From assembly GCA_963849885.1 (NCBI GenBank), contig CAWKIV010000021.1, forward strand, positions 17,064 to 81,063: a stretch of 64,000 nt of DNA, written 5' to 3'. A program made the position numbers and the translations under genes. This document shows positions 1 to 64,000 of the stretch, piece by piece. Positions within the stretch are counted from its first letter, which is position 1, and each line of letters begins with the position of its first letter. The notes below the pieces were generated by a model that was not told the DNA's origin, searched no databases, and saw only the letters and a program-made list of their open reading frames with translations. The stretch is from an uncultured Actinomycetota bacterium. GTDB taxonomy: Bacteria > Actinomycetota > Actinomycetes > Mycobacteriales > CADCTP01.

Positions 1-1014
1 CCGACATCGTGCACACCGGCCTGATCGAGATGCGCGGCACGACCTCGCCCCGGCTGCTGCTGGAGCTGGTGTCGGCCCGGATGCTGCTGCCGGCCGCGTC
101 CACCGACGGTCCGGCGCTGCTGCAGCGGCTGGAGCGGATGGAGCGCCGGCTCGCGGTGAGCAGCGCGCCGGTCGGCGAGGACGTGGGCGCGCCGCCCGAG
201 CCGCCCGCCCGGCCCGCCCGGCCCGGGCGGGATCCGGCGAGCCGGCCCCGGGCGACCCGGACCCGGAAGGTGCCGGTGGGCGCCCCGACCGCGGGCCCGG
301 CGGACGGCCCCCGCGCCGAGCGGGCCGGCGAGCGCGGCGCGTCCGGCGGCACGGACGGCCGGGACCGGCCGCCCGGCGGCGGCTCCGGAGCTGCCGCGCG
401 AGGCGCCTCCGGAGAGGGCGTCCCGGCCGCGAGCGCCGCCGCCCGCCCGCCCGCCGCCCGCCGCGCGGGCCGGACGATCGGGTGCTGCGGCGGCCGACGG
501 CGCCACGGCCGGCCCGTCCGGCGCAGGCGCGCCGCCGGCGGCGGCCACCACCCCGACGCCCGCGGTCGGCCCGGTGGACGCGACGGCGGTCCGCCGCGTC
601 TGGCCGGAGGTGCTCGACGCCGCCAAGCGCCGCAGCCGGACGGCGCACGCCCTGCTGATGAATGCCTCCGTCCGGTCGGTCGATCAGGGGGTGCTGACTC
701 TGGCGACCTCGACCCAGCCGCTGTATCGGCTGCTCACCCAGGACGTCAACAGAGACGTCGTGCGGGCCGCACTCCGCGACGTGCTCGGGGTCGACTGGCG
801 GATCCACGTCGCCGTCGACGGCGGCCCGGCGGTCGGCGGCGCGGAGTCCGGGCCGGCCGATCCGTCGCCGGAGGAGGATCCGCGCGATGACGAGCCCAGC
901 CCACCGGCGGCCGCCGCGGGCGCGGCGCCGGCCCGCACCGACCCGGAGGAGGCGGCGATCTCCCTGCTGGAGTCGACGCTGGGCGCCCGCCGGGTCCAGG
1001 ACCGCGGGCCCTAG
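1..1014 (+). CDS. dnaX: DNA polymerase III subunit gamma/tau, 3' portion (5' end outside window). The reading frame changes inside the low-complexity linker.
   Basis: The frame starting at nt 3 reads DIVHTGLIEMRGTTSPRLLLELVSARMLLP...LQRLERMERRL. The frame open from nt 160 reads ...PVDATAVRRVWPEVLDAAKRRSRTAHALLMNASVRSVDQGVLTLA (DnaX C-terminal domain), with its stop at 1012-1014. ybaB and recR lie downstream. Confidence 0.8.
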
Positions 1015-1021
1015 GCCCGGC

Positions 1022-1849
1022 TCAGGCCCGCGCCGGCGTCTCGGCCCGGGCGAAGAAGTCCAGCAGCAGCCGGTTGACCTCGTTCGGTCGCTCGAGCTGC
1101 ATCCAGTGGCCGGCGTCCTCGACCCGGGCGTACCGCCACGGCCCGGCCACCGCCGCCTCCGACCCGGCCATCTGCTCCTCGATGAGGAAGCGGTCGCCGC
1201 TGGACCAGATCCCGAGCGTCGGCACCGCGACCGGCGGCCAGTCCGGTGGCGGCGAGACCAGCGAGGCCGGCGGCAGCGAGTGCCGGTAGATGCCCAGCGC
1301 CGCGGTCAGCGCGCCGGGCTCGTCGAGCCGGGCCACCACCTCGTCCGCCTCCGGGTGCCCCGACCAGTCCCGGAAGTTCGCGAAGTCGTCCGCGGACAGC
1401 CACTGCTCGGCCACGCCCTCGAACTGGAACAGCAGCATGTACCAGGACTTCTCGCGCTGGGCCAGGCCGCCGCCGCCGAACGCCGCGGGATGCCCGACCG
1501 ACAGCGCGGCCAGCGACCGCACCCGGTCCGGCACCAGCGACGCCAGCGCCCAGGCGATGCCCGCGCCCCAGTCGTGCCCGACGACGTGCGCCGCCGGTAC
1601 GTCCAGCTGGTCCAGCACGCCGAGCAGGTCACCGATGTGCGCGCCCACGCCGTACGACCCGGGGCGGTCGGACGCGCCGAAGCCGCGCAGGTCCGGCGCG
1701 ATGGTCCGGAAGCCGGCCGCGGTGAGCGCCGGCACCTGGTGCCGCCAGAGCCGGTGGGTGTCCGGGAAGCCGTGCAGCAGCAGCACCGCCGGCCCGGAGC
1801 CGCTGTCGGCCACCTCCAGCCCGACGCCGTCGACCTCGATCCGCATCAT
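1022..1849 (-). CDS. alpha/beta hydrolase (epoxide-hydrolase-like fold)
   Basis: MMRIEVDGVGLEVADSGSGPAVLLLHGFPDTHRLWRHQ...VVGHDWGAGIAW (nucleophile elbow). GGAGAGG RBS just upstream of the ATGATG at 1849. It is the C-terminal part of the long 1022..2806 ORF. Confidence 0.85.
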   Translation of the reverse strand: MMRIEVDGVGLEVADSGSGPAVLLLHGFPDTHRLWRHQVPALTAAGFRTIAPDLRGFGASDRPGSYGVGAHIGDLLGVLDQLDVPAAHVVGHDWGAGIAWALASLVPDRVRSLAALSVGHPAAFGGGGLAQREKSWYMLLFQFEGVAEQWLSADDFANFRDWSGHPEADEVVARLDEPGALTAALGIYRHSLPPASLVSPPPDWPPVAVPTLGIWSSGDRFLIEEQMAGSEAAVAGPWRYARVEDAGHWMQLERPNEVNRLLLDFFARAETPARA

Positions 1850-2146
1850 CCGTTCCTCTCCGCGCCGCGTACCACGGCGAGCAGCTCGGCCCGGGCGCGT
1901 AGTACGGCCGGCCCAGATAGCCAACCACGCGCTCGCGCAGCGCGGGATCGGCGAGCAGCTCTGCGGCAGCGCCTGCACCGCTCCGATCGCGTCAGCTCGG
2001 CGGCCCGGCCGACGAAACCGCGGCGGCGGGCGTCGTCCAGGACGGCGGAGAGGGTCGGGCCCATCGCTCGTGCTCCTCGAGCAGGTGCGAGCCGATCGTA
2101 GCCGCGCCGTCCCGGACTTGTCGGACCGTACGGATAGGCTCGGCCC

Positions 2147-2488
2147 ATGCGACCCGGTGGCCAGCCCAACATGCAGCAGCTGATGAAGCAGGCGCAGAAG
2201 ATGCAGCAGGATCTGCTCGCGGCGCAGGAGGAGCTGGCGGCCGCGGAGGTCACCGGCTCGGCCGGCGGCGGTCTGGTCACCGCGACCGTCACCGGCAGCG
2301 GCGAGCTGCGGTCGGTGACCATCGACCCGGGCGTGGTCGACCCGGAGGACGTGGAGACGCTGCAGGACCTCGTCGTCGCGGCGGTGCGCGACGCCAACCG
2401 GGCGGCCCAGGAGCTCGCCGGCCAGCGGATGGGCCCGCTCACCCAGGGCCTCGGCGGCATGGGCGGCCTGGGCCTGCCGGGGATGTAG
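2147..2488 (+). CDS. ybaB: YbaB/EbfC family nucleoid-associated protein
   Basis: [54 protein letters not shown]. Canonical position between dnaX and recR. Confidence 0.93.
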
Positions 2489-2494
2489 GGCGGC

Positions 2495-3094
2495 GTGTAC
2501 GAGGGGGCCGTCCAGGACCTGATCGACGAGCTCGGCCGGCTGCCCGGGGTCGGGCCGAAGAGCGCGCAGCGGATCGCGTTCCACCTGCTCGCCGCCGAGC
2601 CGGCCGACGTCGGCCGGCTGGTCGCGGCGCTGCAGCGGGTCAAGGACGAGGTCAAGTTCTGCAAGACCTGCGGCAATGTGGCCGAGGCCGAGGAGTGCCG
2701 CATCTGCAAGGACGCCCGCCGCGACCTCTCGGTGATCTGCGTGGTCGAGGAGCCCAAGGACGTCGTCGCGATCGAGCGGACCCGGGAGTTCCGCGGGCGC
2801 TACCACGTGCTCGGCGGGGCGATCAGCCCGATCGAGGGCATCGGGCCGGACGACCTGCGGGTGCGCGAGCTGCTGCGGCGGCTGCAGGACGGGGTGGTGA
2901 CCGAGCTGATCCTGGCCACCGACCCCAACCTGGAGGGCGAGGCGACGGCGACCTACCTGGCCCGGCTGATCAAGCCGATGGGGCTGCGGGTCACCCGGCT
3001 GGCCAGCGGGCTGCCGGTCGGCGGCGACCTGGAGTATGCGGACGAGGTGACCCTCGGCCGGGCGTTCTCCGGCCGCCGGCTGCTCGACGTCTGA
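2495..3094 (+). CDS. recR: recombination protein RecR
   Basis: [17 protein letters not shown] helix-hairpin-helix, a CKTCGN...CRIC zinc finger and a Toprim region ([14 protein letters not shown]). Confidence 0.96.
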
Positions 3095-3264
3095 GCCTCA
3101 CGCACCGCGACCGTCCGCCGGTCCCAGCTCCGGCCGTCGTCGGTCGACACCAGCAGCACCGGCGCGCCGAAGAGATCCGGCAGCGCCACCGTCGTAGACC
3201 GCACGCACCCGCTCGCTCACCGCCACCTCCTCCCCGACGAGTCACGGCGGGCCGCCGCGGTTCC

Positions 3265-4494
3265 TCAGGACGGGAGCTGCTCCACCTGCCAGGTCTGGCC
3301 GCCGTCGGACGAGAGGAGGATCCGCTGCGGCGCGGTGTCGTCCGGGCGGTTGACGATGCCGAGCAGCAGCCGCCCCGGGCCGGCCACCACGCGGTCGGGG
3401 CCGGCGGACACCCCGTCGAGCTGCACCGGCGGCAGGGCCTGGAGGGTGCCGTCCGGCCCGAGCCGCTGCAGCTGGCCGTCCTCGTCCTGGATCAGCAGCG
3501 CGCTCCCGGACAGGAGCACCCCCCGCGCCGACCGGGGCCGCTGCGCCGGGGTGATGCGCCGCCAGGCCGCCCCCGGCCGGGTCGGGTCGCCGACCCGCCA
3601 CAGCTCGGAGAATTCGCTCACCACCTCCGGGTTGGCGTCCCGGCTGACCAGCAGGTACGCCCCGCGGCGGCCGTCGGAGACCAGCTGGGCGAACTCGGCG
3701 GCCCCCTGGCCGCCGCCGACCGGCAGCTCGCGCCAGGTCCGGCCGCGGTCCAGGCTGACCGCGCTGACCAGCCGGGTGCTCCTATCGCCGATCGCCCAGA
3801 GCACGCCGCCGGACTCCGCGAACGCGCGGATCCCGACGTCCGAGTCGAGCAGCGGCGACCGGGCCAGCGGCCGGAGCCGGCCGGTCCGCGGCTCCAGCAC
3901 GGTGACCTGGTTGAGGCAGGACTCGCACAGGGCGAGGTCCACGATGTCGCCCTGCAGCACGGCGGGCACCGGCGGTCCGGAGGACAGGCCCTGCACGGTG
4001 GCGGTCTTGCCGCCGTCCGGGCTGGTGATGACGTTGCCCACGGTGGGCTGGTCCACCACCGTGACCCGGTCGCCGGTGACGAAGAGCCGGGGCAGGCCCG
4101 CGGCGCCGGCCACCGAGCCGGTCTCCACCGGCGTCCCGGTCCAGCCGCCGCGGGTGAGCGCGCGCCGCAGCAGCCGGTAGCGGCACTGCCGGGTCTCCTC
4201 CGGTCCGAGGCATGACGCGACCAGCGCGTACGCCCACTTGGTGCCGACCGCGGCGTCGGCGACGAACCGCAGCGGTGGCCCGAGGGCGAAGGTGGGGGCC
4301 GGCGTGGCCGGCGCCGGCACCTCCGGCTCCGGTCCGGCCCGGACGGCGAGCACTGTGGCGGCCACGCCGAGCAGCACCGTCCCGGCGATCCCGACCCACC
4401 GCCGCCGGGCCGTGCTGGTCAGCCGGCCCGGCCGCGGCGGCGGCGCGGCGTGCTGCCGATCGGCGCCGCCGCCGAGAATCTCCGGACCGGACAC
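3265..4494 (-). CDS. membrane-anchored BNR/Asp-box repeat protein (hypothetical)
   Basis: N-terminal TM segment WVGIAGTVLLGVAATVLAV. SxDxGxTW-type boxes: SPDGGKTA, SLDRGRTW, SSDGGQTW. Confidence 0.7.
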   Translation of the reverse strand: MSGPEILGGGADRQHAAPPPRPGRLTSTARRRWVGIAGTVLLGVAATVLAVRAGPEPEVPAPATPAPTFALGPPLRFVADAAVGTKWAYALVASCLGPEETRQCRYRLLRRALTRGGWTGTPVETGSVAGAAGLPRLFVTGDRVTVVDQPTVGNVITSPDGGKTATVQGLSSGPPVPAVLQGDIVDLALCESCLNQVTVLEPRTGRLRPLARSPLLDSDVGIRAFAESGGVLWAIGDRSTRLVSAVSLDRGRTWRELPVGGGQGAAEFAQLVSDGRRGAYLLVSRDANPEVVSEFSELWRVGDPTRPGAAWRRITPAQRPRSARGVLLSGSALLIQDEDGQLQRLGPDGTLQALPPVQLDGVSAGPDRVVAGPGRLLLGIVNRPDDTAPQRILLSSDGGQTWQVEQLPS

Positions 4495-4535
4495 GGCCCG
4501 AGCCTAGGGCCAGTCCGGACACCCCGGGCGAATCG

Positions 4536-6390
<1,855 letters not shown>

Positions 6391-6488
6391 GGGAGCCTAC
6401 CGGATCGGTCCACCGCCGGTCCGGACCGGCGGCGGACCGACCCGTCACGGGTGGGCCAGGTAGCCGCGCCGACGCCCCCTCGACCCGG

Positions 6489-6690
6489 TCAGGACGCGCG
6501 GGTGACCGAGGTCGCCGGGTCGCCGTCGATGGCCTGCTTGACCTGCGGGACCAGCCCGTCCAGCAGGAACGGCAGGCTCAGCACCGTGATGAACGAGGAG
6601 GCCGAGCCCAGCTCCTCGCCGTCCTCGATGAAGACGTCGCGACCCTCCTTCTTCACCGCCAGCGCGGCGTAGAGGGGCTCGCCGGCGGCG
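6489..6690 (-). pseudogene. iron-siderophore ABC substrate-binding protein, C-terminal fragment only
   Basis: The tail of the 6489..7373 minus-strand ORF reads PLYAALAVKKEGRDVFIEDGEELGSASSFITVLSLPFLLDGLVPQVKQAI. This is the typical C-terminus of FepB/FhuD-type binding proteins. No N-terminal two-thirds is present. Confidence 0.6.
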
Positions 6691-6699
6691 GGCCGCTGC

Positions 6700-7352
6700 A
6701 GGTCGCGGTCGGCGCGCTGGTCGGCTGCGCGGCCACCGCGCTGGCCATCTACCTGCTCGCCTTCCGCCGCGGCGGCGTCCAGCTGGTCCGGCTGATCCTG
6801 ATGGGCATCGGGGTGGCCGCGATGCTGGAGGCGTTCAACTCGTTCCTCATCATCCGGGCCCGGCTGGAGGCGGCGCAGGCGGCGCAGCTGTGGCTGATCG
6901 GCAGCCTCTCCGGCCGCGGCTGGGAGCACGTCTGGCCGGTGGCGGCGGCGCTGGCGGTGCTGCTGCCGCTGGCCGTGCACCACGGCCGCCGGCTGACCAT
7001 GCTGACCCTCGGCGACGAGACGGCCGCGCTGCACGGGGTGCCGGTGGAGCGCAGCCGGCTGGTCCTGCTCGGGGTGGGGGTGGCGCTGGCCGCCGTCGCC
7101 ACCGCGGCCGCCGGGCCGGTCGCGTTCATCGCGCTGGCGGCGCCGCAGCTGGCGGTCCGGCTCACCCGCTCGTCCGGGTCGGGGCTGCTGCCGGCCGCGG
7201 CGATGGGCGCCCTGCTGCTCGTCGCGAGCGACTGGGTGGCCCAGCGCGCGCTGCCCGGCACCCCGCTGCCGGTCGGGGTCGCCACCGGCGCGGTCGGCGG
7301 CGCGTACCTGGTCTGGCTGCTGGCCAGTGAGTGGCGGCGGGTCCGCCTGTGA
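6700..7352 (+). pseudogene. FecCD-family iron-siderophore ABC permease, C-terminal ~215 aa only
   Basis: GALVGCAATALAIYLLAFRRGGVQLVRLILMGIGVAAML...LTLGDETAALHGVPVERSRLVLL...LPVGVATGAVGGAYLVWLL. About 120 N-terminal residues and the start codon are missing. Confidence 0.7.
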
Positions 7353-7375
7353 CGACTGGGACATGGGAGGCAACG

Positions 7376-8221
7376 GTGGCCGACAGCCGGCTGCGAGCGG
7401 ATGACCTCACCCTGGCGTACGACCGGCGGGTGGTCGCGACCGAGCTCGGGGTGGACATCCCGGACGGGTCCTTCACGGTGATCGTGGGGCCCAACGCGTG
7501 CGGCAAGTCGACGCTGCTCAAGGCGCTGGCCCGGCTGCTGCGGCCGCGGGCCGGGACGGTGCTGCTGGACGGCGCCGAGATCGCCTCGTACCCGTCCAAG
7601 GAGGTGGCCCGCCGGCTCGGCATGCTGCCGCAGACCCCGGTCGCGCCGGGCGGGATCAGCGTCGGCGACCTGGTCGGCCGCGGCCGGTACGCCCACCAGG
7701 GGCTGTTCCGGCAGTGGTCCGCGCAGGACGAGGCGGCGGTGCTGGAGGCCATGCGGCTCACCGAGGTGACCGAGCTGTCCGACCGGTACGTCGACGAGCT
7801 GTCCGGCGGCCAGCGGCAGCGGGTCTGGCTGGCCATGGTGCTCGCCCAGCAGACGCCGATCCTGCTGCTGGACGAGCCGACCACGTTCCTCGACATCGCC
7901 CACCAGTTCGAGGTGCTCGACCTGTGCGCGGACCTGCACGAGCAGCAGGGCCGGACGCTGGTCGCGGTGCTGCACGACCTCAACCACGCCTGCCGCTACG
8001 CCACCCACCTGATCGCGATGAAGGCCGGCGCGGTGGTGGCCACCGGCAGCCCGCGCGAGGTGATCACCGCCGAGCTGGTCGAGCTGGTCTTCGGCATGCC
8101 GTGCGAGGTCATCGACGACCCGCAGACCGGCACCCCGCTGGTGGTGCCGGCCAGCCGGGTCAGGCGATCCGCTGCCCGCGCGCCAGCCGGTCGCTCGGCG
8201 TCCGCAGCCGCCGGGTGGTGA
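7376..8221 (+). CDS. iron-siderophore ABC transporter ATP-binding protein (FepC/FecE-like)
   Basis: Walker A GPNACGKST, signature LSGGQRQR, Walker B ILLLDEPT, H-loop VLHDLN. GTG start at 7376, preceded by GGGAGG. Confidence 0.9.
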   Translation: MADSRLRADDLTLAYDRRVVATELGVDIPDGSFTVIVGPNACGKSTLLKALARLLRPRAGTVLLDGAEIASYPSKEVARRLGMLPQTPVAPGGISVGDLVGRGRYAHQGLFRQWSAQDEAAVLEAMRLTEVTELSDRYVDELSGGQRQRVWLAMVLAQQTPILLLDEPTTFLDIAHQFEVLDLCADLHEQQGRTLVAVLHDLNHACRYATHLIAMKAGAVVATGSPREVITAELVELVFGMPCEVIDDPQTGTPLVVPASRVRRSAARAPAGRSASAAAGW

Positions 8222-9203
8222 TCCACACGGAGCCGGCGGCGAGCAGCAGGTTGACCGCCAGCCCGGTCGGCCACACCGGGCCGCCCTCGGCGCCCGGCGG
8301 CACCTCGTACGACGTGCCGTAGCGGTTGGTCACCGGCTTCCGCTCGATCCGCATCTCGTGCAGGCCGCGGGACATCGAGCCGAGGACGTCGACCTCCAGC
8401 GGCTCCTCGACGACCCGGCCGTCCGGCAGCCGGATCTCCCGGACCGGCCCGGCCGGGGCCGAGTCGGCCAGCACCGCGAACGGGTTCGGCGCGAGCAGCC
8501 ACCAGGTCCGGTCGGTCCGGGCGACCGTGGTCTCGTACGGGTAGGTCTCGCAGGCACCGGTCTCGTTGCATGACTGGCTGGACACCCGGACGGTCTCCTG
8601 GGTGGCCGCGGTGACCAGGCCCCAGGTGATCAGCGTGCCCACCGTCAGCGCGAAGACGGTCAGGTAGGCCAGCACGCCGGAGGTGGTGCTGCGGGCCAGC
8701 AGCGCGGACAGCGCCAGCGAGAACGCGCAGACCACGCCGAGCAGCAGCGCGGTGACCAGGTAGACGCCCGCCACCCGGAGCACGGACAGCCCGCCCTCGG
8801 CGAAGCACCACAGCGCCAGCGGCAGCGTGACGGCGAGGAAGACCAGCGCGGTGCCCCAGGAGGCGAGCAGCTTGCCGACCGCGATCTCGCCGGCGGACAG
8901 CCGGGTGACCTGGAGCGTGGCCAGCGTGCCGCGCTCCCGGTCGCCGTTCACCGACTGGGCCGCCAGCGCCGGCGCGACCAGCAGGGCCAGCGCCAGCACG
9001 ATCAGCACGACGACACCGAACATCGCCGCGCCGAGCGCCGGCTCGTCGCCGGCGATGTTCTGCTGGCCGGCCGCGGCCCGGACCAGGAAGGTGACCAGCA
9101 GCAGCACCACGAACCAGGCGCCCACCATCCAGCGCCACCGCCCGGTCCGGATCCGCAGCCGGAACTCCAGCCGGGCCACCGTCAGGATCCCGGAGAGCCT
9201 CAT
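8160..9203 (-). CDS. ABC-2 type transporter permease
   Basis: Multi-TM protein ([37 protein letters not shown]...). Its start overlaps the stop of the upstream ATPase gene by 4 nt. Confidence 0.8.
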
Positions 9204-10183
9204 CGCTGTCCTTCCACGAGATCCAGGTACGTCGCCTCCAGCGCCCCGCCGAGCGGGGCGAACGCGCTGATCGGCACGCCCGCCGCGACCAGCTCGGACA
9301 GCAGCCGGGCCGCCGTCCGCTCGCCGCCGACCACCTCGACGTCCAGCCCGGCGTGACCGGCGTCCACCCAGCCGACGTTGGCCTTCTCCAGCGCCCGGCG
9401 GAGCGCGTCCGGGTCCAGCGAGCGCAGCCGGTACGTCCGCAGCGACCGCGCCGCCGGCAGCTCGCCGACCTTGTGCTGGCCGACCGTCCGGCCGCCGTCC
9501 ACGAACACCACCCGGTCGGCGACCTCCTCCAGGTCGGACAGGATGTGGCTGGACACGACCACCGCGCGGCCCTCGCCGGCGAAGCGCCGCAGCAGGTCGC
9601 GCAGCTCGACCCGGCTGCGCGGGTCCAGCCCGGACGCCGGCTCGTCCAGCAGCAGCACCGCCGGGTCGTGCACCAGCGCACGGACCAGCCCGAGCCGCTG
9701 CTTCTGGCCCCGGGACAGGCTGTGCACCGGGTCGGCCGCCTTCTCCGGCAGCCGGGCCAGCTGCAGCAGCTGCCGGGCCCGGTCCGCGCGGGCGTGCCTC
9801 GGCACGTCGTACGCGGCCGCCATCACCTCGAGGTACTCGGTGCAGCTGAGGTTGTCGTACAGCCCGAAGACGTCCGGCGACCAGCCCATCCGGGCCCGCA
9901 CGTCGGCGGCCTGGGTGACCGGGTCGAAGCCGGCCACCCGCACCTCGCCGGCGTCCGGCTTGAGCAGCGTGGCCAGCACCAGCATCAGCGTGGTCTTGCC
10001 GGCCCCGTTCGGCCCCACCAGCGCGGTGACCTGGCCGGGCGGGGCGTCCAGGTCGATGCCCTGGACGGCGTGCACCGGGCCGAAGGAGCGCCGCACCCCG
10101 CGGGCGTGCACGCCCGCCGTCGGTGCCACCATCGGCGGCGGTCCCGGCGGCTGCGGCCCGCCGAGCGTCTCCGGTCCGGTCAT
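9200..10183 (-). CDS. ABC transporter ATP-binding protein
   Basis: Walker [10 protein letters not shown], signature LSRGQKQR, Walker [15 protein letters not shown] at 10183 with a GAGAGGGGAG RBS. The rest of the 9200..12541 ORF is antisense shadow over ask and asd. Confidence 0.9.
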
Positions 10184-10285
10184 CGGCTCCCCTCTCGGGC
10201 CCGGCGACTGTGCCTGGAGCGCCGAGCCCCTGCCGTAGTGTGGACGCGCCGGACAGCCCGATCGTCGCAGGGGGTGCACAGAGTC

Positions 10286-11551
10286 GTGGGGCTCGTCGTG
10301 CAGAAGTACGGCGGCTCCTCGGTCGCCGACGCGGAGCAGATCAAGCGGGTCGCGGAGCGCATCGTGGCCACCCGGCGCCTCGGGAACGAGGTCGTCGTCG
10401 TGGTGTCCGCGATGGGCGACACCACCGACGAGCTGCGTGACCTGGCCCAGCAGGTGACGCCGCTGCCGCCCGGCCGCGAGCTGGACATGCTGCTCACCGC
10501 CGGGGAGCGGATCAGCATGGCGCTGCTCGCGATGGCGATCCACGCTCTCGGACTCGACGCCCGCTCGTTCACCGGCTCGCAGGCCGGCGTGATCACCGAC
10601 AGCACGCACGGCAAGGCCCGGATCATCGACGTCACCCCCGGCCGGATCCGGGACGCGCTGGACATCGGCGCGATCGCCATCGTGGCCGGCTTCCAGGGCG
10701 TCTCCCAGGACACCAAGGACATCACCACGCTCGGCCGGGGCGCCTCGGACACCACCGCGGTGGCGCTGGCCGCGGCGCTCGGTGCCGACGTCTGCGAGAT
10801 CTTCACCGACGTGGACGGCGTGTTCTCGGCCGACCCGCGGATCGTGCCGCAGGCCCGCCAGCTGGACACCATCACGTACGAAGAGATGCTGGAGATGGCC
10901 GCGTGCGGTGCCAAGGTGCTGGCTCTGCGGTCGGTGGAGTACGCGCGGCGGTACGGCATCCCGGTCCGGGTGCGCTCGTCGTTCTCCCAGCTGCCGGGGA
11001 CGCTGGTCACCGGATCGATAGGAGACCTCAGCATGGAGCAGGCGATCATCACCGGCGTCGCGCACGACCGCAGCGAGGCCAAGATCACCGTGGTGGCGGT
11101 GCCGGACAAGCCCGGCCAGGCCGCGGTGATCTTCCGCGCGGTCGCCGACGCGGAGATCAACATCGACATGATCGTGCAGAACGTGTCGGTCGCCGCGACC
11201 GGCAAGACCGACATCTCCTTCACGCTGCCGAAGTCCGACGGCCCGGCCGGGATGGCCGCGCTGCAGAAGATCCAGCCGGCCGTCGGCTTCGAGTCGCTGC
11301 TGTACGACGACCACGTCGGCAAGGTGTCGCTCATCGGCGCCGGGATGCGGTCCCACCCCGGGGTGTCGGCCCGGTTCTTCGGCGCGCTGGCCGACTCCGG
11401 GGTCAACGTGGAGCTGATCTCCACCTCGGAGATCCGCATCTCGGTGCTGGTCCGCGACACCGACCTCGACCTGGCGGTGCGCTCGGTCCACGCCGCCTTC
11501 GACCTCGGCGGCACCGACCAGGCCACCGTCTACGCCGGGACCGGCCGGTGA
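10286..11551 (+). CDS. ask: aspartate kinase. The in-frame internal start at 11033 would give the beta (ACT-domain) subunit.
   Basis: [27 protein letters not shown]...[14 protein letters not shown]. An internal AGGAGA RBS plus ATG ([12 protein letters not shown]) sits at 11021-11035. Confidence 0.95.
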
Positions 11552-11600
11552 CCGCCCCCCTCGCGCCGATCTTGGTTGACTCAACCCCTCGGGAGGGCTG

Positions 11601-12692
11601 ATGACGTTGACTCGGCCAAGATCGGCGGGGAAGCCGCCCACCCTGGCCCTGGTCGGGGCGACCGGCGCGGTCGGCACGGTGATGCTGGGCATCCTGTCCG
11701 AGCGGCCGTTCCCGTGGGGCGAGATCCGGCTGGTCGCCTCGCCGCGCTCGGCCGGTCGGCGGCTGCGGGTGCGCGGCGCGGAGGTCGAGGTCCGGGCGCT
11801 CGCGCCGGAGGTCTTCGACGGCGTCGACGTGGCCATGTTCGACGTGCCGGACGCGGTGTCGGCGGAGTGGGCGCCGGTCGCGGCCGGTCGCGGCGCGGTG
11901 GTGGTGGACAACTCCGGGGCGTTCCGGATGGACCCGGACGTGCCGCTGGTGGTGCCGGAGGTCAACGCGGACGCGGCCCGGGTGCGCCCGCGCGGGATCA
12001 TCGCCAACCCCAACTGCACGACGCTGACCATGATGGCGGCGATGGGCGCGCTGCACCGGCGGTGGGGGCTGCGGGAGCTGGTCGTGGCGTCGTACCAGGC
12101 CGCCTCCGGTGCCGGGCAGGAGGGCATCGAGCGGCTGTACGACGAGCTGGCCGCGGTCGGCGGCGACCGCACGCTCGGCGTCGAGGCCGGCGACGTGCGC
12201 AAGGCGCTGGCCGGGCTGCCGGACGCCTCGCCGTTCCCGGCCCCGCTGGCGCTCAACGTGGTGCCGTGGGCCGGCTCGGCCCGGGACGCGGGCTGGTCGT
12301 CGGAGGAGCTGAAGGTCCGCAACGAGTCCCGCAAGATCCTCGGCATCCCCGACCTGCCGGTGTCCGCGACCTGCGTACGGGTCCCGGTGGTCACCACCCA
12401 CTCGCTGGCCGTGCACGCCCGCTTCGCCGGCCCGGTGACCGTGGCCGAGGCCCGGGCGGTGCTGGCCGAGCAGCCGTCGGTGGTCGTGCTGGACGACCCG
12501 GCGGCCGGGATCATGCCGACCCCGGCCGACGTGGTCGGCACCGACCCGACCTACGTCGGCCGGCTGCGCCAGGCCCTCGACTTCCCGGACGCGCTCGACT
12601 TCTTCGTGGTCGGCGACAACCTGCGCAAGGGCGCCGCCCTCAACACCGCCGAGATCGCCGAAGTCGTCGCCACCGAGTTGTCCACAGCCTGA
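11601..12692 (+). CDS. asd: aspartate-semialdehyde dehydrogenase
   Basis: [14 protein letters not shown] Rossmann motif and active-site IIANPNCTT. Immediately downstream of ask. Confidence 0.95.
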
Positions 12693-12820
12693 GAACGGCG
12701 TCCTGTGCGGTCGGGCCGGGACCGCCGACGTGGTGGATGCCAGCGTCGTGGTCCCGGCCGAGCTGCTGCGAGCATCCGGGCAGCGTTCCGGTGGCGCGGA
12801 TCTGATCGGACCGGTCGGGT

Positions 12821-13621
12821 CTACGGCTTGCGGAAGCGGGCGTCGAGGAAGCAGAAGACGCCGAAGCAGGCGACGCCGAACGCCACGATGAGCAGCAGCG
12901 CGGTGCCGTACGGCTGGTCGGCGAGCGTGCCGAGCGCGGTGTCCAGGCCGGTCGCCTTCTGCGGGTCGTGCTGGACCGCCGCGACGACGATCAGCACGCC
13001 CACGATGCCGTACGCGACGCCGAGGGCGATGTAGCCGACCTGGCCGAGCCGGGTGGTGAGGGTGCGGACGGCCGGCGAGGCGGTCGCCAGGTCGAGGTCG
13101 CGGAGGAACCTGCGCTTGAAGCCCTTGATGAAGAGGTAGACCGCGGCACCGACGACCACGAGGCCGGCCACCGCGACGAGCACCTGCCCGGCCGGCGCGT
13201 CCAGGACCTTGGCGGTGAAGCCGGCCTGGTCCTGGTTGGACTGGGCCTTGCCGCCGGAGGCGACCTTGACCGCGCTGTAGCCGAGGAAGCCGAAGACCAC
13301 CGCCTCGGCGACGTGGGCGACCCGGCGGAGCGGGCCGCCGAAGGACTTGCGGCCCCAGATCGCCTCGCCGAGCTGCCACAGCGCCAGCGCGAAGAGGCTG
13401 ACGCCGACCACCCAGAGCAGCGCCTCGCCCCAGGACTCGCCCGAGATCTCCGTGATCGCGCCGTCCTTGCTGGCCTGCTCGCCGCTGCCCAGCGCGACCT
13501 GCGCGGCCAGCCAGGCGATCAGCAGGTTGACGATGCCGTAGCCGATCAGGCCGATCCGGCCGAGCAGCACCAACCACTTGTTGTCGGCGACCCGAGCAAC
13601 CGACTGCGTCCCGGCTGTCAC
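12821..13621 (-). CDS. DUF1206 domain-containing membrane protein
   Basis: Three repeated two-TM units (LLGRIGLIGYGIVNLLIAWLA..., VAEAVVFGFLGYSAVKVA..., LGQVGYIALGVAYGIVGVLIV...). Confidence 0.8.
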   Translation of the reverse strand: MTAGTQSVARVADNKWLVLLGRIGLIGYGIVNLLIAWLAAQVALGSGEQASKDGAITEISGESWGEALLWVVGVSLFALALWQLGEAIWGRKSFGGPLRRVAHVAEAVVFGFLGYSAVKVASGGKAQSNQDQAGFTAKVLDAPAGQVLVAVAGLVVVGAAVYLFIKGFKRRFLRDLDLATASPAVRTLTTRLGQVGYIALGVAYGIVGVLIVVAAVQHDPQKATGLDTALGTLADQPYGTALLLIVAFGVACFGVFCFLDARFRKP

Positions 13622-13706
13622 GCCGTACCTCCTCCATCGGCCCCCGCGATCCTGCCCAGCCTTTACCCGACCCCCTCCCGCGCGAATCCGCGCCTATCCT
13701 GACCAG

Positions 13707-13916
13707 GTGCCCCGCTACGAGTACCGCTGCCGCGAGTGCACCGAGACCTTCGAGCTGTCCCGGCCGATGGCCGAGTCGGCGCTGCCGGCCAGCTGCCCCG
13801 CCGGCCACGCCGACGCGGTCCGGCTGCTGTCCACGGTCGCGCTGACCGGCGCCGGCGCCGGCGCTCCCGCCCCGCGGGCCGGCGGCTGCTGCGGCGGGGC
13901 CTGCGGCTGCGGCTGA
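13707..13916 (+). CDS. FmdB-family zinc-ribbon protein
   Basis: VPRYEYRCRECTETFELSRPMAES...SCPAGH, with a Cys/Gly-rich tail CCGGACGCG. GTG start at 13707. Confidence 0.8.
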   Translation: MPRYEYRCRECTETFELSRPMAESALPASCPAGHADAVRLLSTVALTGAGAGAPAPRAGGCCGGACGCG

Positions 13917-13919
13917 GCG

Positions 13920-14291
13920 GTGGGCTGGCGGCTGCTCGCCGACGGCGTCGCGCTCGGGCACGGCGCCTTCCTCGCGTACGTCGTGGTCGGCGGCCTGGTC
14001 GCGCTGCGCTGGCCGCGCACGCTGCCGCTGCACGTCGCGGCCGCGCTGTGGGGGCTGCTGGTGATCGCCGCCTCGGTGCGGTGCCCGCTGACCGTCGCGG
14101 AGGACCGGCTGCGGGTGCTGGGCGGGGAGGCGCCGCTCCCCGGCGGCTTCATCGACCGGTACGTCGAGGGCGTGCTCTACCCGACCGCGCTCACCCCGCT
14201 GGTGCAGGCGCTGGTCGCGGCGCTGGTGCTCGGCTCCTGGGCGGCGCTGCTCAGCCGGTCCCGGTCCCGGTCCGGCGCCCGGGCGGCCTGA
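13920..14291 (+). CDS. DUF2784 domain-containing membrane protein
   Basis: GHGAFLAYVVVGGLVALRWPR...RCPLTVAEDRLR...GGFIDRYVEGVLYP. Confidence 0.75.
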   Translation: MGWRLLADGVALGHGAFLAYVVVGGLVALRWPRTLPLHVAAALWGLLVIAASVRCPLTVAEDRLRVLGGEAPLPGGFIDRYVEGVLYPTALTPLVQALVAALVLGSWAALLSRSRSRSGARAA

Positions 14292-14383
14292 GCACCCGGT
14301 CCAGGAAGGACGCGGTGGCGGCGGCTCGCCGGCCGAGGTGTGAAGCCCGGGTAGCGACCGGGACCGGCGGGTAGGCCTCCGGC

Positions 14384-14593
14384 GTGGGTCGGGACCTGGT
14401 CGAGCCGGAGGGCGTCAACGCGGGCTCCGCGGACGCCCAGCGGGAGGCCGGCCCGCCCAGCGGCGATCCGGTGGCCGGCGGCGACGCGGACGCCGGCCCG
14501 GCCGGACCGGAGCCCGCGGACGAGGTGCTCGGCGCCCCGCCGGAGCCGGCCGGCGACGTCGACGGCGTCTTCGGCGCCGAGCCGCCGGCCTAG
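14384..14593 (+). CDS. small acidic low-complexity hypothetical protein
   Basis: A 69-codon ORF in an otherwise empty 300-nt gap. Nearly every third codon position is G or C, which is a coding-like bias in this genome. No recognisable domain. Confidence 0.3.
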   Translation: MGRDLVEPEGVNAGSADAQREAGPPSGDPVAGGDADAGPAGPEPADEVLGAPPEPAGDVDGVFGAEPPA

Positions 14594-15078
14594 ACCACGG
14601 GGCTGCGGCGCTCCAGCAGGACCACGTCCCGCCAGCGCCCGTGCAGCCGCCCGACCCGCTCCCGGATCCCGACCTCGCGGAAGCCGACCGCCCGGTGCAG
14701 GGCGAGACTGGCCGCGTTCTCCGGGAAGATGCCGGTCTGCACGGTCCAGATCCCGGCCCGCTCGGTCGAGGCGACCAGCGCGCTGAGCAGCGCCCGGCCG
14801 ACGCCCCGGCCGCGGGCGGCCGCGGCGAGGTAGATGCTGTCCTCGACCACCCCGGCGTACGCCGGCCGGGGCGAGGTCGGGGACACCGCGGCCCAGCCGA
14901 CCACCTCACCGCCGTCCGCCGCGACCAGCCGGTGCTCGGCCGGGTGGCCGGCGGCCCACCGCGGCCAGGACGGCACCTCGGTCTCGAAGGTGGCGTCGCC
15001 GGTGGCGATACCGGCGGCGTAGACGGCGGCGACGGCCGGCCAGTCCGCCGCGGTCATCAGCCGGGTCGTCACGGTCAC
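14590..15078 (-). CDS. GNAT family N-acetyltransferase (phosphinothricin-acetyltransferase-like)
   Basis: ATFETEVPSWPRW...VVGWAAVSP...YLAAAARGRGVGRALLSALV...FPENAASLALHRAVGFREVG. Confidence 0.85.
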   Translation of the reverse strand: MTVTTRLMTAADWPAVAAVYAAGIATGDATFETEVPSWPRWAAGHPAEHRLVAADGGEVVGWAAVSPTSPRPAYAGVVEDSIYLAAAARGRGVGRALLSALVASTERAGIWTVQTGIFPENAASLALHRAVGFREVGIRERVGRLHGRWRDVVLLERRSPVV

Positions 15079-15189
15079 GGTCCGAGGGTAGGCCCGGCCG
15101 GCTCGACGGGTGGACCGAGAGTGGGGAGACTGCCGGGTTCGCCTCGGCCTACGTCACCGACGACGTGGCGTACCGGCTGCTGCACCCTG

Positions 15190-15480
15190 GTGCCGATCGC
15201 CGGTGTCGCTGACGCTCGCCGCCGGCGTGCCCGACGCCTTCGCGGACGGGGACTTCACTCTGGTCACCGTTGGCTACGTGGTGATGCGGGTGCCGCTGGT
15301 GGTGCAGTGGCTGCGGGTCGCCCGGGACGACCCGGCCCGGCGGGCGGTAGCGTTGCGCTACGCCGCCGGGATCGCGCTGGTGCAGGTGGGCTGGCTGCTG
15401 CGGCTGGCGCTGCCGGAGGGCTGGGGCCTGGCCGGCTTCCTGGTGCTCGCGCTGGTGCTGCTGGTCGCGCTGCTGCCGCT
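15190..15480 (+). pseudogene. LtrA (low temperature requirement A)-like membrane protein fragment
   Basis: DAFADGDFTLVTVGYVVMRVPLVVQWLRVARDDPARRAVALRYAAGIALVQVGWLL resembles an internal LtrA segment. There is no credible start or C-terminal half. Confidence 0.35.
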
Positions 15481-16149
15481 GCCGGTGGCGGTGGTGGCGG
15501 CCGGCGTGGCGCTCGGCAGCGCTGGTGCTGGCCGACGTGGTCGCCGAGCCACCGGGTCGGCCGCCGGGGCGAGAGGGATAGCCCGGTACTCGGCGTCGGC
15601 GGATGACCTGGTCGCTGTGCCGTCGAGGGTCGCGAACGTCGGGACCTCGGGACGGAGCGGCATGCGAGAGGCCGAGCTGCGGCCGGCGGCGTCCCGGTGC
15701 CCGGCGGCGAGCCCGGCGGCTGAGACCGGGCCGTGCCCGAGCGCCCCCGCTGGCGAGCTGGTTGGCCCGCCGCGCGGATGTCCGTTCCGACGAACGCGTC
15801 GACGGCGTGCCACGGGGCCGAGGCGAGGGCCGTGACCACCGTCCGGACCCTCCGGCAGGGCTGAACAGCCGATGCGCCCCCGTCCGGCGCGCACGGAAGA
15901 CCTTCAAGATACGGTTCGGCCTGGTCCACGGGCGCCGGTCGCCAGCCTGGGGGATCGTTCCGGCGGCGTCGGTCATGGCGCCGTGCGAGCCGGCGACGGT
16001 CAGCGCCGGCGGCCAGGTCGCCCGCTGGCTCCAGGCAGACGGACGGCCGTCGCACTCGCGCTGCGCCGGCCCGGTCGGGGTCCGCCTGACGCGCCGCGGT
16101 CAAGGCGGCCGTCGAGGTCGTGCGCCGGCGGGTGGTCGGGGAAGCGTCG

Positions 16150-16485
16150 GCCTGCCCGCGCGCGCCCGGCTCGGCCACCAGCATGTACCGGTGCCGGCAC
16201 ACCGAGGACAGCGCCCGGACCACGCCGTCCGCCCCGCGCACGACGACGATCGGCTCCCCGGCGAGCTCGAGGGAGAGGTAGTCGCCGGGGTGGCGGACCT
16301 GGTCCGCGCTGGCGACGAGCAGCCACTCGCGGCGGAGGATCCGGGCGAGCTCGGCGTCGTAGCAGCCGGGATCGCGGTACGCCGCCGCGGGCAGCGTGCG
16401 GTCCGGACCGGTGCGGTCGCCCGAAAACATCCGATGAATCGTATCGCCGACCTCGATACACCCTTCGTGATCGATCGGGTGCATC
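16150..16485 (-). pseudogene. Rieske (2Fe-2S) ring-hydroxylating oxygenase alpha subunit, N-terminal remnant, frame-disrupted
   Basis: YRDPGCYDAELARILRREWLLVASADQVRHPGDYLSLELAGEPIVVVRGADGVVRALSSVCRHR. The frame degenerates before the second CxxH half of the Rieske motif. Confidence 0.6.
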
Positions 16486-16538
16486 AGGTTGTCAGGCCAC
16501 AGCCGCGGCGCCACTGGACCACCGGGCAGGATGGGGAC

Positions 16539-19049
16539 GTGGACCTCCTCCAGCTGCTGCCTGCCGAGCCGGAGCCGGACGCCCTGTTCGAGGCGTTCGA
16601 GCTGTGGGCGAAGGACCGCGGGCTGGTGCTCTACCCGGCCCAGGAGGAGGCGCTGATCGAGGTCGTGTCGGGCGCCAACGTCATCCTGTCCACCCCGACC
16701 GGCTCCGGGAAGTCGCTGGTCGCGGCCGGCGCCCACTTCACCGCCCTGGCCCAGGGCCGGCAGACCTTCTACACCGCGCCGATCAAGGCGCTGGTGTCGG
16801 AGAAGTTCTTCGACCTGTGCGAGACCTTCGGCACCGCCAACGTCGGCATGATGACCGGCGACGCCGCGGTCAACGGGCAGGCGCCGATCGTCTGCTGCAC
16901 CGCCGAGGTGCTGGCCAACATCGCGCTGCGGGACGGGCCGGCGTCGGACATCGGCCAGGTGGTGATGGACGAGTTCCACTTCTACGCCGACCCGGACCGC
17001 GGCTGGGCCTGGCAGGTGCCGCTGCTGGAGCTGCCGCGGGCCCAGTTCCTGCTCATGTCGGCGACGCTCGGCGACGTCAGCCGGTTCGAGACCGACCTGA
17101 CCCGGCGCACCGGCCGGCCGACCGCGGTGGTGCGCTCCGCGGTGCGCCCGGTGCCGCTGTTCTACGCGTACCGGACCACGCCGATGCACGAGACCCTGCA
17201 GGATCTGCTGGACACCCGGCAGGCCCCGGTCTACGTCGTGCACTTCACCCAGGCCGCCGCGGTGGAGCGGGCGCAGGCGCTGATGAGCATCAACGTGTCC
17301 ACCCGGGCCGAGAAGGACCAGATCGCCGACCTCATCGGCGCCTTCCGGTTCACCACCGGCTTCGGCCGGACGCTGTCCCGGCTGGTCCGGCACGGCATCG
17401 GGGTGCACCACGCCGGGATGCTGCCGAAGTACCGCCGGCTGGTCGAGCGGCTGGCCCAGGCCGGCCTGCTCAAGGTCGTCTGCGGCACCGACACCCTGGG
17501 CGTCGGCGTCAACGTGCCGATCCGGACCGTGCTGTTCACCGGACTGTCCAAGTACGACGGCCAGCGGACCCGGCTGCTCACCGCGCGCGAGTTCCACCAG
17601 ATCGCCGGCCGGGCCGGCCGCGCCGGCTTCGACACCGCCGGCTCGGTGGTCGCGCAGGCCCCCGAGCACGTCATCGAGAACGAGAAGGCGCTGGCCAAGG
17701 CCGGCGACGACCCGAAGAAGCGGCGCAAGGTGGTGCGCAAGAAGCCGCCGGAGGGCGCGATCGGCTGGGGCGAGCCGACCTTCACCCGACTGGTCGAGGC
17801 CGAGCCGGAGCCGCTCACCTCCCAGTTCCGGGTGTCGCACGCGATGCTGCTCAACGTGATCGCCCGGCCCGGGGACGCGTTCACGGCGATGCGGCACCTG
17901 CTCGAGGACAACCACTCGGACCGGCCGACCCAGCGCCGGCTGATCCGCGAGGCCATCGCGATCTACCGCTCGCTGCTGGCCGCCGGCGTGGTCGAGCGAC
18001 TGTCCACACCGGACGCCGAGGGTCGCTCGGTCCGGCTCACCGTCGACCTGCAGGAGAATTTCGCGCTCAACCAGCCGCTGTCCACCTTCGCGCTGGCCGT
18101 GATCGAGCTGCTGGACCGGCAGTCGGAGTCGTACGCGCTGGACGTCGTGTCGGTGATCGAGTCCACTCTGGACCAGCCGCGGCAGGTGCTGTCCGCGCAG
18201 GAGCACAAGGCGCGCGGCGAGGCGATCGCGGCCATGAAGGCCGAGGGGATCGAGTACGACGAGCGGATGGAGCGGCTGCAGGAGGTCACCTACCCCAAGC
18301 CGCTGGTCGAGCTGCTCGACGGCGCGTACGAGACGTACCGGCGGGGTCACCCGTGGGTGGCCGACCACGAGCTGGCCCCGAAGTCGGTGGTGCGGGACCT
18401 GTGGGAGCAGGCGATGACCTTCGCCGACTTCGTCCAGCACTACCAGCTGGCCCGGTCCGAGGGGATCGTGCTGCGCTACCTGGCCGGCGCGTACAAGGCG
18501 CTGCAGCAGACCGTCCCGGCCGAGGCGAAGACCGACGAGCTGCTGGACGTCATCGCCTGGCTGGGCGAGCTGGTCCGGCAGGTCGACTCCAGCCTGCTGG
18601 ACGAGTGGGAGCAGCTGGCCAACCCGGAGACCGCGGTGGCCGCGGACAGCGAGATCGAGGCGGCGCCGCCGGCGGTCACCACCAACCGGCGGGCGTTCCG
18701 GGTGCTGGTCCGCAACGCGCTGTTCCGCCGGGTCGAGCTGGCCGCGCTGCGCCGGTACGGCGACCTGGGCGAGCTGGACGGCGAGGACGGCTGGGACGCC
18801 CGGGCCTGGGCGGACGCGCTGGAGCCGTACTTCGCCGAGCACGGCACGCTGCTCACCGGCGCCGACGCGCGCGGGCCGGCGCTGCTGCTGGTGGACGAGC
18901 GGCCGGACCGCTGGCTGGTCCGGCAGGTCTTCGACGACCCGGCCGGTGACCACGACTGGGGGATCGGCGCCGAGGTCGACCTGGCCGGCTCGGACGCGGC
19001 CGGCCGGGCCGCGGTGCACGTGGTCGCGGTCGACCGGCTGGGCGGCTGA
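16539..19049 (+). CDS. DEAD/DEAH-box (Ski2-like) helicase with a DUF3516 C-terminal region
   Basis: Motif I STPTGSGKS, motif II MDEFH, SAT-like MSATLG, motif VI HQIAGRAGRAG, and a long C-terminal conserved region. The start is uncertain (GTG 16539 preferred; in-frame ATG at 16434 possible). Confidence 0.9.
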   Translation: MDLLQLLPAEPEPDALFEAFELWAKDRGLVLYPAQEEALIEVVSGANVILSTPTGSGKSLVAAGAHFTALAQGRQTFYTAPIKALVSEKFFDLCETFGTANVGMMTGDAAVNGQAPIVCCTAEVLANIALRDGPASDIGQVVMDEFHFYADPDRGWAWQVPLLELPRAQFLLMSATLGDVSRFETDLTRRTGRPTAVVRSAVRPVPLFYAYRTTPMHETLQDLLDTRQAPVYVVHFTQAAAVERAQALMSINVSTRAEKDQIADLIGAFRFTTGFGRTLSRLVRHGIGVHHAGMLPKYRRLVERLAQAGLLKVVCGTDTLGVGVNVPIRTVLFTGLSKYDGQRTRLLTAREFHQIAGRAGRAGFDTAGSVVAQAPEHVIENEKALAKAGDDPKKRRKVVRKKPPEGAIGWGEPTFTRLVEAEPEPLTSQFRVSHAMLLNVIARPGDAFTAMRHLLEDNHSDRPTQRRLIREAIAIYRSLLAAGVVERLSTPDAEGRSVRLTVDLQENFALNQPLSTFALAVIELLDRQSESYALDVVSVIESTLDQPRQVLSAQEHKARGEAIAAMKAEGIEYDERMERLQEVTYPKPLVELLDGAYETYRRGHPWVADHELAPKSVVRDLWEQAMTFADFVQHYQLARSEGIVLRYLAGAYKALQQTVPAEAKTDELLDVIAWLGELVRQVDSSLLDEWEQLANPETAVAADSEIEAAPPAVTTNRRAFRVLVRNALFRRVELAALRRYGDLGELDGEDGWDARAWADALEPYFAEHGTLLTGADARGPALLLVDERPDRWLVRQVFDDPAGDHDWGIGAEVDLAGSDAAGRAAVHVVAVDRLGG

Positions 19050-19053
19050 GGCG

Positions 19054-19266
19054 GTGCGCCGGGTCCCGGTGGAGTCCAGCGCGGTCGTCTCGATCGGCTA
19101 CGACACGGCCACCAACGAGCTGGAGGTCGAGTACGCCGGCGGCGGGGTCTACCGCTACTACGGCGTCCCGGCCTCCCGGGTCGAGCAGCTGCTGACCGCG
19201 GCCAGCATCGGCCGCTACGTCACCGAGCACATCAAGCCGCGCTACCCGTGCGCGGAGATGGGCTGA
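19054..19266 (+). CDS. KTSC domain-containing protein
   Basis: VRRVPVESSAVVSIGYDTATNELEVEYAGGGVYRYYGVPASRVEQLLTAASIGRYV. GTG start 5 nt after the helicase stop. Confidence 0.8.
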   Translation: MRRVPVESSAVVSIGYDTATNELEVEYAGGGVYRYYGVPASRVEQLLTAASIGRYVTEHIKPRYPCAEMG

Positions 19267-19269
19267 GCC

Positions 19270-19941
19270 GTGGCCGGGCGGGAGGTGGCGGTGTCGCCGG
19301 AGCGGCTGGCCGGGTGGCTGGACCGGTTCGCCGGCCGGCACGGCGGGCTCGGGCCGGCCGCGGTCGACCCGGCCGCGGTGCTGGTGACGGCCGCGGACGG
19401 GGCGGTGGCCGAGTGCCGGGTGCCGTTCCCGCCGCTGGTCCCGGACCCCACCGACCCGTACGGCGGGCTGGTCGCGCACGCGCTGGTCGAGCGGCGGGTG
19501 GGCGTGCTGCTGGTGCGGCTGGGCGGGCACGCGGCCGGTGTCTTCGCCGGCGACCGGCTGCTCGCCTCCAAGGTCGGCTCCCGGCTGGTGCACGGCCGCA
19601 ACGCGGCCGGCGGGCAGTCCCAGCAGCGCTTCGCCCGCCGCCGGGAGGGCCAGGTCCGGGTCGCGCTGGCCGCCGCCGCGGACGTCGCGGCCGCGGTCCT
19701 GGTCCCGGCGGCAGCCACCCTGGACGCGGTGGTGCTCGGCGGGGACCGGCGTGCGGTCGACCCCGTGCTCGCCGACCCGCGGCTGGCCCCGCTGCGCCCG
19801 CTGGTGGTCGAGTCCCGGATCGACGTGCCCGACCCGCGGCTGAAGGTGCTGCAGGGCACGCCGGCCCTGTTCCGGGCGGTCCGCATCCGGCTGACCGAGC
19901 CCGGGCCGACTCCGGGTATGCTGCCCGGCCTTGGGGGATGA
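19270..19941 (+). CDS. acVLRF1-family (Vms1-like release factor) putative peptidyl-tRNA hydrolase
   Basis: VGVLLVRLGGHAAGVF...LVHGRNAAGGQSQQRFARRREGQ (GGQ-like catalytic loop)...VVLGGDRRAV. Start is 3 nt after the KTSC stop. Confidence 0.75.
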   Translation: MAGREVAVSPERLAGWLDRFAGRHGGLGPAAVDPAAVLVTAADGAVAECRVPFPPLVPDPTDPYGGLVAHALVERRVGVLLVRLGGHAAGVFAGDRLLASKVGSRLVHGRNAAGGQSQQRFARRREGQVRVALAAAADVAAAVLVPAAATLDAVVLGGDRRAVDPVLADPRLAPLRPLVVESRIDVPDPRLKVLQGTPALFRAVRIRLTEPGPTPGMLPGLGG

Positions 19942-21410
19942 CAGACCTTTTTCGAGCGATCTCGACAGGAAGCCAATTCGTGAAGCTCTCCCGCGTCGCC
20001 ATTGCCGCAGCCGTTATCGCCGGCGTCGTCACTCTCGGTGTCAGCTTGCTCTCGCCTGGTGGCGGAGCCGCACCGGTGCTGCCGCGGATCGTCAGCTCCA
20101 ACCCGGTCGACTACACGCCCAACATCGTGGGCGGCGACTGCTTCACCGGCGCCGACCCGGTGCTCTGCCGCCGGGTCAACGACATCGCCCGGATCGGCAA
20201 CACCGTCTACGCGGGCGGGGTGATCGGCGCCGTCCGCAAGCCGGATGGGACCTCTGCCGGGACGTACGGCAACGCCCTGTCGTTCGACGCGATCACCGGG
20301 GCGGTCAACACCGCCTTCCACCCGACCTTCACCGGGCAGACCGACCAGATCCAGGACGGCGCGGTCAACGCGGTCGAGCGCAGCACCGACGGCACCGCAG
20401 TGTGGTTCGGCGGTGACTTCAAGAAGGCGAACGGGGCGCCCGCGAAGGGCCTGGTGCGCTGGAACGTCGCCACCAACTCCCTGTCCACCACCTTCAAGCC
20501 GGCGATCGCGGCGGACAACAAGACGGCCAGGGTCTACGACGTCAAGTTCTTCTGCGGTCGCCTCTGGGTGGCCGGTGACTTCACCAACGCCGGCGGCGTC
20601 AACCGCACCGCGCTGGTCAGCCTCGACCCCAACACCGGCGCCGCGACCAGCCAGGTCAACCTCAACATCACCGGCACCGCGTCGGCCGAGGCCGGGCCGA
20701 CCCGGGTCTACAAGATCGCCCCGAGCCCCAACTGCAAGCGCGTCGTCATCACCGGCAACTTCACCAAGGTGATGGGCGTCGAGCGCTACCAGATCGCGAT
20801 GCTCAACGTCTCCGACACCGGCGTCGCCTCGCTGGCCAAGTGGTACGGCCTGACCTACTTCCGGGCCAGCCAGCCGGGCCTCGGTGCCAACCCGTGCGGG
20901 GACAGCCTGCCGGCCTGGACCCGGGACATCGACTGGGCCCCGGACGGCACCTGGTGGGCGCTGGCCGGCACCGGCGGCAACCGGCCGTACCCGGCGCTGT
21001 GCGACTCGGTCAGCCGGTGGACGAACAACGACGACACCCACGCCGTCCCGGTGTGGATCAACTACAGCGGCGGCGACACCTTCCTCAGCGTCCGGGTCAC
21101 CGGTGACCTCGTGTACGTCGGCGGCCACTTCAAGGCGCTCGACGCCGCGGTCTACCGCAACGGCGTCAAGGTCTACTCGGGCCCGGCCCACGCGCACGCC
21201 GGGCTCGGGATCATCCGGGCCACCTCCACCAGCGGGATGGCCCTGCCCGGCTGGAACGACGGCGCCGTCACCGGCCGCGGCGCCGGCTGGGGCGCGATGC
21301 TGGTGACCACCGGCGACAGCCGGCACGCGGCCGGCCTGTGGGTCGGCGGGGACAGCGACCTCATCCGCAACGAGACCGGCAAGCGGGTCGCGCTGCTGCC
21401 GATCACCTGA
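19938..21410 (+). CDS. secreted or membrane-anchored beta-propeller repeat protein (hypothetical)
   Basis: N-terminal hydrophobic segment VAIAAAVIAGVVTLGVSLL. Recurring blade motif: GGDFKKANGAPAKGLVRWN, AGDFTNAGGVNRTALVSLD, TGNFTKVMGVERYQIAMLN, GGHFKAL. Its ATG overlaps the acVLRF1 stop (ATGA). Confidence 0.7.
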   Translation: MTDLFRAISTGSQFVKLSRVAIAAAVIAGVVTLGVSLLSPGGGAAPVLPRIVSSNPVDYTPNIVGGDCFTGADPVLCRRVNDIARIGNTVYAGGVIGAVRKPDGTSAGTYGNALSFDAITGAVNTAFHPTFTGQTDQIQDGAVNAVERSTDGTAVWFGGDFKKANGAPAKGLVRWNVATNSLSTTFKPAIAADNKTARVYDVKFFCGRLWVAGDFTNAGGVNRTALVSLDPNTGAATSQVNLNITGTASAEAGPTRVYKIAPSPNCKRVVITGNFTKVMGVERYQIAMLNVSDTGVASLAKWYGLTYFRASQPGLGANPCGDSLPAWTRDIDWAPDGTWWALAGTGGNRPYPALCDSVSRWTNNDDTHAVPVWINYSGGDTFLSVRVTGDLVYVGGHFKALDAAVYRNGVKVYSGPAHAHAGLGIIRATSTSGMALPGWNDGAVTGRGAGWGAMLVTTGDSRHAAGLWVGGDSDLIRNETGKRVALLPIT

Positions 21411-21426
21411 TCGGTCCGAGCACGAC

Positions 21427-21456
21427 GAGGGGCCCGGCCGTCCGGCCGGGCCCCTC
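21427..21456. terminator. 13-bp perfect GC hairpin between convergent genes
   Basis: GAGGGGCCCGGCC-gtcc-GGCCGGGCCCCTC, between the beta-propeller gene stop (21410) and the protease gene stop (21472). Confidence 0.6.
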
Positions 21457-21471
21457 GCGCTCGCGGGCCGG

Positions 21472-22398
21472 TCAGCTCACCCCGAACGTCGCCAGCCACG
21501 CGAGGTCATCCGGCTGGTCCAGCCGGTAGCCGCCGGTGCTGCCGGTGCAGGTCGAGCTGATCCCGAACGAGGTGACGGCGACGATCGTCGTCGTCCCTTG
21601 CAGGAAGATCGGCCCGCCGGAGTCACCGAAGCAGGTCCCGCCGGTGTTGTTGCTGCCGAGGTTGGCGGAGAACTTCGCCGCCACGCCCTTGCCCGAGCCG
21701 AAGACGCCGTTGAGGTTGACCAGCTTGGTGGTCGCCCGCCGCCGGGTGTCCCCGCCCAGCGCGGTCTTCGGGCCGGACTCCTCCAGCCCGTAGCCGACCG
21801 GGGTGTAGCGCAGCGTCTGGTCCTGCACCAGCGTGTCGAGCAGGCCCAGCTCCGGCAGCTCGCCGTACGTCGGGCTGGTCCGGGGGGCGTCGAGCACCAG
21901 CACGCCGAGGTCGTGCTGGAAGAACTGGGCGTCGTCGTACTCCGGGTGGGAGTAGGCGGTGGCCTCCAGCCACTGCGGCGACGCGTCCAGCGCGGCCGAC
22001 CAGGTCTCGTACCGGCCGGCGTTGTCGTCCGGGGCGAAGGTGGAGCTCGCCGGCAGGATGCTGTAGTCCGGCGCCTCGCTGAAGTTGATCCAGACGTCGG
22101 TGCCGCCGTTGCCGTCGCCGCCGCCCGCGGTGGTCGACTCGCCCTCCAGGCCGACCGCGTACGTGCAGTGGCCGGCGGTCACCACGATGGTCGAGGACAC
22201 CAGCGTGCCGGTGCAGTTGAACCAGGCGCCCGGGTCGTCGAAGCGGGGGTCCACCGCGTCCGGGACGTAGAACAGCAGCTGCCCGACGTACGGGTGCTGT
22301 CCGTTGTCGGGGACGCCGTTGGTGATCGCCCAGGCCGGCGGGCTGACCGCCAGCAGGGCGAGCACCGACGCCAGGATGAAGAGAAGTCGGGTGCGCAT
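21472..22398 (-). CDS. secreted trypsin-like (S1 family) serine protease
   Basis: Signal peptide MRTRLLFILASVLALLAVSPPAWA. Catalytic His TAGHC and Ser GDSGGP. Confidence 0.9.
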   Translation of the reverse strand: MRTRLLFILASVLALLAVSPPAWAITNGVPDNGQHPYVGQLLFYVPDAVDPRFDDPGAWFNCTGTLVSSTIVVTAGHCTYAVGLEGESTTAGGGDGNGGTDVWINFSEAPDYSILPASSTFAPDDNAGRYETWSAALDASPQWLEATAYSHPEYDDAQFFQHDLGVLVLDAPRTSPTYGELPELGLLDTLVQDQTLRYTPVGYGLEESGPKTALGGDTRRRATTKLVNLNGVFGSGKGVAAKFSANLGSNNTGGTCFGDSGGPIFLQGTTTIVAVTSFGISSTCTGSTGGYRLDQPDDLAWLATFGVS

Positions 22399-22785
22399 GG
22401 GACTCCCGTCGTCGCGCGGCTGGACGGGGTGGCCCGGGGGTCGGGCCCCGGACCACCCCCCTTGGGGAGAGTCACCGGGGGCCGGACGGTGACGCGGCCC
22501 GGTCTGATCCTTTCCGGCCGGTCAGCCGGTCCAGCGGATGCCGTCGGCGATCCGGCAGAGGTCGGCCAGCGAGACGTCGGGCGCTTGCTGGTGAGCTGGA
22601 TCGACACGCCGGGGCGGATCTCGTCGATCCGAGCGTCGGCCCGCCGGTGGACACGACCAGGGTCGGCCGGCCCTGCACCGGCCGGCTGCCCGGCAGCTCG
22701 CGGCGGGCGAAGTCGGTGAAGTCCGCGGAGCCCACACCTCCCAGACGCCGGCCGGCCGCCGATCCGCTGTGCGCCCGACCGGGGA

Positions 22786-23376
22786 TCAGCGGACCTGGAG
22801 GCCGAGGGTGCGGACCAGCTGGACCGCCTGCTCGGCGTGCACCACGGCGCCGGTCAGGTCGACCGTGCGCGGGTCCAGCCCGGCCAGGTTGCTGCCCCGC
22901 AGGTCGGCCCGGGCCAGCACCGCCTTGTCCAGGGTCGCGGCGGTGAGGTCCACCCCGGCCAGGGTGGCCCCGGTGCAGTCCGCCTCGGTCAGGTCGGCCT
23001 CCCGCATCCGGGTCCCGGTCACCGAGATCCCGCGCAGGTCGGCGAAGCGCAGCGCGACGAAGGACAGGTCGCCGCCGCGGACGGTCAGCGGCCGCAGGTC
23101 GCAGTCGGTGAACGCGCTGCCGGTCAGCTTGCAGTCGTCCAGCTCGGCGTCGAAGAGGCTGCACCGCTCGAAGACGCACTGCAGGAACGCGGTGTCCTGG
23201 TGCCGGGACGCGTTCAACCGGCAGTTGCCGAACCGGCACTCCTCGAACCGGGCCCCGGCGCTGGTCGACTCCACCAGGTCGACGTCGGAGAAGGTGCAGC
23301 CCCGGAAGACGTCCCCGGCCAGCTCCCGGCCGTACCAGTCCTCCCCGGCGAACACCTCATCGGTCCATTCGGCCAT
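22786..23376 (-). CDS. pentapeptide repeat protein (MfpA/Qnr-like fold)
   Basis: Continuous A(D/N)LxG-type pentapeptide periodicity (ADLTEADCTGATLAGVDLTAATLDKAVLARADLRGSNLAGLD). ATG at 23376. Confidence 0.88.
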   Translation of the reverse strand: MAEWTDEVFAGEDWYGRELAGDVFRGCTFSDVDLVESTSAGARFEECRFGNCRLNASRHQDTAFLQCVFERCSLFDAELDDCKLTGSAFTDCDLRPLTVRGGDLSFVALRFADLRGISVTGTRMREADLTEADCTGATLAGVDLTAATLDKAVLARADLRGSNLAGLDPRTVDLTGAVVHAEQAVQLVRTLGLQVR

Positions 23377-23452
23377 GTCCGTCCCCCTCCGCCGGGTCGG
23401 GGCCGATGCTACGAGCCGCCCGGGGCGACCGGGGTCGGTAGGCTGACCTTCC

Positions 23453-25528
<2,076 letters not shown>

Positions 25529-25559
25529 CCGGTCGAGTGATTTCCCGGGCTGTACGCGA

Positions 25560-26149
25560 TCTGTACCTTTGTGGCCTCACGACGTCTGGAGAGGTCGCGG
25601 TCATGGTGCTCGGTCATGCGCCGGCTCCGGCACCACCGCCGGTGCGTGGCCGGCGTCGGCTGGGTGACGGCGAACAGCCCCGGCCCGTCCGTGGCCAACA
25701 TGAGCCTCGGCGGCGGCGCGCAGCCGGCGCTGGACGCCGCGGTGGCCGGCTCCATCGCCTCGGGAGTGCCGTACGCGGTGGCCGCCGGCAACTCCAACTC
25801 CGACGCCTGCAACTTCTCCCCGGCCCGGGTGGGCACCGCACTGACCGTCGGGTCCGTCGACCGCACCGACACCCGGTCCAGCTCCTCCAACTACGGGACC
25901 TGCCTCGACCTCTTCGCCCCCGGGGTCGGCATCACCAGCGCCTGGAACACCAGCGACACCGCGACCGCGGTCCTCACCGGCACGTCGATGGCGTCGCCGC
26001 ACGTGGCCGGCGTCGCCGCGCTGAAGCTGGCGGTCGACCCGACGCTGACCTCGGCCCAGGTCCACGCCGCGATCATCGCGGCGGCGACCCCCGGCGTCGT
26101 GATCAACCCCGGCCCCGGCAGCCCCAACCGGCTGCTCTTCTCCCGCTGA
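25560..26149 (+). pseudogene. S8 (subtilisin/proteinase-K-like) peptidase, 5'-truncated and frame-disrupted
   Basis: VANMSLGGG...AAGNSNSDACNFSPARV...GTSMASPHVAGVAAL keeps the Asn and Ser regions. The Asp and His regions, the propeptide and the signal are absent. A GSGTTAG segment lies in a different frame just upstream of VAGVGWVTAN. Confidence 0.75.
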
Positions 26150-26174
26150 AGGCCGGCCCCGGCCGGGACGGCGG

Positions 26175-27053
26175 TCAGGCGACGCGGGTCACCGCGGCGC
26201 TGGCCGGCACCCGGCCGGGGTGCAGGACCGCGGCGATCGCCTCGACCCCGGCCACCAGCCGCGGCCCGGGCCGGACGACCAGGCCGTCGGCGTCGATCGC
26301 CCAGACCTCCGGTCCGGGCAGCGCGCCGGCCACCGCGCGCGCCTGCTCGGCCGCGCCGGCCAGGCCGAAGCCGCAGGGCGCGACGAGCACCACGTCCGGG
26401 TCGGCCGCGGCGAAGTCGGCCCAGGTCGTCGGCGCCGACCGGCCTCCGGGGCAGGCGGCGACCGGGATGCCGCCGGCCGCGGTGACCAGGTCCGGCACCC
26501 AGTGCCCGGCCGGGAAGGGCGGGTCGACCCACTCGACCACGGCGACCCGCGGCCGCGGCTGGCCGGCCACCGCGGCGGCCACCGCGGCCAGCCGGTCGCG
26601 CAGGCCGCCGACCAGGGCGGCCGCGGCCGCCTCGGCGCCGGTACGCCGGCCGACGGCGGAGATCGAGTCGAGCACCTCGGCCAGCGTGTGCGGGTCCAGC
26701 GGCAGCACCTCGGCCCGGCAGCCCAGGTGGTCGAGCGCGGCGGCCACGTCGCCGGCCGGCACCGCGCAGACCCGGCACAGGTCCTGGCTGAGGATGAGGT
26801 CCGGGCGCAGGTCGCGCAGCGCGCCCGCGTGCAGGGTGTAGAGGTCCTCGCCGGCGGCCGCCCGGGCCCGGACGTAGTCGTCGATCTCGCGCGGGGTCAG
26901 GCCGCGGGTGTCCCGGCCGCCGACCACCACGACCTTGTCGGTCCGGGCGGCCGGCGGCTCGTCGCACTCGAAGGTGACGCCGACCAGCTGCTCGCCCAGC
27001 CCCAGCGCGTACACGATCTCGGTGGCGGCGGGGAGCAGGGAGACCACGCGCAC
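26175..27053 (-). CDS. cobalamin/siderophore-binding-protein-like (BtuF-type periplasmic-binding fold) protein without a signal peptide
   Basis: VRVVSLLPAATEIVYALGLGEQLVGVTFECDEP...RPDLILSQDLCRVC...VVEWVDPPFPAGHWVPDLV. GTG start at 27053. Confidence 0.75.
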   Translation of the reverse strand: MRVVSLLPAATEIVYALGLGEQLVGVTFECDEPPAARTDKVVVVGGRDTRGLTPREIDDYVRARAAAGEDLYTLHAGALRDLRPDLILSQDLCRVCAVPAGDVAAALDHLGCRAEVLPLDPHTLAEVLDSISAVGRRTGAEAAAAALVGGLRDRLAAVAAAVAGQPRPRVAVVEWVDPPFPAGHWVPDLVTAAGGIPVAACPGGRSAPTTWADFAAADPDVVLVAPCGFGLAGAAEQARAVAGALPGPEVWAIDADGLVVRPGPRLVAGVEAIAAVLHPGRVPASAAVTRVA

Positions 27054-27099
27054 GGCCCGAGCGTAGGCCGCCGCGCCCCGCCGGGTCCCGGAGCTCGGC

Positions 27100-27936
27100 T
27101 CAGCCGAGCACCTTGGCCAGCTGGACCGCGCGGGCGACGAACCGCCCGCCCGCGTCCCAGACATCGCAGGTCTGGTCCACCCACTGCGGGTCGATCAACC
27201 GGGCCCGGCTCAGCACCCGCACCCGGCCGGGCTCCGGCACCGCCCGCACGTACGCGGTCATCTCGGCCGTGGAGATCCAGGCCCCGGCGTCGGTGTCGAA
27301 CAGGGCCGGCGGGAACGCGTCGACCGCGTACAGCAGCGAGGCGGGGTCGAAGCCGTCGTCGCCGAGCAGCTCGATCCAGCCCCGCAGCTCGCCCCGGCCG
27401 GTCGGCCGGCCGCTGATCATCCCGCTCGACGAGGGCTCCAGGCGCAGGTCGACGTTGTCGAGCATCGGGACCCGGGTCCCGTCCGGCGCGAGCGGCTCCA
27501 GCCGGACGCAGTCCTCGAACGGCACCTGCGGCGCTGCCGGCAGGCCGGCGTCCCAGCGCGGCGTCGCGGCCGGGTCGAGCTGGCCGACGGTCAGCAGCGC
27601 CTCGACCGCGGTCCGGTCGCCCTGGCTCAGCCGCGCGCGGACCTGGCTGAGCGAGCGGCCGCGGCGCAGCACCTCGCCCGCGATCTCGGCCGGCCCCGGA
27701 TCGGGCGAGCGCAGGTAGTGGGCGCTGGCGGCGACCACGTAGCCGGAGCCGACCAGCGCGGCCGCGGCCCGTCCCAGCATCGCCAGCAGGTAGCCGCCGT
27801 TGGGCCGGCCGCCGATCGTCCAGGTCCCGCTGACCTCGGCGTCGAAGACGCCCTCGCCGCGGTCCCGGACCGAGCTGGCCCGCGACAGCGGCTCGGCGGC
27901 CGGGACGGCCGCGGCATCGGCCACCGGCTCGGTCAT
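27100..27936 (-). CDS. acyl-CoA thioesterase (TesB-like double hot-dog) family protein
   Basis: GGRPNGGYLLAMLGRAA...AHYLRSPDPGPAEIAGEVLRRGRSLSQVRARL...WISTAEMTAYVR. Confidence 0.7.
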   Translation of the reverse strand: MTEPVADAAAVPAAEPLSRASSVRDRGEGVFDAEVSGTWTIGGRPNGGYLLAMLGRAAAALVGSGYVVAASAHYLRSPDPGPAEIAGEVLRRGRSLSQVRARLSQGDRTAVEALLTVGQLDPAATPRWDAGLPAAPQVPFEDCVRLEPLAPDGTRVPMLDNVDLRLEPSSSGMISGRPTGRGELRGWIELLGDDGFDPASLLYAVDAFPPALFDTDAGAWISTAEMTAYVRAVPEPGRVRVLSRARLIDPQWVDQTCDVWDAGGRFVARAVQLAKVLG

Positions 27937-28479
27937 GACCGGACCGTGACCCCGCGTAGCCCCCTCGTGTCCACGGCGTGAAGCTAGTTCAGCCCGACAC
28001 GCCCCGGCAACTGGGCGACCGACCGGATGGTGTCCAACTGATCAACGATTACACCCATTGGGCCATCTGGGGGATGCCGGTGGTGTTCGCCACATCCTCA
28101 CCGCTTCTCATACCACTTGCACGAAGTGTGGTGTTGAGTCCTGCTCCTGCGAGGCGATCGGCGGCCGGAACGAATCCACTACCTCGGGCCTCATTTGGGC
28201 TGGTCGAGATGGCTGTCATGATGCGTCGAGGTCCTGGCCCGGGGAGCACGATCATCGATCACAGCAGCAAGCCATGCCTGGAGCCCGAGCGCCGGCGCAG
28301 CCGTGAGCGATCGACCGGCGGTGCGGCCAGGGATGCGCGTGACCGCGGCGCGACCGCCGGCCGGAGCCGAGCCATGGCCGGCAGCTGACGCCTGCCGCGG
28401 CCTCCGGAGCGTGGACGAGGCCGGCCTCCGCGGCGGACGGCGTGGAGGGCCGGCCTCCACGCTCCGCCCCTGCCTACCG

Positions 28480-29056
28480 GGGCGTGCTCCGCGCTGTCCC
28501 GCCAGGACCGCTCGATCCGCCGCAGCATCGCCGGGTAGACGATCAGGTGCCGGATCGGCTTGATCGCGGCCAGGTAGCACCGCCCCGAGCAGCCCGTTCC
28601 GTTTGACCAGGACGGCCATCTGACCACGGTGGCCGCCGGTCCCGTCCGGCACCCAGCCGAGGTGCACGACGCCGTGCATCGTCCGGTTGGCGATCTCCGC
28701 CGCGGCTTCGTCGTCGAGCCGGTAGACGGGCTTGAACGGCTGCGCGTCCGGGACCGGGACCTCGCGCAGGTCCGGCGGCAACCGGTCCGGAGCGACGGCA
28801 CCCTCGTGCCGAGGCCGGTGTCCGCGTCGTCCCACCCGAGCAGCCGGCCGAGCCGCAGCCGGACCGCCATCAGCAGGCCGGTGATCCCGGTGGAGTCCCG
28901 CTCCGGATCCCGCGCGGCCAGCAGCGCCACCAGCCGGGGAAAGTCGTCCGGACCACCCGGCGTGGGCAGCGCCCACACGTCCTCGAGCTGGAAGTCCGGG
29001 GTCAGCTCATGGATCCGCCACGGCCGCGAGTAGTGCGCCGAGCTCGGGAGCCGCAT
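28480..29056 (-). pseudogene. DUF2867 domain protein with two frame changes
   Basis: Frame A: MRLPSSAHYSRPWRIHELTPDFQLEDVWALP. Frame B: PDRLPPDLREVPVPDAQPFKPVYRLDDEAAAEIANRTMHGVVHLGWVPDG...MAVLVKRNGLLG. Back to frame A: YLAAIKPIRHLIVYPAMLRRIERSW. Confidence 0.7.
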
Positions 29057-29268
29057 CCGGAAATTCTCGCAGTCCAGAGCGGGTGTCCCCAGTCCGCCTG
29101 GGGTCCACAACGGCCTTCTGCGGTCCCCGTGACCGACGTCTCGACGAGGTCCGTGGAACCCCGACCCGGTCACTGAGTGGGCCTCCGCCGAGCAGCCCGA
29201 CGGCCGTACTGCCTCTCACCGCAAGCGCGCACCGGTGTGAGGCTGGCGCGCCAGGCGAAGCGGCCAGG

Positions 29269-30432
29269 TCACTCGAGGATGCGTTGCACGGCCGGCTCGG
29301 CACGGTCGGCGACCTGTTCGATGAGGCCTCTCGATCGGAGGCGGGTGATGGCGTTGGTGGCGATCACGGTGGCGGGGACGGCGAGGATGAGGCCGACGAT
29401 GCCGCCGATGAGGCCGCCGAGGGCGGTGACGACCAGTACGACCAGCGGGTGGATGTCGAGGGTGCGGCCCATGACTTTGGGTTCGACGAAGTTCTCCAGC
29501 GCCAGGTTGGCGGCGAGGACCACCACGAGCATGATGGCGGCCTGGCTGAGTCCGCCGTCGCCGAGGGCGATGATGACGGCCAGTCCGCCGCCGAGGAAGG
29601 CGCCGATGTAGGGGATGTAGCCGCCGATGAAGTTGACCACCACGATGGTGAACACCAGTGGTAGCCCGAGCAGCAGGCTGGCGATGCCGATGACGACCGA
29701 CACGATGGCGGACATGACGGTGCGGCCCCGCCCGTAGTCGCGCAGGATCCGGATCGAGTCGCCGAAGAAGCCGTCGATGTCGTCCCGGAGCCTGGGGTCG
29801 GCCTGGGCGAGGAGGGAACGCCGCAGCCGGGTGCCGTCTTTGAGCAGGTAGAACATGATCAGGGCGCCCAGGATCAGGCCGCTGGCGAAGCCGACCAGGG
29901 TGCTGACGCCGGAGACCAGGTGGGTGAGGACGCCGTCGGAGATCGCGGGGGCTGCCTCCTCGGTGGCGGCCCGGGCCGAGTCCAGGGCGGCCTGATCGAC
30001 GCCGAGCTGGTCGGCTGCGGTGCCCAGGGCCGCGTCGACCGAGGCACCGATCTCGTCCCGCTGGTCGGCCACGCCCCGGACGGTGGCGACCACGACGCCG
30101 GTCATCAGGGCGAGCAGACCGAGCACGATCAGGCTGGCGGCGAGGGTGGGCTTGACCCGGTGGCGTTCGAGGGCTCCGACGGCGGGTTTGAAGATCACGG
30201 CCAGCACGGCCGCGAACACCAGCGGGAGCACGATCTCGTTGACCGCGGCCAACGCGGCCACCACGATGATCGTCGCCGCCACGAACCCGACGAAGCTCCA
30301 CGCCCAGACGCCGAGTCTGGGAACCCAGCTCAGCGGCGCCGGACCCCCATTCAGCTCCGCGTCGCGCCCGGTTGGCCGATCGCCGTCAGCAGCTCGGTCG
30401 GACGTGTCAGCCTCGATCGGCGGTCCAGACAC
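29269..30432 (-). CDS. AI-2E family (PerM-like) transporter
   Basis: Multi-TM protein with VNFIGGYIPYIGAFLGGGLAVIIAL and ENFVEPKVMGRTLDIHPLVVLV. The start is uncertain (GTG at 30432 chosen). Confidence 0.82.
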   Translation of the reverse strand: MSGPPIEADTSDRAADGDRPTGRDAELNGGPAPLSWVPRLGVWAWSFVGFVAATIIVVAALAAVNEIVLPLVFAAVLAVIFKPAVGALERHRVKPTLAASLIVLGLLALMTGVVVATVRGVADQRDEIGASVDAALGTAADQLGVDQAALDSARAATEEAAPAISDGVLTHLVSGVSTLVGFASGLILGALIMFYLLKDGTRLRRSLLAQADPRLRDDIDGFFGDSIRILRDYGRGRTVMSAIVSVVIGIASLLLGLPLVFTIVVVNFIGGYIPYIGAFLGGGLAVIIALGDGGLSQAAIMLVVVLAANLALENFVEPKVMGRTLDIHPLVVLVVTALGGLIGGIVGLILAVPATVIATNAITRLRSRGLIEQVADRAEPAVQRILE

Positions 30433-30508
30433 ACGAATCGGCCTCCCTGGTCGGTCCCCAGGTGGTCCAGCTGGCCTCCCGACGAGGACCGGCTGCCGCC
30501 CGGGGCGG

Positions 30509-30838
30509 CTACTGCTCGCTCTCCTCCTCGAGATCCGCGATCTCGATCGCGACGTCGAGCGCGTCGACGATCTTGCCGGTGGCGGACGCGACCCGCGCCG
30601 TGCCGACGATCGGTGCGATCGCGGTGAGCACCCCGCGAACCCGCTCGGCGTCGACACCGACCTCGCTCGCCACTTCCAGGTTCAGCAGATACGAGACCGA
30701 CGGGGCATCGACCGCGACGAGCGCGGCGATGCGAACAAGCATGAGTGTTTCCGGATCGAGACTCGACGCGGCGACCGAGTCCGCGGTCATGCCGGCGAGC
30801 AGGTCCAGGACCGGGGTCTCACTTGTCGACTCAGTCAT
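30509..30838 (-). CDS. carboxymuconolactone decarboxylase (AhpD-like) family protein
   Basis: LDPETLMLVRIAALVAVDAPSVSYLLNLEVASEVGVDAERVRGVLTAIAPIVG. Confidence 0.7.
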   Translation of the reverse strand: MTESTSETPVLDLLAGMTADSVAASSLDPETLMLVRIAALVAVDAPSVSYLLNLEVASEVGVDAERVRGVLTAIAPIVGTARVASATGKIVDALDVAIEIADLEEESEQ

Positions 30839-30910
30839 CGTGTTCAGCCCTCTCGTTCCAGGTTCGCTTCTCAGGACGGTCGTGCGCTCACACACCGCAG
30901 ATCGTTCGGG

Positions 30911-31420
30911 TCAGCCGAGTTGCTTGGCGGTGTCCACCACAGCCGCGTCGATGTCCTTGCTGCTGGCGTCGACCTGCTTCTCCACGTGGTTGTCGGGCTT
31001 GAGCCCCGCCTTCTCCAGCGCCGACTGGATCGTGCTCTCGCCGATGACGAGCAGGCACGCCTGACCGGCGTCGATCAGCTCCCCGAACTCCTTGACGTCG
31101 GCGCGGGACATGCCCTTCCACAGGTGGCCGCCGACGCCGCCGAGGGCACCACCGACGGCGGCGGACGCGATGATCGCGGGCGGGAAGAGCAGCCCGACGA
31201 ACGCGCCGGCCGCGATGCCGCCCCACGTCCCGTGCCGGGTGGCCGTCTCGTCCTTGTTGACGTGCACCTTGCCGTCGTCGTCCTTGGTGATCACCGCGGC
31301 GTCGTAGCTGCCGACCGCACCGACAGCATGCAGGTCCTTCACGACCGCGTAGTCACCTCGCGCGGCGACCTCGCTCGGGTACGTCCCGATGTAGATGAAC
31401 ACACCGTCGGCCTTCGCCAT
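30911..31420 (-). CDS. DUF1269 domain-containing membrane protein
   Basis: MAKADGVFIYIGTYPSEVAARGDYAVVKDLHAVGAVGSYDAAVITKDDDGKVHV, followed by a Gly-zipper TM region GGIAAGAFVGLLFPPAIIASAAVGGALGG. Confidence 0.75.
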   Translation of the reverse strand: MAKADGVFIYIGTYPSEVAARGDYAVVKDLHAVGAVGSYDAAVITKDDDGKVHVNKDETATRHGTWGGIAAGAFVGLLFPPAIIASAAVGGALGGVGGHLWKGMSRADVKEFGELIDAGQACLLVIGESTIQSALEKAGLKPDNHVEKQVDASSKDIDAAVVDTAKQLG

Positions 31421-31689
31421 AGTTCCTCCGCATGTCGAATCCTGGGCATCCGAACGGCTCCTCCGCGAGCCGCTCGACCATTGAGCGCCAGACAGACGGC
31501 ACCGGCATCACTCGGATCGAGTGAATCGGCCCTCGCGACGGGTCGTCCTCGGTGGCGGTGGGCGGCGCGCCGGATCGTGGGGCGGCATGTCGTCAGGATC
31601 GTTGCCGGCCGAGCTGGACCGCGCTGGTGACGAGGCGTCGCCGGCGCTCCGCCCGGGACAGCGCTGGGACCGCTGTGGTGGTCACCTGG

Positions 31690-33025
31690 TCATCCGTCGG
31701 CTGCGGTGCGTGGTCGAGCGGCCGGATCGGTGGAGGGTGCCTGCTCGTGGTCGGGGTGACGACGCCCGGAAAGGTCGTGAAGCCGGATCGCAGGCTCACT
31801 CGCCTGCGCCTGCTCCGGAGTGTCGCCTGCATTGGCGCTCGACGCCCCGTACCGGGCCGCCAGCGGGGACGCCGAGATGCCGTGCAGCAGCACCGAGAGC
31901 AGGATGGTCCAGGTGGCGGTCTGCAGGAGCATCGCGCCGTCGCCGCTGTGTTCGATCTCTTCCAGGGCGAGCAACGTGAAGACGACCGAGGCGAGTCCGC
32001 GCGGGCCGAACCAGCCTATGAACGCCACGGCGGCCGGCCGCAGATGCGTTCCGGCCAGTGCGATCGCGACGGGCACCATCCTGATCACGGTCAGGCTCAG
32101 GACTGCGTAGAGGATCGGTCGAGCCGAGAAGTCCTCGCTGAGCAACTCCCCCACGAACAGCGCGCCGAAGATCGACCAGACCAGGAACGAGGCGGACAGG
32201 CCGAGCGTCTCGGTGAACTGGGCCGGTTCGGCCAGCCGGCCTCTGGTGGCGGCGCCGAACAAGAGGCCACCGACGAACGCGGCGATGAACCCGTTGCCGC
32301 CGATCGCCACGGATCCCCCGTACGCGAGCAGCGCGAAGGCGAGGATGGCGATCTGCTCGGACACCTCCGGCGGTCCAGCCTCGGTCGACGGCGACGGCCA
32401 GGAGCCTCCCGCCGAGGTACCCGACCACGACCGCGGCAACGATCGCCAACCCGATCTGCTTGAACGCCTCGAGCCCCCAGGCCGTGTCGCCGAGACCTTC
32501 CTCGGCCGCGACCACGGCGATGAAGAGGGTGACGAACGGCGTCACGATCCCGTCGTTGAGACCGCTCTCGACGTTCAGCGCTCGGCGGATCCGCACCGGC
32601 ACGGACCTGTTGGTGACGACCGCCAGGCCGAGCGCGGCGTCCGTGGGCGCCAGGATGGTGGCGACCAAGGCCGCCGCTCCCCACCCGACCGCAGGAAACG
32701 TGAGGTACGCCAGCACCGCGCCGGCAACGATCGTCAGCGGTAGTCCGACGAACAGCAGCCGGCTGGGCAGAGCCGCATCGCCCTCGACGTCCCGCAGCCG
32801 GACCGTCGACGCATCGGCGAACAGCAGCAGAGCCAGCGTCAGCTCGGTGATGGTGAGAACCGCCTCGTTGCCCAACGAGAACGGCAGCACACCCAACCCG
32901 CCCGGACCGAGGATCGCGCCGACGGCGACGAACACCATCGGACCGGTGATCCACCAGCGGTCCAGCTTCGACGCCACCAGGGTGTAGGCAACCACGACGA
33001 CCGCCAGAGCAGTCAGACCACCCAT
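31690..33025 (-). pseudogene. cation:proton antiporter (CPA1, Na+/H+ exchanger family) with one frame change near 32365-32385
   Basis: N-terminal frame: ...ILAPTDAALGLAVV...VESGLNDGIVTPF...AVAVDRGWTAGG. Second frame continues: EVSEQIAILAFALLAYG...IGWFGPRGLASVVF. The junction lies in ..GGCTGGACCGCCGGAGGTGTCC... Confidence 0.8.
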
Positions 33026-33835
33026 CAGATCCCCCTTGCTGGCTGTGCTGGCCCGGTTGTTCCGGTAGCCGTCTTAGTCGGGGCCGGGCGATCACATGGC
33101 GAAGAGACCCGAGCCATCGGCCACAGCTCACGCCCGAAGTCGTCGGGCGACGGCGTCGTAGCCGAAGTACCTGGTCCCTCGGCTGCGACTCTGCGCCGTC
33201 GAGCGGCGATGGGTCATCACGCGCAACGGATGAGGTCGCCGCATCCACACCCGGGCCGGGGCCAGCTGCCGGCGCACCACCTGACCACCTCGACTGGAAG
33301 CCCGGCGCCGGCCGAGACACCGCTCTCACACGTTCGGTCGAGTCGGCACGCTGATCCGCGGCGGCTGGCGATCAGCCGCCGCGCGACGCAGATCACCCGC
33401 CTAAGACCGAGATCACCGGCTGAAGAACCTGTGGTCGAGTCAACCAGCACGATCAACGAACTCACCGAGTTCCAGACCCAGGCCCTCGCGCGACTCGCCG
33501 CTCAACACGACGAGATCATCCGTCTGCGGGCCGCCGCCACCTCCGCCAGCCGAGTCAGCCGACTTCCGCAACGGGCAGCGACCATCGGCTCATGCAACTG
33601 ACCGAGCGACCAGGCCGACAGCGAAGCGGCGTCGGTGTTCGGACAGGGAGGGGGTCGGCCAAGATACGACGGAAACCGGCAACCAGTGATCTTGAGTTGA
33701 ACTTGCCGCAGGTGAGGTGCTGGGGCGGATCGGCGTCGGCTGCCCGACCAGGGACAGCGATGCGCAAACGCAGCCGGAGGCCCGATCTTGTGTCACCGTT
33801 CGCAGTGGACTTCTTCGCGTACCCGCTCAGATCGG

Positions 33836-34417
33836 TCAACGGCGCACCCGATAGCGCAGGTGAAGCACCCGGTTGCCCTGAATCACCACGTCGGGATCCT
33901 CCAACAGGTGCTGTGCGTGGACCGACCCGAAGTAGCGCTTGCCGGACCCGAACACGACGGGTACGACGTCCATGCGCACCTCGTCGACCAGGCCCGCGGC
34001 AAGCATCTGGCCACCGACGTCACCAGCGGCGACCTCGACGATGCGGTCACCCGCAAGCTCTTGCGCCTTGGCCATGGCTGCCTCGACGCCGTCGACGAAG
34101 TGAAACGGCGCCTCGGGGTCCCAGCCCTCGGGCTGCGGCCGGTGCGTCACGACGACCACGTGGTCGATCCCGCTCGGAGGCTTCCCGTCCCAGCCGTCCG
34201 TCAGGTCGAAGACGTGGCGGCCGACGAGTGTCGCCCCGATCTGGTCCCAGTACGGCCGGGTGTAGTCGTAGGACGTCTGCGACACCTTCACCTCGCCGCT
34301 CTCGTCCAACGGGACGTCACCGTTGGACAACCAGTCGAACAGCGGTCCGGGCTGGTCATTCTCGTCCGCGACGAAGCCGTCCACCGACACCGAGCTGTAC
34401 ATGACCACCTTGCCCAC
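33836..34417 (-). CDS. dihydrofolate reductase family protein (RibD C-terminal domain)
   Basis: MGKVVMYSSVSVDGFVADENDQ...LVGRHVFD...IVEVAAGDVGGQMLAAGLVDEVRMDVVPVVFGSGKRYF. Confidence 0.85.
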   Translation of the reverse strand: MGKVVMYSSVSVDGFVADENDQPGPLFDWLSNGDVPLDESGEVKVSQTSYDYTRPYWDQIGATLVGRHVFDLTDGWDGKPPSGIDHVVVVTHRPQPEGWDPEAPFHFVDGVEAAMAKAQELAGDRIVEVAAGDVGGQMLAAGLVDEVRMDVVPVVFGSGKRYFGSVHAQHLLEDPDVVIQGNRVLHLRYRVRR

Positions 34418-34483
34418 GGGGCTCTCCTCTGCTTTGGGGTGCCCGCAAATTAGCGCGTCGTGAGCTGTCGCTCTTGTAAGAAA

Positions 34484-34745
34484 TCAATCGGCCGGCAGCG
34501 GCCAGCCGTCCAGCGCGTGGCCGGGATGTTCGCGCAGGAACCGCCGCCGGACTTCGACGTACCGGGTCGGCGTGAGCCCGGTGAACGCCCGGAACTCGTG
34601 GCCGAAGTGGGCCTGGTCGAAGTAGCCTGCGCCACCGGCGAGGTCGCCCCAGTCGACCGGTCCGGCGGGGTTGATCGCGAACACGGTGGCGGCGAAGCGG
34701 TAGGTGCGGGCCAGCCGCTTCGGCGTGACGCCGATGAGCTCACCA
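34484..34745 (-). pseudogene. AraC/XylS-family regulator, C-terminal HTH fragment only
   Basis: ELIGVTPKRLARTYRFAATV...GYFDQAHFGHEFRAFTGLTPTRY. There is no N-terminal sensor domain. It abuts the integrase stub. Confidence 0.65.
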
Positions 34746-34769
34746 ACCCCACCGCACACGCCGACTGCG

Positions 34770-34997
34770 GAGACAAGGCGCACGTACGCGACATGGCTCG
34801 TCTCCGACGGCATCCCGCCGAACGTGGTCCAGCGGATCATGGGGCACGAGGACGTGACGACCACGCTCGGCATCTACACGGACGTGCCGGCGGACTTCGT
34901 GCAGCGGGTCGAGGACGCGCTTGTTGTCGATCCGTTGTCGATCGAGCCGGCGGACGACCCCGAAGACGAGGAAGACCCCTCCGAGGAGGGGCCGTGA
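34770..34997 (+). pseudogene. tyrosine recombinase (phage integrase family), C-terminal stub
   Basis: RRTYATWLVSDGIPPNVVQRIMGHEDVTTTLGIYTDV (the HxxR...Y region with the catalytic Tyr). About 300 N-terminal residues are missing. It ends 15 nt from the 3' end of tRNA-Pro. Confidence 0.7.
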
Positions 34998-35011
34998 GCT
35001 GCGGTGGAGCG

Positions 35012-35088
<77 letters not shown>

Positions 35089-35137
35089 ATGGTGCCGGAC
35101 GAGTGTATCCGACCGGGCGGGGTGGTTTCGCAGCCGG

Positions 35138-36034
35138 TCAGGGCTGGCGGGGGACCAGGGTGAGCAGGGTCGCCTCGGGCGGGCAGGCGAAGCGGACCGG
35201 CGCGTACGGCGAGGTGCCGAGGCCGGCGGAGACGTGCAGCCAGGTGAAGTCGTCCCAGTGGTGCAGCCAGCGGGCCCGGTGGCGGTCGATGCCGCAGTTG
35301 GTGACCAGCGCGCCGTAGAACGGGACGCGGAGCTGGCCGCCGTGGGTGTGGCCGGCGAGGACCAGGTCGTAGCCGTCGGCGGCGAAGCACTCCAGCACGC
35401 GGGGCTCGGGGGAGTGGGTGAGGCCCAGCCGGAGGTCCGCGGTGGGGTCGGTCGGGCCGGCGACCTGCTGGTAGCTGTCCCGGCCGAGGTGCGGGTCGTC
35501 GGTGCCGGCCAGCGCGATGGTGCGGTCGCCGGTCTTGACCGTGGCGCGGCGGTGGGTGGCGTCCACCCAGCCGGCCCGGGACAGCTCGGCGGCCAGCTCC
35601 GGCCACGGCAGCGGGTCACCGAAGACCCGGGTCTTCTCCGGCACGAAGTAGCGCAGCGGATTCTTGAAGCGGGGCGCGTAGTAGTCGTTGTTGCCCGGCA
35701 CGAAGGCGCCCGGGCGGCTCAGCAGCGGCTCCAGCGCGTCCAGCACCGGGCCGACGGTGTCGGCGCCGGCGAGGAAGTCGCCGGTGACGGCCACGAAGTC
35801 CGGCTCCAGCCGGTCCAGGTCGCGGATCCACTGTCGCTTGCGCCGCTGCTGGGCGGTCAGGTGCAGGTCGGACAGGTGCAGCACGGTCAGCGGTGGCGCT
35901 TCGGGCGCGAGCACCGGGACGTCGAAGCGGCGGAGGCGGAAGACGTTGCGCTCGACGAGCCCCGCGTACGCCAGCGTGGCCGCGCCGGCGGTGACGAAAC
36001 CGGCGACAGGCGCGACGATCGACCGGGTCTGCAC
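35138..36034 (-). CDS. metallophosphoesterase
   Basis: LHLSDLHL, VTGDF, GNNDYY and AGHTHGGQ motifs. Confidence 0.9.
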   Translation of the reverse strand: MQTRSIVAPVAGFVTAGAATLAYAGLVERNVFRLRRFDVPVLAPEAPPLTVLHLSDLHLTAQQRRKRQWIRDLDRLEPDFVAVTGDFLAGADTVGPVLDALEPLLSRPGAFVPGNNDYYAPRFKNPLRYFVPEKTRVFGDPLPWPELAAELSRAGWVDATHRRATVKTGDRTIALAGTDDPHLGRDSYQQVAGPTDPTADLRLGLTHSPEPRVLECFAADGYDLVLAGHTHGGQLRVPFYGALVTNCGIDRHRARWLHHWDDFTWLHVSAGLGTSPYAPVRFACPPEATLLTLVPRQP

Positions 36035-36140
36035 ACCGTCACCCTAGGCCGTGTCTGCCGTCGTCGGTGGATGCGGGCGTCCGACCAGCGCCGCTGGATG
36101 ACGGCGACACGGCCTCACCGCACGGGGGTAGGTTTCCGGC

Positions 36141-36596
36141 GTGAGCGAGCTCAAGGACCGCCTGCAGGGAGACCTGACCGGGGCCATTCGCGCCCGGGAC
36201 GAGGTCACGACCGCGACGCTGCGGATGGCGCTGGCCGCGATCTCCACCGAGGAGGTGGCCGGGACCAGCGCGCGCGAGCTGTCCGACGACGAGGTGCTCA
36301 AGGTGCTGGCCCGGGAGGCGAAGAAGCGGCGGGAGGCGGCGGAGGCGTTCGGCTCGGCGGACCGGCCCGAGCTGGCCGAGCGGGAGCGGGCGGAAGGTGC
36401 GGTGCTGGACCGCTACCTGCCGACGCAGCTGTCCGACGAGGAGGTCGCCGAGCTGGTCCGGGCCGCGATCGCGGAGACCGGCGCGACCGGGCTGCCGCAG
36501 ATGGGCGCGGTGATGAAGGCGGCGCAGGCGCGGGCGGCCGGGCGGGCCGACGGGCGGCGGTTGTCCACCGAGGTGCGCACGCAGCTCGCCGGCTGA
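36141..36596 (+). CDS. GatB/YqeY domain-containing protein
   Basis: MSELKDRLQGDLTGAIRARDEVTTATLRMALAAISTEEV...LSDDEVLKVLAREAKKRREAAEAF. Confidence 0.9.
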   Translation: MSELKDRLQGDLTGAIRARDEVTTATLRMALAAISTEEVAGTSARELSDDEVLKVLAREAKKRREAAEAFGSADRPELAERERAEGAVLDRYLPTQLSDEEVAELVRAAIAETGATGLPQMGAVMKAAQARAAGRADGRRLSTEVRTQLAG

Positions 36597-36737
36597 GTCC
36601 GGGCGCCGGCGAAGCGACCCCGCCGGCGGAGCCACGGCCGGCGGAGGCTCGCCGGCTGAGGCGCCGCCGGCTGAGGCGCCGCCAGCGAGGACCGCCGCAG
36701 GCGGAAGCCGCCCGCCGCGCCGACGTGAGCAGGCGAA

Positions 36738-36767
36738 GGGGCCGCGATCCGAGTGGATCGCGGCCCC
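36738..36767. terminator. 13-bp perfect hairpin between convergent yqeY-like and ponA genes
   Basis: GGGGCCGCGATCC-gagt-GGATCGCGGCCCC. Confidence 0.65.
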
Positions 36768-36780
36768 TCGGCGACTCTGG

Positions 36781-39197
36781 CTACCCGCCGGGTCCGGGAA
36801 TGGGGATCGGGAGCCCGCCGCCCCGCGCCCGCCCCGGCCGGGTCGGCCGGGCGGGTTGGGTTGGCCGGGCTGGCCCGCCGGCTGCTTGCCGCTGCTCAGG
36901 AAGAGCGTCACGGTCATGCCGCGGGCGCCCCGCCCGCTCGGCGACTGCTCGGCGACCGCGTTGGCCGGCGCGGTGCTGTCCCGGCGCTCGTCCGACACCT
37001 TGACCTGGAAGCCGCTGGCCTGCAGCAGCGCGCTCGCGGCCCCGACGTCGAGCCCGCGCACGTCCGGCACCGGCACGCTGTCACCGTTGACGACCTCGGG
37101 GTCCTCCGGCGGGATGCTCCAGGTGCGCTCGCGCAGGATCGGCTCCAGCGCGTTGCGCCAGATCGCGGCCGAGTAGGCACCGAAGACGTCCCGGTTTTCC
37201 CGGTCCGGCACGTCGGTCAGCTGCGCGGAGGTCTCCTTCTGGTTGAAGACCGCGACCGAGGCGGAGAACTCCGGGGTGTAGCCGATGAACCAGGCGGCGG
37301 CGTTGTTCTGGGTGGTGCCGGTCTTGCCGGCGATCGGCCGGGAGCCGCCGGCGAGGCCGCTGAAGGCCGCCGTCGCGGTGCCGCCGCTGACCGTGGTGTC
37401 CTTCTCCAGCACCCGGGTCACGGTGTCGGCGATGCCCTTGCTGATCCGCCGCTGGCACTTCGGCCGGTCGTACTTCACTTCCTTGCCGTCCGGCCCGACG
37501 ATCCTGACGATCGGGTTGGGCGGGCAGTAGACGCCGCTGTTGGCCAGCGTGCCGTACGCCGAGGCCATCTCCAGCGGGCTGGTCGAGATCGGCCCGAGGG
37601 TGAACGCGGCCTGCTTGCCGTCGATGACGTTCTGCTTGATGCTCTGGCCGCGCTCGCCGGGGTCGTTGAGGTGGTCGAGGCCCAGCGCCACCGCCGCCTT
37701 GACCGGGCCGCTGAGGTCGCAGTTGAACCGCTGGTCGATCAGCGCCACGAAGAACGTGTTGATCGACGCGTACGTCGCGTCCTCGAGGTTCCAGGCGCCG
37801 GTCCGGTAGCCGTCACCGGCGTTGCCCATCACGTACGGCCCGGTGCCCGGACCGGCCTTGGTGCAGTTTTGCGAGGTGTACTGGTTTTGCACGTCGATGG
37901 TGAAGTCGCGCAGCGGCACCTTGTTTTGCAGAGCGGAGACCAGCGTGAAGACCTTGTACGTCGAGCCCGCACCGGCGGCCGGCTTGATGTTGACCGGGTC
38001 CGAGGTCTCGTTGCGGTTTTTCTGGTTGACGCCGTACTTCTTGCTGACGCCGAGGGCGAGCACCCGGCCGTCGCGGGGGTCGACCACGTCCATCACGGCG
38101 ATGGAATTCTTGTTCTTCCAGCGCTCGAACGGGACCGCCTTCTGCACATTGTTCTGCACCGTCGGGCTGAGGGTGGTGTAGATCTTGTAGCCGCCGGTCT
38201 CCAGCCGCTCCTGCGGGAAGCCGATGCCCTTGAGGTAGGTCTTCACGTAGTCGCAGAAGAAGCCGGCGTTGCGCAGGTTGGCCGTCGTGTTGGCGCAGTC
38301 CTTGAGGCTGGACTTGGCCTTCGGGTGCACCTTGACCGGCGAGGCCTTCGCCTGCGCGGCCTGCTTGGCCGTGATGTAGCCCAGGCTCTGCATGTCGTTG
38401 AGCACGGTGTCGCGACGCGCCTTCGCCGCCTTGTTGGCGCGGTACGGGTCGTACCGCGTCGGGCTCTGCACCAGGCCGGCCAGCAGCGCCGCCTCCGCCA
38501 GGGTGAGCTTGTCCGCGTTCTTGTTGAAGTAGGTCTTCGCCGCGGTCTGCACCCCGTACGCGCCGGAGCCGAAGTAGGTGATGTTGAGGTAGGCGCCGAG
38601 GATCTGGTCCTTGCTCCACTTGTTTTCCAGCTCGAGGGCGCAGCGCGCCTCGATCAGCTTGCGGGCCGGGCTCACCTCGACGGCCTCGCGCTGCTCGGAG
38701 TCGGTCTTCGCCGAGTAGAGCCGGACGTTCTTCACGTACTGCATCGTCAGGGTGGAGCCGCCCTGCACGACCTCGCCGGACTGGCTGTTTTTCACGACCG
38801 CGCGGGCGAGCGCCTCGGGGTCCACGCCGTGGTGCTCCAGGAAGCGGCGGTCCTCGATGGCGATGATCGCCCGGCGCATCACCAGCGGGATCTGCTTGAT
38901 CGGGATGATCTGCCGATTCTGCGAGTAGAACTTCGCGATCTGGCCGCCGCCCCCGGCGAGCATGACCGAGGCCTGCGCCGGCGTGCCCGGGTCCACGTCG
39001 CAGGGCTGGTCGTCGAAGGCCTGCACGCTGTTGCGGGCGACCAGGCCGAGCCCACCGGTGAACGGCAGGAGCACCGCGGCGACCAGGACCCCGGCCACGG
39101 CGACTGCGGCGATGAGCTGTGCGACACCCAGGAACTTGCGTCGGACGGAGCCAGCCATGCGGTGCAGGGTACGGGGAGATCGTGACAGATTCGTCAT
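36781..39197 (-). CDS. ponA: class A penicillin-binding protein (transglycosylase/transpeptidase with a C-terminal PASTA domain). The 3' Gly/Pro tail is apparently frame-shifted.
   Basis: GT51 motifs AIIAIEDRRFLEHHGVD and GGSTLTMQYVKN. Transpeptidase motif GSTYK, then PASTA (VPDVRGLDVGAASALLQASGFQVKV). The track ORF runs on to 36039, antisense through yqeY. A TAG at 36781-36783 in another frame sits 13 nt before the hairpin. Confidence 0.88.
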
Positions 39198-39394
39198 CCA
39201 GGGCCGGCGCAGCGAGCGACTACTCCGATCGGGCTAAGGCGGAGTAACCCCGATCCGTAGTTGAACGGTCGCGGGGCTTAGTCAGACCGGGCCACTCCCA
39301 ATGATCCGATCGGGGTCTGTCGGACGCGGTGTCCACTTTTCTACTGTGTGTCGCGGCGTTCTGGTGGGGGGCGCTGGACCTAGGGGACGAGCGA

Positions 39395-39694
39395 ATGATC
39401 GCTGAGTGGGCAGTGGACTGGTCGAAGAACGCGCGTTGCCGGGCGAGTGATCCGGACGAGCTCTTCGTGCAGGGGGCCGCGCAGAACCGAGCTAAGGCCG
39501 TGTGTATGGGCTGTCCTGTGCGGACGGAGTGCCTGGCCGATGCGCTGGACAACCGGGTGGAGTTCGGGGTGTGGGGCGGCATGACGGAGCGGGAGCGGCG
39601 CGCGCTGCTCAAGCGCCGCCCCGACGTGGCGTCCTGGCGGACGCTGCTGGAGACCGCGCGCCGGGAGCACGTACAGCTGCAGGCCGCCGGCTGA
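39395..39694 (+). CDS. whiB4: WhiB-family redox-sensing regulator, WhiB4/WblA type
   Basis: CRASDPDELFVQGAAQNRAKAVCMGCPVRTECLADALDNRVEFGVWGGMTERERRALLKRRPDVASW closely resembles the WhiB4 core as I recall it. It is divergent from ponA, as whiB4 is from ponA2 in M. tuberculosis. Confidence 0.88.
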   Translation: MIAEWAVDWSKNARCRASDPDELFVQGAAQNRAKAVCMGCPVRTECLADALDNRVEFGVWGGMTERERRALLKRRPDVASWRTLLETARREHVQLQAAG

Positions 39695-39764
39695 GCCGCG
39701 GCCGGGGCGCCCCGTGCCGGGGGGTGGGGGGACGCTCCGTCCGCGCAGTCGCGCGGTTCGTTAG

Positions 39765-39800
39765 CCCGGGTGCGGCCGGCACCAGCCGGCCGCACCCGGG
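39765..39800. terminator. 15-16-bp perfect hairpin between convergent whiB4 and ArsA-like ATPase genes
   Basis: CCCGGGTGCGGCCGG-caccag-CCGGCCGCACCCGGG. Confidence 0.65.
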
Positions 39801-39818
39801 CGACCCAACATCCGGGCC

Positions 39819-40961
39819 TCAGTCCGACCCGGCCAGCCGGGCGCCGACCTGACGGAGCCCGTCCAGGTCGTGCACGTCGCCGGCCAGCGCGGGCACCTCG
39901 ACCAGCGGCACCTCCGGGTGGGCGCTGGTGAAGCGGTCCCGCATGCGGCGGTCGCGCACCGCCAGGTGGGCGCGGGCCGCGTGCACCCGGAGCACCGCCT
40001 CGGTGAGCTCGTGGTCGCCGCTCTCGGCCAGCGCGTCCGCCGCGACCTCGGCCCGCTCGGCGGACAGCCGCGGCGCGGCGTTGGTCCGGACGCGGTTGAG
40101 CACGAGCCCGGCCAGCGGCATGCCCTCGGCGGACAACCGATCCACGAAGTAGGACGCCTCCCGCAGCGCGTCCGGCTCCGGCGCGGCGACCACCACGAAG
40201 GCGGTGCCCGGCGTCTTCAGCAGCTCGTACGTCTTCTGCGCACGCTCCCGGAAGCCGCCGAACATGGTCTCCAGCGCGCCCACGAAGGCGGACAGGTCGC
40301 GCAGCACCTCGGTGCCGATGATCCGGGTGAGCACCTTGGTGAAGAGCGAGAAGGACGCGCTCACCACCTTGAGGTAGGCCCGGCCGCCGGCCCGGGCCGG
40401 GGCCAGCAGCAGCCGCAGCATCCGGCCGTCCAGGAACCGGCCCAGCCGCTGCGGCGCGTCCAGGAAGTCCAATGCGGACCGCGACGGCGGGGTGTCGACG
40501 ACGATCAGCTCCCACTCGTCCAGCGCGCGCAGCTGGCCGAGCTTCTCCATCGCCATGTACTCCTGGGTGCCGGCGAAGGAGGACGACAGGGACTGGTAGA
40601 ACGGGTTCGCGAAGATCTGCTCGGCCCGCTCGGGCGGCGAGTGCGCGGACACGATCTCGTCGAAGGTCCGCTTCATGTCCAGCATCATCGCGTGCAGCTC
40701 GCCACCCTTGGCAGTGTCCACTCCGGACACCTCGCGCGGGGTGTTGTCCAACTCGGACAGTCCCATGGACTGGGCCAGCCGGCGGGCCGGGTCGATGGTG
40801 AGCACGACCACCTTGCGGCCGCGCTCGGCGGCGCGCAGCGCCACGGCGGCCGCGGTGGTGGTCTTGCCGACCCCGCCGCTGCCGCAGCAGACGACGACCC
40901 GGGTGGCCGGGTCCAGCGCCACCGCGTCCAGGTCCAGCGCGGGCGCCTTCCGGGCGGTCAC
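39819..40961 (-). CDS. ArsA-family (anion-transporting/Get3-like) ATPase
   Basis: P-loop [18 protein letters not shown] and [14 protein letters not shown]. Its GTG start overlaps the stop of the upstream paralogue (GTGA). Confidence 0.88.
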
Positions 40962-41941
40962 GGGGCCCCGATCCCGGCGTCGCGCAGCCGCTCCGCCAGC
41001 TCGTACAGGCCGCCGAGGTCGACGGTGTCGGCCAGGAAGGGCAGCTCGTACGTCGGCAGGCCGAGGCCGGCGACGGTGGCCCGGTTGCGGTCCTCCAGCG
41101 CCCACCGCTCGGCGTGCTCGACCGCCTCCCCGGCCAGCGTCGCGGCCAGCTTGCGGTCCAGGCCGGCGGCGGCCAGCCCGGCGCCGAGCTCGGTGCGGTC
41201 GATCCGGCCGGCCGCGGCCGCGGCCAGCGCCGGCTCGGGCAGCAGCGGCGGGCGGGTCATGTTCACGATCACCGCGCCGACCGGCAGCTGGCTCGACCGC
41301 AGCTCGGCGACCGCGTCGACCGTCTCCTGCACCGGCATCTCCTCCAGCAGGGTGACCACGTGCACCGCGGTCTGCCGGGACCGCAGCACCGCCATCACCC
41401 CGTCGCTCTGCGACTTGATCGGGCCGACCCGGGCCAGCCCGGCGACCTCCGCGGTGACGTTGAGGAAGCGGGTGATCCGGCCGGTCGGCGGCGCGTCCAG
41501 GACCACCGCGTCGTACACCCGGCGGCCCTTCTCGGTCCGCGTCACCGCCTCCTTGACCTTGCCGGTGAGCAGCACGTCCCGCATGCCCGGCGCGATCGTG
41601 GTGGCGAAGTCGATCGCGCCGACCTTGTTGAGCGCGCGACCGGCCCGGCGCAGGTTGTAGAAGAGCTCCAGGTATTCGAGCAGGGCCTCCTCGACGTCGA
41701 CGGCCAGCGCGCGCACCTCGCCGCCGCCGGCGGCCACGGCGATCCTTCGCTCCTGGTACGGCAGCGGGGGCGTGTCGAACAGCTGCGCGATGCCCTGCCG
41801 GCCCTCCACCTCGATGAGCAGGGTGCGCCGGCCGCCGGCGGCCAGGGCCAGGGCCAGCGCGGCCGCCACCGTCGTCTTGCCGGTGCCACCCTTGCCGGTC
41901 ACCACGTGCAGCCGGGCTTCCGGCCAGGGACTCGCGTTCAC
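40958..41941 (-). CDS. ArsA-family ATPase (paralogue of the downstream gene)
   Basis: P-loop [18 protein letters not shown] and [12 protein letters not shown]. Confidence 0.88.
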
Positions 41942-42179
41942 TTCACCCAGGGTAGGTGGCCATCACCGAGCCTGCGCGTCCAGCTGGCCGGCACGACGCG
42001 GTCCGCCGCACGGCGCCCGCGCCTGACCAAGCTACTAACCCGATTAGTAGTTAGTAGCCGGCCAGGCCGCGCAGCCGTGCGGCGAGGTCGTCGGGCACCG
42101 CGAAGACGAAGGTGCTGCCGCGCCCCCGTGCGGAGAGCGTGGGCCAGCAGTATTTCTGGCGGCCGGTACGGTTCGCGGT

Positions 42180-42335
42180 ATGCAGAAGTGGGAGTACGCG
42201 ACCGTGCCGCTGCTGGTGCACGCCACGAAGCAGATCCTCGACACCTGGGGCCAGGACGGCTGGGAGCTGGTCGCGGTGATCCCGGGGCCGAACCCGGAGC
42301 AGCTCGTCGCCTACCTCAAGCGGCCACTGTCGTGA
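42180..42335 (+). CDS. DUF4177 domain-containing small protein (51 aa; below the ORF-track length cutoff)
   Basis: My own translation: MQKWEYATVPLLVHATKQILDTWGQDGWELVAVIPGPNPEQLVAYLKRPLS, with the TGA at 42333-42335. Confidence 0.75.
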   Translation: MQKWEYATVPLLVHATKQILDTWGQDGWELVAVIPGPNPEQLVAYLKRPLS

Positions 42336-42363
42336 GCTCGCGTACCGCACCGGAGGGATCAGC

Positions 42364-42807
42364 ATGAGCGCCACCGCCCGCCTGGCCGAGCTGGGCATCA
42401 CGCTGCCGCCGGTGGCGACGCCGGTGGCGTCGTACGTGCCGGCGGTCCGCACCGGCAACCTCGTCTACACCTCCGGCCAGGTGCCGCTCGACGCCCCGAA
42501 GGGCAAGGTCGGCGCCGACGTGTCGGCCGAGGACGCGACGGCGGCGGCCCGGGCGTGCGCGCTGCAGGCGCTGGCCGCGGTCGACGGGCTGGTCGGGCTC
42601 GACTCGATCGCCCGCATCGTCAAGGTGGTCGGCTTCGTGGCCAGCGCGCCCGGCTTCACCGGCCAGCCCGGCGTCATCAACGGGGCGAGCGACCTGCTCG
42701 GCGAGGTGTTCGGCGAGGCCGGGGCGCACGCGCGGTCCGCGGTCGGCGTGGCCGAGCTGCCCCTCGGGGTGCCGGTCGAGGTGGAGCTCATCGTCGAGGT
42801 GCGGTGA
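42364..42807 (+). CDS. RidA/YjgF family protein
   Basis: SYVPAVRTGNLVYTSGQVP...ARSAVGVAELPLGVPVEVELIV. Confidence 0.88.
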   Translation: MSATARLAELGITLPPVATPVASYVPAVRTGNLVYTSGQVPLDAPKGKVGADVSAEDATAAARACALQALAAVDGLVGLDSIARIVKVVGFVASAPGFTGQPGVINGASDLLGEVFGEAGAHARSAVGVAELPLGVPVEVELIVEVR

Positions 42808-43616
42808 GCGCGCCGGAGGGCCGGCCGGCTCCGACCGGCGTCCCGGTCCGGGACGCCGCGACCGTCGTGCTGCTGCGGGACGGCTCGGACGGGCCGGAGG
42901 TCTACCTGCTCCGCCGCGTCCGCGGGATGGCCTTCGCCGCCGGCATGACCGTCTTCCCCGGCGGTGCGGTCGACCCCCGGGACGCCGAGGCCGACATCGG
43001 CTGGGTCGGACCGCCGCCGGCGGCCTGGACGGCGCCGTTCGCGGCCGACGAGGCGCTGGCCCGGGCGCTGCTGTGCGCGGCCGTCCGGGAGACCTTCGAG
43101 GAGTCCGGCGTGCTGCTGGCCGGGCCGTCGCCGGACGTGATCTGCGAGACCAGCGGCCCGGAGTGGGAGGCCGACCGGGTCGGGCTGGAACGCCGCGACT
43201 TCTCCCTGGCCGGGCTCCTGGCCCGGCGCGGGCTGCTGCTGCGGGCGGACCTGCTGCGGCCGTGGGCGCACTGGATCACCCCGGCGGAGGAGGGCATGCG
43301 CCGCCGGTACGACACCCGCTTCTTCGTCGCCGCGCTGCCGCCGGGCCAGCGGACCGGGGCGGTCACCTCGGAGGCCGACATCGTGCAGTGGGCCCGGCCG
43401 GAGGAGGCGCTGGCCGAGTGGCGCCGCGGTGAGCGGCCGATGATGCCGCCGACGATCGTGACGCTGGAGGAGATCGCCGAGCACGCGTCCGTCGCCGACG
43501 TGCTGGCCGCCGACCGGAGCCCGGCCCGGATCGAGCCGGCCGTCGCGCTGGTCGACGGCGCGCCCGTGGTGACCCTGCCGAGCGGGCGGGTCCTCCGGCT
43601 CGGGCCGCTGCGGTGA
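42804..43616 (+). CDS. NUDIX hydrolase
   Basis: Nudix-box-like segment FPGGAVDP...AAVRETFEESGVLL. Its GTG overlaps the ridA stop (GTGA). Confidence 0.82.
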   Translation: MSAPEGRPAPTGVPVRDAATVVLLRDGSDGPEVYLLRRVRGMAFAAGMTVFPGGAVDPRDAEADIGWVGPPPAAWTAPFAADEALARALLCAAVRETFEESGVLLAGPSPDVICETSGPEWEADRVGLERRDFSLAGLLARRGLLLRADLLRPWAHWITPAEEGMRRRYDTRFFVAALPPGQRTGAVTSEADIVQWARPEEALAEWRRGERPMMPPTIVTLEEIAEHASVADVLAADRSPARIEPAVALVDGAPVVTLPSGRVLRLGPLR

Positions 43617-44380
43617 CCCACCCGGCGTACGGGGAGCTGCGGCCGGTGACGCCGTACGCGACCGTCCTGCTGGCCGGCAACCCGAGCCCGATGACGCTGG
43701 ACGGGACCAACACCTGGCTGTTGCGCGCCGCCGGCGAGGAGGCCTGCCTGGTGGTCGACCCCGGGCCGGACGACCCGGCGCACCTGGACGCGGTGGCCGC
43801 CGCCGGGCCGGTCGCCGAGATCCTGCTCACCCACGGCCACTCGGACCACGCCGCCGGCGCGGCGGCGCTGCGGGAGCGCACCGGGGCGCCGGTCCGTGCG
43901 CTCGACCCCGCCCACCGGCTCGGCGGCGAGGGGCTGGCCGAGGGCGACGTGGTGGCCGCGGCCGGCGTCGAGGTGCGGGTGCTGGGCACGCCCGGGCACA
44001 CCGCCGACTCGCTCTGCTTCGCGGTCGGCGACGCGGTGCTGACCGGGGACACCGTGCTCGGCCGCGGCACCACCGTGGTGGCGCACCCGGACGGGCGGCT
44101 GGCCGACTACCTGGACTCGCTGCGGCGGCTGCGCGATCTCGGCGCCCGCACCGTGCTGCCCGGGCACGGGCCGGAGCTGCCCGACCTGGGCGCGGTGGCG
44201 GCGTACTACCTGCGCCACCGCGAGGAGCGGCTGGAGCAGGTCCGGGCCGCGCTGGACACGCTCGGCCCGGACGCCACCCCGGCGCAGGTCGTCGAGGTCG
44301 TGTACGCGGACGTGGACCGCGCGCTCTGGACCGCGGCCGAGTGGTCCGTGCGCGCCCAGCTGGACTACCTGCGCGGCTAA
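43613..44380 (+). CDS. MBL-fold metallo-hydrolase
   Basis: [13 protein letters not shown] (HxHxDH motif) and GTPGHTADS. Its GTG overlaps the upstream stop. Confidence 0.88.
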
Positions 44381-45051
44381 CGGGCGCGGCGGACCAGGCG
44401 CTCGCGGTCGAGGATCACCACGGTCTTGCCCTCCAGCCGCACCCAGCCGCGGTGGGCGAAGTCGGCGAGGGCCTTGTTGACCGTCTCCCGGGAGGCGCCG
44501 ACCAGCTGGGCCAGCTCCTCCTGGGTGAGGTCGTGGGTGACCCGGAGCTGACCGTTTTCCATCGTGCCGAAGCGCTGGGACAGCTGCAGCAGCTGCTTGG
44601 CCACCCGGCCGGGCACGTCGGTGAAGATGAGGTCGCCGAGCATCGCGTTGGTCCGGCGCAGCCGGCGGGCCACCACCCGCAGCAGCTGCTCGGCGATCTG
44701 CGGCCGCTCGGTGATCCACTTGCGCAGCGCCTGCTTGGACATCCGGGCCAGCCGGGCGTCGGTGACCGCCACCGCGGTGGAGGTCCGCGGCCCGGGGTCG
44801 AACAGCGACAGCTCGCCGAACTGGTCGGACGGACCCATCACGGCGACCAGGTTTTCCCGGCCGTCGGCGGTGCGCCGGCCCAGCTTGATCTTGCCGGCGA
44901 GCACGATGTAGAGGCTGTCGCCCGGCTCGCCCTCGTGGAAGACCACGGCACCGCGCGGCACGTCGAGGAAGTCGAACTGGCCGGCGATGACCTCCGCGTC
45001 CTCCGCCGGCACGCCCTGGAACAAGCCGGCCTTGGCCAACACCTCATCCAT
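44377..45051 (-). CDS. crp: Crp/Fnr family cAMP-responsive transcriptional regulator
   Basis: cNMP-binding domain ([28 protein letters not shown]) and C-terminal HTH ([17 protein letters not shown]). The second ATG (45051) is preferred because AGGAGG lies 6 nt upstream of it. Confidence 0.93.
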
Positions 45052-45133
45052 GTGCATCCTCCTGCCGGCTCCGCACCAGATGATCGCACGCGGCCCCGCG
45101 CCGCAGTCTACGAGTCAGGCGGTGACGCGCCGG

Positions 45134-45412
45134 TCAGGCCGCGTGCCGGCCCTTGCGGATGGGGCGGCGGGCGAGCAGCCGGGGCAGCCGCCGGCGCCGG
45201 CCGAGCTGGTTGAGCGCGGCCGGGAAGCCCTCCCGGACGAAGGTGTCCATCTCCTCCGGCCGCGCCTCCTCGAGGAACTCCTCCACCCGGTTTTCCACCG
45301 CGACGGTCCGGAGCGGGCTCTCCACCCGCTCCATGAGGATCATGAAGGCGAGCAGGACGAACGGGAAGAACACCACGAGCAAGCCAGCCATAGTGACCAC
45401 ATCCTGCCTCAT
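45134..45412 (-). CDS. small membrane protein (one TM; conserved crp/nth neighbour)
   Basis: [52 protein letters not shown]. The start is either 45412 or 45391. Confidence 0.6.
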
Positions 45413-45536
45413 CGTGCCCGGCAGCACACCCTGGCCACGCCCGGCACCAGCGGAATCACGCGCCGTGTTCGTCGCCCGGTCCCGAGTCGGGCACTCGTAC
45501 GGCGGACTGTCACACCCGGGCCGTAGGCTGGCCGCC

Positions 45537-46277
45537 GTGACCTCCCCGGCCCGCGCCCGGCGCTTCGCCGCCGAGACCGCGCTCGGCCGGACCCGGCGGG
45601 CCCGGCGGATGACCAGGGAGCTGGCCGAGCGGTGGCCGGACGCGGTCTGCGAGCTCGACTTCAGCTCGCCGCTGGAGCTCGCCGTGGCCACCATCCTGTC
45701 CGCCCAGTCGACCGACCGGATGGTCAACACGGTCACCCCGGCGTTGTTCGCGAAGTTCCCGACCGCGGCCGACTACGCCGGCGCGGACCGGGCCGAGCTG
45801 GAGCAGCTGCTCAAGCCGACCGGCTTCTTCCGCAACAAGACGACCTCGCTGATCGGGCTCGGCCAGGCCCTGGTGGAGCGGTACGACGGGGTGCTGCCGG
45901 GCCGGCTGGAGGACCTGGTCACGCTGCCCGGGATCGGCCGCAAGACGGCCAACGTGATCCTCGGCAACGCCTTCGGCGTCCCCGGCATCACCGTGGACAC
46001 CCACTTCGGCCGGCTGGTCCGGCGCTGGCAGTGGACCGCGGAGACCGACGCGGTCAAGGTCGAGTTCGCGGTCGCCGCGATGATCCCCAAGCGGGAGTGG
46101 ACCGACCTGTCCCAGCGGACCATCTGGCACGGCCGGCGGATCTGCCACGCCCGCAAGCCGGCCTGCGGGGCCTGCTCGCTGGCTCCCGACTGCCCGGCGT
46201 ACGGGACCGGCCCGGTCGACCCGGAGGTCGCGGCGAAGCTGGTGAAGAGCGGGCGCGAAGTCGCGGACTCGCGGTGA
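45537..46277 (+). CDS. nth: endonuclease III
   Basis: ILSAQSTD, Hh[14 protein letters not shown], catalytic DTH, and the Fe-S cluster [17 protein letters not shown]. Confidence 0.93.
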
Positions 46278-46876
46278 GCGGCCGGCGAGGGCTCCGCGTC
46301 GCCGCGCTGCTGACGGCCCTGCTGACGGCTCTGCTGCTGGCCGGCTGCACCGGCGAGGACGCGGCGCCGGCCCCGGCGGGGGAGGCCCGGGCCGTGGTCG
46401 GCGTGGGCTGCCCGTCGCTGGGCCAGCAGTCCACCGCGGCGACCGCGCTGCCCGACCTGGAGCTGCCCTGCCTGGGCAGCGGCGAGGGCAGCGCGCCGCC
46501 GGTGCCGCTGCGCCGGCTGACCGGCACCCCGACGGTGGTCAACCTGTGGGCCACCTGGTGCGGTCCGTGCCGCGAGGAGCTGCCGGCCCTCGCCCGGCTG
46601 CACACCGACGCCGCCGGCAAGGTCCGGGTGCTCGGGGTGAACAGTCAGGACCGGGCCGGCGCGGCGGTGGCGTACGCGGCGGACGAGCGGCTGCCGTTCG
46701 GCTCGCTGGAGGACCGGGACGGCCGGCTGCTCCGGGCGCTGCGCGGCCCCGGGCTGCCGGTGACCGTCTTCGTCGCGGCGGACGGCGCCATCGCGGAGGT
46801 CTACCGGGGACCGCCGCTGACCGACGCGACGCTGCGCCGGCTGGTGCGGGACGAGCTCGGTGTCGATGTCGGCTGA
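46274..46876 (+). CDS. TlpA-family thiol:disulfide oxidoreductase lipoprotein
   Basis: Lipobox LLLAGC and the thioredoxin motif WATWCGPC. Its GTG overlaps the nth stop (GTGA). Confidence 0.88.
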
Positions 46877-47675
46877 CCCGGCCCCGGCCACCCTCCCCGA
46901 CTGGCTCGCGCCGCTGGTCCGGGCGGCGCGGACGGCTGCCGCCGGCGACTTCCTCCGGCCCACGCCGGCCGCCCCGCCCGGCGGCGGCCGCCGGTCCGCG
47001 GTGCTCATCCTGCTCGCCGACGGCCCGGCCGGGCCGGAGGTGCTGCTCATCCAGCGGGCCGAGCAGCTGCGCAAGCACGCCGGGCAGCCGGCCTTCCCCG
47101 GCGGGGCGGCCGACCCGGAGGACGGCGGGCCGGAGGACACCGCGCTGCGGGAGGCGGCCGAGGAGGTCGGGCTGGACCGGGCCGGCGTGCGGGTCGTGGC
47201 GTTGCTGCCGGAGCTGTACGTGGCGCCCTCCGGCTTCGCGGTGACGCCGGTGCTGGCCTGGTGGCACGCGCCGCACCCGGTCGGCGTGGTCGACCCGGCG
47301 GAGGTGGCCCGGGTGGAGCGGGTGCCGGTGGCCGAGCTGGTCGACCCGGCCAACCGGTGCCGGGTCCGGCACCCCTCCGGCCACGTCGGCCCGGCCTTCA
47401 CCGTGCGCGGCATGATCGTCTGGGGCTTCACCGGGGCGGTGCTGGACCGGCTGCTCGAGCTGGCCGGCTGGGCCGGGCCGTGGGACCCGGACGTGGTCCG
47501 GGAGCTGCCGCAGCGGGCGCTCGACCTGTCCGCCCGCGGGATGCCGCCGGGCTACCGGGCGGCGTCCGGTCCGGATCCGGACCCGGATCCGGAGGACGAC
47601 GGCCCGGCGGCCGACGACGTGCTGCCCGCCGGGTCCTGCCCGTCCGGCGACCCACGGCGGCCGGGTACGGTCTAG
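46860..47675 (+). CDS. NUDIX hydrolase (CoA pyrophosphatase-like)
   Basis: SAVLILL...LLIQRAEQLRKHAGQPAFPGGAADPEDGGPEDTALREAAEEVGL. Confidence 0.85.
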   Translation: MSMSADPAPATLPDWLAPLVRAARTAAAGDFLRPTPAAPPGGGRRSAVLILLADGPAGPEVLLIQRAEQLRKHAGQPAFPGGAADPEDGGPEDTALREAAEEVGLDRAGVRVVALLPELYVAPSGFAVTPVLAWWHAPHPVGVVDPAEVARVERVPVAELVDPANRCRVRHPSGHVGPAFTVRGMIVWGFTGAVLDRLLELAGWAGPWDPDVVRELPQRALDLSARGMPPGYRAASGPDPDPDPEDDGPAADDVLPAGSCPSGDPRRPGTV

Positions 47676-47709
47676 TGGTGAAGATGCCGGCCCGTTCCCG
47701 GGTGGGTCC

Positions 47710-48891
47710 GTGAGCTGGCTCGACGCCCTGGTCCTGGTGCTGGCGGTCGCGTTCGCGGTGAGCGGCTTCCGGCAGGGCTTCCTCACCGCGGCGCTGTCCT
47801 TCCTCGGCTTCTTCGGCGGTGCGGTGCTGGGCGCGCAGGTCGCCGACCCGGTCGCGTCCCGGTTCGCCGCCGACTCCTCCTGGCGGGTCGCCGCCGCGGT
47901 CGCGGTCGTGCTCGCCTTCGCCCTCGGCGGCCAGGTGATCGCGGTCGGGGTGGGGCGGCAGCTGCGCAGCCGGCTGACCTGGCGGCCGGCGCAGCGGGTG
48001 GACGCGGTGCTCGGCGCGCTGGTCTCCGCGCTGGCGGTGCTGCTGGTGGTCTGGATGGTGGCCACCCCGCTGGCCGCGGCACCGTACCCGCGGCTGGCCG
48101 CGGCGGTCCGGGACAGCCAGCTGGTCCGGGCCATCGACGAGGTGGTGCCGCGCCCGGTGCGCACGCTCTACGCGTCGCTGCGCGACGTGGTCCGGGCGTA
48201 CGACTTCCCGGAGGTCTTCGGGCCGCTGGTGCCGACCCGGGTGCGGGACGTGCCGGAGCCGGACCGGCGGCTGAGGACCAGCCCCGTGGTCGCCCGGGCC
48301 GCGCCGTCGGTGCTGAAGATCACCGGCGTGGCCGGGTCGTGCGCCCGGCGGGTGGAGGGCTCCGGGTTCGTGTACGCGCCGGACCGGGTGATGACCAACG
48401 CGCACGTCGTCGCGGGCGTCACCCGACCCCAGGTCGAGGTGGACGGGGAGCAGCGGGCGGCGACCGTGGTGCTCTACGACTCGGCCCGCGACGTCGCCGT
48501 GCTGCGGGTGCCGGGACTGGGGCTGCGGGCGCTGCCGTTCGCCACCGCGGAGGCCGACACCGGCGACGACGCGATCATCCTCGGCTACCCGGAGAACGGG
48601 CCGTTCTTCGTCGGGCCGGCCCGGGTCCGGGACCGGCTGCAGATCCGCGGCCCGGACATCTACGACGACCGCACGGTGACCCGCGAGGTCTACTCGATCC
48701 TCGGCGACGTCCGCAGCGGCAACTCGGGCGGTCCGCTGCTCGCCCCGAACGGCAGCGTCTACGGCGTGATCTTCGCCGCCGCGATCGACCAGCAGCGGAC
48801 CGGCTTCGTGCTCACCGCGGGCGAGGTGGCCGACGACGCCCGCGCCGGCCGGACCGCCACCGAGGCGGTCTCGACCGGCGACTGCGCCTGA
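47710..48891 (+). CDS. marP: MarP-family membrane serine protease (CvpA-like TM domain plus trypsin-like domain)
   Basis: N-terminal 4-TM CvpA region. Protease motifs VMTNAHVVAG and GNSGGPLL. Confidence 0.9.
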   Translation: MSWLDALVLVLAVAFAVSGFRQGFLTAALSFLGFFGGAVLGAQVADPVASRFAADSSWRVAAAVAVVLAFALGGQVIAVGVGRQLRSRLTWRPAQRVDAVLGALVSALAVLLVVWMVATPLAAAPYPRLAAAVRDSQLVRAIDEVVPRPVRTLYASLRDVVRAYDFPEVFGPLVPTRVRDVPEPDRRLRTSPVVARAAPSVLKITGVAGSCARRVEGSGFVYAPDRVMTNAHVVAGVTRPQVEVDGEQRAATVVLYDSARDVAVLRVPGLGLRALPFATAEADTGDDAIILGYPENGPFFVGPARVRDRLQIRGPDIYDDRTVTREVYSILGDVRSGNSGGPLLAPNGSVYGVIFAAAIDQQRTGFVLTAGEVADDARAGRTATEAVSTGDCA

Positions 48892-48949
48892 GCTCTAGGC
48901 CCGCGACTGGTACGTCACCAGCGACGGCGTAGCAACGTTGCCGCCTCAG

Positions 48950-48976
48950 GGTGGGCAAGTCAGTCCTTTGCCCACC
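48950..48976. terminator. 9-bp hairpin between the convergent marP and hydrolase 3' ends (it overlaps the last hydrolase codons)
   Basis: GGTGGGCAA-gtcagtcct-TTGCCCACC. Confidence 0.4.
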
Positions 48977-49889
48977 GAACGAGCTCGCCGGTCACCCGGT
49001 CAGGGGCCTCCTGGTGGGCGAAGTGCCCGACGCCGTCGAGCAGCCGCCACTCGTACGCCGCCGCGACGTACCGCCCCGAGCCCAGCGCCGTGCGCGGCAG
49101 CACGCTGCCGTCCAGGCCGCCATGCAGCTGCAGGGTCGGCGCGGTGACCGGCTCGGAGAGCGACTTCGCGTACCGGAGGCCGTCCGGGCGGACCACCGAG
49201 CGCAGCATCCACCGGTAGTACTCCAGCGCGCAGTGCGCGGTCTTCGGGATCAGGATCGCCTCCCGGCACCGCCGCACCGCCTCCGCGTAGTCGGCCGTGC
49301 GCGCCCAGGCCGGCCCGGACCACCGCTCGAAGAGCTCGCCGACGTACCGGGCGTCGTCGCGGGTGAGCAGCGACTCGGCCAGCCGCGGCGTCTGGAAGCC
49401 GAACGCGTACCGGCTCGCCCGCAGCTGGCCGCGCGGGTCGGTGACCAGCGCGCTGCGCAGCCGCAGCGGGTGCGGCGCGTCCAGCACCGCGAGCCGGCGC
49501 ACCACCCGCGGGTGCAGCGTGCCGACCGTCCACGCCAGCACGCCGCCCCAGTCGTGCCCGACGATCATCGCGTCCCGCTCGCCGAGCGCCCGGACCAGCC
49601 CGGCCACGTCCGCGGCCAGCGTCACCGCGTCGTAGCCGCGGGGCGGCTTGTCGCTGGCCCCGTAGCCGCGCAGGTCCGGCGCGACCACCCGGAAGCCGGC
49701 GTCGGCCAGCCCGACCAGCTGGTGCCGCCAGCTCCACCAGAACTCCGGGAAGCCGTGCAGCAGCAGCACCAGCGGCCCGGTGCCGGCCTCGGCGACGTGC
49801 AGGCGGATGCCGTTGGCGCTGACGTCCCGGTGGGTCCACGGGCCGTCGACCAGGACGACGGAGCTGTCGGTGCCCCGGCCCTTAGGCAT
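48960..49889 (-). CDS. alpha/beta hydrolase (EphE-like epoxide hydrolase)
   Basis: THRDVSANGIRLHVAEAGTGPLVLLLHGFPEFWWSWRHQ...IVGHDWGGVLAW...GHFAHQEAP. Confidence 0.9.
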   Translation of the reverse strand: MPKGRGTDSSVVLVDGPWTHRDVSANGIRLHVAEAGTGPLVLLLHGFPEFWWSWRHQLVGLADAGFRVVAPDLRGYGASDKPPRGYDAVTLAADVAGLVRALGERDAMIVGHDWGGVLAWTVGTLHPRVVRRLAVLDAPHPLRLRSALVTDPRGQLRASRYAFGFQTPRLAESLLTRDDARYVGELFERWSGPAWARTADYAEAVRRCREAILIPKTAHCALEYYRWMLRSVVRPDGLRYAKSLSEPVTAPTLQLHGGLDGSVLPRTALGSGRYVAAAYEWRLLDGVGHFAHQEAPDRVTGELVRWAKD

Positions 49890-50362
49890 CGGCCGCCGTA
49901 GCGGATGTGGCGGCGTGGCGGCGTGGCCGGCGTGGCGGGCGTGGCCGGCGTGGCCGGCGTGGCGGACGTGGGGTGCCGCGCCCAGGCCGCCGTCTCCTTG
50001 ACCGTCTCCAGCGTCCGCTCCGGCTTGCGCACCTTCCTCAGCTGGCTGCGCCCGACCAGCGCCAGCACCACGGCGACGATCAGGAAGAACACCCACACGA
50101 TCAGGTACGCCAGCCAGCGCCAGACCCCGAGCGCGACCAGCCCCTCGGCGAACACGACGAACAGGAACGGCAGCGACAGCAGCAGGACCGCGACGGCGGC
50201 CCCGAGCAGGCCACCGCCGGTGCCAGCCCGCTTGACGGTGTCGGTCAGCTCCGCCTTGGCCAGCTCGACCTCACCGCGGAACAGGGTGGAGACGTGCTCG
50301 GAGGCCTGTTGGACCAGCTCGCCGACCGACGGCTCCTCGTCGGGGGGTCTGACCGTGCTCAC
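49882..50362 (-). CDS. Holin-X (DUF1469) family membrane protein. As sequenced, the ORF has no stop until 49622; the 3' end given here is inferred.
   Basis: EHVSTLFRGEVELAKAELTDTVKRAGTGGGLLGAAVAVLLLSLPFLFVVFAEGLVALGVWRWLAYLIVWVFFLIVAVVLALVG. The C-terminus runs through a 9-nt repeat in which two units are only 8 nt. Confidence 0.6.
49907..49976. repeat. tandem 9-nt repeat GTGGC(C/G)GGC, about 8 units, two of which are 8 nt
   Basis: GTGG recurs at 49907, 49915, 49923, 49932, 49941, 49950, 49959 and 49968, giving spacings of 8, 8, 9, 9, 9, 9 and 9 nt. It encodes (ATP)n on the minus strand. Confidence 0.85.
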
Positions 50363-50433
50363 TCGGCGCCTCCTCGTGGTCGTGGCCGCGATCATCCCGG
50401 GTGCGGCGGGCTCCGGTCCAGCGGACCGCGCGG

Positions 50434-51732
50434 TCACCCGCCCAGGACGAAGTAGCGCAGCCACAGGTACGGCGCCGAGAGCAGGATCGTCACGGCGGCG
50501 ACCACCAGCCCGTACCGGGTGAACCGCCAGAACGAGATCCGGTGCCCGCTGCGCTCGGCGATGCCGAGCACCACCACGTTGGCGCTGGCGCCGACCGCGG
50601 TCGCGTTGCCGCCCAGGTCGGCGCCGAGGGCCAGCGCCCACCAGAGCACGTTCGGGTCCGCGCCGCCGGGCTGCGCGTTCGCGACCAGCTCGGCCACGAC
50701 CGGGCTCATCGTCGCCACGTACGGGATGTTGTCCACGATGGCGGACAGCACCGCGGACACCCCGAGCAGCAGCATGGAGCCGCGGAAGAGGTCGCCGCCG
50801 GTGGCCTCGCCGGCCGCGTTCGCGAGCCTGTCGATCACCCCCGCGCTGATCAGCCCGCCGACGACCACGAACAGGCCCATGAAGAAGACCAGCGTGGGCC
50901 ACTCCACCTCTCGCAGCGCGGTCTCGATCCGCACCCGGGAGACGAAGACCAGCAGTCCGGCGCCGAGCAGGGCGACGATCGACGGCTCCAGGTGCAGCGC
51001 GGTGTGCAGCACGAAGCCGACGATCGTCAGCCCGAGCACGGCGAGGCTCTGCCAGAGCAGAGTGCGGTCCCGGATCGCCTCCCGCTCGTCCAGCTCCATG
51101 ATCTCCGCGACCCGGTCCGGGTGCAGCGTCAGCGCCTTGCGGAAGAGCAGCCGGCAGAGCACCAGCAGCACCCCGACCAGCACCAGCACGAACGGCGCCA
51201 GGTTGACCAGGAAGTCGTTGAAGGACAGGCCGGACCGGCTGGCGATGATGATGTTCGGCGGGTCGCCGATGAGCGTCGCGGTGCCGCCGATGTTCGAGGC
51301 GAACACCTCGGCGATGAGGAACGGGACCGGGTCGAGGTCGAGCCGGTCGCAGAGCAGCACGGTGACCGGCGCGACCAGCAGCACGGTGGTGACGTTGTCC
51401 AGCAGCGCGGAGGCCAGCGCGGTGAGGACGACCAGGCTGGCCATGATCCGGAACGGCCGGCCCCGGGCCCGCTTCGCCGACCAGATCGCCAGGAACTCGA
51501 AGACGCCGGTCTGCCGGAGGACGCCGACGAGGATCATCATGCCGAGCAGCAGGAAGATGACGTTCCAGTCGATCGCCGTCTCCCGGTCGAAGAACGCCGA
51601 CTCCGCGTCCACCACACCGATGACCACCATCGCCGCCGCCCCGCCGAGCGCGGCCGCGACCCGGTGCACCCGCTCGGTGGCGATGAGTGCGTACGTGACG
51701 ACGAAGACCGCGGTGGCCAGGACGGCCGTCAC
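50434..51732 (-). CDS. ArsB/NhaD-superfamily (SLC13-like) ion transporter permease
   Basis: [17 protein letters not shown]...[16 protein letters not shown]...[19 protein letters not shown]...[12 protein letters not shown]. Its GTG overlaps the stop of the CBS gene (GTGA). Confidence 0.85.
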
Positions 51733-52181
51733 GGCAGCATCCGCTCGAGCAGCCGGCCGATCGTGATGACGCCCACGAACCGGCCCTCGTCCACCACGGC
51801 GACCAGGGGGCTGCGCAGTCGCGCCATCACCGCCGCGATCTCCACCGCGGTGGCCTTGCCGGCGACCACCGGCGGCTCGGTCCGCTCCGCCCGCAGCAGG
51901 GTGCGGACCGGCGTGCCGGCGAGCTTGCCGGTGAGCAGGTCGGCGTGCCGCTCGTCGTACACCCGCGCGAGCATCGGGTCGTCCTGCACGTAGCCGGGGA
52001 TGGCGAAGCGCAGCACCTGGGAGCCGGGCAGGACGGAGTGCGGCATCCCGGCCGCGTCGACCACGACCAGGCCGGGCAGCCGGCGCTCGGCCAGCAGCCG
52101 GGCCGCCGCGGCGGCGTCGTGGTCGAGACCGACGGTCGGGAAGTCCGGGTCGGCGAGGTCTCGGGCGAGCAGCGGAACCAC
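51729..52181 (-). CDS. CBS domain-containing protein
   Basis: Two CBS repeats ([23 protein letters not shown]; [31 protein letters not shown]). Confidence 0.82.
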
Positions 52182-52231
52182 CTCCGGTCGCGCGGATACT
52201 GGGACCCGCCGACCAGGCTTCCCGGCTCACC
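52182..52231 (-). promoter_or_regulatory. conserved leader element, copy A (upstream of the CBS-ArsB/NhaD operon)
   Basis: Sense strand: GGTGAGCCGGGAAGCCTGGTCGGCGGGTCCCAGTATCCGCGCGACCGGAG, followed directly by the GTG start. Near-identical to copy B. Confidence 0.6.
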
Positions 52232-52330
52232 TGCTCCGGACCCTATCCTGGCCGGGCGCCGCCCTCGGCGACGCTGAGTGTGCCGGTCGCGGGGCCCGAC
52301 CACGTCCGCGACCTGCCGCTGGGCGGCGTG

Positions 52331-52470
52331 CCGGCCGAGGCGCCGGCTGGGGCGCCGGCTGGGCGCGTCGGCTGGGGGCGGCGGCTGGGGCGCCGGCTGG
52401 GCGTCGGCTGGGGGCGCCGGCTGGGGGCGCCGGCTGAGGGCGCCGGTTACGGCGCCGGTTAGGCGCCGGC
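52331..52470. repeat. intergenic tandem repeat, about 11 units of 11-14 nt, consensus GCGCCGGCTGGG(G)
   Basis: ggcgccggctgggg cgccggctggg cgcgtcggctgggg gcggcggctgggg cgccggctggg cgtcggctgggg gcgccggctgggg gcgccggctgagg gcgccggttacg gcgccggttagg. It lies between the nhaA stop and leader copy A. Confidence 0.85.
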
Positions 52471-52475
52471 TCGTG

Positions 52476-54089
52476 TCAGGGCCGCGGCGGCAGCTCCGGG
52501 ACCGTGCCGGGTGGGGCGCAGACGCCGCCGCGGTCGCCGAACAAGCGGAAGACCGCCCCACCCAGCAGGGCGGCGAGCAGCGAGCCGGCGAGCACGCCGA
52601 TCACCGCCTGCTCCCGCAGCGCCGGGTCGGCGAAAGCCAGGTCGGTGATGAAGAGGGCCACGGTGAAGCCGATGCCGGCCAGCGTGGCCCCGCCGATCAG
52701 CTGGCCGCGGCGGATCTCCCCGGGCAGCATGCCGATCCGCAACCGCAGCGCGAGCAGCGTGCTGCCGCTGATGCCGACGCTCTTGCCGACCACCAGCGCC
52801 ACCACGATGCCGAGGGTCACCGGCGACGTGGCCGACAGCCGCAGCGTCTCGGCGTCCAGCCGGACGCCCGCGTTCGCCAGCGCGAAGAGCGGCACGATGA
52901 GGTAGGACGTCCACGGGTGCAGCGCGTACTGGATCCGCTCGTTGGGGGAGATGGTCGCGGTCGCCGCCAGCCGGGTCAGCCGCGCCTGCTCCGGGGTGGC
53001 CGGGTCCTCGGCGAGGGCGCGGGCGTACGGGTCGATCTCGGTCGGCGGCGCCGGCGCCCGGGTGGGGATCAGCAGCCCGACCAGCACACCGGCGATGGTG
53101 GCGTGCACGCCGGACGCGTGGACGGCCAGCCACAGCGCCAGCCCGACGGCCAGGTACGCCGGGCTGCGCCAGATGCGGAGGAAGCGCAGCGCGACCAGGG
53201 CGCCGACGAGCACCGCCGCCGCCAGCAGCGGTCCGAGGGCCAGGTCGTCGGAGTAGAAGATCGCGATCACCAGGATGGCGCCGATGTCGTCGACGATCGC
53301 GACGGTGAGCAGGAAGAGCCGCAGCGGGTCGGGACAGCGCGGGCCGAGCAGGGCCAGCGCGCCGAGCACGAAGGCGATGTCGGTGGCCATCGCGATGCCC
53401 CAGCCCCGGGCGCCGGCGCCACCCGCGTTGACCGCGGTGAAGATCAGCGCCGGCAGGACCATGCCGCCGAGCGCGGCCAGCACCGGCACCCCGATCGTCC
53501 GGCGGTCCCGCAGCTCCCCGACGGCGACCTCGCGGGTCACCTCCAGCCCGACGACCAGGAAGAAGAGCGCCATCAGGCCGTCGTTGACCCAGTGCTGCAG
53601 GTCCATCGTGAGGTCGGCGGCGCCGATTCGGACGCCGGCCTCGGTCGCCCACAGCCGCTGGTAGCTGTCGCCGAACGGGGAGTTGGCCCAGAGCAGGGCG
53701 ACCACGGTGGCGGCGACGAGCAGCACCCCGGAGCCGACCTCGGTGGCCAGGAAGCGGCGCAGCGGGACGGTGATGGCCGGGCGCGGCAGGCGGCTCGGCG
53801 GACCGGGCCGCGGCGGATCGGCCTGTGCGGGGTCGGGCTGTGCGGGGTCGGGCTGTGCGGGGTCGGCCTGTGCGGGGCCGGGCTGTGCGGGGCCGGGCGG
53901 TGCGGGGCCGGGCGGTGTGGGGCCGGGCGGTGTGGGGCCGGGCTGTGCGGGGTCGGGCTGTGTGCGGCCGGGCGGTGGGGGGCCGGGCTGTGTGGGGTCG
54001 GCCGGTGTGCGGCCGGGCGGTGCGGGGCCGGGCTGTGGGGGGCCGGGCTGTGGAGAGCCGGGCTGCGGCTGGGCAGGGGCGCCGGTCAT
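52476..54089 (-). CDS. nhaA: Na+/H+ antiporter NhaA with a ~110-aa Pro-rich repetitive N-terminal extension
   Basis: Core: LWANSPFGDSY...HWVNDGLMALFFLVVGLEV...GWGIAMATDIAFVLG...LTVAIVDDIGAILVIA. There is no start codon between the repeat and TM1. The ATG at 54089 has a GGAG 5 nt upstream. Confidence 0.9.
   Translation of the reverse strand: MTGAPAQPQPGSPQPGPPQPGPAPPGRTPADPTQPGPPPPGRTQPDPAQPGPTPPGPTPPGPAPPGPAQPGPAQADPAQPDPAQPDPAQADPPRPGPPSRLPRPAITVPLRRFLATEVGSGVLLVAATVVALLWANSPFGDSYQRLWATEAGVRIGAADLTMDLQHWVNDGLMALFFLVVGLEVTREVAVGELRDRRTIGVPVLAALGGMVLPALIFTAVNAGGAGARGWGIAMATDIAFVLGALALLGPRCPDPLRLFLLTVAIVDDIGAILVIAIFYSDDLALGPLLAAAVLVGALVALRFLRIWRSPAYLAVGLALWLAVHASGVHATIAGVLVGLLIPTRAPAPPTEIDPYARALAEDPATPEQARLTRLAATATISPNERIQYALHPWTSYLIVPLFALANAGVRLDAETLRLSATSPVTLGIVVALVVGKSVGISGSTLLALRLRIGMLPGEIRRGQLIGGATLAGIGFTVALFITDLAFADPALREQAVIGVLAGSLLAALLGGAVFRLFGDRGGVCAPPGTVPELPPRP
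53818..54072. repeat. 17 tandem copies of a 15-nt unit (consensus YCGGGCTGTGCGGGG on the plus strand) inside the nhaA 5' coding region
   Basis: Units were read off directly: tcggcctgtgcgggg / tcgggctgtgcgggg / ... / ccgggctgcggctgg. They encode P-(A/T/P)-Q-P-(D/G) pentapeptides on the minus strand. Confidence 0.9.
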
Positions 54090-54094
54090 GGCAG

Positions 54095-54143
54095 CTCCGG
54101 GGGTCGCGGGAGGGGGACCGCCGACCAGGCTTCCCGGCACACC
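54095..54143 (-). promoter_or_regulatory. conserved leader element, copy B (upstream of nhaA)
   Basis: Sense strand: GGTGTGCCGGGAAGCCTGGTCGGCGGTCCCCCTCCCGCGACCCCCGGAG, then ctgcc and the ATG. It starts about 20 nt after the stop of the upstream gene. Confidence 0.6.
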
Positions 54144-54164
54144 GCCAGCCAGCGTACCGGGCCG

Positions 54165-55231
54165 TCAGCTGCAGCGGGCGAGCTCGGCCGGCCAGCCCTG
54201 CCAGGCGTACGCGGCGCCGGTCCAGCGCAGCCGGAGGGTGGTGAGCCGGCGCTCGTCGGCCCACGCCCGGCGGTCCACTGTCGCGGTCACCTCGCGCCAG
54301 CCCCGCTGGGCGGTCAGCGTCACCTGGTACGCCCGCGGGTAGCGGCAGTAGCGCCCGAGGACCAGCCGGACGGCGTCCCGGGCGGCCTCCTCGGCCGGCG
54401 CCGGACCGGTGGCCGGCAGGGTGCCGCGGACCGCCTCGGCCGGCCGGCCGATCGGGGACGGCATCGGGATCGGGGTCCGACCGGGCAGCCGGTCGAAGGG
54501 CGGCGGCTGCATCCGGGCGCGGCCGTAGATGATCACCGGGCCGGACGTCGACCCGGCCGCGGCCTGCGCCTGCTCGACCGGGACCGCGGGAGCGCCGGCG
54601 CGCAGGGCGACGACGGCCCCGGCCGCGGCGACGGCCGCGGTGGCCGCGACGGCCCGCCGGCGCCACGGCCCGCTGGCGCCGCCGGCGCGCCACCACCGCC
54701 GCGCGTCCCGGACCACTCGCTGCAGGCCGCTCTCCGCCGGCGGGCGCTCCGGCCCGGACTCGAGCACGTCACCGGCGGACCAGCCGGGGCTGGCCGCTCC
54801 CAGCAGGTCGACATCGCCCCCGCGCCCGGCGGGCTCGCCGCGCCCGGCGCCCTCGGTCCCGTCGCGCCCGGTTCCGCCGTGCGGTCCCGTCGCGCTCGCT
54901 CCCGTCGCTCCCGGTCGCGCTCGCGCCCGTCGCGCTCGCTCGCATCGCTCCCGGCGCCTGCGGTCCCGTCGCGCTCGCTCCCGTCGCGTCCGGCGCGCTC
55001 GTACCCGTGGCGCCCGCTCCCACTGCGCCCGGCGGGTTCGCTCTCGGCGTGCTCGGCGTGCTCGGGAGCAATGCGCGGCCCTCGGTACCACGTCCCGTCG
55101 GCCGGCTCGGCTGCCTTCGCCTCCGGCGCAGGCCCGTACCGGAACCCGTCCCGATAGGGCCGCCGATCAGCCTCCCCGGTCCCGTACCCGGACGCGCCGT
55201 CGCGCGCAGGATCCGGGCCGAGGGGGTCCAC
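54165..55231 (-). CDS. hypothetical membrane-anchored protein with an acidic SERDG-type repeat region. The N- and C-terminal parts lie in different frames.
   Basis: C-terminal frame (54165..): WWRAGGASGPWRRRAVAATAAVAAAGAVVAL (TM)...VRLVLGRYCRYPRAYQVTLTAQRGWREVTATVDRRAW. N-terminal frame (..55231): MDPLGPDPARDGASGYGTGEADRRPYRDGFRYGP...SERDGTAGAGSDASERDGRERD. Confidence 0.5.
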
Positions 55232-55261
55232 GACCAGGGACCTACCGTGATCCGACCGAGA

Positions 55262-57238
55262 TCACTCCTCCGAGCTGGCGGTCGGCAGCTTGTCCGAGAT
55301 CATGTCCATCACCGAGGAGTCGGTCAGCGTGGTCACGTCGCCGAGCTCCCGCTTCTCCGCGACGTCCCGGAGCAGCCGGCGCATGATCTTCCCGGACCGG
55401 GTCTTCGGCAGCTCCGGCACGACCATGATCTGGCGCGGCCGGGCGATCTTGCCGATCTCCTTGGAGACGTGCTCGCGCAGCTCCTTGACCAGCGCCTCGC
55501 CCGAGGCCTCGTCCTCGGCCACCGACCCGCGCACGATCACGAACGCGACGATGCCCTGCCCGGTCGTCGGGTCGGTCGCGCCGACCACCGCCGCCTCGGC
55601 CACCTTCGGGTGCGACACCAGCGCCGACTCCACCTCGGTGGTGGAGATCCGGTGGCCGGACACGTTCATCACGTCGTCCACCCGGCCGAGCAGCCAGATG
55701 TCGCCGTCCTCGTCCTTCTTCGCACCGTCGCCGGCGAAGTAGACGCCCTCGAAGCGGGACCAGTAGGTGTCCTTGTAGCGCTGGTCGTCGCCCCAGATCC
55801 CGCGCAGCATCGACGGCCACGGCTCGGTGAGCACCAGGTATCCGCCGCCGCCGTCGGGCACCGCCTTCCCGGTGTCGTCGACCACATCGGCGCTGACCCC
55901 CGGCAGCGGCCGCATCGCGGCGCCCGGCTTGGCCGCGGTGACCCCCGGCAGCGGGCTGATCATGATCGAGCCGGTCTCGGTCTGCCACCAGGTGTCGACC
56001 ACCGGGGTGCGGTCACCGCCGATGTTCTTCCGATACCAGATCCAGGCCTCGGGGTTGATCGGCTCGCCCACGCTGCCGAGCAGCCGCAGCGTGGACAGGT
56101 CGTGCTTGGCCGGGTGCTCCTCGCCCCACTTCATGAAGGTGCGGATCGCGGTGGGCGCGCAGTAGAGGATCGTCACGCCGTACTTCTGCACGATCTCCCA
56201 CCACCGGCCCTTGTGCGGGGTGTCCGGGAGCCCCTCGTACATCACGCTGGTCGCGCCGTTGGCCAGCGGCCCGTACACGATGTACGAGTGGCCGGTGACC
56301 CAGCCGATGTCGGCCGCGGTCCAGAAGATGTCCGTCTCCGGCTTGTGGTCGAAGACCGCGTTGTGCGTGTAGGACACGCCGGTCAGGTAGCCGCCGGTGG
56401 TGTGCAGGATGCCCTTGGGCTTGGCGGTGGTGCCCGACGTGTACATCACGTAGAGCGGGTGCTCGGCGTCGTGCGGCTCGGCGGTGTGCTCGTCGGACTG
56501 GCCGTCCACGAGCTCGTGCCACCAGACGTCCCGACCCTCGGTCCAGTCGACCTCCTGGCCGGTCCGCCGGACCACCAGCACCTTGTCGACGCCCGGGCAC
56601 TGGGTGACCGCCTCGTCGACCGCCGGCTTGAGCGAGCTCGCCGCCCCGCGCCGGTAGCCACCGTCCTGGGTCACCACCAGCTTGGCGTCGCAGTCGAGGA
56701 TCCGGCTGCGCAGCGCGTCCGCGGAGAAGCCGCCGAAGACGACGGTGTGCGGCGCGCCCAGCCGGGCGCAGGCCAGCATGGTGACCACGGTCTCCGGGAT
56801 CATGGACATGTAGATGGCGACCCGGTCGCCCTTCTGGATGCCCAGCTCGATCAGCGCGTTGGTGGCGCGGCAGACGTCACGCAACAGGTCCGCGTACGTG
56901 ATCGTGCGGGTGTCGCCCGGCTCGCCCTCCCAGTGGAAGGCGACCTTGTCACCGCGGCCGGCCTCGACGTGGCGGTCGACGCAGTTGTACGCCGCGTTGA
57001 GCTGGCCGCCGACGAACCACTTCGCGAACGGCTCCTGCCAGTCCAGCACCGTCTGCCACGGGGTGGCCCAGTCCAGCCGCCGGGCCTGCTCCTCCCAGAA
57101 GGCGAGCCGGTCGGCCTTCGCCCGCTCGTAAGCCTCGGCCTGCACGTTGGCCGCGGCGGCGAGGTCCTCGGGCGGCTCGAAGCGGCGACTCTCGTGCAGC
57201 AGGTTGGAGAGTGTCGCGTCGCTGCTCGTGTCGGTCAC
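55262..57238 (-). CDS. acs: acetyl-CoA synthetase
   Basis: FWEEQARRLDW...NAAYNCVDRH...YTSGTTAKPKG...WWQTETG...PKTRSGKIMRRLLR. Confidence 0.96.
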   Translation of the reverse strand: MTDTSSDATLSNLLHESRRFEPPEDLAAAANVQAEAYERAKADRLAFWEEQARRLDWATPWQTVLDWQEPFAKWFVGGQLNAAYNCVDRHVEAGRGDKVAFHWEGEPGDTRTITYADLLRDVCRATNALIELGIQKGDRVAIYMSMIPETVVTMLACARLGAPHTVVFGGFSADALRSRILDCDAKLVVTQDGGYRRGAASSLKPAVDEAVTQCPGVDKVLVVRRTGQEVDWTEGRDVWWHELVDGQSDEHTAEPHDAEHPLYVMYTSGTTAKPKGILHTTGGYLTGVSYTHNAVFDHKPETDIFWTAADIGWVTGHSYIVYGPLANGATSVMYEGLPDTPHKGRWWEIVQKYGVTILYCAPTAIRTFMKWGEEHPAKHDLSTLRLLGSVGEPINPEAWIWYRKNIGGDRTPVVDTWWQTETGSIMISPLPGVTAAKPGAAMRPLPGVSADVVDDTGKAVPDGGGGYLVLTEPWPSMLRGIWGDDQRYKDTYWSRFEGVYFAGDGAKKDEDGDIWLLGRVDDVMNVSGHRISTTEVESALVSHPKVAEAAVVGATDPTTGQGIVAFVIVRGSVAEDEASGEALVKELREHVSKEIGKIARPRQIMVVPELPKTRSGKIMRRLLRDVAEKRELGDVTTLTDSSVMDMISDKLPTASSEE

Positions 57239-57358
57239 GGCGCTCCTCCAGGGCGGGCGACCCTGCGCTGGGCCGGTGTGGGGCGACCCTATTGGGTGGG
57301 ACCGACACTTTCACGCCCGGCGGGGCGCTGCCGGGGGCGAGCGGTGGCCGGGCTGCGC

Positions 57359-59206
57359 TCAGCGGGCGAGGAACTGGCCGATGGCGCCGGACCGGAAGTC
57401 CTCGATCTGCCGCTGCATGTCCACGGCCGGCCTGCTGATCGCGTGCCGGCTGCGCCGCAGCGTCTCCCGCATCTCGCCCAACCGGAGGGTGAACGTGTCC
57501 AGTCGCTGCTCCTGCGGCAGCATCAGCACCGGCTGCAGCTTCTCCACCGCACCCTCCAGCTCGTTCGCCTGGAGGTGGGCGGTCGCCGCGTCGATCAGCG
57601 CGAGCGTCTCGGCGCCGTAGAAGCGGTCGGCCTGGTTGCCGACCTCGTACAGCCAGACCGCCCGGTCCGCGGCCCGCAGCGCCTGCTCGGGCTCGCGCAA
57701 CCACAGGTAGGTGGTGCCGGCGAGGTAGCTCTGCTGCGCCTCGCTGAACCCGTACAGCCCGCCGACCTCGTCCTCGCCGGCGTGCTCCCGCTCCTCCTCG
57801 GACCGCGCCAGCGCGGTGTGCGCGTCGTCGGTGTTGCCGAGCCGGGCCCAGGCCCGGGCGCCGAGGCTGGCGAGCAGCACCCGGGCGGAGTCCGACGCGG
57901 CGAACCGCAGCCCGTCGTCGGCCAGCCGCGCCGACTCCTGGATGCGGCCGTCCCAGTACGCCACCTTGCTCTGGGTGGCCCGGATCCACGCTCGCAGCCC
58001 GTCCGCGCCCGCCAACTCCGCGCACAGCCAGCCGGTCCGGGCCTGCGTCTCCGCCTCGGAGTGGCGGCCGACGTCGCCGGCCATCCAGGCCAGCAGGCCG
58101 CACAGCCGGCCGGCGATGAGGTAGAGGTGGCTGGTCTGGTTGGGATGCTGCCGGCCCTCCAGCAGGGTGAAGACCCGGTTGCGGACCCGCAGGGTGGCCA
58201 GCATCAGCGGCAGCGGCGGGTTGTTCAGGTAGTCGCGAGCGAGCCGACGGACGTCCTCGTCGAGCTGCTCCAGCGTGGTGGCGCCGATGTTGGTCGCCTC
58301 GGCCCACTCGCCGAACTCGGCGGACTGGCCGGCTGCGTCCATGATGACCTCCTCGTCCGTCGGGAGGTCGCCGGGCGAACCGGTGAGCATGCGATCCCGA
58401 CGGTGTCTTCGGGCGGCCAGGGCCGCATCCGGAGCGGCCGGATCGATCGTGACCGCGATGAGCGGCTGATCCGGCAGCGGTGGGGGTTCGGGTCGGGGGA
58501 CGCGGCGGGGCAGGCTGGGTTCGGTGTCGTACGGTCCGTCCGGATGTCCCTCGGACGGGACCGCGGGGCGGGTCGGCCGCGCGGGAACCGACCGCAGCGC
58601 GGCCCGCCCCGCCGGCTCCGGCCGCTGCGGCGCCGGCCTGCGGGCGGGCGTGGCCGTCGGCGTCGCGGCGACCGCCGGGACCGAGGGCGTGGCCGCCGCC
58701 CGCACCGCGGCGAGCACCGTCCGCTCCTGGTCCGGCATCTTGCGGTGGTCGTCGTAGTCGAGCAGCCGCTCGACCGTCGTGCCGAGGACCGTCGCCAGCA
58801 CGGTGAGCACGTACGGTGACGGCCGGCGACCGCCGTTCGGCCACCGTTCGTACTCCCCGATCCGGGTCCCGATCATCGGTGCCGCCGGCACCGCCGGGCG
58901 GCCGTCGGCGGGCCGGTCTCCACCCAGCCGCTCCGCGACCTCCGTGAAGCGGGCGGCCACCTCGTCCTGGCTCCACCCGTGGGCGTGCCGGTACGCCTCC
59001 CGCGGCCGGAACCCCCAGCGCCGCTCCATCTCGGTGGCGATGAGTTCCAGCGAGCAGCCCCCGACCAGCATCTCCTGGCGGAGCGCGTCGCGCTCCGCCT
59101 TGGACCCCGCTTTGGCCGGTCGAGGCACCTTGATCCCCTGACTCTTCTGGTGGACGCCGGAGCGTCCGCGTCGATTCTCGTGCGTGCTTCCGGCCGATCG
59201 GGCCAT
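57359..59206 (-). CDS. XRE-family helix-turn-helix regulator with a Pro-rich linker and a large TPR-like C-terminal domain
   Basis: N-terminal HTH-like region (LELIATEMERRWGFRPREAYRHAHGWSQDEVAARF), a linker, then a helical repeat domain to the C-terminus. The start is uncertain. Confidence 0.7.
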   Translation of the reverse strand: MARSAGSTHENRRGRSGVHQKSQGIKVPRPAKAGSKAERDALRQEMLVGGCSLELIATEMERRWGFRPREAYRHAHGWSQDEVAARFTEVAERLGGDRPADGRPAVPAAPMIGTRIGEYERWPNGGRRPSPYVLTVLATVLGTTVERLLDYDDHRKMPDQERTVLAAVRAAATPSVPAVAATPTATPARRPAPQRPEPAGRAALRSVPARPTRPAVPSEGHPDGPYDTEPSLPRRVPRPEPPPLPDQPLIAVTIDPAAPDAALAARRHRRDRMLTGSPGDLPTDEEVIMDAAGQSAEFGEWAEATNIGATTLEQLDEDVRRLARDYLNNPPLPLMLATLRVRNRVFTLLEGRQHPNQTSHLYLIAGRLCGLLAWMAGDVGRHSEAETQARTGWLCAELAGADGLRAWIRATQSKVAYWDGRIQESARLADDGLRFAASDSARVLLASLGARAWARLGNTDDAHTALARSEEEREHAGEDEVGGLYGFSEAQQSYLAGTTYLWLREPEQALRAADRAVWLYEVGNQADRFYGAETLALIDAATAHLQANELEGAVEKLQPVLMLPQEQRLDTFTLRLGEMRETLRRSRHAISRPAVDMQRQIEDFRSGAIGQFLAR

Positions 59207-59345
59207 GGCGGGGATCGGGCCTGGTGGATTCCTACCGCCACCGCAGCGTTTCTGCAGGTCAACAGTGAGTCCCGGGTGTGGAGAACGCAACCGCTGCGGG
59301 ACGTGCGCGGTTGTGGGCGCTCTGACACGGTGAGTCACCACACAA

Positions 59346-60688
59346 GTGGGGGACAAGCCCGCTCGGGTCGAGGAGGGCGCAACTGTGGCGCAGCCGCGGT
59401 ATGCGGACGGGGCCGCTGAGAGACCGACGGGTGGAGGTGAGATCCGGCAAGGTGGGTCGGCCGCAGGGGGACCGCGTCCCTGGGATGGGGCGCGTCGGGA
59501 GACCGACGTCACGGGTACGGGGGCCCGGGGACGCGGGCGGCTGCCGGTCAGTCCGGTGCGGGTGGCGCGGACGTTGCGCCTGCTCGTCGACGAGTGGGGC
59601 TGGCCGGTGGTGCCGGGGGCCTTCACCGACGGGGAGGCGTGCTCCTGCGTCGACCCGGGTTGTCCGGAACCCGGCCGGCACGCGCTGGCCGACGCGTCAT
59701 GGCTGGCCGCGACGAGCGACGCCGAACGGGTGCGAGACCGCTGGCGGGCCCATCCGGACGCCGCGATCGTGCTGCCGGTCGGCTGGTGCTTCGACCTGCT
59801 CGAGGTGCCGGAGCGCGGCGGTCGTGAGGCGATCGGCCGGCTGGAGGCCCAGGGCCACCGGCTGCCGCCGGTCATCGCGACGGCCGACGGCCGGCTGCTC
59901 TTCCTGGTCTCGGCGCTCGACCGGAACGCCGGCGAGCTGGCCGAGTCCGGGACGGAATCTACTGCCCCGCGGTCGCCGGGACCCCGCGGTCCGCGGTGGT
60001 GGCCGGCAGCGGCGCCCCGGCCGATCGCGCCGAGCCGCCGCCGGACGGCGTCCTCCACCGGGACTGGGCCGGTCGGGACTTCGCCGGCCCGGAGGAGGCC
60101 GCCCGGGACGCGGCGGCGGCGCGGGCGGCGGTGACCGAGCTCGAGCCGTGGCCGGCGTCGTCGACCTGGCTCGCGTCCGCTGCCGGTTGCCGCCCGGAGA
60201 CCTCCATCTGGGTCGGCGGTGGCGTGCCCGACGCCCCGGACGTGATCGTGCGCCGCAGCGGCCTGCTGGTCGCACCGCTGCTCGGTCCGGAGCCACCCGG
60301 CGTGACCCGCTGGTTGGTGCCACCGGCGCCGCGGCGCGATCCGCTGCCGCGGATGGAAGAGGTGCTCGGACCGATCGTGCACCCCTGCCGGGACGCCGCG
60401 CTGCGGCCGGTCCCGGCGGCCGGGACACGGCGGTCGGAAGGGGTGCCGCAGCGCGCGGATGGCGCGCCGCGGCGACCGGAGACGGTTTCGGGCCGGGGGG
60501 CCGAGGCCGTACCGGTCCGCGGGCCGGAGCGGATGGCGCGGCACGCCGAAGGCGCGCCGCGTGGGAACGCGGTGATCTCGGGCCGGGAATCCGAGATCAC
60601 GCCGGCCCGCGGACCGGAGTCCGGCCCGCCCGCCGCCGCTGTCTCCGGCGCGGGGCGGGCCGGGCCGGCGGCTAGCCTGGCCCGGTGA
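59346..60688 (+). pseudogene. bifunctional DNA primase/polymerase (Prim-Pol)-like protein with degenerate catalytic motifs. Its N- and C-terminal halves lie in different frames.
   Basis: Frame 0: LLVDEWGWPVVPGAFTDGEACSCVDPGCPEPGRHALADASWLAATSDAERVRDRWRAHPDAAIVLPVGWCFDLLEVP...DGRLLFLV. Frame 2: ...VIVRRSGLLVAPLLGPEPPGVTRWLVPP..., ending in a GTGA overlap with the next gene. Confidence 0.6.
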
Positions 60689-61461
60689 CTCCGCCGCTCG
60701 CCCGCGCCGCCCCGCCGGGCCGGGCGGATCCGCTCCGGCCCCTGCTCGACCTGCCGGGCGTGCCGGAGGCCCTCGTCGGCGCGCGTGAGGCTGTCGACCG
60801 CCTGCTCGCACACCGGGTGCTGCGCCGGCAGAGCGCCGCGGTGAGCAGCGAGTCCGCGCTGCGGGGCGCCCGGGCCTCGGCCGCGCTCGCCGGCGCCGAG
60901 GTGTCCCTCGCCGATCTCCGGGCCGGCGGGACCGCCGATCCGACCGTGCAGGGCGCGCTCCGGGTGGTCGGCGGCCTCGGGACGCTGGTCACGGTCTGGG
61001 AGCAGGCGCCGCTGCAGGCGCTCGCCCGGCTGCACGTGCTCGCCGGTGCCGGCTCGGTGCCGACCGATCGGCTCGGCCGTCCGGGTGGCTCCCCGGTGGT
61101 CGCCGCCCGGCTTCGCGGGCTGGCCGACCTGCTCGCCGGAGGCACCCAGGTGCCGGGCACGTTGCTGGCCGCCGTCGTGCACGGCGAGCTGGCCACGCTG
61201 GCACCCTTCGGCGGCGCCGACGACCTGGTCGCCCGGGCGGCCGAGCGGCTGACGCTGGTCACCCGCGGCGTCGACCCCAAGGCGGTCGGCGTCCCGGAGG
61301 TGGGCCACCTGGAGCGCGCCGAGGACTACCGGTCGGCGCTCGCCGGCTACGCGACCGGGTCGGCCGAGGGCGTCGCCGGCTGGCTCCGGCACTGCGCCGT
61401 GGCCGTCGAGCTGGGTGCCCGCGAGGGACTCGCGATCTGCGAGGCGGTGCTGCGCGGCTGA
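60685..61461 (+). CDS. conserved actinobacterial hypothetical protein (all-helical, function unknown)
   Basis: LLDLPGVPEALVGAREAVDRLLAHRVLRRQSAAVSSESALRGARASAALAG...AAVVHGELATLAPFGGADDLVARAAERL. It is translationally coupled to the preceding ORF. Confidence 0.65.
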   Translation: MTPPLARAAPPGRADPLRPLLDLPGVPEALVGAREAVDRLLAHRVLRRQSAAVSSESALRGARASAALAGAEVSLADLRAGGTADPTVQGALRVVGGLGTLVTVWEQAPLQALARLHVLAGAGSVPTDRLGRPGGSPVVAARLRGLADLLAGGTQVPGTLLAAVVHGELATLAPFGGADDLVARAAERLTLVTRGVDPKAVGVPEVGHLERAEDYRSALAGYATGSAEGVAGWLRHCAVAVELGAREGLAICEAVLRG

Positions 61462-61718
61462 CCTCCGCGCGGGGCGAAGCCACGCGATCTCGCCCGAAGG
61501 CCACATGCGAACGGCGCCCCGTCGAGGGAGCGCCGTCGCCCACGGGCGGACCCGGGTTACCAGGCGTGCACCTCTATCGACGGGCAACGACCGAAGTCGA
61601 TCCCGACGTGCCTCCCGCGGCTGGTCGCGCGTGGGTGCCCGGCGTCCGTGTGCGGAGTCTGACCGAGGGGAACTCGTCCACCTGCGGGTCTTCGTCCGTG
61701 CCTCTGTTGTACGCCCCC

Positions 61719-62609
61719 TCACCGGAGGACGGAAGACCACCGCATCAGGAAAGCGTTTGCACCCCGCCTCGCCGGCGGCATGTCGCGGGTTACCGGCGGG
61801 TTGGGCGTGGCGGTCCGCCGCCGGGCCGCATACCAGGCGATGCCGGCCACTGCGGCCCCGACGCCCACCGCCGTGCCGACCACCGGCCGGCGCTGCCCGC
61901 GCAGGCCGGCCAGCCGGCTGCGCAGCGACACCGGCCGGGTGAAGACGAGGATCGGCCAGTCCCGCTCCCGGGCGGCCCGGCGCAGCGCCCGGTCCGGGTT
62001 GACGGCGGCGGGGTGACCGACCGCCTCCAGCATCGGCAGGTCGGTGATCGAGTCGCTGTACGCGTAGCAGTCCGCCAGGTCGTAGCCGGCCGCCTCGGCG
62101 AGCTCCCGCATCGCCGCCGCCTTCGTCGGCCCGTAGGCGTAGTACTCGACCTGACCGGTGTACCGCCCCTCCTCGACCACCATCCGGGTGGCGATCACCC
62201 GGTCGGCACCGACCAACTCGCCAATCGGGCCGACCACCTCCTCGCCACTGCTGGAGACGATCACCACCTCCCGACCGCTGGCCTTGTGGTCCTCGATCAG
62301 GCCGGCCGCCTCGTCGTAGATCAGCGGATCCACGATCTCGATCAGCGTCTCCGCGACGATGTCCTTCACCTGCTGCACGTCCCAGCCGGTGCACATCTCG
62401 GTGATGTAATCCCGCATCCGGGTCATCTGGTCCTCGTCCGCGCCGGCGACCAGGTAGACCAGCTGCGCGTACGCAGCCTTGAGGGAGGCCCGCCGGTTGA
62501 TCAGGCCGCCGGCCCGGAACGGCCGCCCGAAGGCCAGGGCGCTGGACCTCGCAATGATCGTCTTGTCGAGGTCGAAGAATGCCGCGGAGCGGTGCACACT
62601 GGAGAGCAT
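61719..62609 (-). CDS. HAD-IB family hydrolase (SerB-like)
   Basis: AAFFDLDKTII (DxDxT motif), VVIVSSSG, and YSDSITDLPMLEAVGHPAAVNPD. ATG at 62609. Confidence 0.88.
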   Translation of the reverse strand: MLSSVHRSAAFFDLDKTIIARSSALAFGRPFRAGGLINRRASLKAAYAQLVYLVAGADEDQMTRMRDYITEMCTGWDVQQVKDIVAETLIEIVDPLIYDEAAGLIEDHKASGREVVIVSSSGEEVVGPIGELVGADRVIATRMVVEEGRYTGQVEYYAYGPTKAAAMRELAEAAGYDLADCYAYSDSITDLPMLEAVGHPAAVNPDRALRRAARERDWPILVFTRPVSLRSRLAGLRGQRRPVVGTAVGVGAAVAGIAWYAARRRTATPNPPVTRDMPPARRGANAFLMRWSSVLR

Positions 62610-62727
62610 AGGAGTACCGCTGCCACGGAATCCGGCCAGAATCACGCGGACGGCCCTGTGTGAGTCGGGTGCGGATCGGGTAGACCAACGGCAGGTGGGG
62701 ACGGCAACGGCCGCCTCCACGCAGAAC

Positions 62728-62795
62728 GTCCGGCTCAACCCCCCGGAGCCGGGCCTCGACGGCCCCCGCTATCCCCCCAAGCGGGGGCCGTCCCC
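62728..62795 (+). ncRNA. 6C sRNA (two hairpins, each with a six-C loop)
   Basis: Hairpin 1: CCGGCTC-aaCCCCCCg-GAGCCGG (62730-62752). Hairpin 2: GACGGCCCCCGC-tatCCCCCCaa-GCGGGGGCCGTC (62758-62792), followed by CCCTTTCC. It lies next to the HAD and tad genes, as the M. tuberculosis 6C (B11) sRNA does. Confidence 0.85.
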
Positions 62796-62849
62796 TTTCC
62801 CGGCGAGACCGGCATACTGCCCGTTTCCACGCGCCGTACACCTGCGCGA

Positions 62850-63551
62850 TCACGGCAGCACCTCCGCGGCGAGCGAGAGCACGATCGGGACGATCCCGAG
62901 GCTGACGAAGGCGGGCAGGAAGCAGAGTCCGAGCGGCGCCATGGCCAGGACGCCGGCCCGGCGGGCCCTCGCCTCGCCTGCGGCGGCGAGCACGGACCGC
63001 CGGTCGGCGGCCAGCCGCTCGAAGGCCGCCGCCAGCCGCGCGCCGCTCTCCGCGGAGCGGCCGACCGCCCGGGCCGCCGGCGCGAGATCCGGGTCGTCGG
63101 CCAGGTCGGCCCATGCGGCCGGCGCGCTGCACCCGAGCCGCTGAAGACCGGCCACCAGGGCGAGGTCACTGCTGAACGGCCCGGGCAACGCCTCGGCCAC
63201 GGTCTCCAGAGCGAGCACGAGCGGTGTTCCGGCCCGGAGGCAGACGGCCAGCAGATCGAGCACCAGCGGCAGCTCCGCCGCGCGCTGCTCCTTCCGGTGC
63301 CGGACGGCCGCCGGCTCCAGGGACCGGAGTGCGCGCTCGGCTCCCACGCCGATGGCGCAGCCGGCCAGCACGCCCAGTGGGCCGCCGACGAGGAGCACCA
63401 CTGCCAGCCCCAGCGCCGCGGCGGCGAGGCGGGTCGGCGCCGGGCGGTGCCGAGCCCGACCAGCGGGCCGTGGCCGGGCCCGCCCGGAGCCACGGCCGGC
63501 CAGCGCGATCGCCAACCCGAGGCAACCGAGCGCGAGCGGCTCGCCGGTCAT
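62850..63551 (-). CDS. tadC: type II secretion system F family protein (TadC-like, Flp pilus assembly)
   Basis: ELPLVLDLLAVCLRAGTPLVLALETVAEALPGPF...SAESGARLAAAFERLAADRR...APLGLCFLPAFVSLGIVP. Confidence 0.82.
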   Translation of the reverse strand: MTGEPLALGCLGLAIALAGRGSGRARPRPAGRARHRPAPTRLAAAALGLAVVLLVGGPLGVLAGCAIGVGAERALRSLEPAAVRHRKEQRAAELPLVLDLLAVCLRAGTPLVLALETVAEALPGPFSSDLALVAGLQRLGCSAPAAWADLADDPDLAPAARAVGRSAESGARLAAAFERLAADRRSVLAAAGEARARRAGVLAMAPLGLCFLPAFVSLGIVPIVLSLAAEVLP

Positions 63552-64000
63552 CGCTCACCGCCCGCGGCTGCGACGATCCGGGCGGTCCAGAGCAGGCCGA
63601 GGGCATCGAGGCCGGCGCCGACGAGCAGCGCCACCTGACCGCGACCGGTGCCGAAGAGGACGTGCAGCGGCCGCGCGCCCATCGCGGCGCCGAGACCGAT
63701 CCCGAGCAGCGGCAACACGGCCAGCAGCGCCGCGGTGGACCGAGCGCCCGCCAGCTGCGCCGAGACCTCCCGACGATGCCGCTCGGCCATGCGCAGATCC
63801 TGCTCGACCCGGTCGAGCACGGCAGCGGCCGGCGCCCCGCTGCGCTCCGACACCGTCCAGACCGCGGCCACGGCCGGCGCCCGCAGATGCTCCGCCTGCC
63901 GATCGGCGGCGATGAGCTCCGTCGGCTGGCGGCCGGCGCGCAGGTCGGCTGCGAGCGCTCCCACGGCCTCGACCAGCGCGGCGTCCCGGCGCCGCCGCTC
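63548..64000 (-). CDS. tadB: type II secretion system F family protein (TadB-like); 5' end outside the window
   Basis: LAADLRAGRQPTELI...SERSGAPAAAVLDRVEQDLRMAERHRREVSAQLAGARSTAALLAVLPLLGIGLG. The frame stays open to nt 64000, and its stop overlaps the tadC start. Confidence 0.82.
   Translation of the reverse strand, partial: ERRRRDAALVEAVGALAADLRAGRQPTELIAADRQAEHLRAPAVAAVWTVSERSGAPAAAVLDRVEQDLRMAERHRREVSAQLAGARSTAALLAVLPLLGIGLGAAMGARPLHVLFGTGRGQVALLVGAGLDALGLLWTARIVAAAGGER

Follow-up and report, generated by a model that had tools for sequence, protein, structure and literature searches.

The two leaders studied here lie on the minus strand of the window (the whole 64,000-nucleotide stretch of DNA that was analysed), one at 54143-54095 before the ATG of nhaA (54089), which we call copy B, and the other at 52231-52182 before the GTG (52181) of a gene for a CBS protein, which we call copy A. 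Comparison with Pfam and NCBIfam agreed with the genes named in the original prediction, these being NhaA, a CBS protein and a CitMHS/ArsB/NhaD-like permease, and the NhaA of the window carries a Pro/Gln-rich repeat at its N-terminus. The features of both units, including the hairpin H1 and the alternative helix P2 discussed below, are the following.

54151 to 54156, minus strand: -10-like hexamer TACGCT of copy B, 7 nt upstream of G1
54119 to 54143, minus strand: core of copy B, RNA positions 1-25, a GGUG tail followed by the predicted hairpin H1, supported by covariation
54134 to 54139 (5' arm), 54125 to 54133 (loop GAAGCCUGG) and 54119 to 54124 (3' arm), minus strand: predicted H1 of copy B, with U5·G25 and G6-C24
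54102 to 54109, minus strand: 3' arm of P2 in copy B, CCG-CGACC, an alternative partner that can pair with G18-G22 and C24-G26
54095 to 54098, minus strand: Shine-Dalgarno (SD) sequence GGAG of copy B, 6 nt before the nhaA ATG (54087-54089)
52476 to 54089, minus strand: nhaA, 537 aa (PF06965, E 2.5e-141; TIGR00773, 369.8 bits against a cut-off of 254)
52240 to 52245, minus strand: -10-like hexamer TAGGGT of copy A, 8 nt upstream of G1; GGATAGGGT is also found in a relative, L001
52207 to 52231, minus strand: core of copy A, RNA positions 1-25, a GGUG tail followed by the predicted H1
52222 to 52227 (5' arm), 52213 to 52221 (loop) and 52207 to 52212 (3' arm), minus strand: predicted H1 of copy A, with A5/G25 and G6-C24
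52186 to 52190, minus strand: 3' arm of P2 in copy A, CGACC, continuous with the SD sequence GGAGG (52181-52185)
51729 to 52181, minus strand: CBS-domain gene (Pfam, NCBIfam), its start being ambiguous
50434 to 51732, minus strand: CitMHS/ArsB/NhaD-like permease gene (Pfam, NCBIfam), overlapping the CBS gene

The leaders read as they had been quoted and are indeed nearly identical, with 25 of the first 26 nt in common and tails that share CGACC..GGAG. Each leader carries one copy of the 26-nt core GGTG[A/T]GCCGGGAAGCCTGGTCGGCGG, and these two are the only ones in the window; the 21-mer GCCGGGAAGCCTGGTCGGCGG has exactly two matches there with up to three mismatches (dinucleotide shuffles gave 0.04). 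A covariance model scored copy B at 46.2 bits (54116-54143) and copy A at 43.3 bits (52204-52231), and the earlier statement that the window holds no third copy was borne out, the next match (17.4 bits) falling inside coding sequence at the level of noise. The complementarity that had been pointed out in the leaders is also present, GGTCG/CGACC in both copies and CTGGTCG/CGACCGG in copy A. Folding of the two leaders as single sequences was no better than that of shuffles (z of -1.2 and +0.3), so that the case rests on comparative data rather than on folding energy.

Comparison across genomes identified the two leaders as copies of a small RNA hairpin element that is widespread in Actinomycetota. 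An exact-pattern scan with one reference genome per species found at least 120 loci, and those listed belong nearly all to this phylum (Actinomycetes, Acidimicrobiia and Thermoleophilia), Streptomyces, Mycobacterium, Nocardia, Arthrobacter and Acidimicrobiia being among the genera and classes covered. All 124 matches listed stand in sense orientation with a gene downstream, and contigs with two or three copies occur. The spectrum of mismatches over 1.09 Mb is bimodal, with 131 exact copies, seven with one mismatch and noise from five mismatches upwards. Reference and metagenome scans taken together showed the element conserved at more than 180 independent loci before differing genes, and a search of the literature for the sequence and for an nhaA riboswitch in Actinobacteria returned no description of it. 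The explanation of the pair as a recent local UTR duplication, or as a chance similarity without function, would suit two copies lying 1.9 kb apart in one window; against a chance expectation of 0.04 and more than 180 independent loci across the phylum, in front of different genes, it is barely conceivable, and the duplicated UTR that had been offered as one option can be set aside.

Examination of the genes that follow the element pointed to monovalent cations, as had been proposed for the two leaders of the window, and this association recurs across Actinomycetota. Among the matches listed, NhaA follows in 61 cases and a Na_H_Exchanger (CPA1) in 18, with CBS and CitMHS/ArsB genes (6+2), DUF2254 (6) and DrrA/NatA-like ABC ATPases (3) next, and with MnhA (Mrp), TrkH, Na_Ca_ex and SulP also represented. 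The cation-system genes in this set are mutually non-homologous and share one physiological theme, as is generally expected of genes under a riboswitch. The relative L001 has the same pair of CBS and permease genes downstream of its element as the window, and in M. canettii, M. riyadhense and M. goodii the element lies upstream of the Rv2688c-type ABC operon. Some of the genes have no obvious link to cations (a PEP-utilising enzyme, an alpha/beta hydrolase, a member of an amino-acid permease family). The element was absent at more distant NhaA orthologues, one in Catellatospora (61% identity) and one metagenomic (60%), and is therefore not obligatory for nhaA.

The position of the element relative to the transcript is strict. 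A generic scan for sigma-70 promoters and intrinsic terminators gave no match, and we therefore measured the actinobacterial TANNNT box directly; in 148 of the 203 instances it is found between -16 and -6, its last T being at -8 in 100, and a control window gave 25 of 203. In copy B the hexamer TACGCT lies 9 nt past the stop codon of the upstream ORF. These boxes suggest a transcription start no more than about 1 nt from G1. The 5' UTR has a median length of 61 nt, and the motif stands 7-8 nt beyond the box and about 35 nt before the start codon.

Covariation within the core shows an RNA hairpin, H1, in which positions 5-10 pair with 20-25 to form six base pairs (Y5·R25 as a wobble, N6-N24, C7-G23, C8-G22, G9-C21 and G10·U20) that close a near-invariant 9-nt loop, GAAGNCUGG, with a conserved GGUG preceding it. 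Positions not specified by the pattern hardly vary (G1 and G2 131/132, C16 131/132, C24 129/132). Positions 5 and 25 have the highest mutual information (0.51 bit): C5 goes with A25 in 33 of 35 cases and U5 with G25 in 65 of 78, both states being found inside many genera, so that the pair is U·G or C·A, an isosteric wobble, and almost never C-G. All four Watson-Crick combinations occur at pair 6·24, which is GC in 102, UA in 13, CG in seven, AU in six and GU in three of 136 distinct sequences, and a metagenome scan in which position 6 was forced to be other than G added C6-G24 (25), A6-U24 (14) and U6-A24 (16), these variants following a few gene lineages and amounting to some four to six independent compensatory events, not dozens. 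Pairs 7-10/20-23 were fixed by the search patterns, and their independent check is partial, comprising about a dozen copies found with mismatches or by the covariance model. The element has in this sense the structured domain backed by covariation that is generally expected of a riboswitch; a structured regulatory RNA would not usually be so small or show a selected U·G/C·A wobble. The original prediction had proposed a test for compensatory changes in the GGTCG/CGACC stem. Compensatory changes occur at the H1 pairs within the core, so that the hairpin that defines the element is a different one and the stem first proposed is its mutually exclusive alternative.

The same pairs bear on whether the motif acts as DNA. 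A shared operator had been named as one possibility, and a transcription factor bound at +1 to +25 would account for the overlap with the inferred start site, for the imperfect inverted repeat GCCGG..TCGGC and for the lineage-specific promoter motifs that occur upstream of the element. Such an operator would not, however, be confined to the sense orientation in which the motif always stands; positions 5 and 25, which mirror each other, carry T/G or C/A, just the reverse of what complementarity in DNA requires, G10/T20 would form a wobble in RNA but no match in DNA, and four Watson-Crick forms at 6·24 could not be tolerated by a protein that reads bases. The U·G/C·A pattern and the G·U pairs are consistent with a sense-strand RNA and inconsistent with a DNA palindrome, and we regard a DNA operator or promoter element as very improbable.

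Other readings of the core were tried and discarded. These were a small hairpin CCGGG/NCUGG with an AAG loop, in which position 15 is A or G and over which the 6·24 covariation favours H1; a leaderless uORF from the GUG at positions 2-4, stops being equally frequent in the three frames and the variable positions of the GUG frame being codon positions 1 and 2, with invariant third positions; and complementarity between the loop and 16S rRNA, dropped because position 15 varies and because the rRNA site is one that we take to be helical. A pseudoknot of the loop or the 5' tail with downstream sequence was likewise dropped; complements of the loop were not enriched downstream, and the complement of positions 1-6 was only weakly so (11 against 3.7 expected, z=4).

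The pairing beside the ribosome-binding site that was first noticed in the window recurs in relatives. G18-G23/C24, comprising part of the loop and the 3' half of H1, can pair with a CCGACC tract immediately upstream of the SD sequence or continuous with it, and this helix, P2, is possible in about half of the members, both copies of the window included, H1 and P2 being mutually exclusive. CCGACC occurs in 43 of 132 leaders where 14.8 would be expected (z=9) and CGACC in 66 where 32 would be (z=7.3), and position 24 covaries with its partner in P2 (G24-C in 7/8, p about 0.01). In copy A the pairing CUGGUCG/CGACCGG takes in the first two G of the SD sequence, a layout that recurs in the nhaA leaders of Streptomyces and in M. 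goodii, and in these three P2 is predicted to occlude the SD sequence; in copy B the minimum free energy fold pairs the GG of the SD sequence with C7C8 of the core. Within the Streptomyces nhaA subgroup, core positions 9-23 can pair across CCGACCGGAGG..UCUCCC. P2 has no counterpart in the remaining half or so, which includes the mycobacterial ABC leaders. H1 by itself contributes -7 kcal/mol, and in neither leader of the window is it populated at equilibrium, which means that it needs stabilising. Partition-function folding of 144 leaders gave a pairing of the SD sequence of 0.60 in native leaders, 0.61 with H1 forced and 0.61 with shuffled cores, so that a general model in which H1 frees the SD sequence is unsupported; pairing of the SD sequence to the core was slightly raised (0.355 against 0.293, p=0.004). 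A CUUCCC "anti-core" after P2 was not enriched across the family (6 against 4), and a complement test tolerant of G·U pairs had too high a background to inform.

Taking all these results into account, we lean, without great confidence, towards the element being a riboswitch-like switch in the 5' leader that responds to cation stress. The transcript would open with the single-stranded GGUG and then H1, the start codon following some 35 nt on. By default the leader would adopt the stable P2 or long-range fold, with the SD sequence occluded in copy A, in the Streptomyces nhaA leaders and in M. goodii. A cation-stress signal, most likely Na+ or Li+ bound directly and possibly alkaline pH, may then stabilise H1, a weak fold that has two wobble pairs and a conserved loop and tail; this would release the ribosome-binding site or protect the 5' end, and Na+(Li+)/H+ antiporters together with other exporters of cations would be switched on. 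The comparisons establish the element, its place at the 5' end, H1, the enrichment of P2 and the association with genes; the ligand, its direct sensing and the on/off polarity are parts of the model that we infer.

The main rival to a riboswitch-like switch is a hairpin bound in trans, as an operator RNA for an RNA-binding protein or a small RNA, the factor itself sensing cation or pH stress. A loop and 5' tail that are nearly invariant over a lower stem that covaries are typical of a hairpin recognised by a protein, the unit is tiny, no expression platform is consistent among members, and the strict position at the 5' end would suit a factor that governs ribosome loading or 5'-end-dependent decay. 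Yet no candidate binding protein is encoded alongside the element, its neighbours varying from MarR in M. riyadhense and TetR in M. goodii to hypothetical proteins elsewhere, no complementary sRNA-like copy was found on either strand in the reference or metagenome scan, and the enrichment of the competing helix P2 is more typical of a self-contained switch; on balance we consider this explanation possible but rather unlikely. A constitutive 5'-terminal stem-loop that stabilises the mRNA or tunes the translation of transporters without sensing anything seems improbable to us. The hairpin does begin 4-5 nt from the inferred 5' end, and folding showed no general coupling to the SD sequence, but a generic stabiliser needs neither 20 invariant nucleotides nor a selected 5·25 wobble, and both the association with cation-transport genes and the enrichment of P2 would be left unaccounted for.

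The riboswitch-like switch may also be read more boldly, as a new phylum-wide riboswitch class in which a 5'-terminal hairpin of 25 nt with two wobble pairs senses Na+ or Li+ (or cation and pH) directly and defines an actinobacterial sodium-stress regulon that includes the Rv2688c-Rv2686c pump. This we put forward tentatively, as a possibility that falls short of our expectation; a conserved unit of about 25 nt is small for a selective monovalent-ion aptamer, which counts against a riboswitch. If it were true, Actinomycetota would gain a testable candidate sensor and a list of candidate regulated genes, among them DUF2254 and the CBS partner proteins, examples of products whose role is unknown, and the Rv2688c-Rv2686c pump, annotated as a fluoroquinolone exporter, would primarily be a cation exporter. 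The element would tie this "fluoroquinolone efflux" operon (Rv2686c-Rv2688c) of the tuberculosis complex to cation stress, which would change how induction of the operon is read. According to the paper on the Na+ riboswitch (PMC9337991), a single bacterial protein had been shown to sense Na+ selectively and to regulate gene expression, and the known Na+ and Li+ riboswitch examples considered here come from phyla other than Actinomycetota.

Membership of a known Li+ or Na+ riboswitch family (nhaA-I, nhaA-II or DUF1646), which had been raised for the two leaders, did not hold. A cmscan against Rfam 15 with permissive filters gave no match at E<=10 in 51900-54500, and in eight other loci the motif had none at E<=5. 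The element thus falls outside the covariance models of nhaA-I (Li+-I), with which it shares placement in the 5' UTR of nhaA and cation-transporter genes, of DUF1646 (Na+-I), and of nhaA-II (Li+-II), for which the result is slightly weaker as the presence of that family in Rfam 15 is assumed. The nhaA-I family is included in Rfam. A Na+ riboswitch family is mentioned in the paper on Rfam 15. Absent from Rfam 15 and placed, as inferred from the boxes, at the start of mRNAs for sodium/proton antiporters and other cation exporters across the phylum, the Rv2688c-type operon included, the element is a strong candidate for a new class of ion-stress riboswitch. The original prediction was in sum partly supported. 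A shared cis-regulatory leader element tied to monovalent-cation transporters holds up, and what was seen as a local pair is in fact an element found across the phylum.

Li+-I and Li+-II both act as genetic ON switches that control cation exporters (White et al. 2022, PMC9646797; Weinberg et al. 2017, PMC5737381). Their leaders mostly precede nhaA and occasionally nhaD, citrate-transporter-like genes, cation/H+ antiporters or TrkA; nhaA-II has only 38 known representatives, nearly all before nhaA, the aptamer of nhaA-I has two stems and a P1-P2 linker and measures about 70 nt, and the validated examples cited there are proteobacterial, from Azorhizobium, Pseudomonas, Ralstonia and Brevundimonas (PMC9646797, PMC5737381). 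Like them, the element is a 5'-leader RNA found mostly before nhaA and also before other cation transporters; unlike nhaA-I, it would consist of a single 6-bp hairpin and 4 nt of tail right at the 5' end, in Actinomycetota. The DUF1646 motif (Na+-I), likewise an ON switch (White et al. 2022, PMC9337991), stands before antiporters, ATP-driven Na+ exporters and others. The gene set of the element resembles that of Na+-I in being non-homologous and sodium-related, but the architecture differs, and the associations with DUF1646 and oadG are not seen for the element. Guanidine-II mini-ykkC and preQ1-I show that selective sensing can be achieved by aptamers of 16-34 nt that rest on one short hairpin whose loop is invariant; the loop sequence, proposed ligand and gene set of the element are unrelated to theirs, and mini-ykkC works as two kissing hairpins, whereas one hairpin per leader is seen here. 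By way of analogy, in the eukaryotic iron-responsive element, which depends on the protein IRP, a short hairpin close to the 5' end combines a covarying stem with an invariant loop, and the element described here would likewise be a short 5'-proximal hairpin common to the mRNAs of one homeostasis regulon.

The two near-identical leaders named in the original prediction were borne out on the minus strand, as were the genes placed 3' of them, NhaA in one case (copy B) and a CBS protein with a CitMHS/ArsB/NhaD-like permease in the other (copy A). Both leaders have GGTG[A/T]GCCGGGAAGCCTGGTCGGCGG in common (identity 25/26) together with a CGACC..GGAG tail, and the absence of a third copy also held, the 21-nt core occurring exactly twice in the 64 kb with up to three mismatches allowed (shuffles, 0.04). 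No known Rfam family was found at these leaders (Rfam 15, permissive thresholds), which does not support a described Li+/Na+ riboswitch, a fit that the prediction had left undecided; folding of the single window sequences was no better than that of shuffled controls, and a scan of these leaders for sigma-70 and terminator consensus gave no match.

Features of the window
54143-54095, minus strand: nhaA leader, copy B (core 54119-54143)
53819-54065, minus strand: tandem repeat, 15 nt x 16.5 copies, in the 5' part of nhaA
52330-52471: tandem repeat of 12-13 nt (GCCGGCTGGGGC, 11.6 copies), filling the gap from the nhaA stop to the CBS promoter
52231-52182, minus strand: CBS operon leader, copy A (core 52207-52231)
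52170-52181, minus strand: ambiguous CBS gene start
52137-52148, minus strand: CCGGACTTCCCG in the CBS coding sequence (DPDFP motif)

The 15-nt repeat encodes a Pro/Gln/Gly-rich N-terminal extension, where relatives have other repeats or none (4860-4950 in the related contig L001). In L001 the nhaA-CBS interval holds an opposite-strand DsbA/thioredoxin gene that the window lacks, and CBS starts at a GTG 8 nt past GGAGG; the window has CTG there (52172-52170) and a GTG at 52181 adjoining the Shine-Dalgarno (SD) with zero spacer. CCGGACTTCCCG, also found in L001 and in locus L066, complements core positions 8-19 and may act as one more anti-core partner, or merely reflect a coding constraint.

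The NhaA homologues come from uncultured high-GC actinomycetes, the sole named one being a Mycobacteriales MAG. Four related contigs preserve the core intact 5' of nhaA, and the sequence that follows it varies but retains a complement to GGTCGG; L001 carries both copies, as the window does, and L007 one, with nhaA and an ArsB-like gene in a single operon. Two NhaA orthologues of about 60% identity lack the element. A degenerate second copy in contig L002 (6977-7002; ACUGCGCCGGGAAGCGUGG..., only 16 bits), lying before a Na_H_Exchanger/TrkA_C gene and preceded by about 600 nt without a called gene, may be a decaying member.

Scanning one genome per species with the pattern TGNGCCGGGAAGNNTGGTCGG yielded at least 120 loci, those listed including Streptomyces, Nocardia, Mycobacterium, Amycolatopsis, Arthrobacter, Microbacteriaceae, Frankia, Acidimicrobiia and Solirubrobacterales, as well as one 3-kb contig binned as Burkholderiales; all 124 of the 124 matches listed were in sense orientation with an ORF downstream. 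Positions left free by the pattern were nearly invariant in 132 sequences (G1, G2 and C16 in 131 each, C24 in 129), position 5 was never G and position 15 was free. The mismatch spectrum over 1.09 Mb was bimodal, with 131 exact matches, seven that differ once, at position 3 or at position 24, and noise at five or more mismatches. A Solirubrobacterales MAG contig also holds an unrelated cobalamin riboswitch (L049 3387-3557, 91 bits).

First gene 3' of the element, among the matches listed
NhaA: 61
Na_H_Exchanger/CPA1: 18
CBS then CitMHS/ArsB: 6; CitMHS directly: 2
DUF2254: 6
DrrA-type ABC ATPase: 3
PEP-utilising enzyme family: 2
AA_permease_2: 2
Alpha/beta hydrolase: 2
MnhA (Mrp), TrkH, Na_Ca_ex, SulP-STAS: 1 each; a few unknowns

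Between -16 and -6, 148 of the 203 instances carry a TANNNT hexamer (control window, 25 of 203), and in 100 of them the hexamer ends with its T at -8. This places the RNA start no more than about 1 nt from G1; 5' UTRs have a median length of 61 nt. Conserved lineage-specific sequences lie 5' of the -10 box, namely CGCGTCA at about -35 to -25 in Streptomyces (L034, L038, L044, L050, L109, L113), TTTACGGCATCTTTAC in Nocardia/Amycolatopsis (L017, L029, L064, L073, L076) and CTGAAAnTTTAGTA in the mycobacterial type (L131-L192). These could serve as special promoters or bind transcription factors, which would add a layer of transcriptional control.

Within the core, numbered from G1, positions 5 and 25 had the highest mutual information of all pairs (0.51 bit), C5 going with A25 in 33 of 35 cases, U5 with G25 in 65 of 78, and C-G appearing once; each state was seen inside many genera. 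As wobble pairs, U·G and C·A are isosteric, and the pattern is the opposite of that expected of a DNA palindrome. Pair 5·25 would stack on G6-C24, C7-G23, C8-G22, G9-C21 and G10·U20, closing the loop G11AAGNCUGG19 (hairpin H1). As a test of the stem, a metagenome scan that excluded G at position 6 gave 66 matches, comprising C6-G24 (25), U6-A24 (16), A6-U24 (14), A6 with C24 (6) and a few misfits resembling chance matches in coding sequence, with 5·25 again C·A or U·G. Over 136 distinct sequences pair 6·24 was GC in 102, UA in 13, CG in 7, AU in 6, GU in 3 and other in 5, and its covariation score was higher than in any of 500 shuffles or any slid control. The variants follow gene lineages (mycobacterial ABC operons have U-A, CPA1 exchangers C-G and A-U, and DUF2254 A·C) and hence represent about 4-6 independent events. 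Pairs 7-10 with 20-23 were imposed by the search patterns, and were also kept in about a dozen copies found without them. Covariation at 5·25 and 6·24 thus establishes H1 as a real sense-strand RNA structure. Some contigs carry two or three copies before different transporter genes (L161 2084/2586/7578; L178 1867/4257; L139 1842/6435), and their 6·24 pairs differ, showing divergence of paralogous leaders inside a single genome.

The U6-A24 lineage sits 5' of an ABC ATPase gene whose closest named relatives are Mycobacterium/Mycolicibacterium 'fluoroquinolone export ATP-binding proteins' (MT2762/Rv2688c naming), an annotation that citing papers trace to Pasca et al. (2004). M. riyadhense (GGCGCUCCGGGAAGACUGGUCGGAA, 32.7 bits) and, with identical sequence, M. 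canettii have the element ahead of the operon, and so does M. goodii, in the canonical form (45.4 bits). Synteny is that of Rv2684-Rv2690c, and the leader of about 100 nt has no obvious CCGACC partner.

Element 5' of Rv2688c-Rv2686c-type operons (loci covering M. canettii, M. riyadhense, M. goodii and a widely sequenced relative)
L200 2396-2423
L197 3901-3928
L199 3946-3973
L201 1307-1334

The GGTCG/CGACC hairpin beside the SD (P2) proposed originally stood in part, its pairing to an SD-proximal tract recurring but being absent from roughly half the members. Of 132 leaders, 43 contain CCGACC, the exact complement of G18-G23, in the 60 nt that follow (14.8 expected from dinucleotide shuffles, z = 9), and 66 contain CGACC (32 expected, z = 7.3); apart from positions 1-6, whose signal was weak, no other core segment had an enriched complement in these leaders. 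In most cases the tract is found 8-12 or about 20 nt past the core, followed by CC(N)GGAG or running straight into GGAGG, and the base facing position 24 covaries weakly (p ~0.01; G24-C in 7 of 8). Because nucleotides 18-24 are common to H1 and P2, the two are mutually exclusive. Predicted folds bury the SD in Streptomyces nhaA leaders, where core 9-23 pairs over CCGACC-GGAGG-UCUCCC, and its first two G in copy A and M. goodii; in the MFE fold of copy B, C7C8 pair with GG of the SD. H1 alone amounts to only -7 kcal/mol, is left unpopulated by equilibrium folding of the two window leaders (-39.2 vs -21.1 kcal/mol in copy A, -27.5 vs -17.8 in copy B), and would therefore need stabilising or kinetic trapping. 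The main rival, which we consider rather unlikely, is that a protein or small RNA binds the hairpin; the best explanation, one that we favour by a little, is a riboswitch-like switch for cation stress in the 5' leader. Over 144 leaders, predicted SD pairing was unchanged with H1 forced or the core shuffled (0.60, 0.61, 0.61), and SD-to-core pairing was modestly higher (0.355 vs 0.293, p = 0.004). With SD pairing unchanged and P2 absent from roughly half the members, the element might act on translation initiation, on 5'-end-dependent decay or through Rho-dependent termination. A leaderless uORF was rejected.

The observation behind the original prediction was confirmed and much extended, and its interpretation was partly supported. 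Literature searches, incomplete in coverage so that an earlier description may exist, found none for the sequence nor for nhaA/riboswitch with Actinobacteria, and we regard the element as a new structural class of cation-associated cis-regulatory leader RNA, or candidate riboswitch. Its gene profile and placement resemble those of the published Na+ and Li+ riboswitches, whereas it fails the covariance models of both classes, is much smaller and differs from them in architecture.
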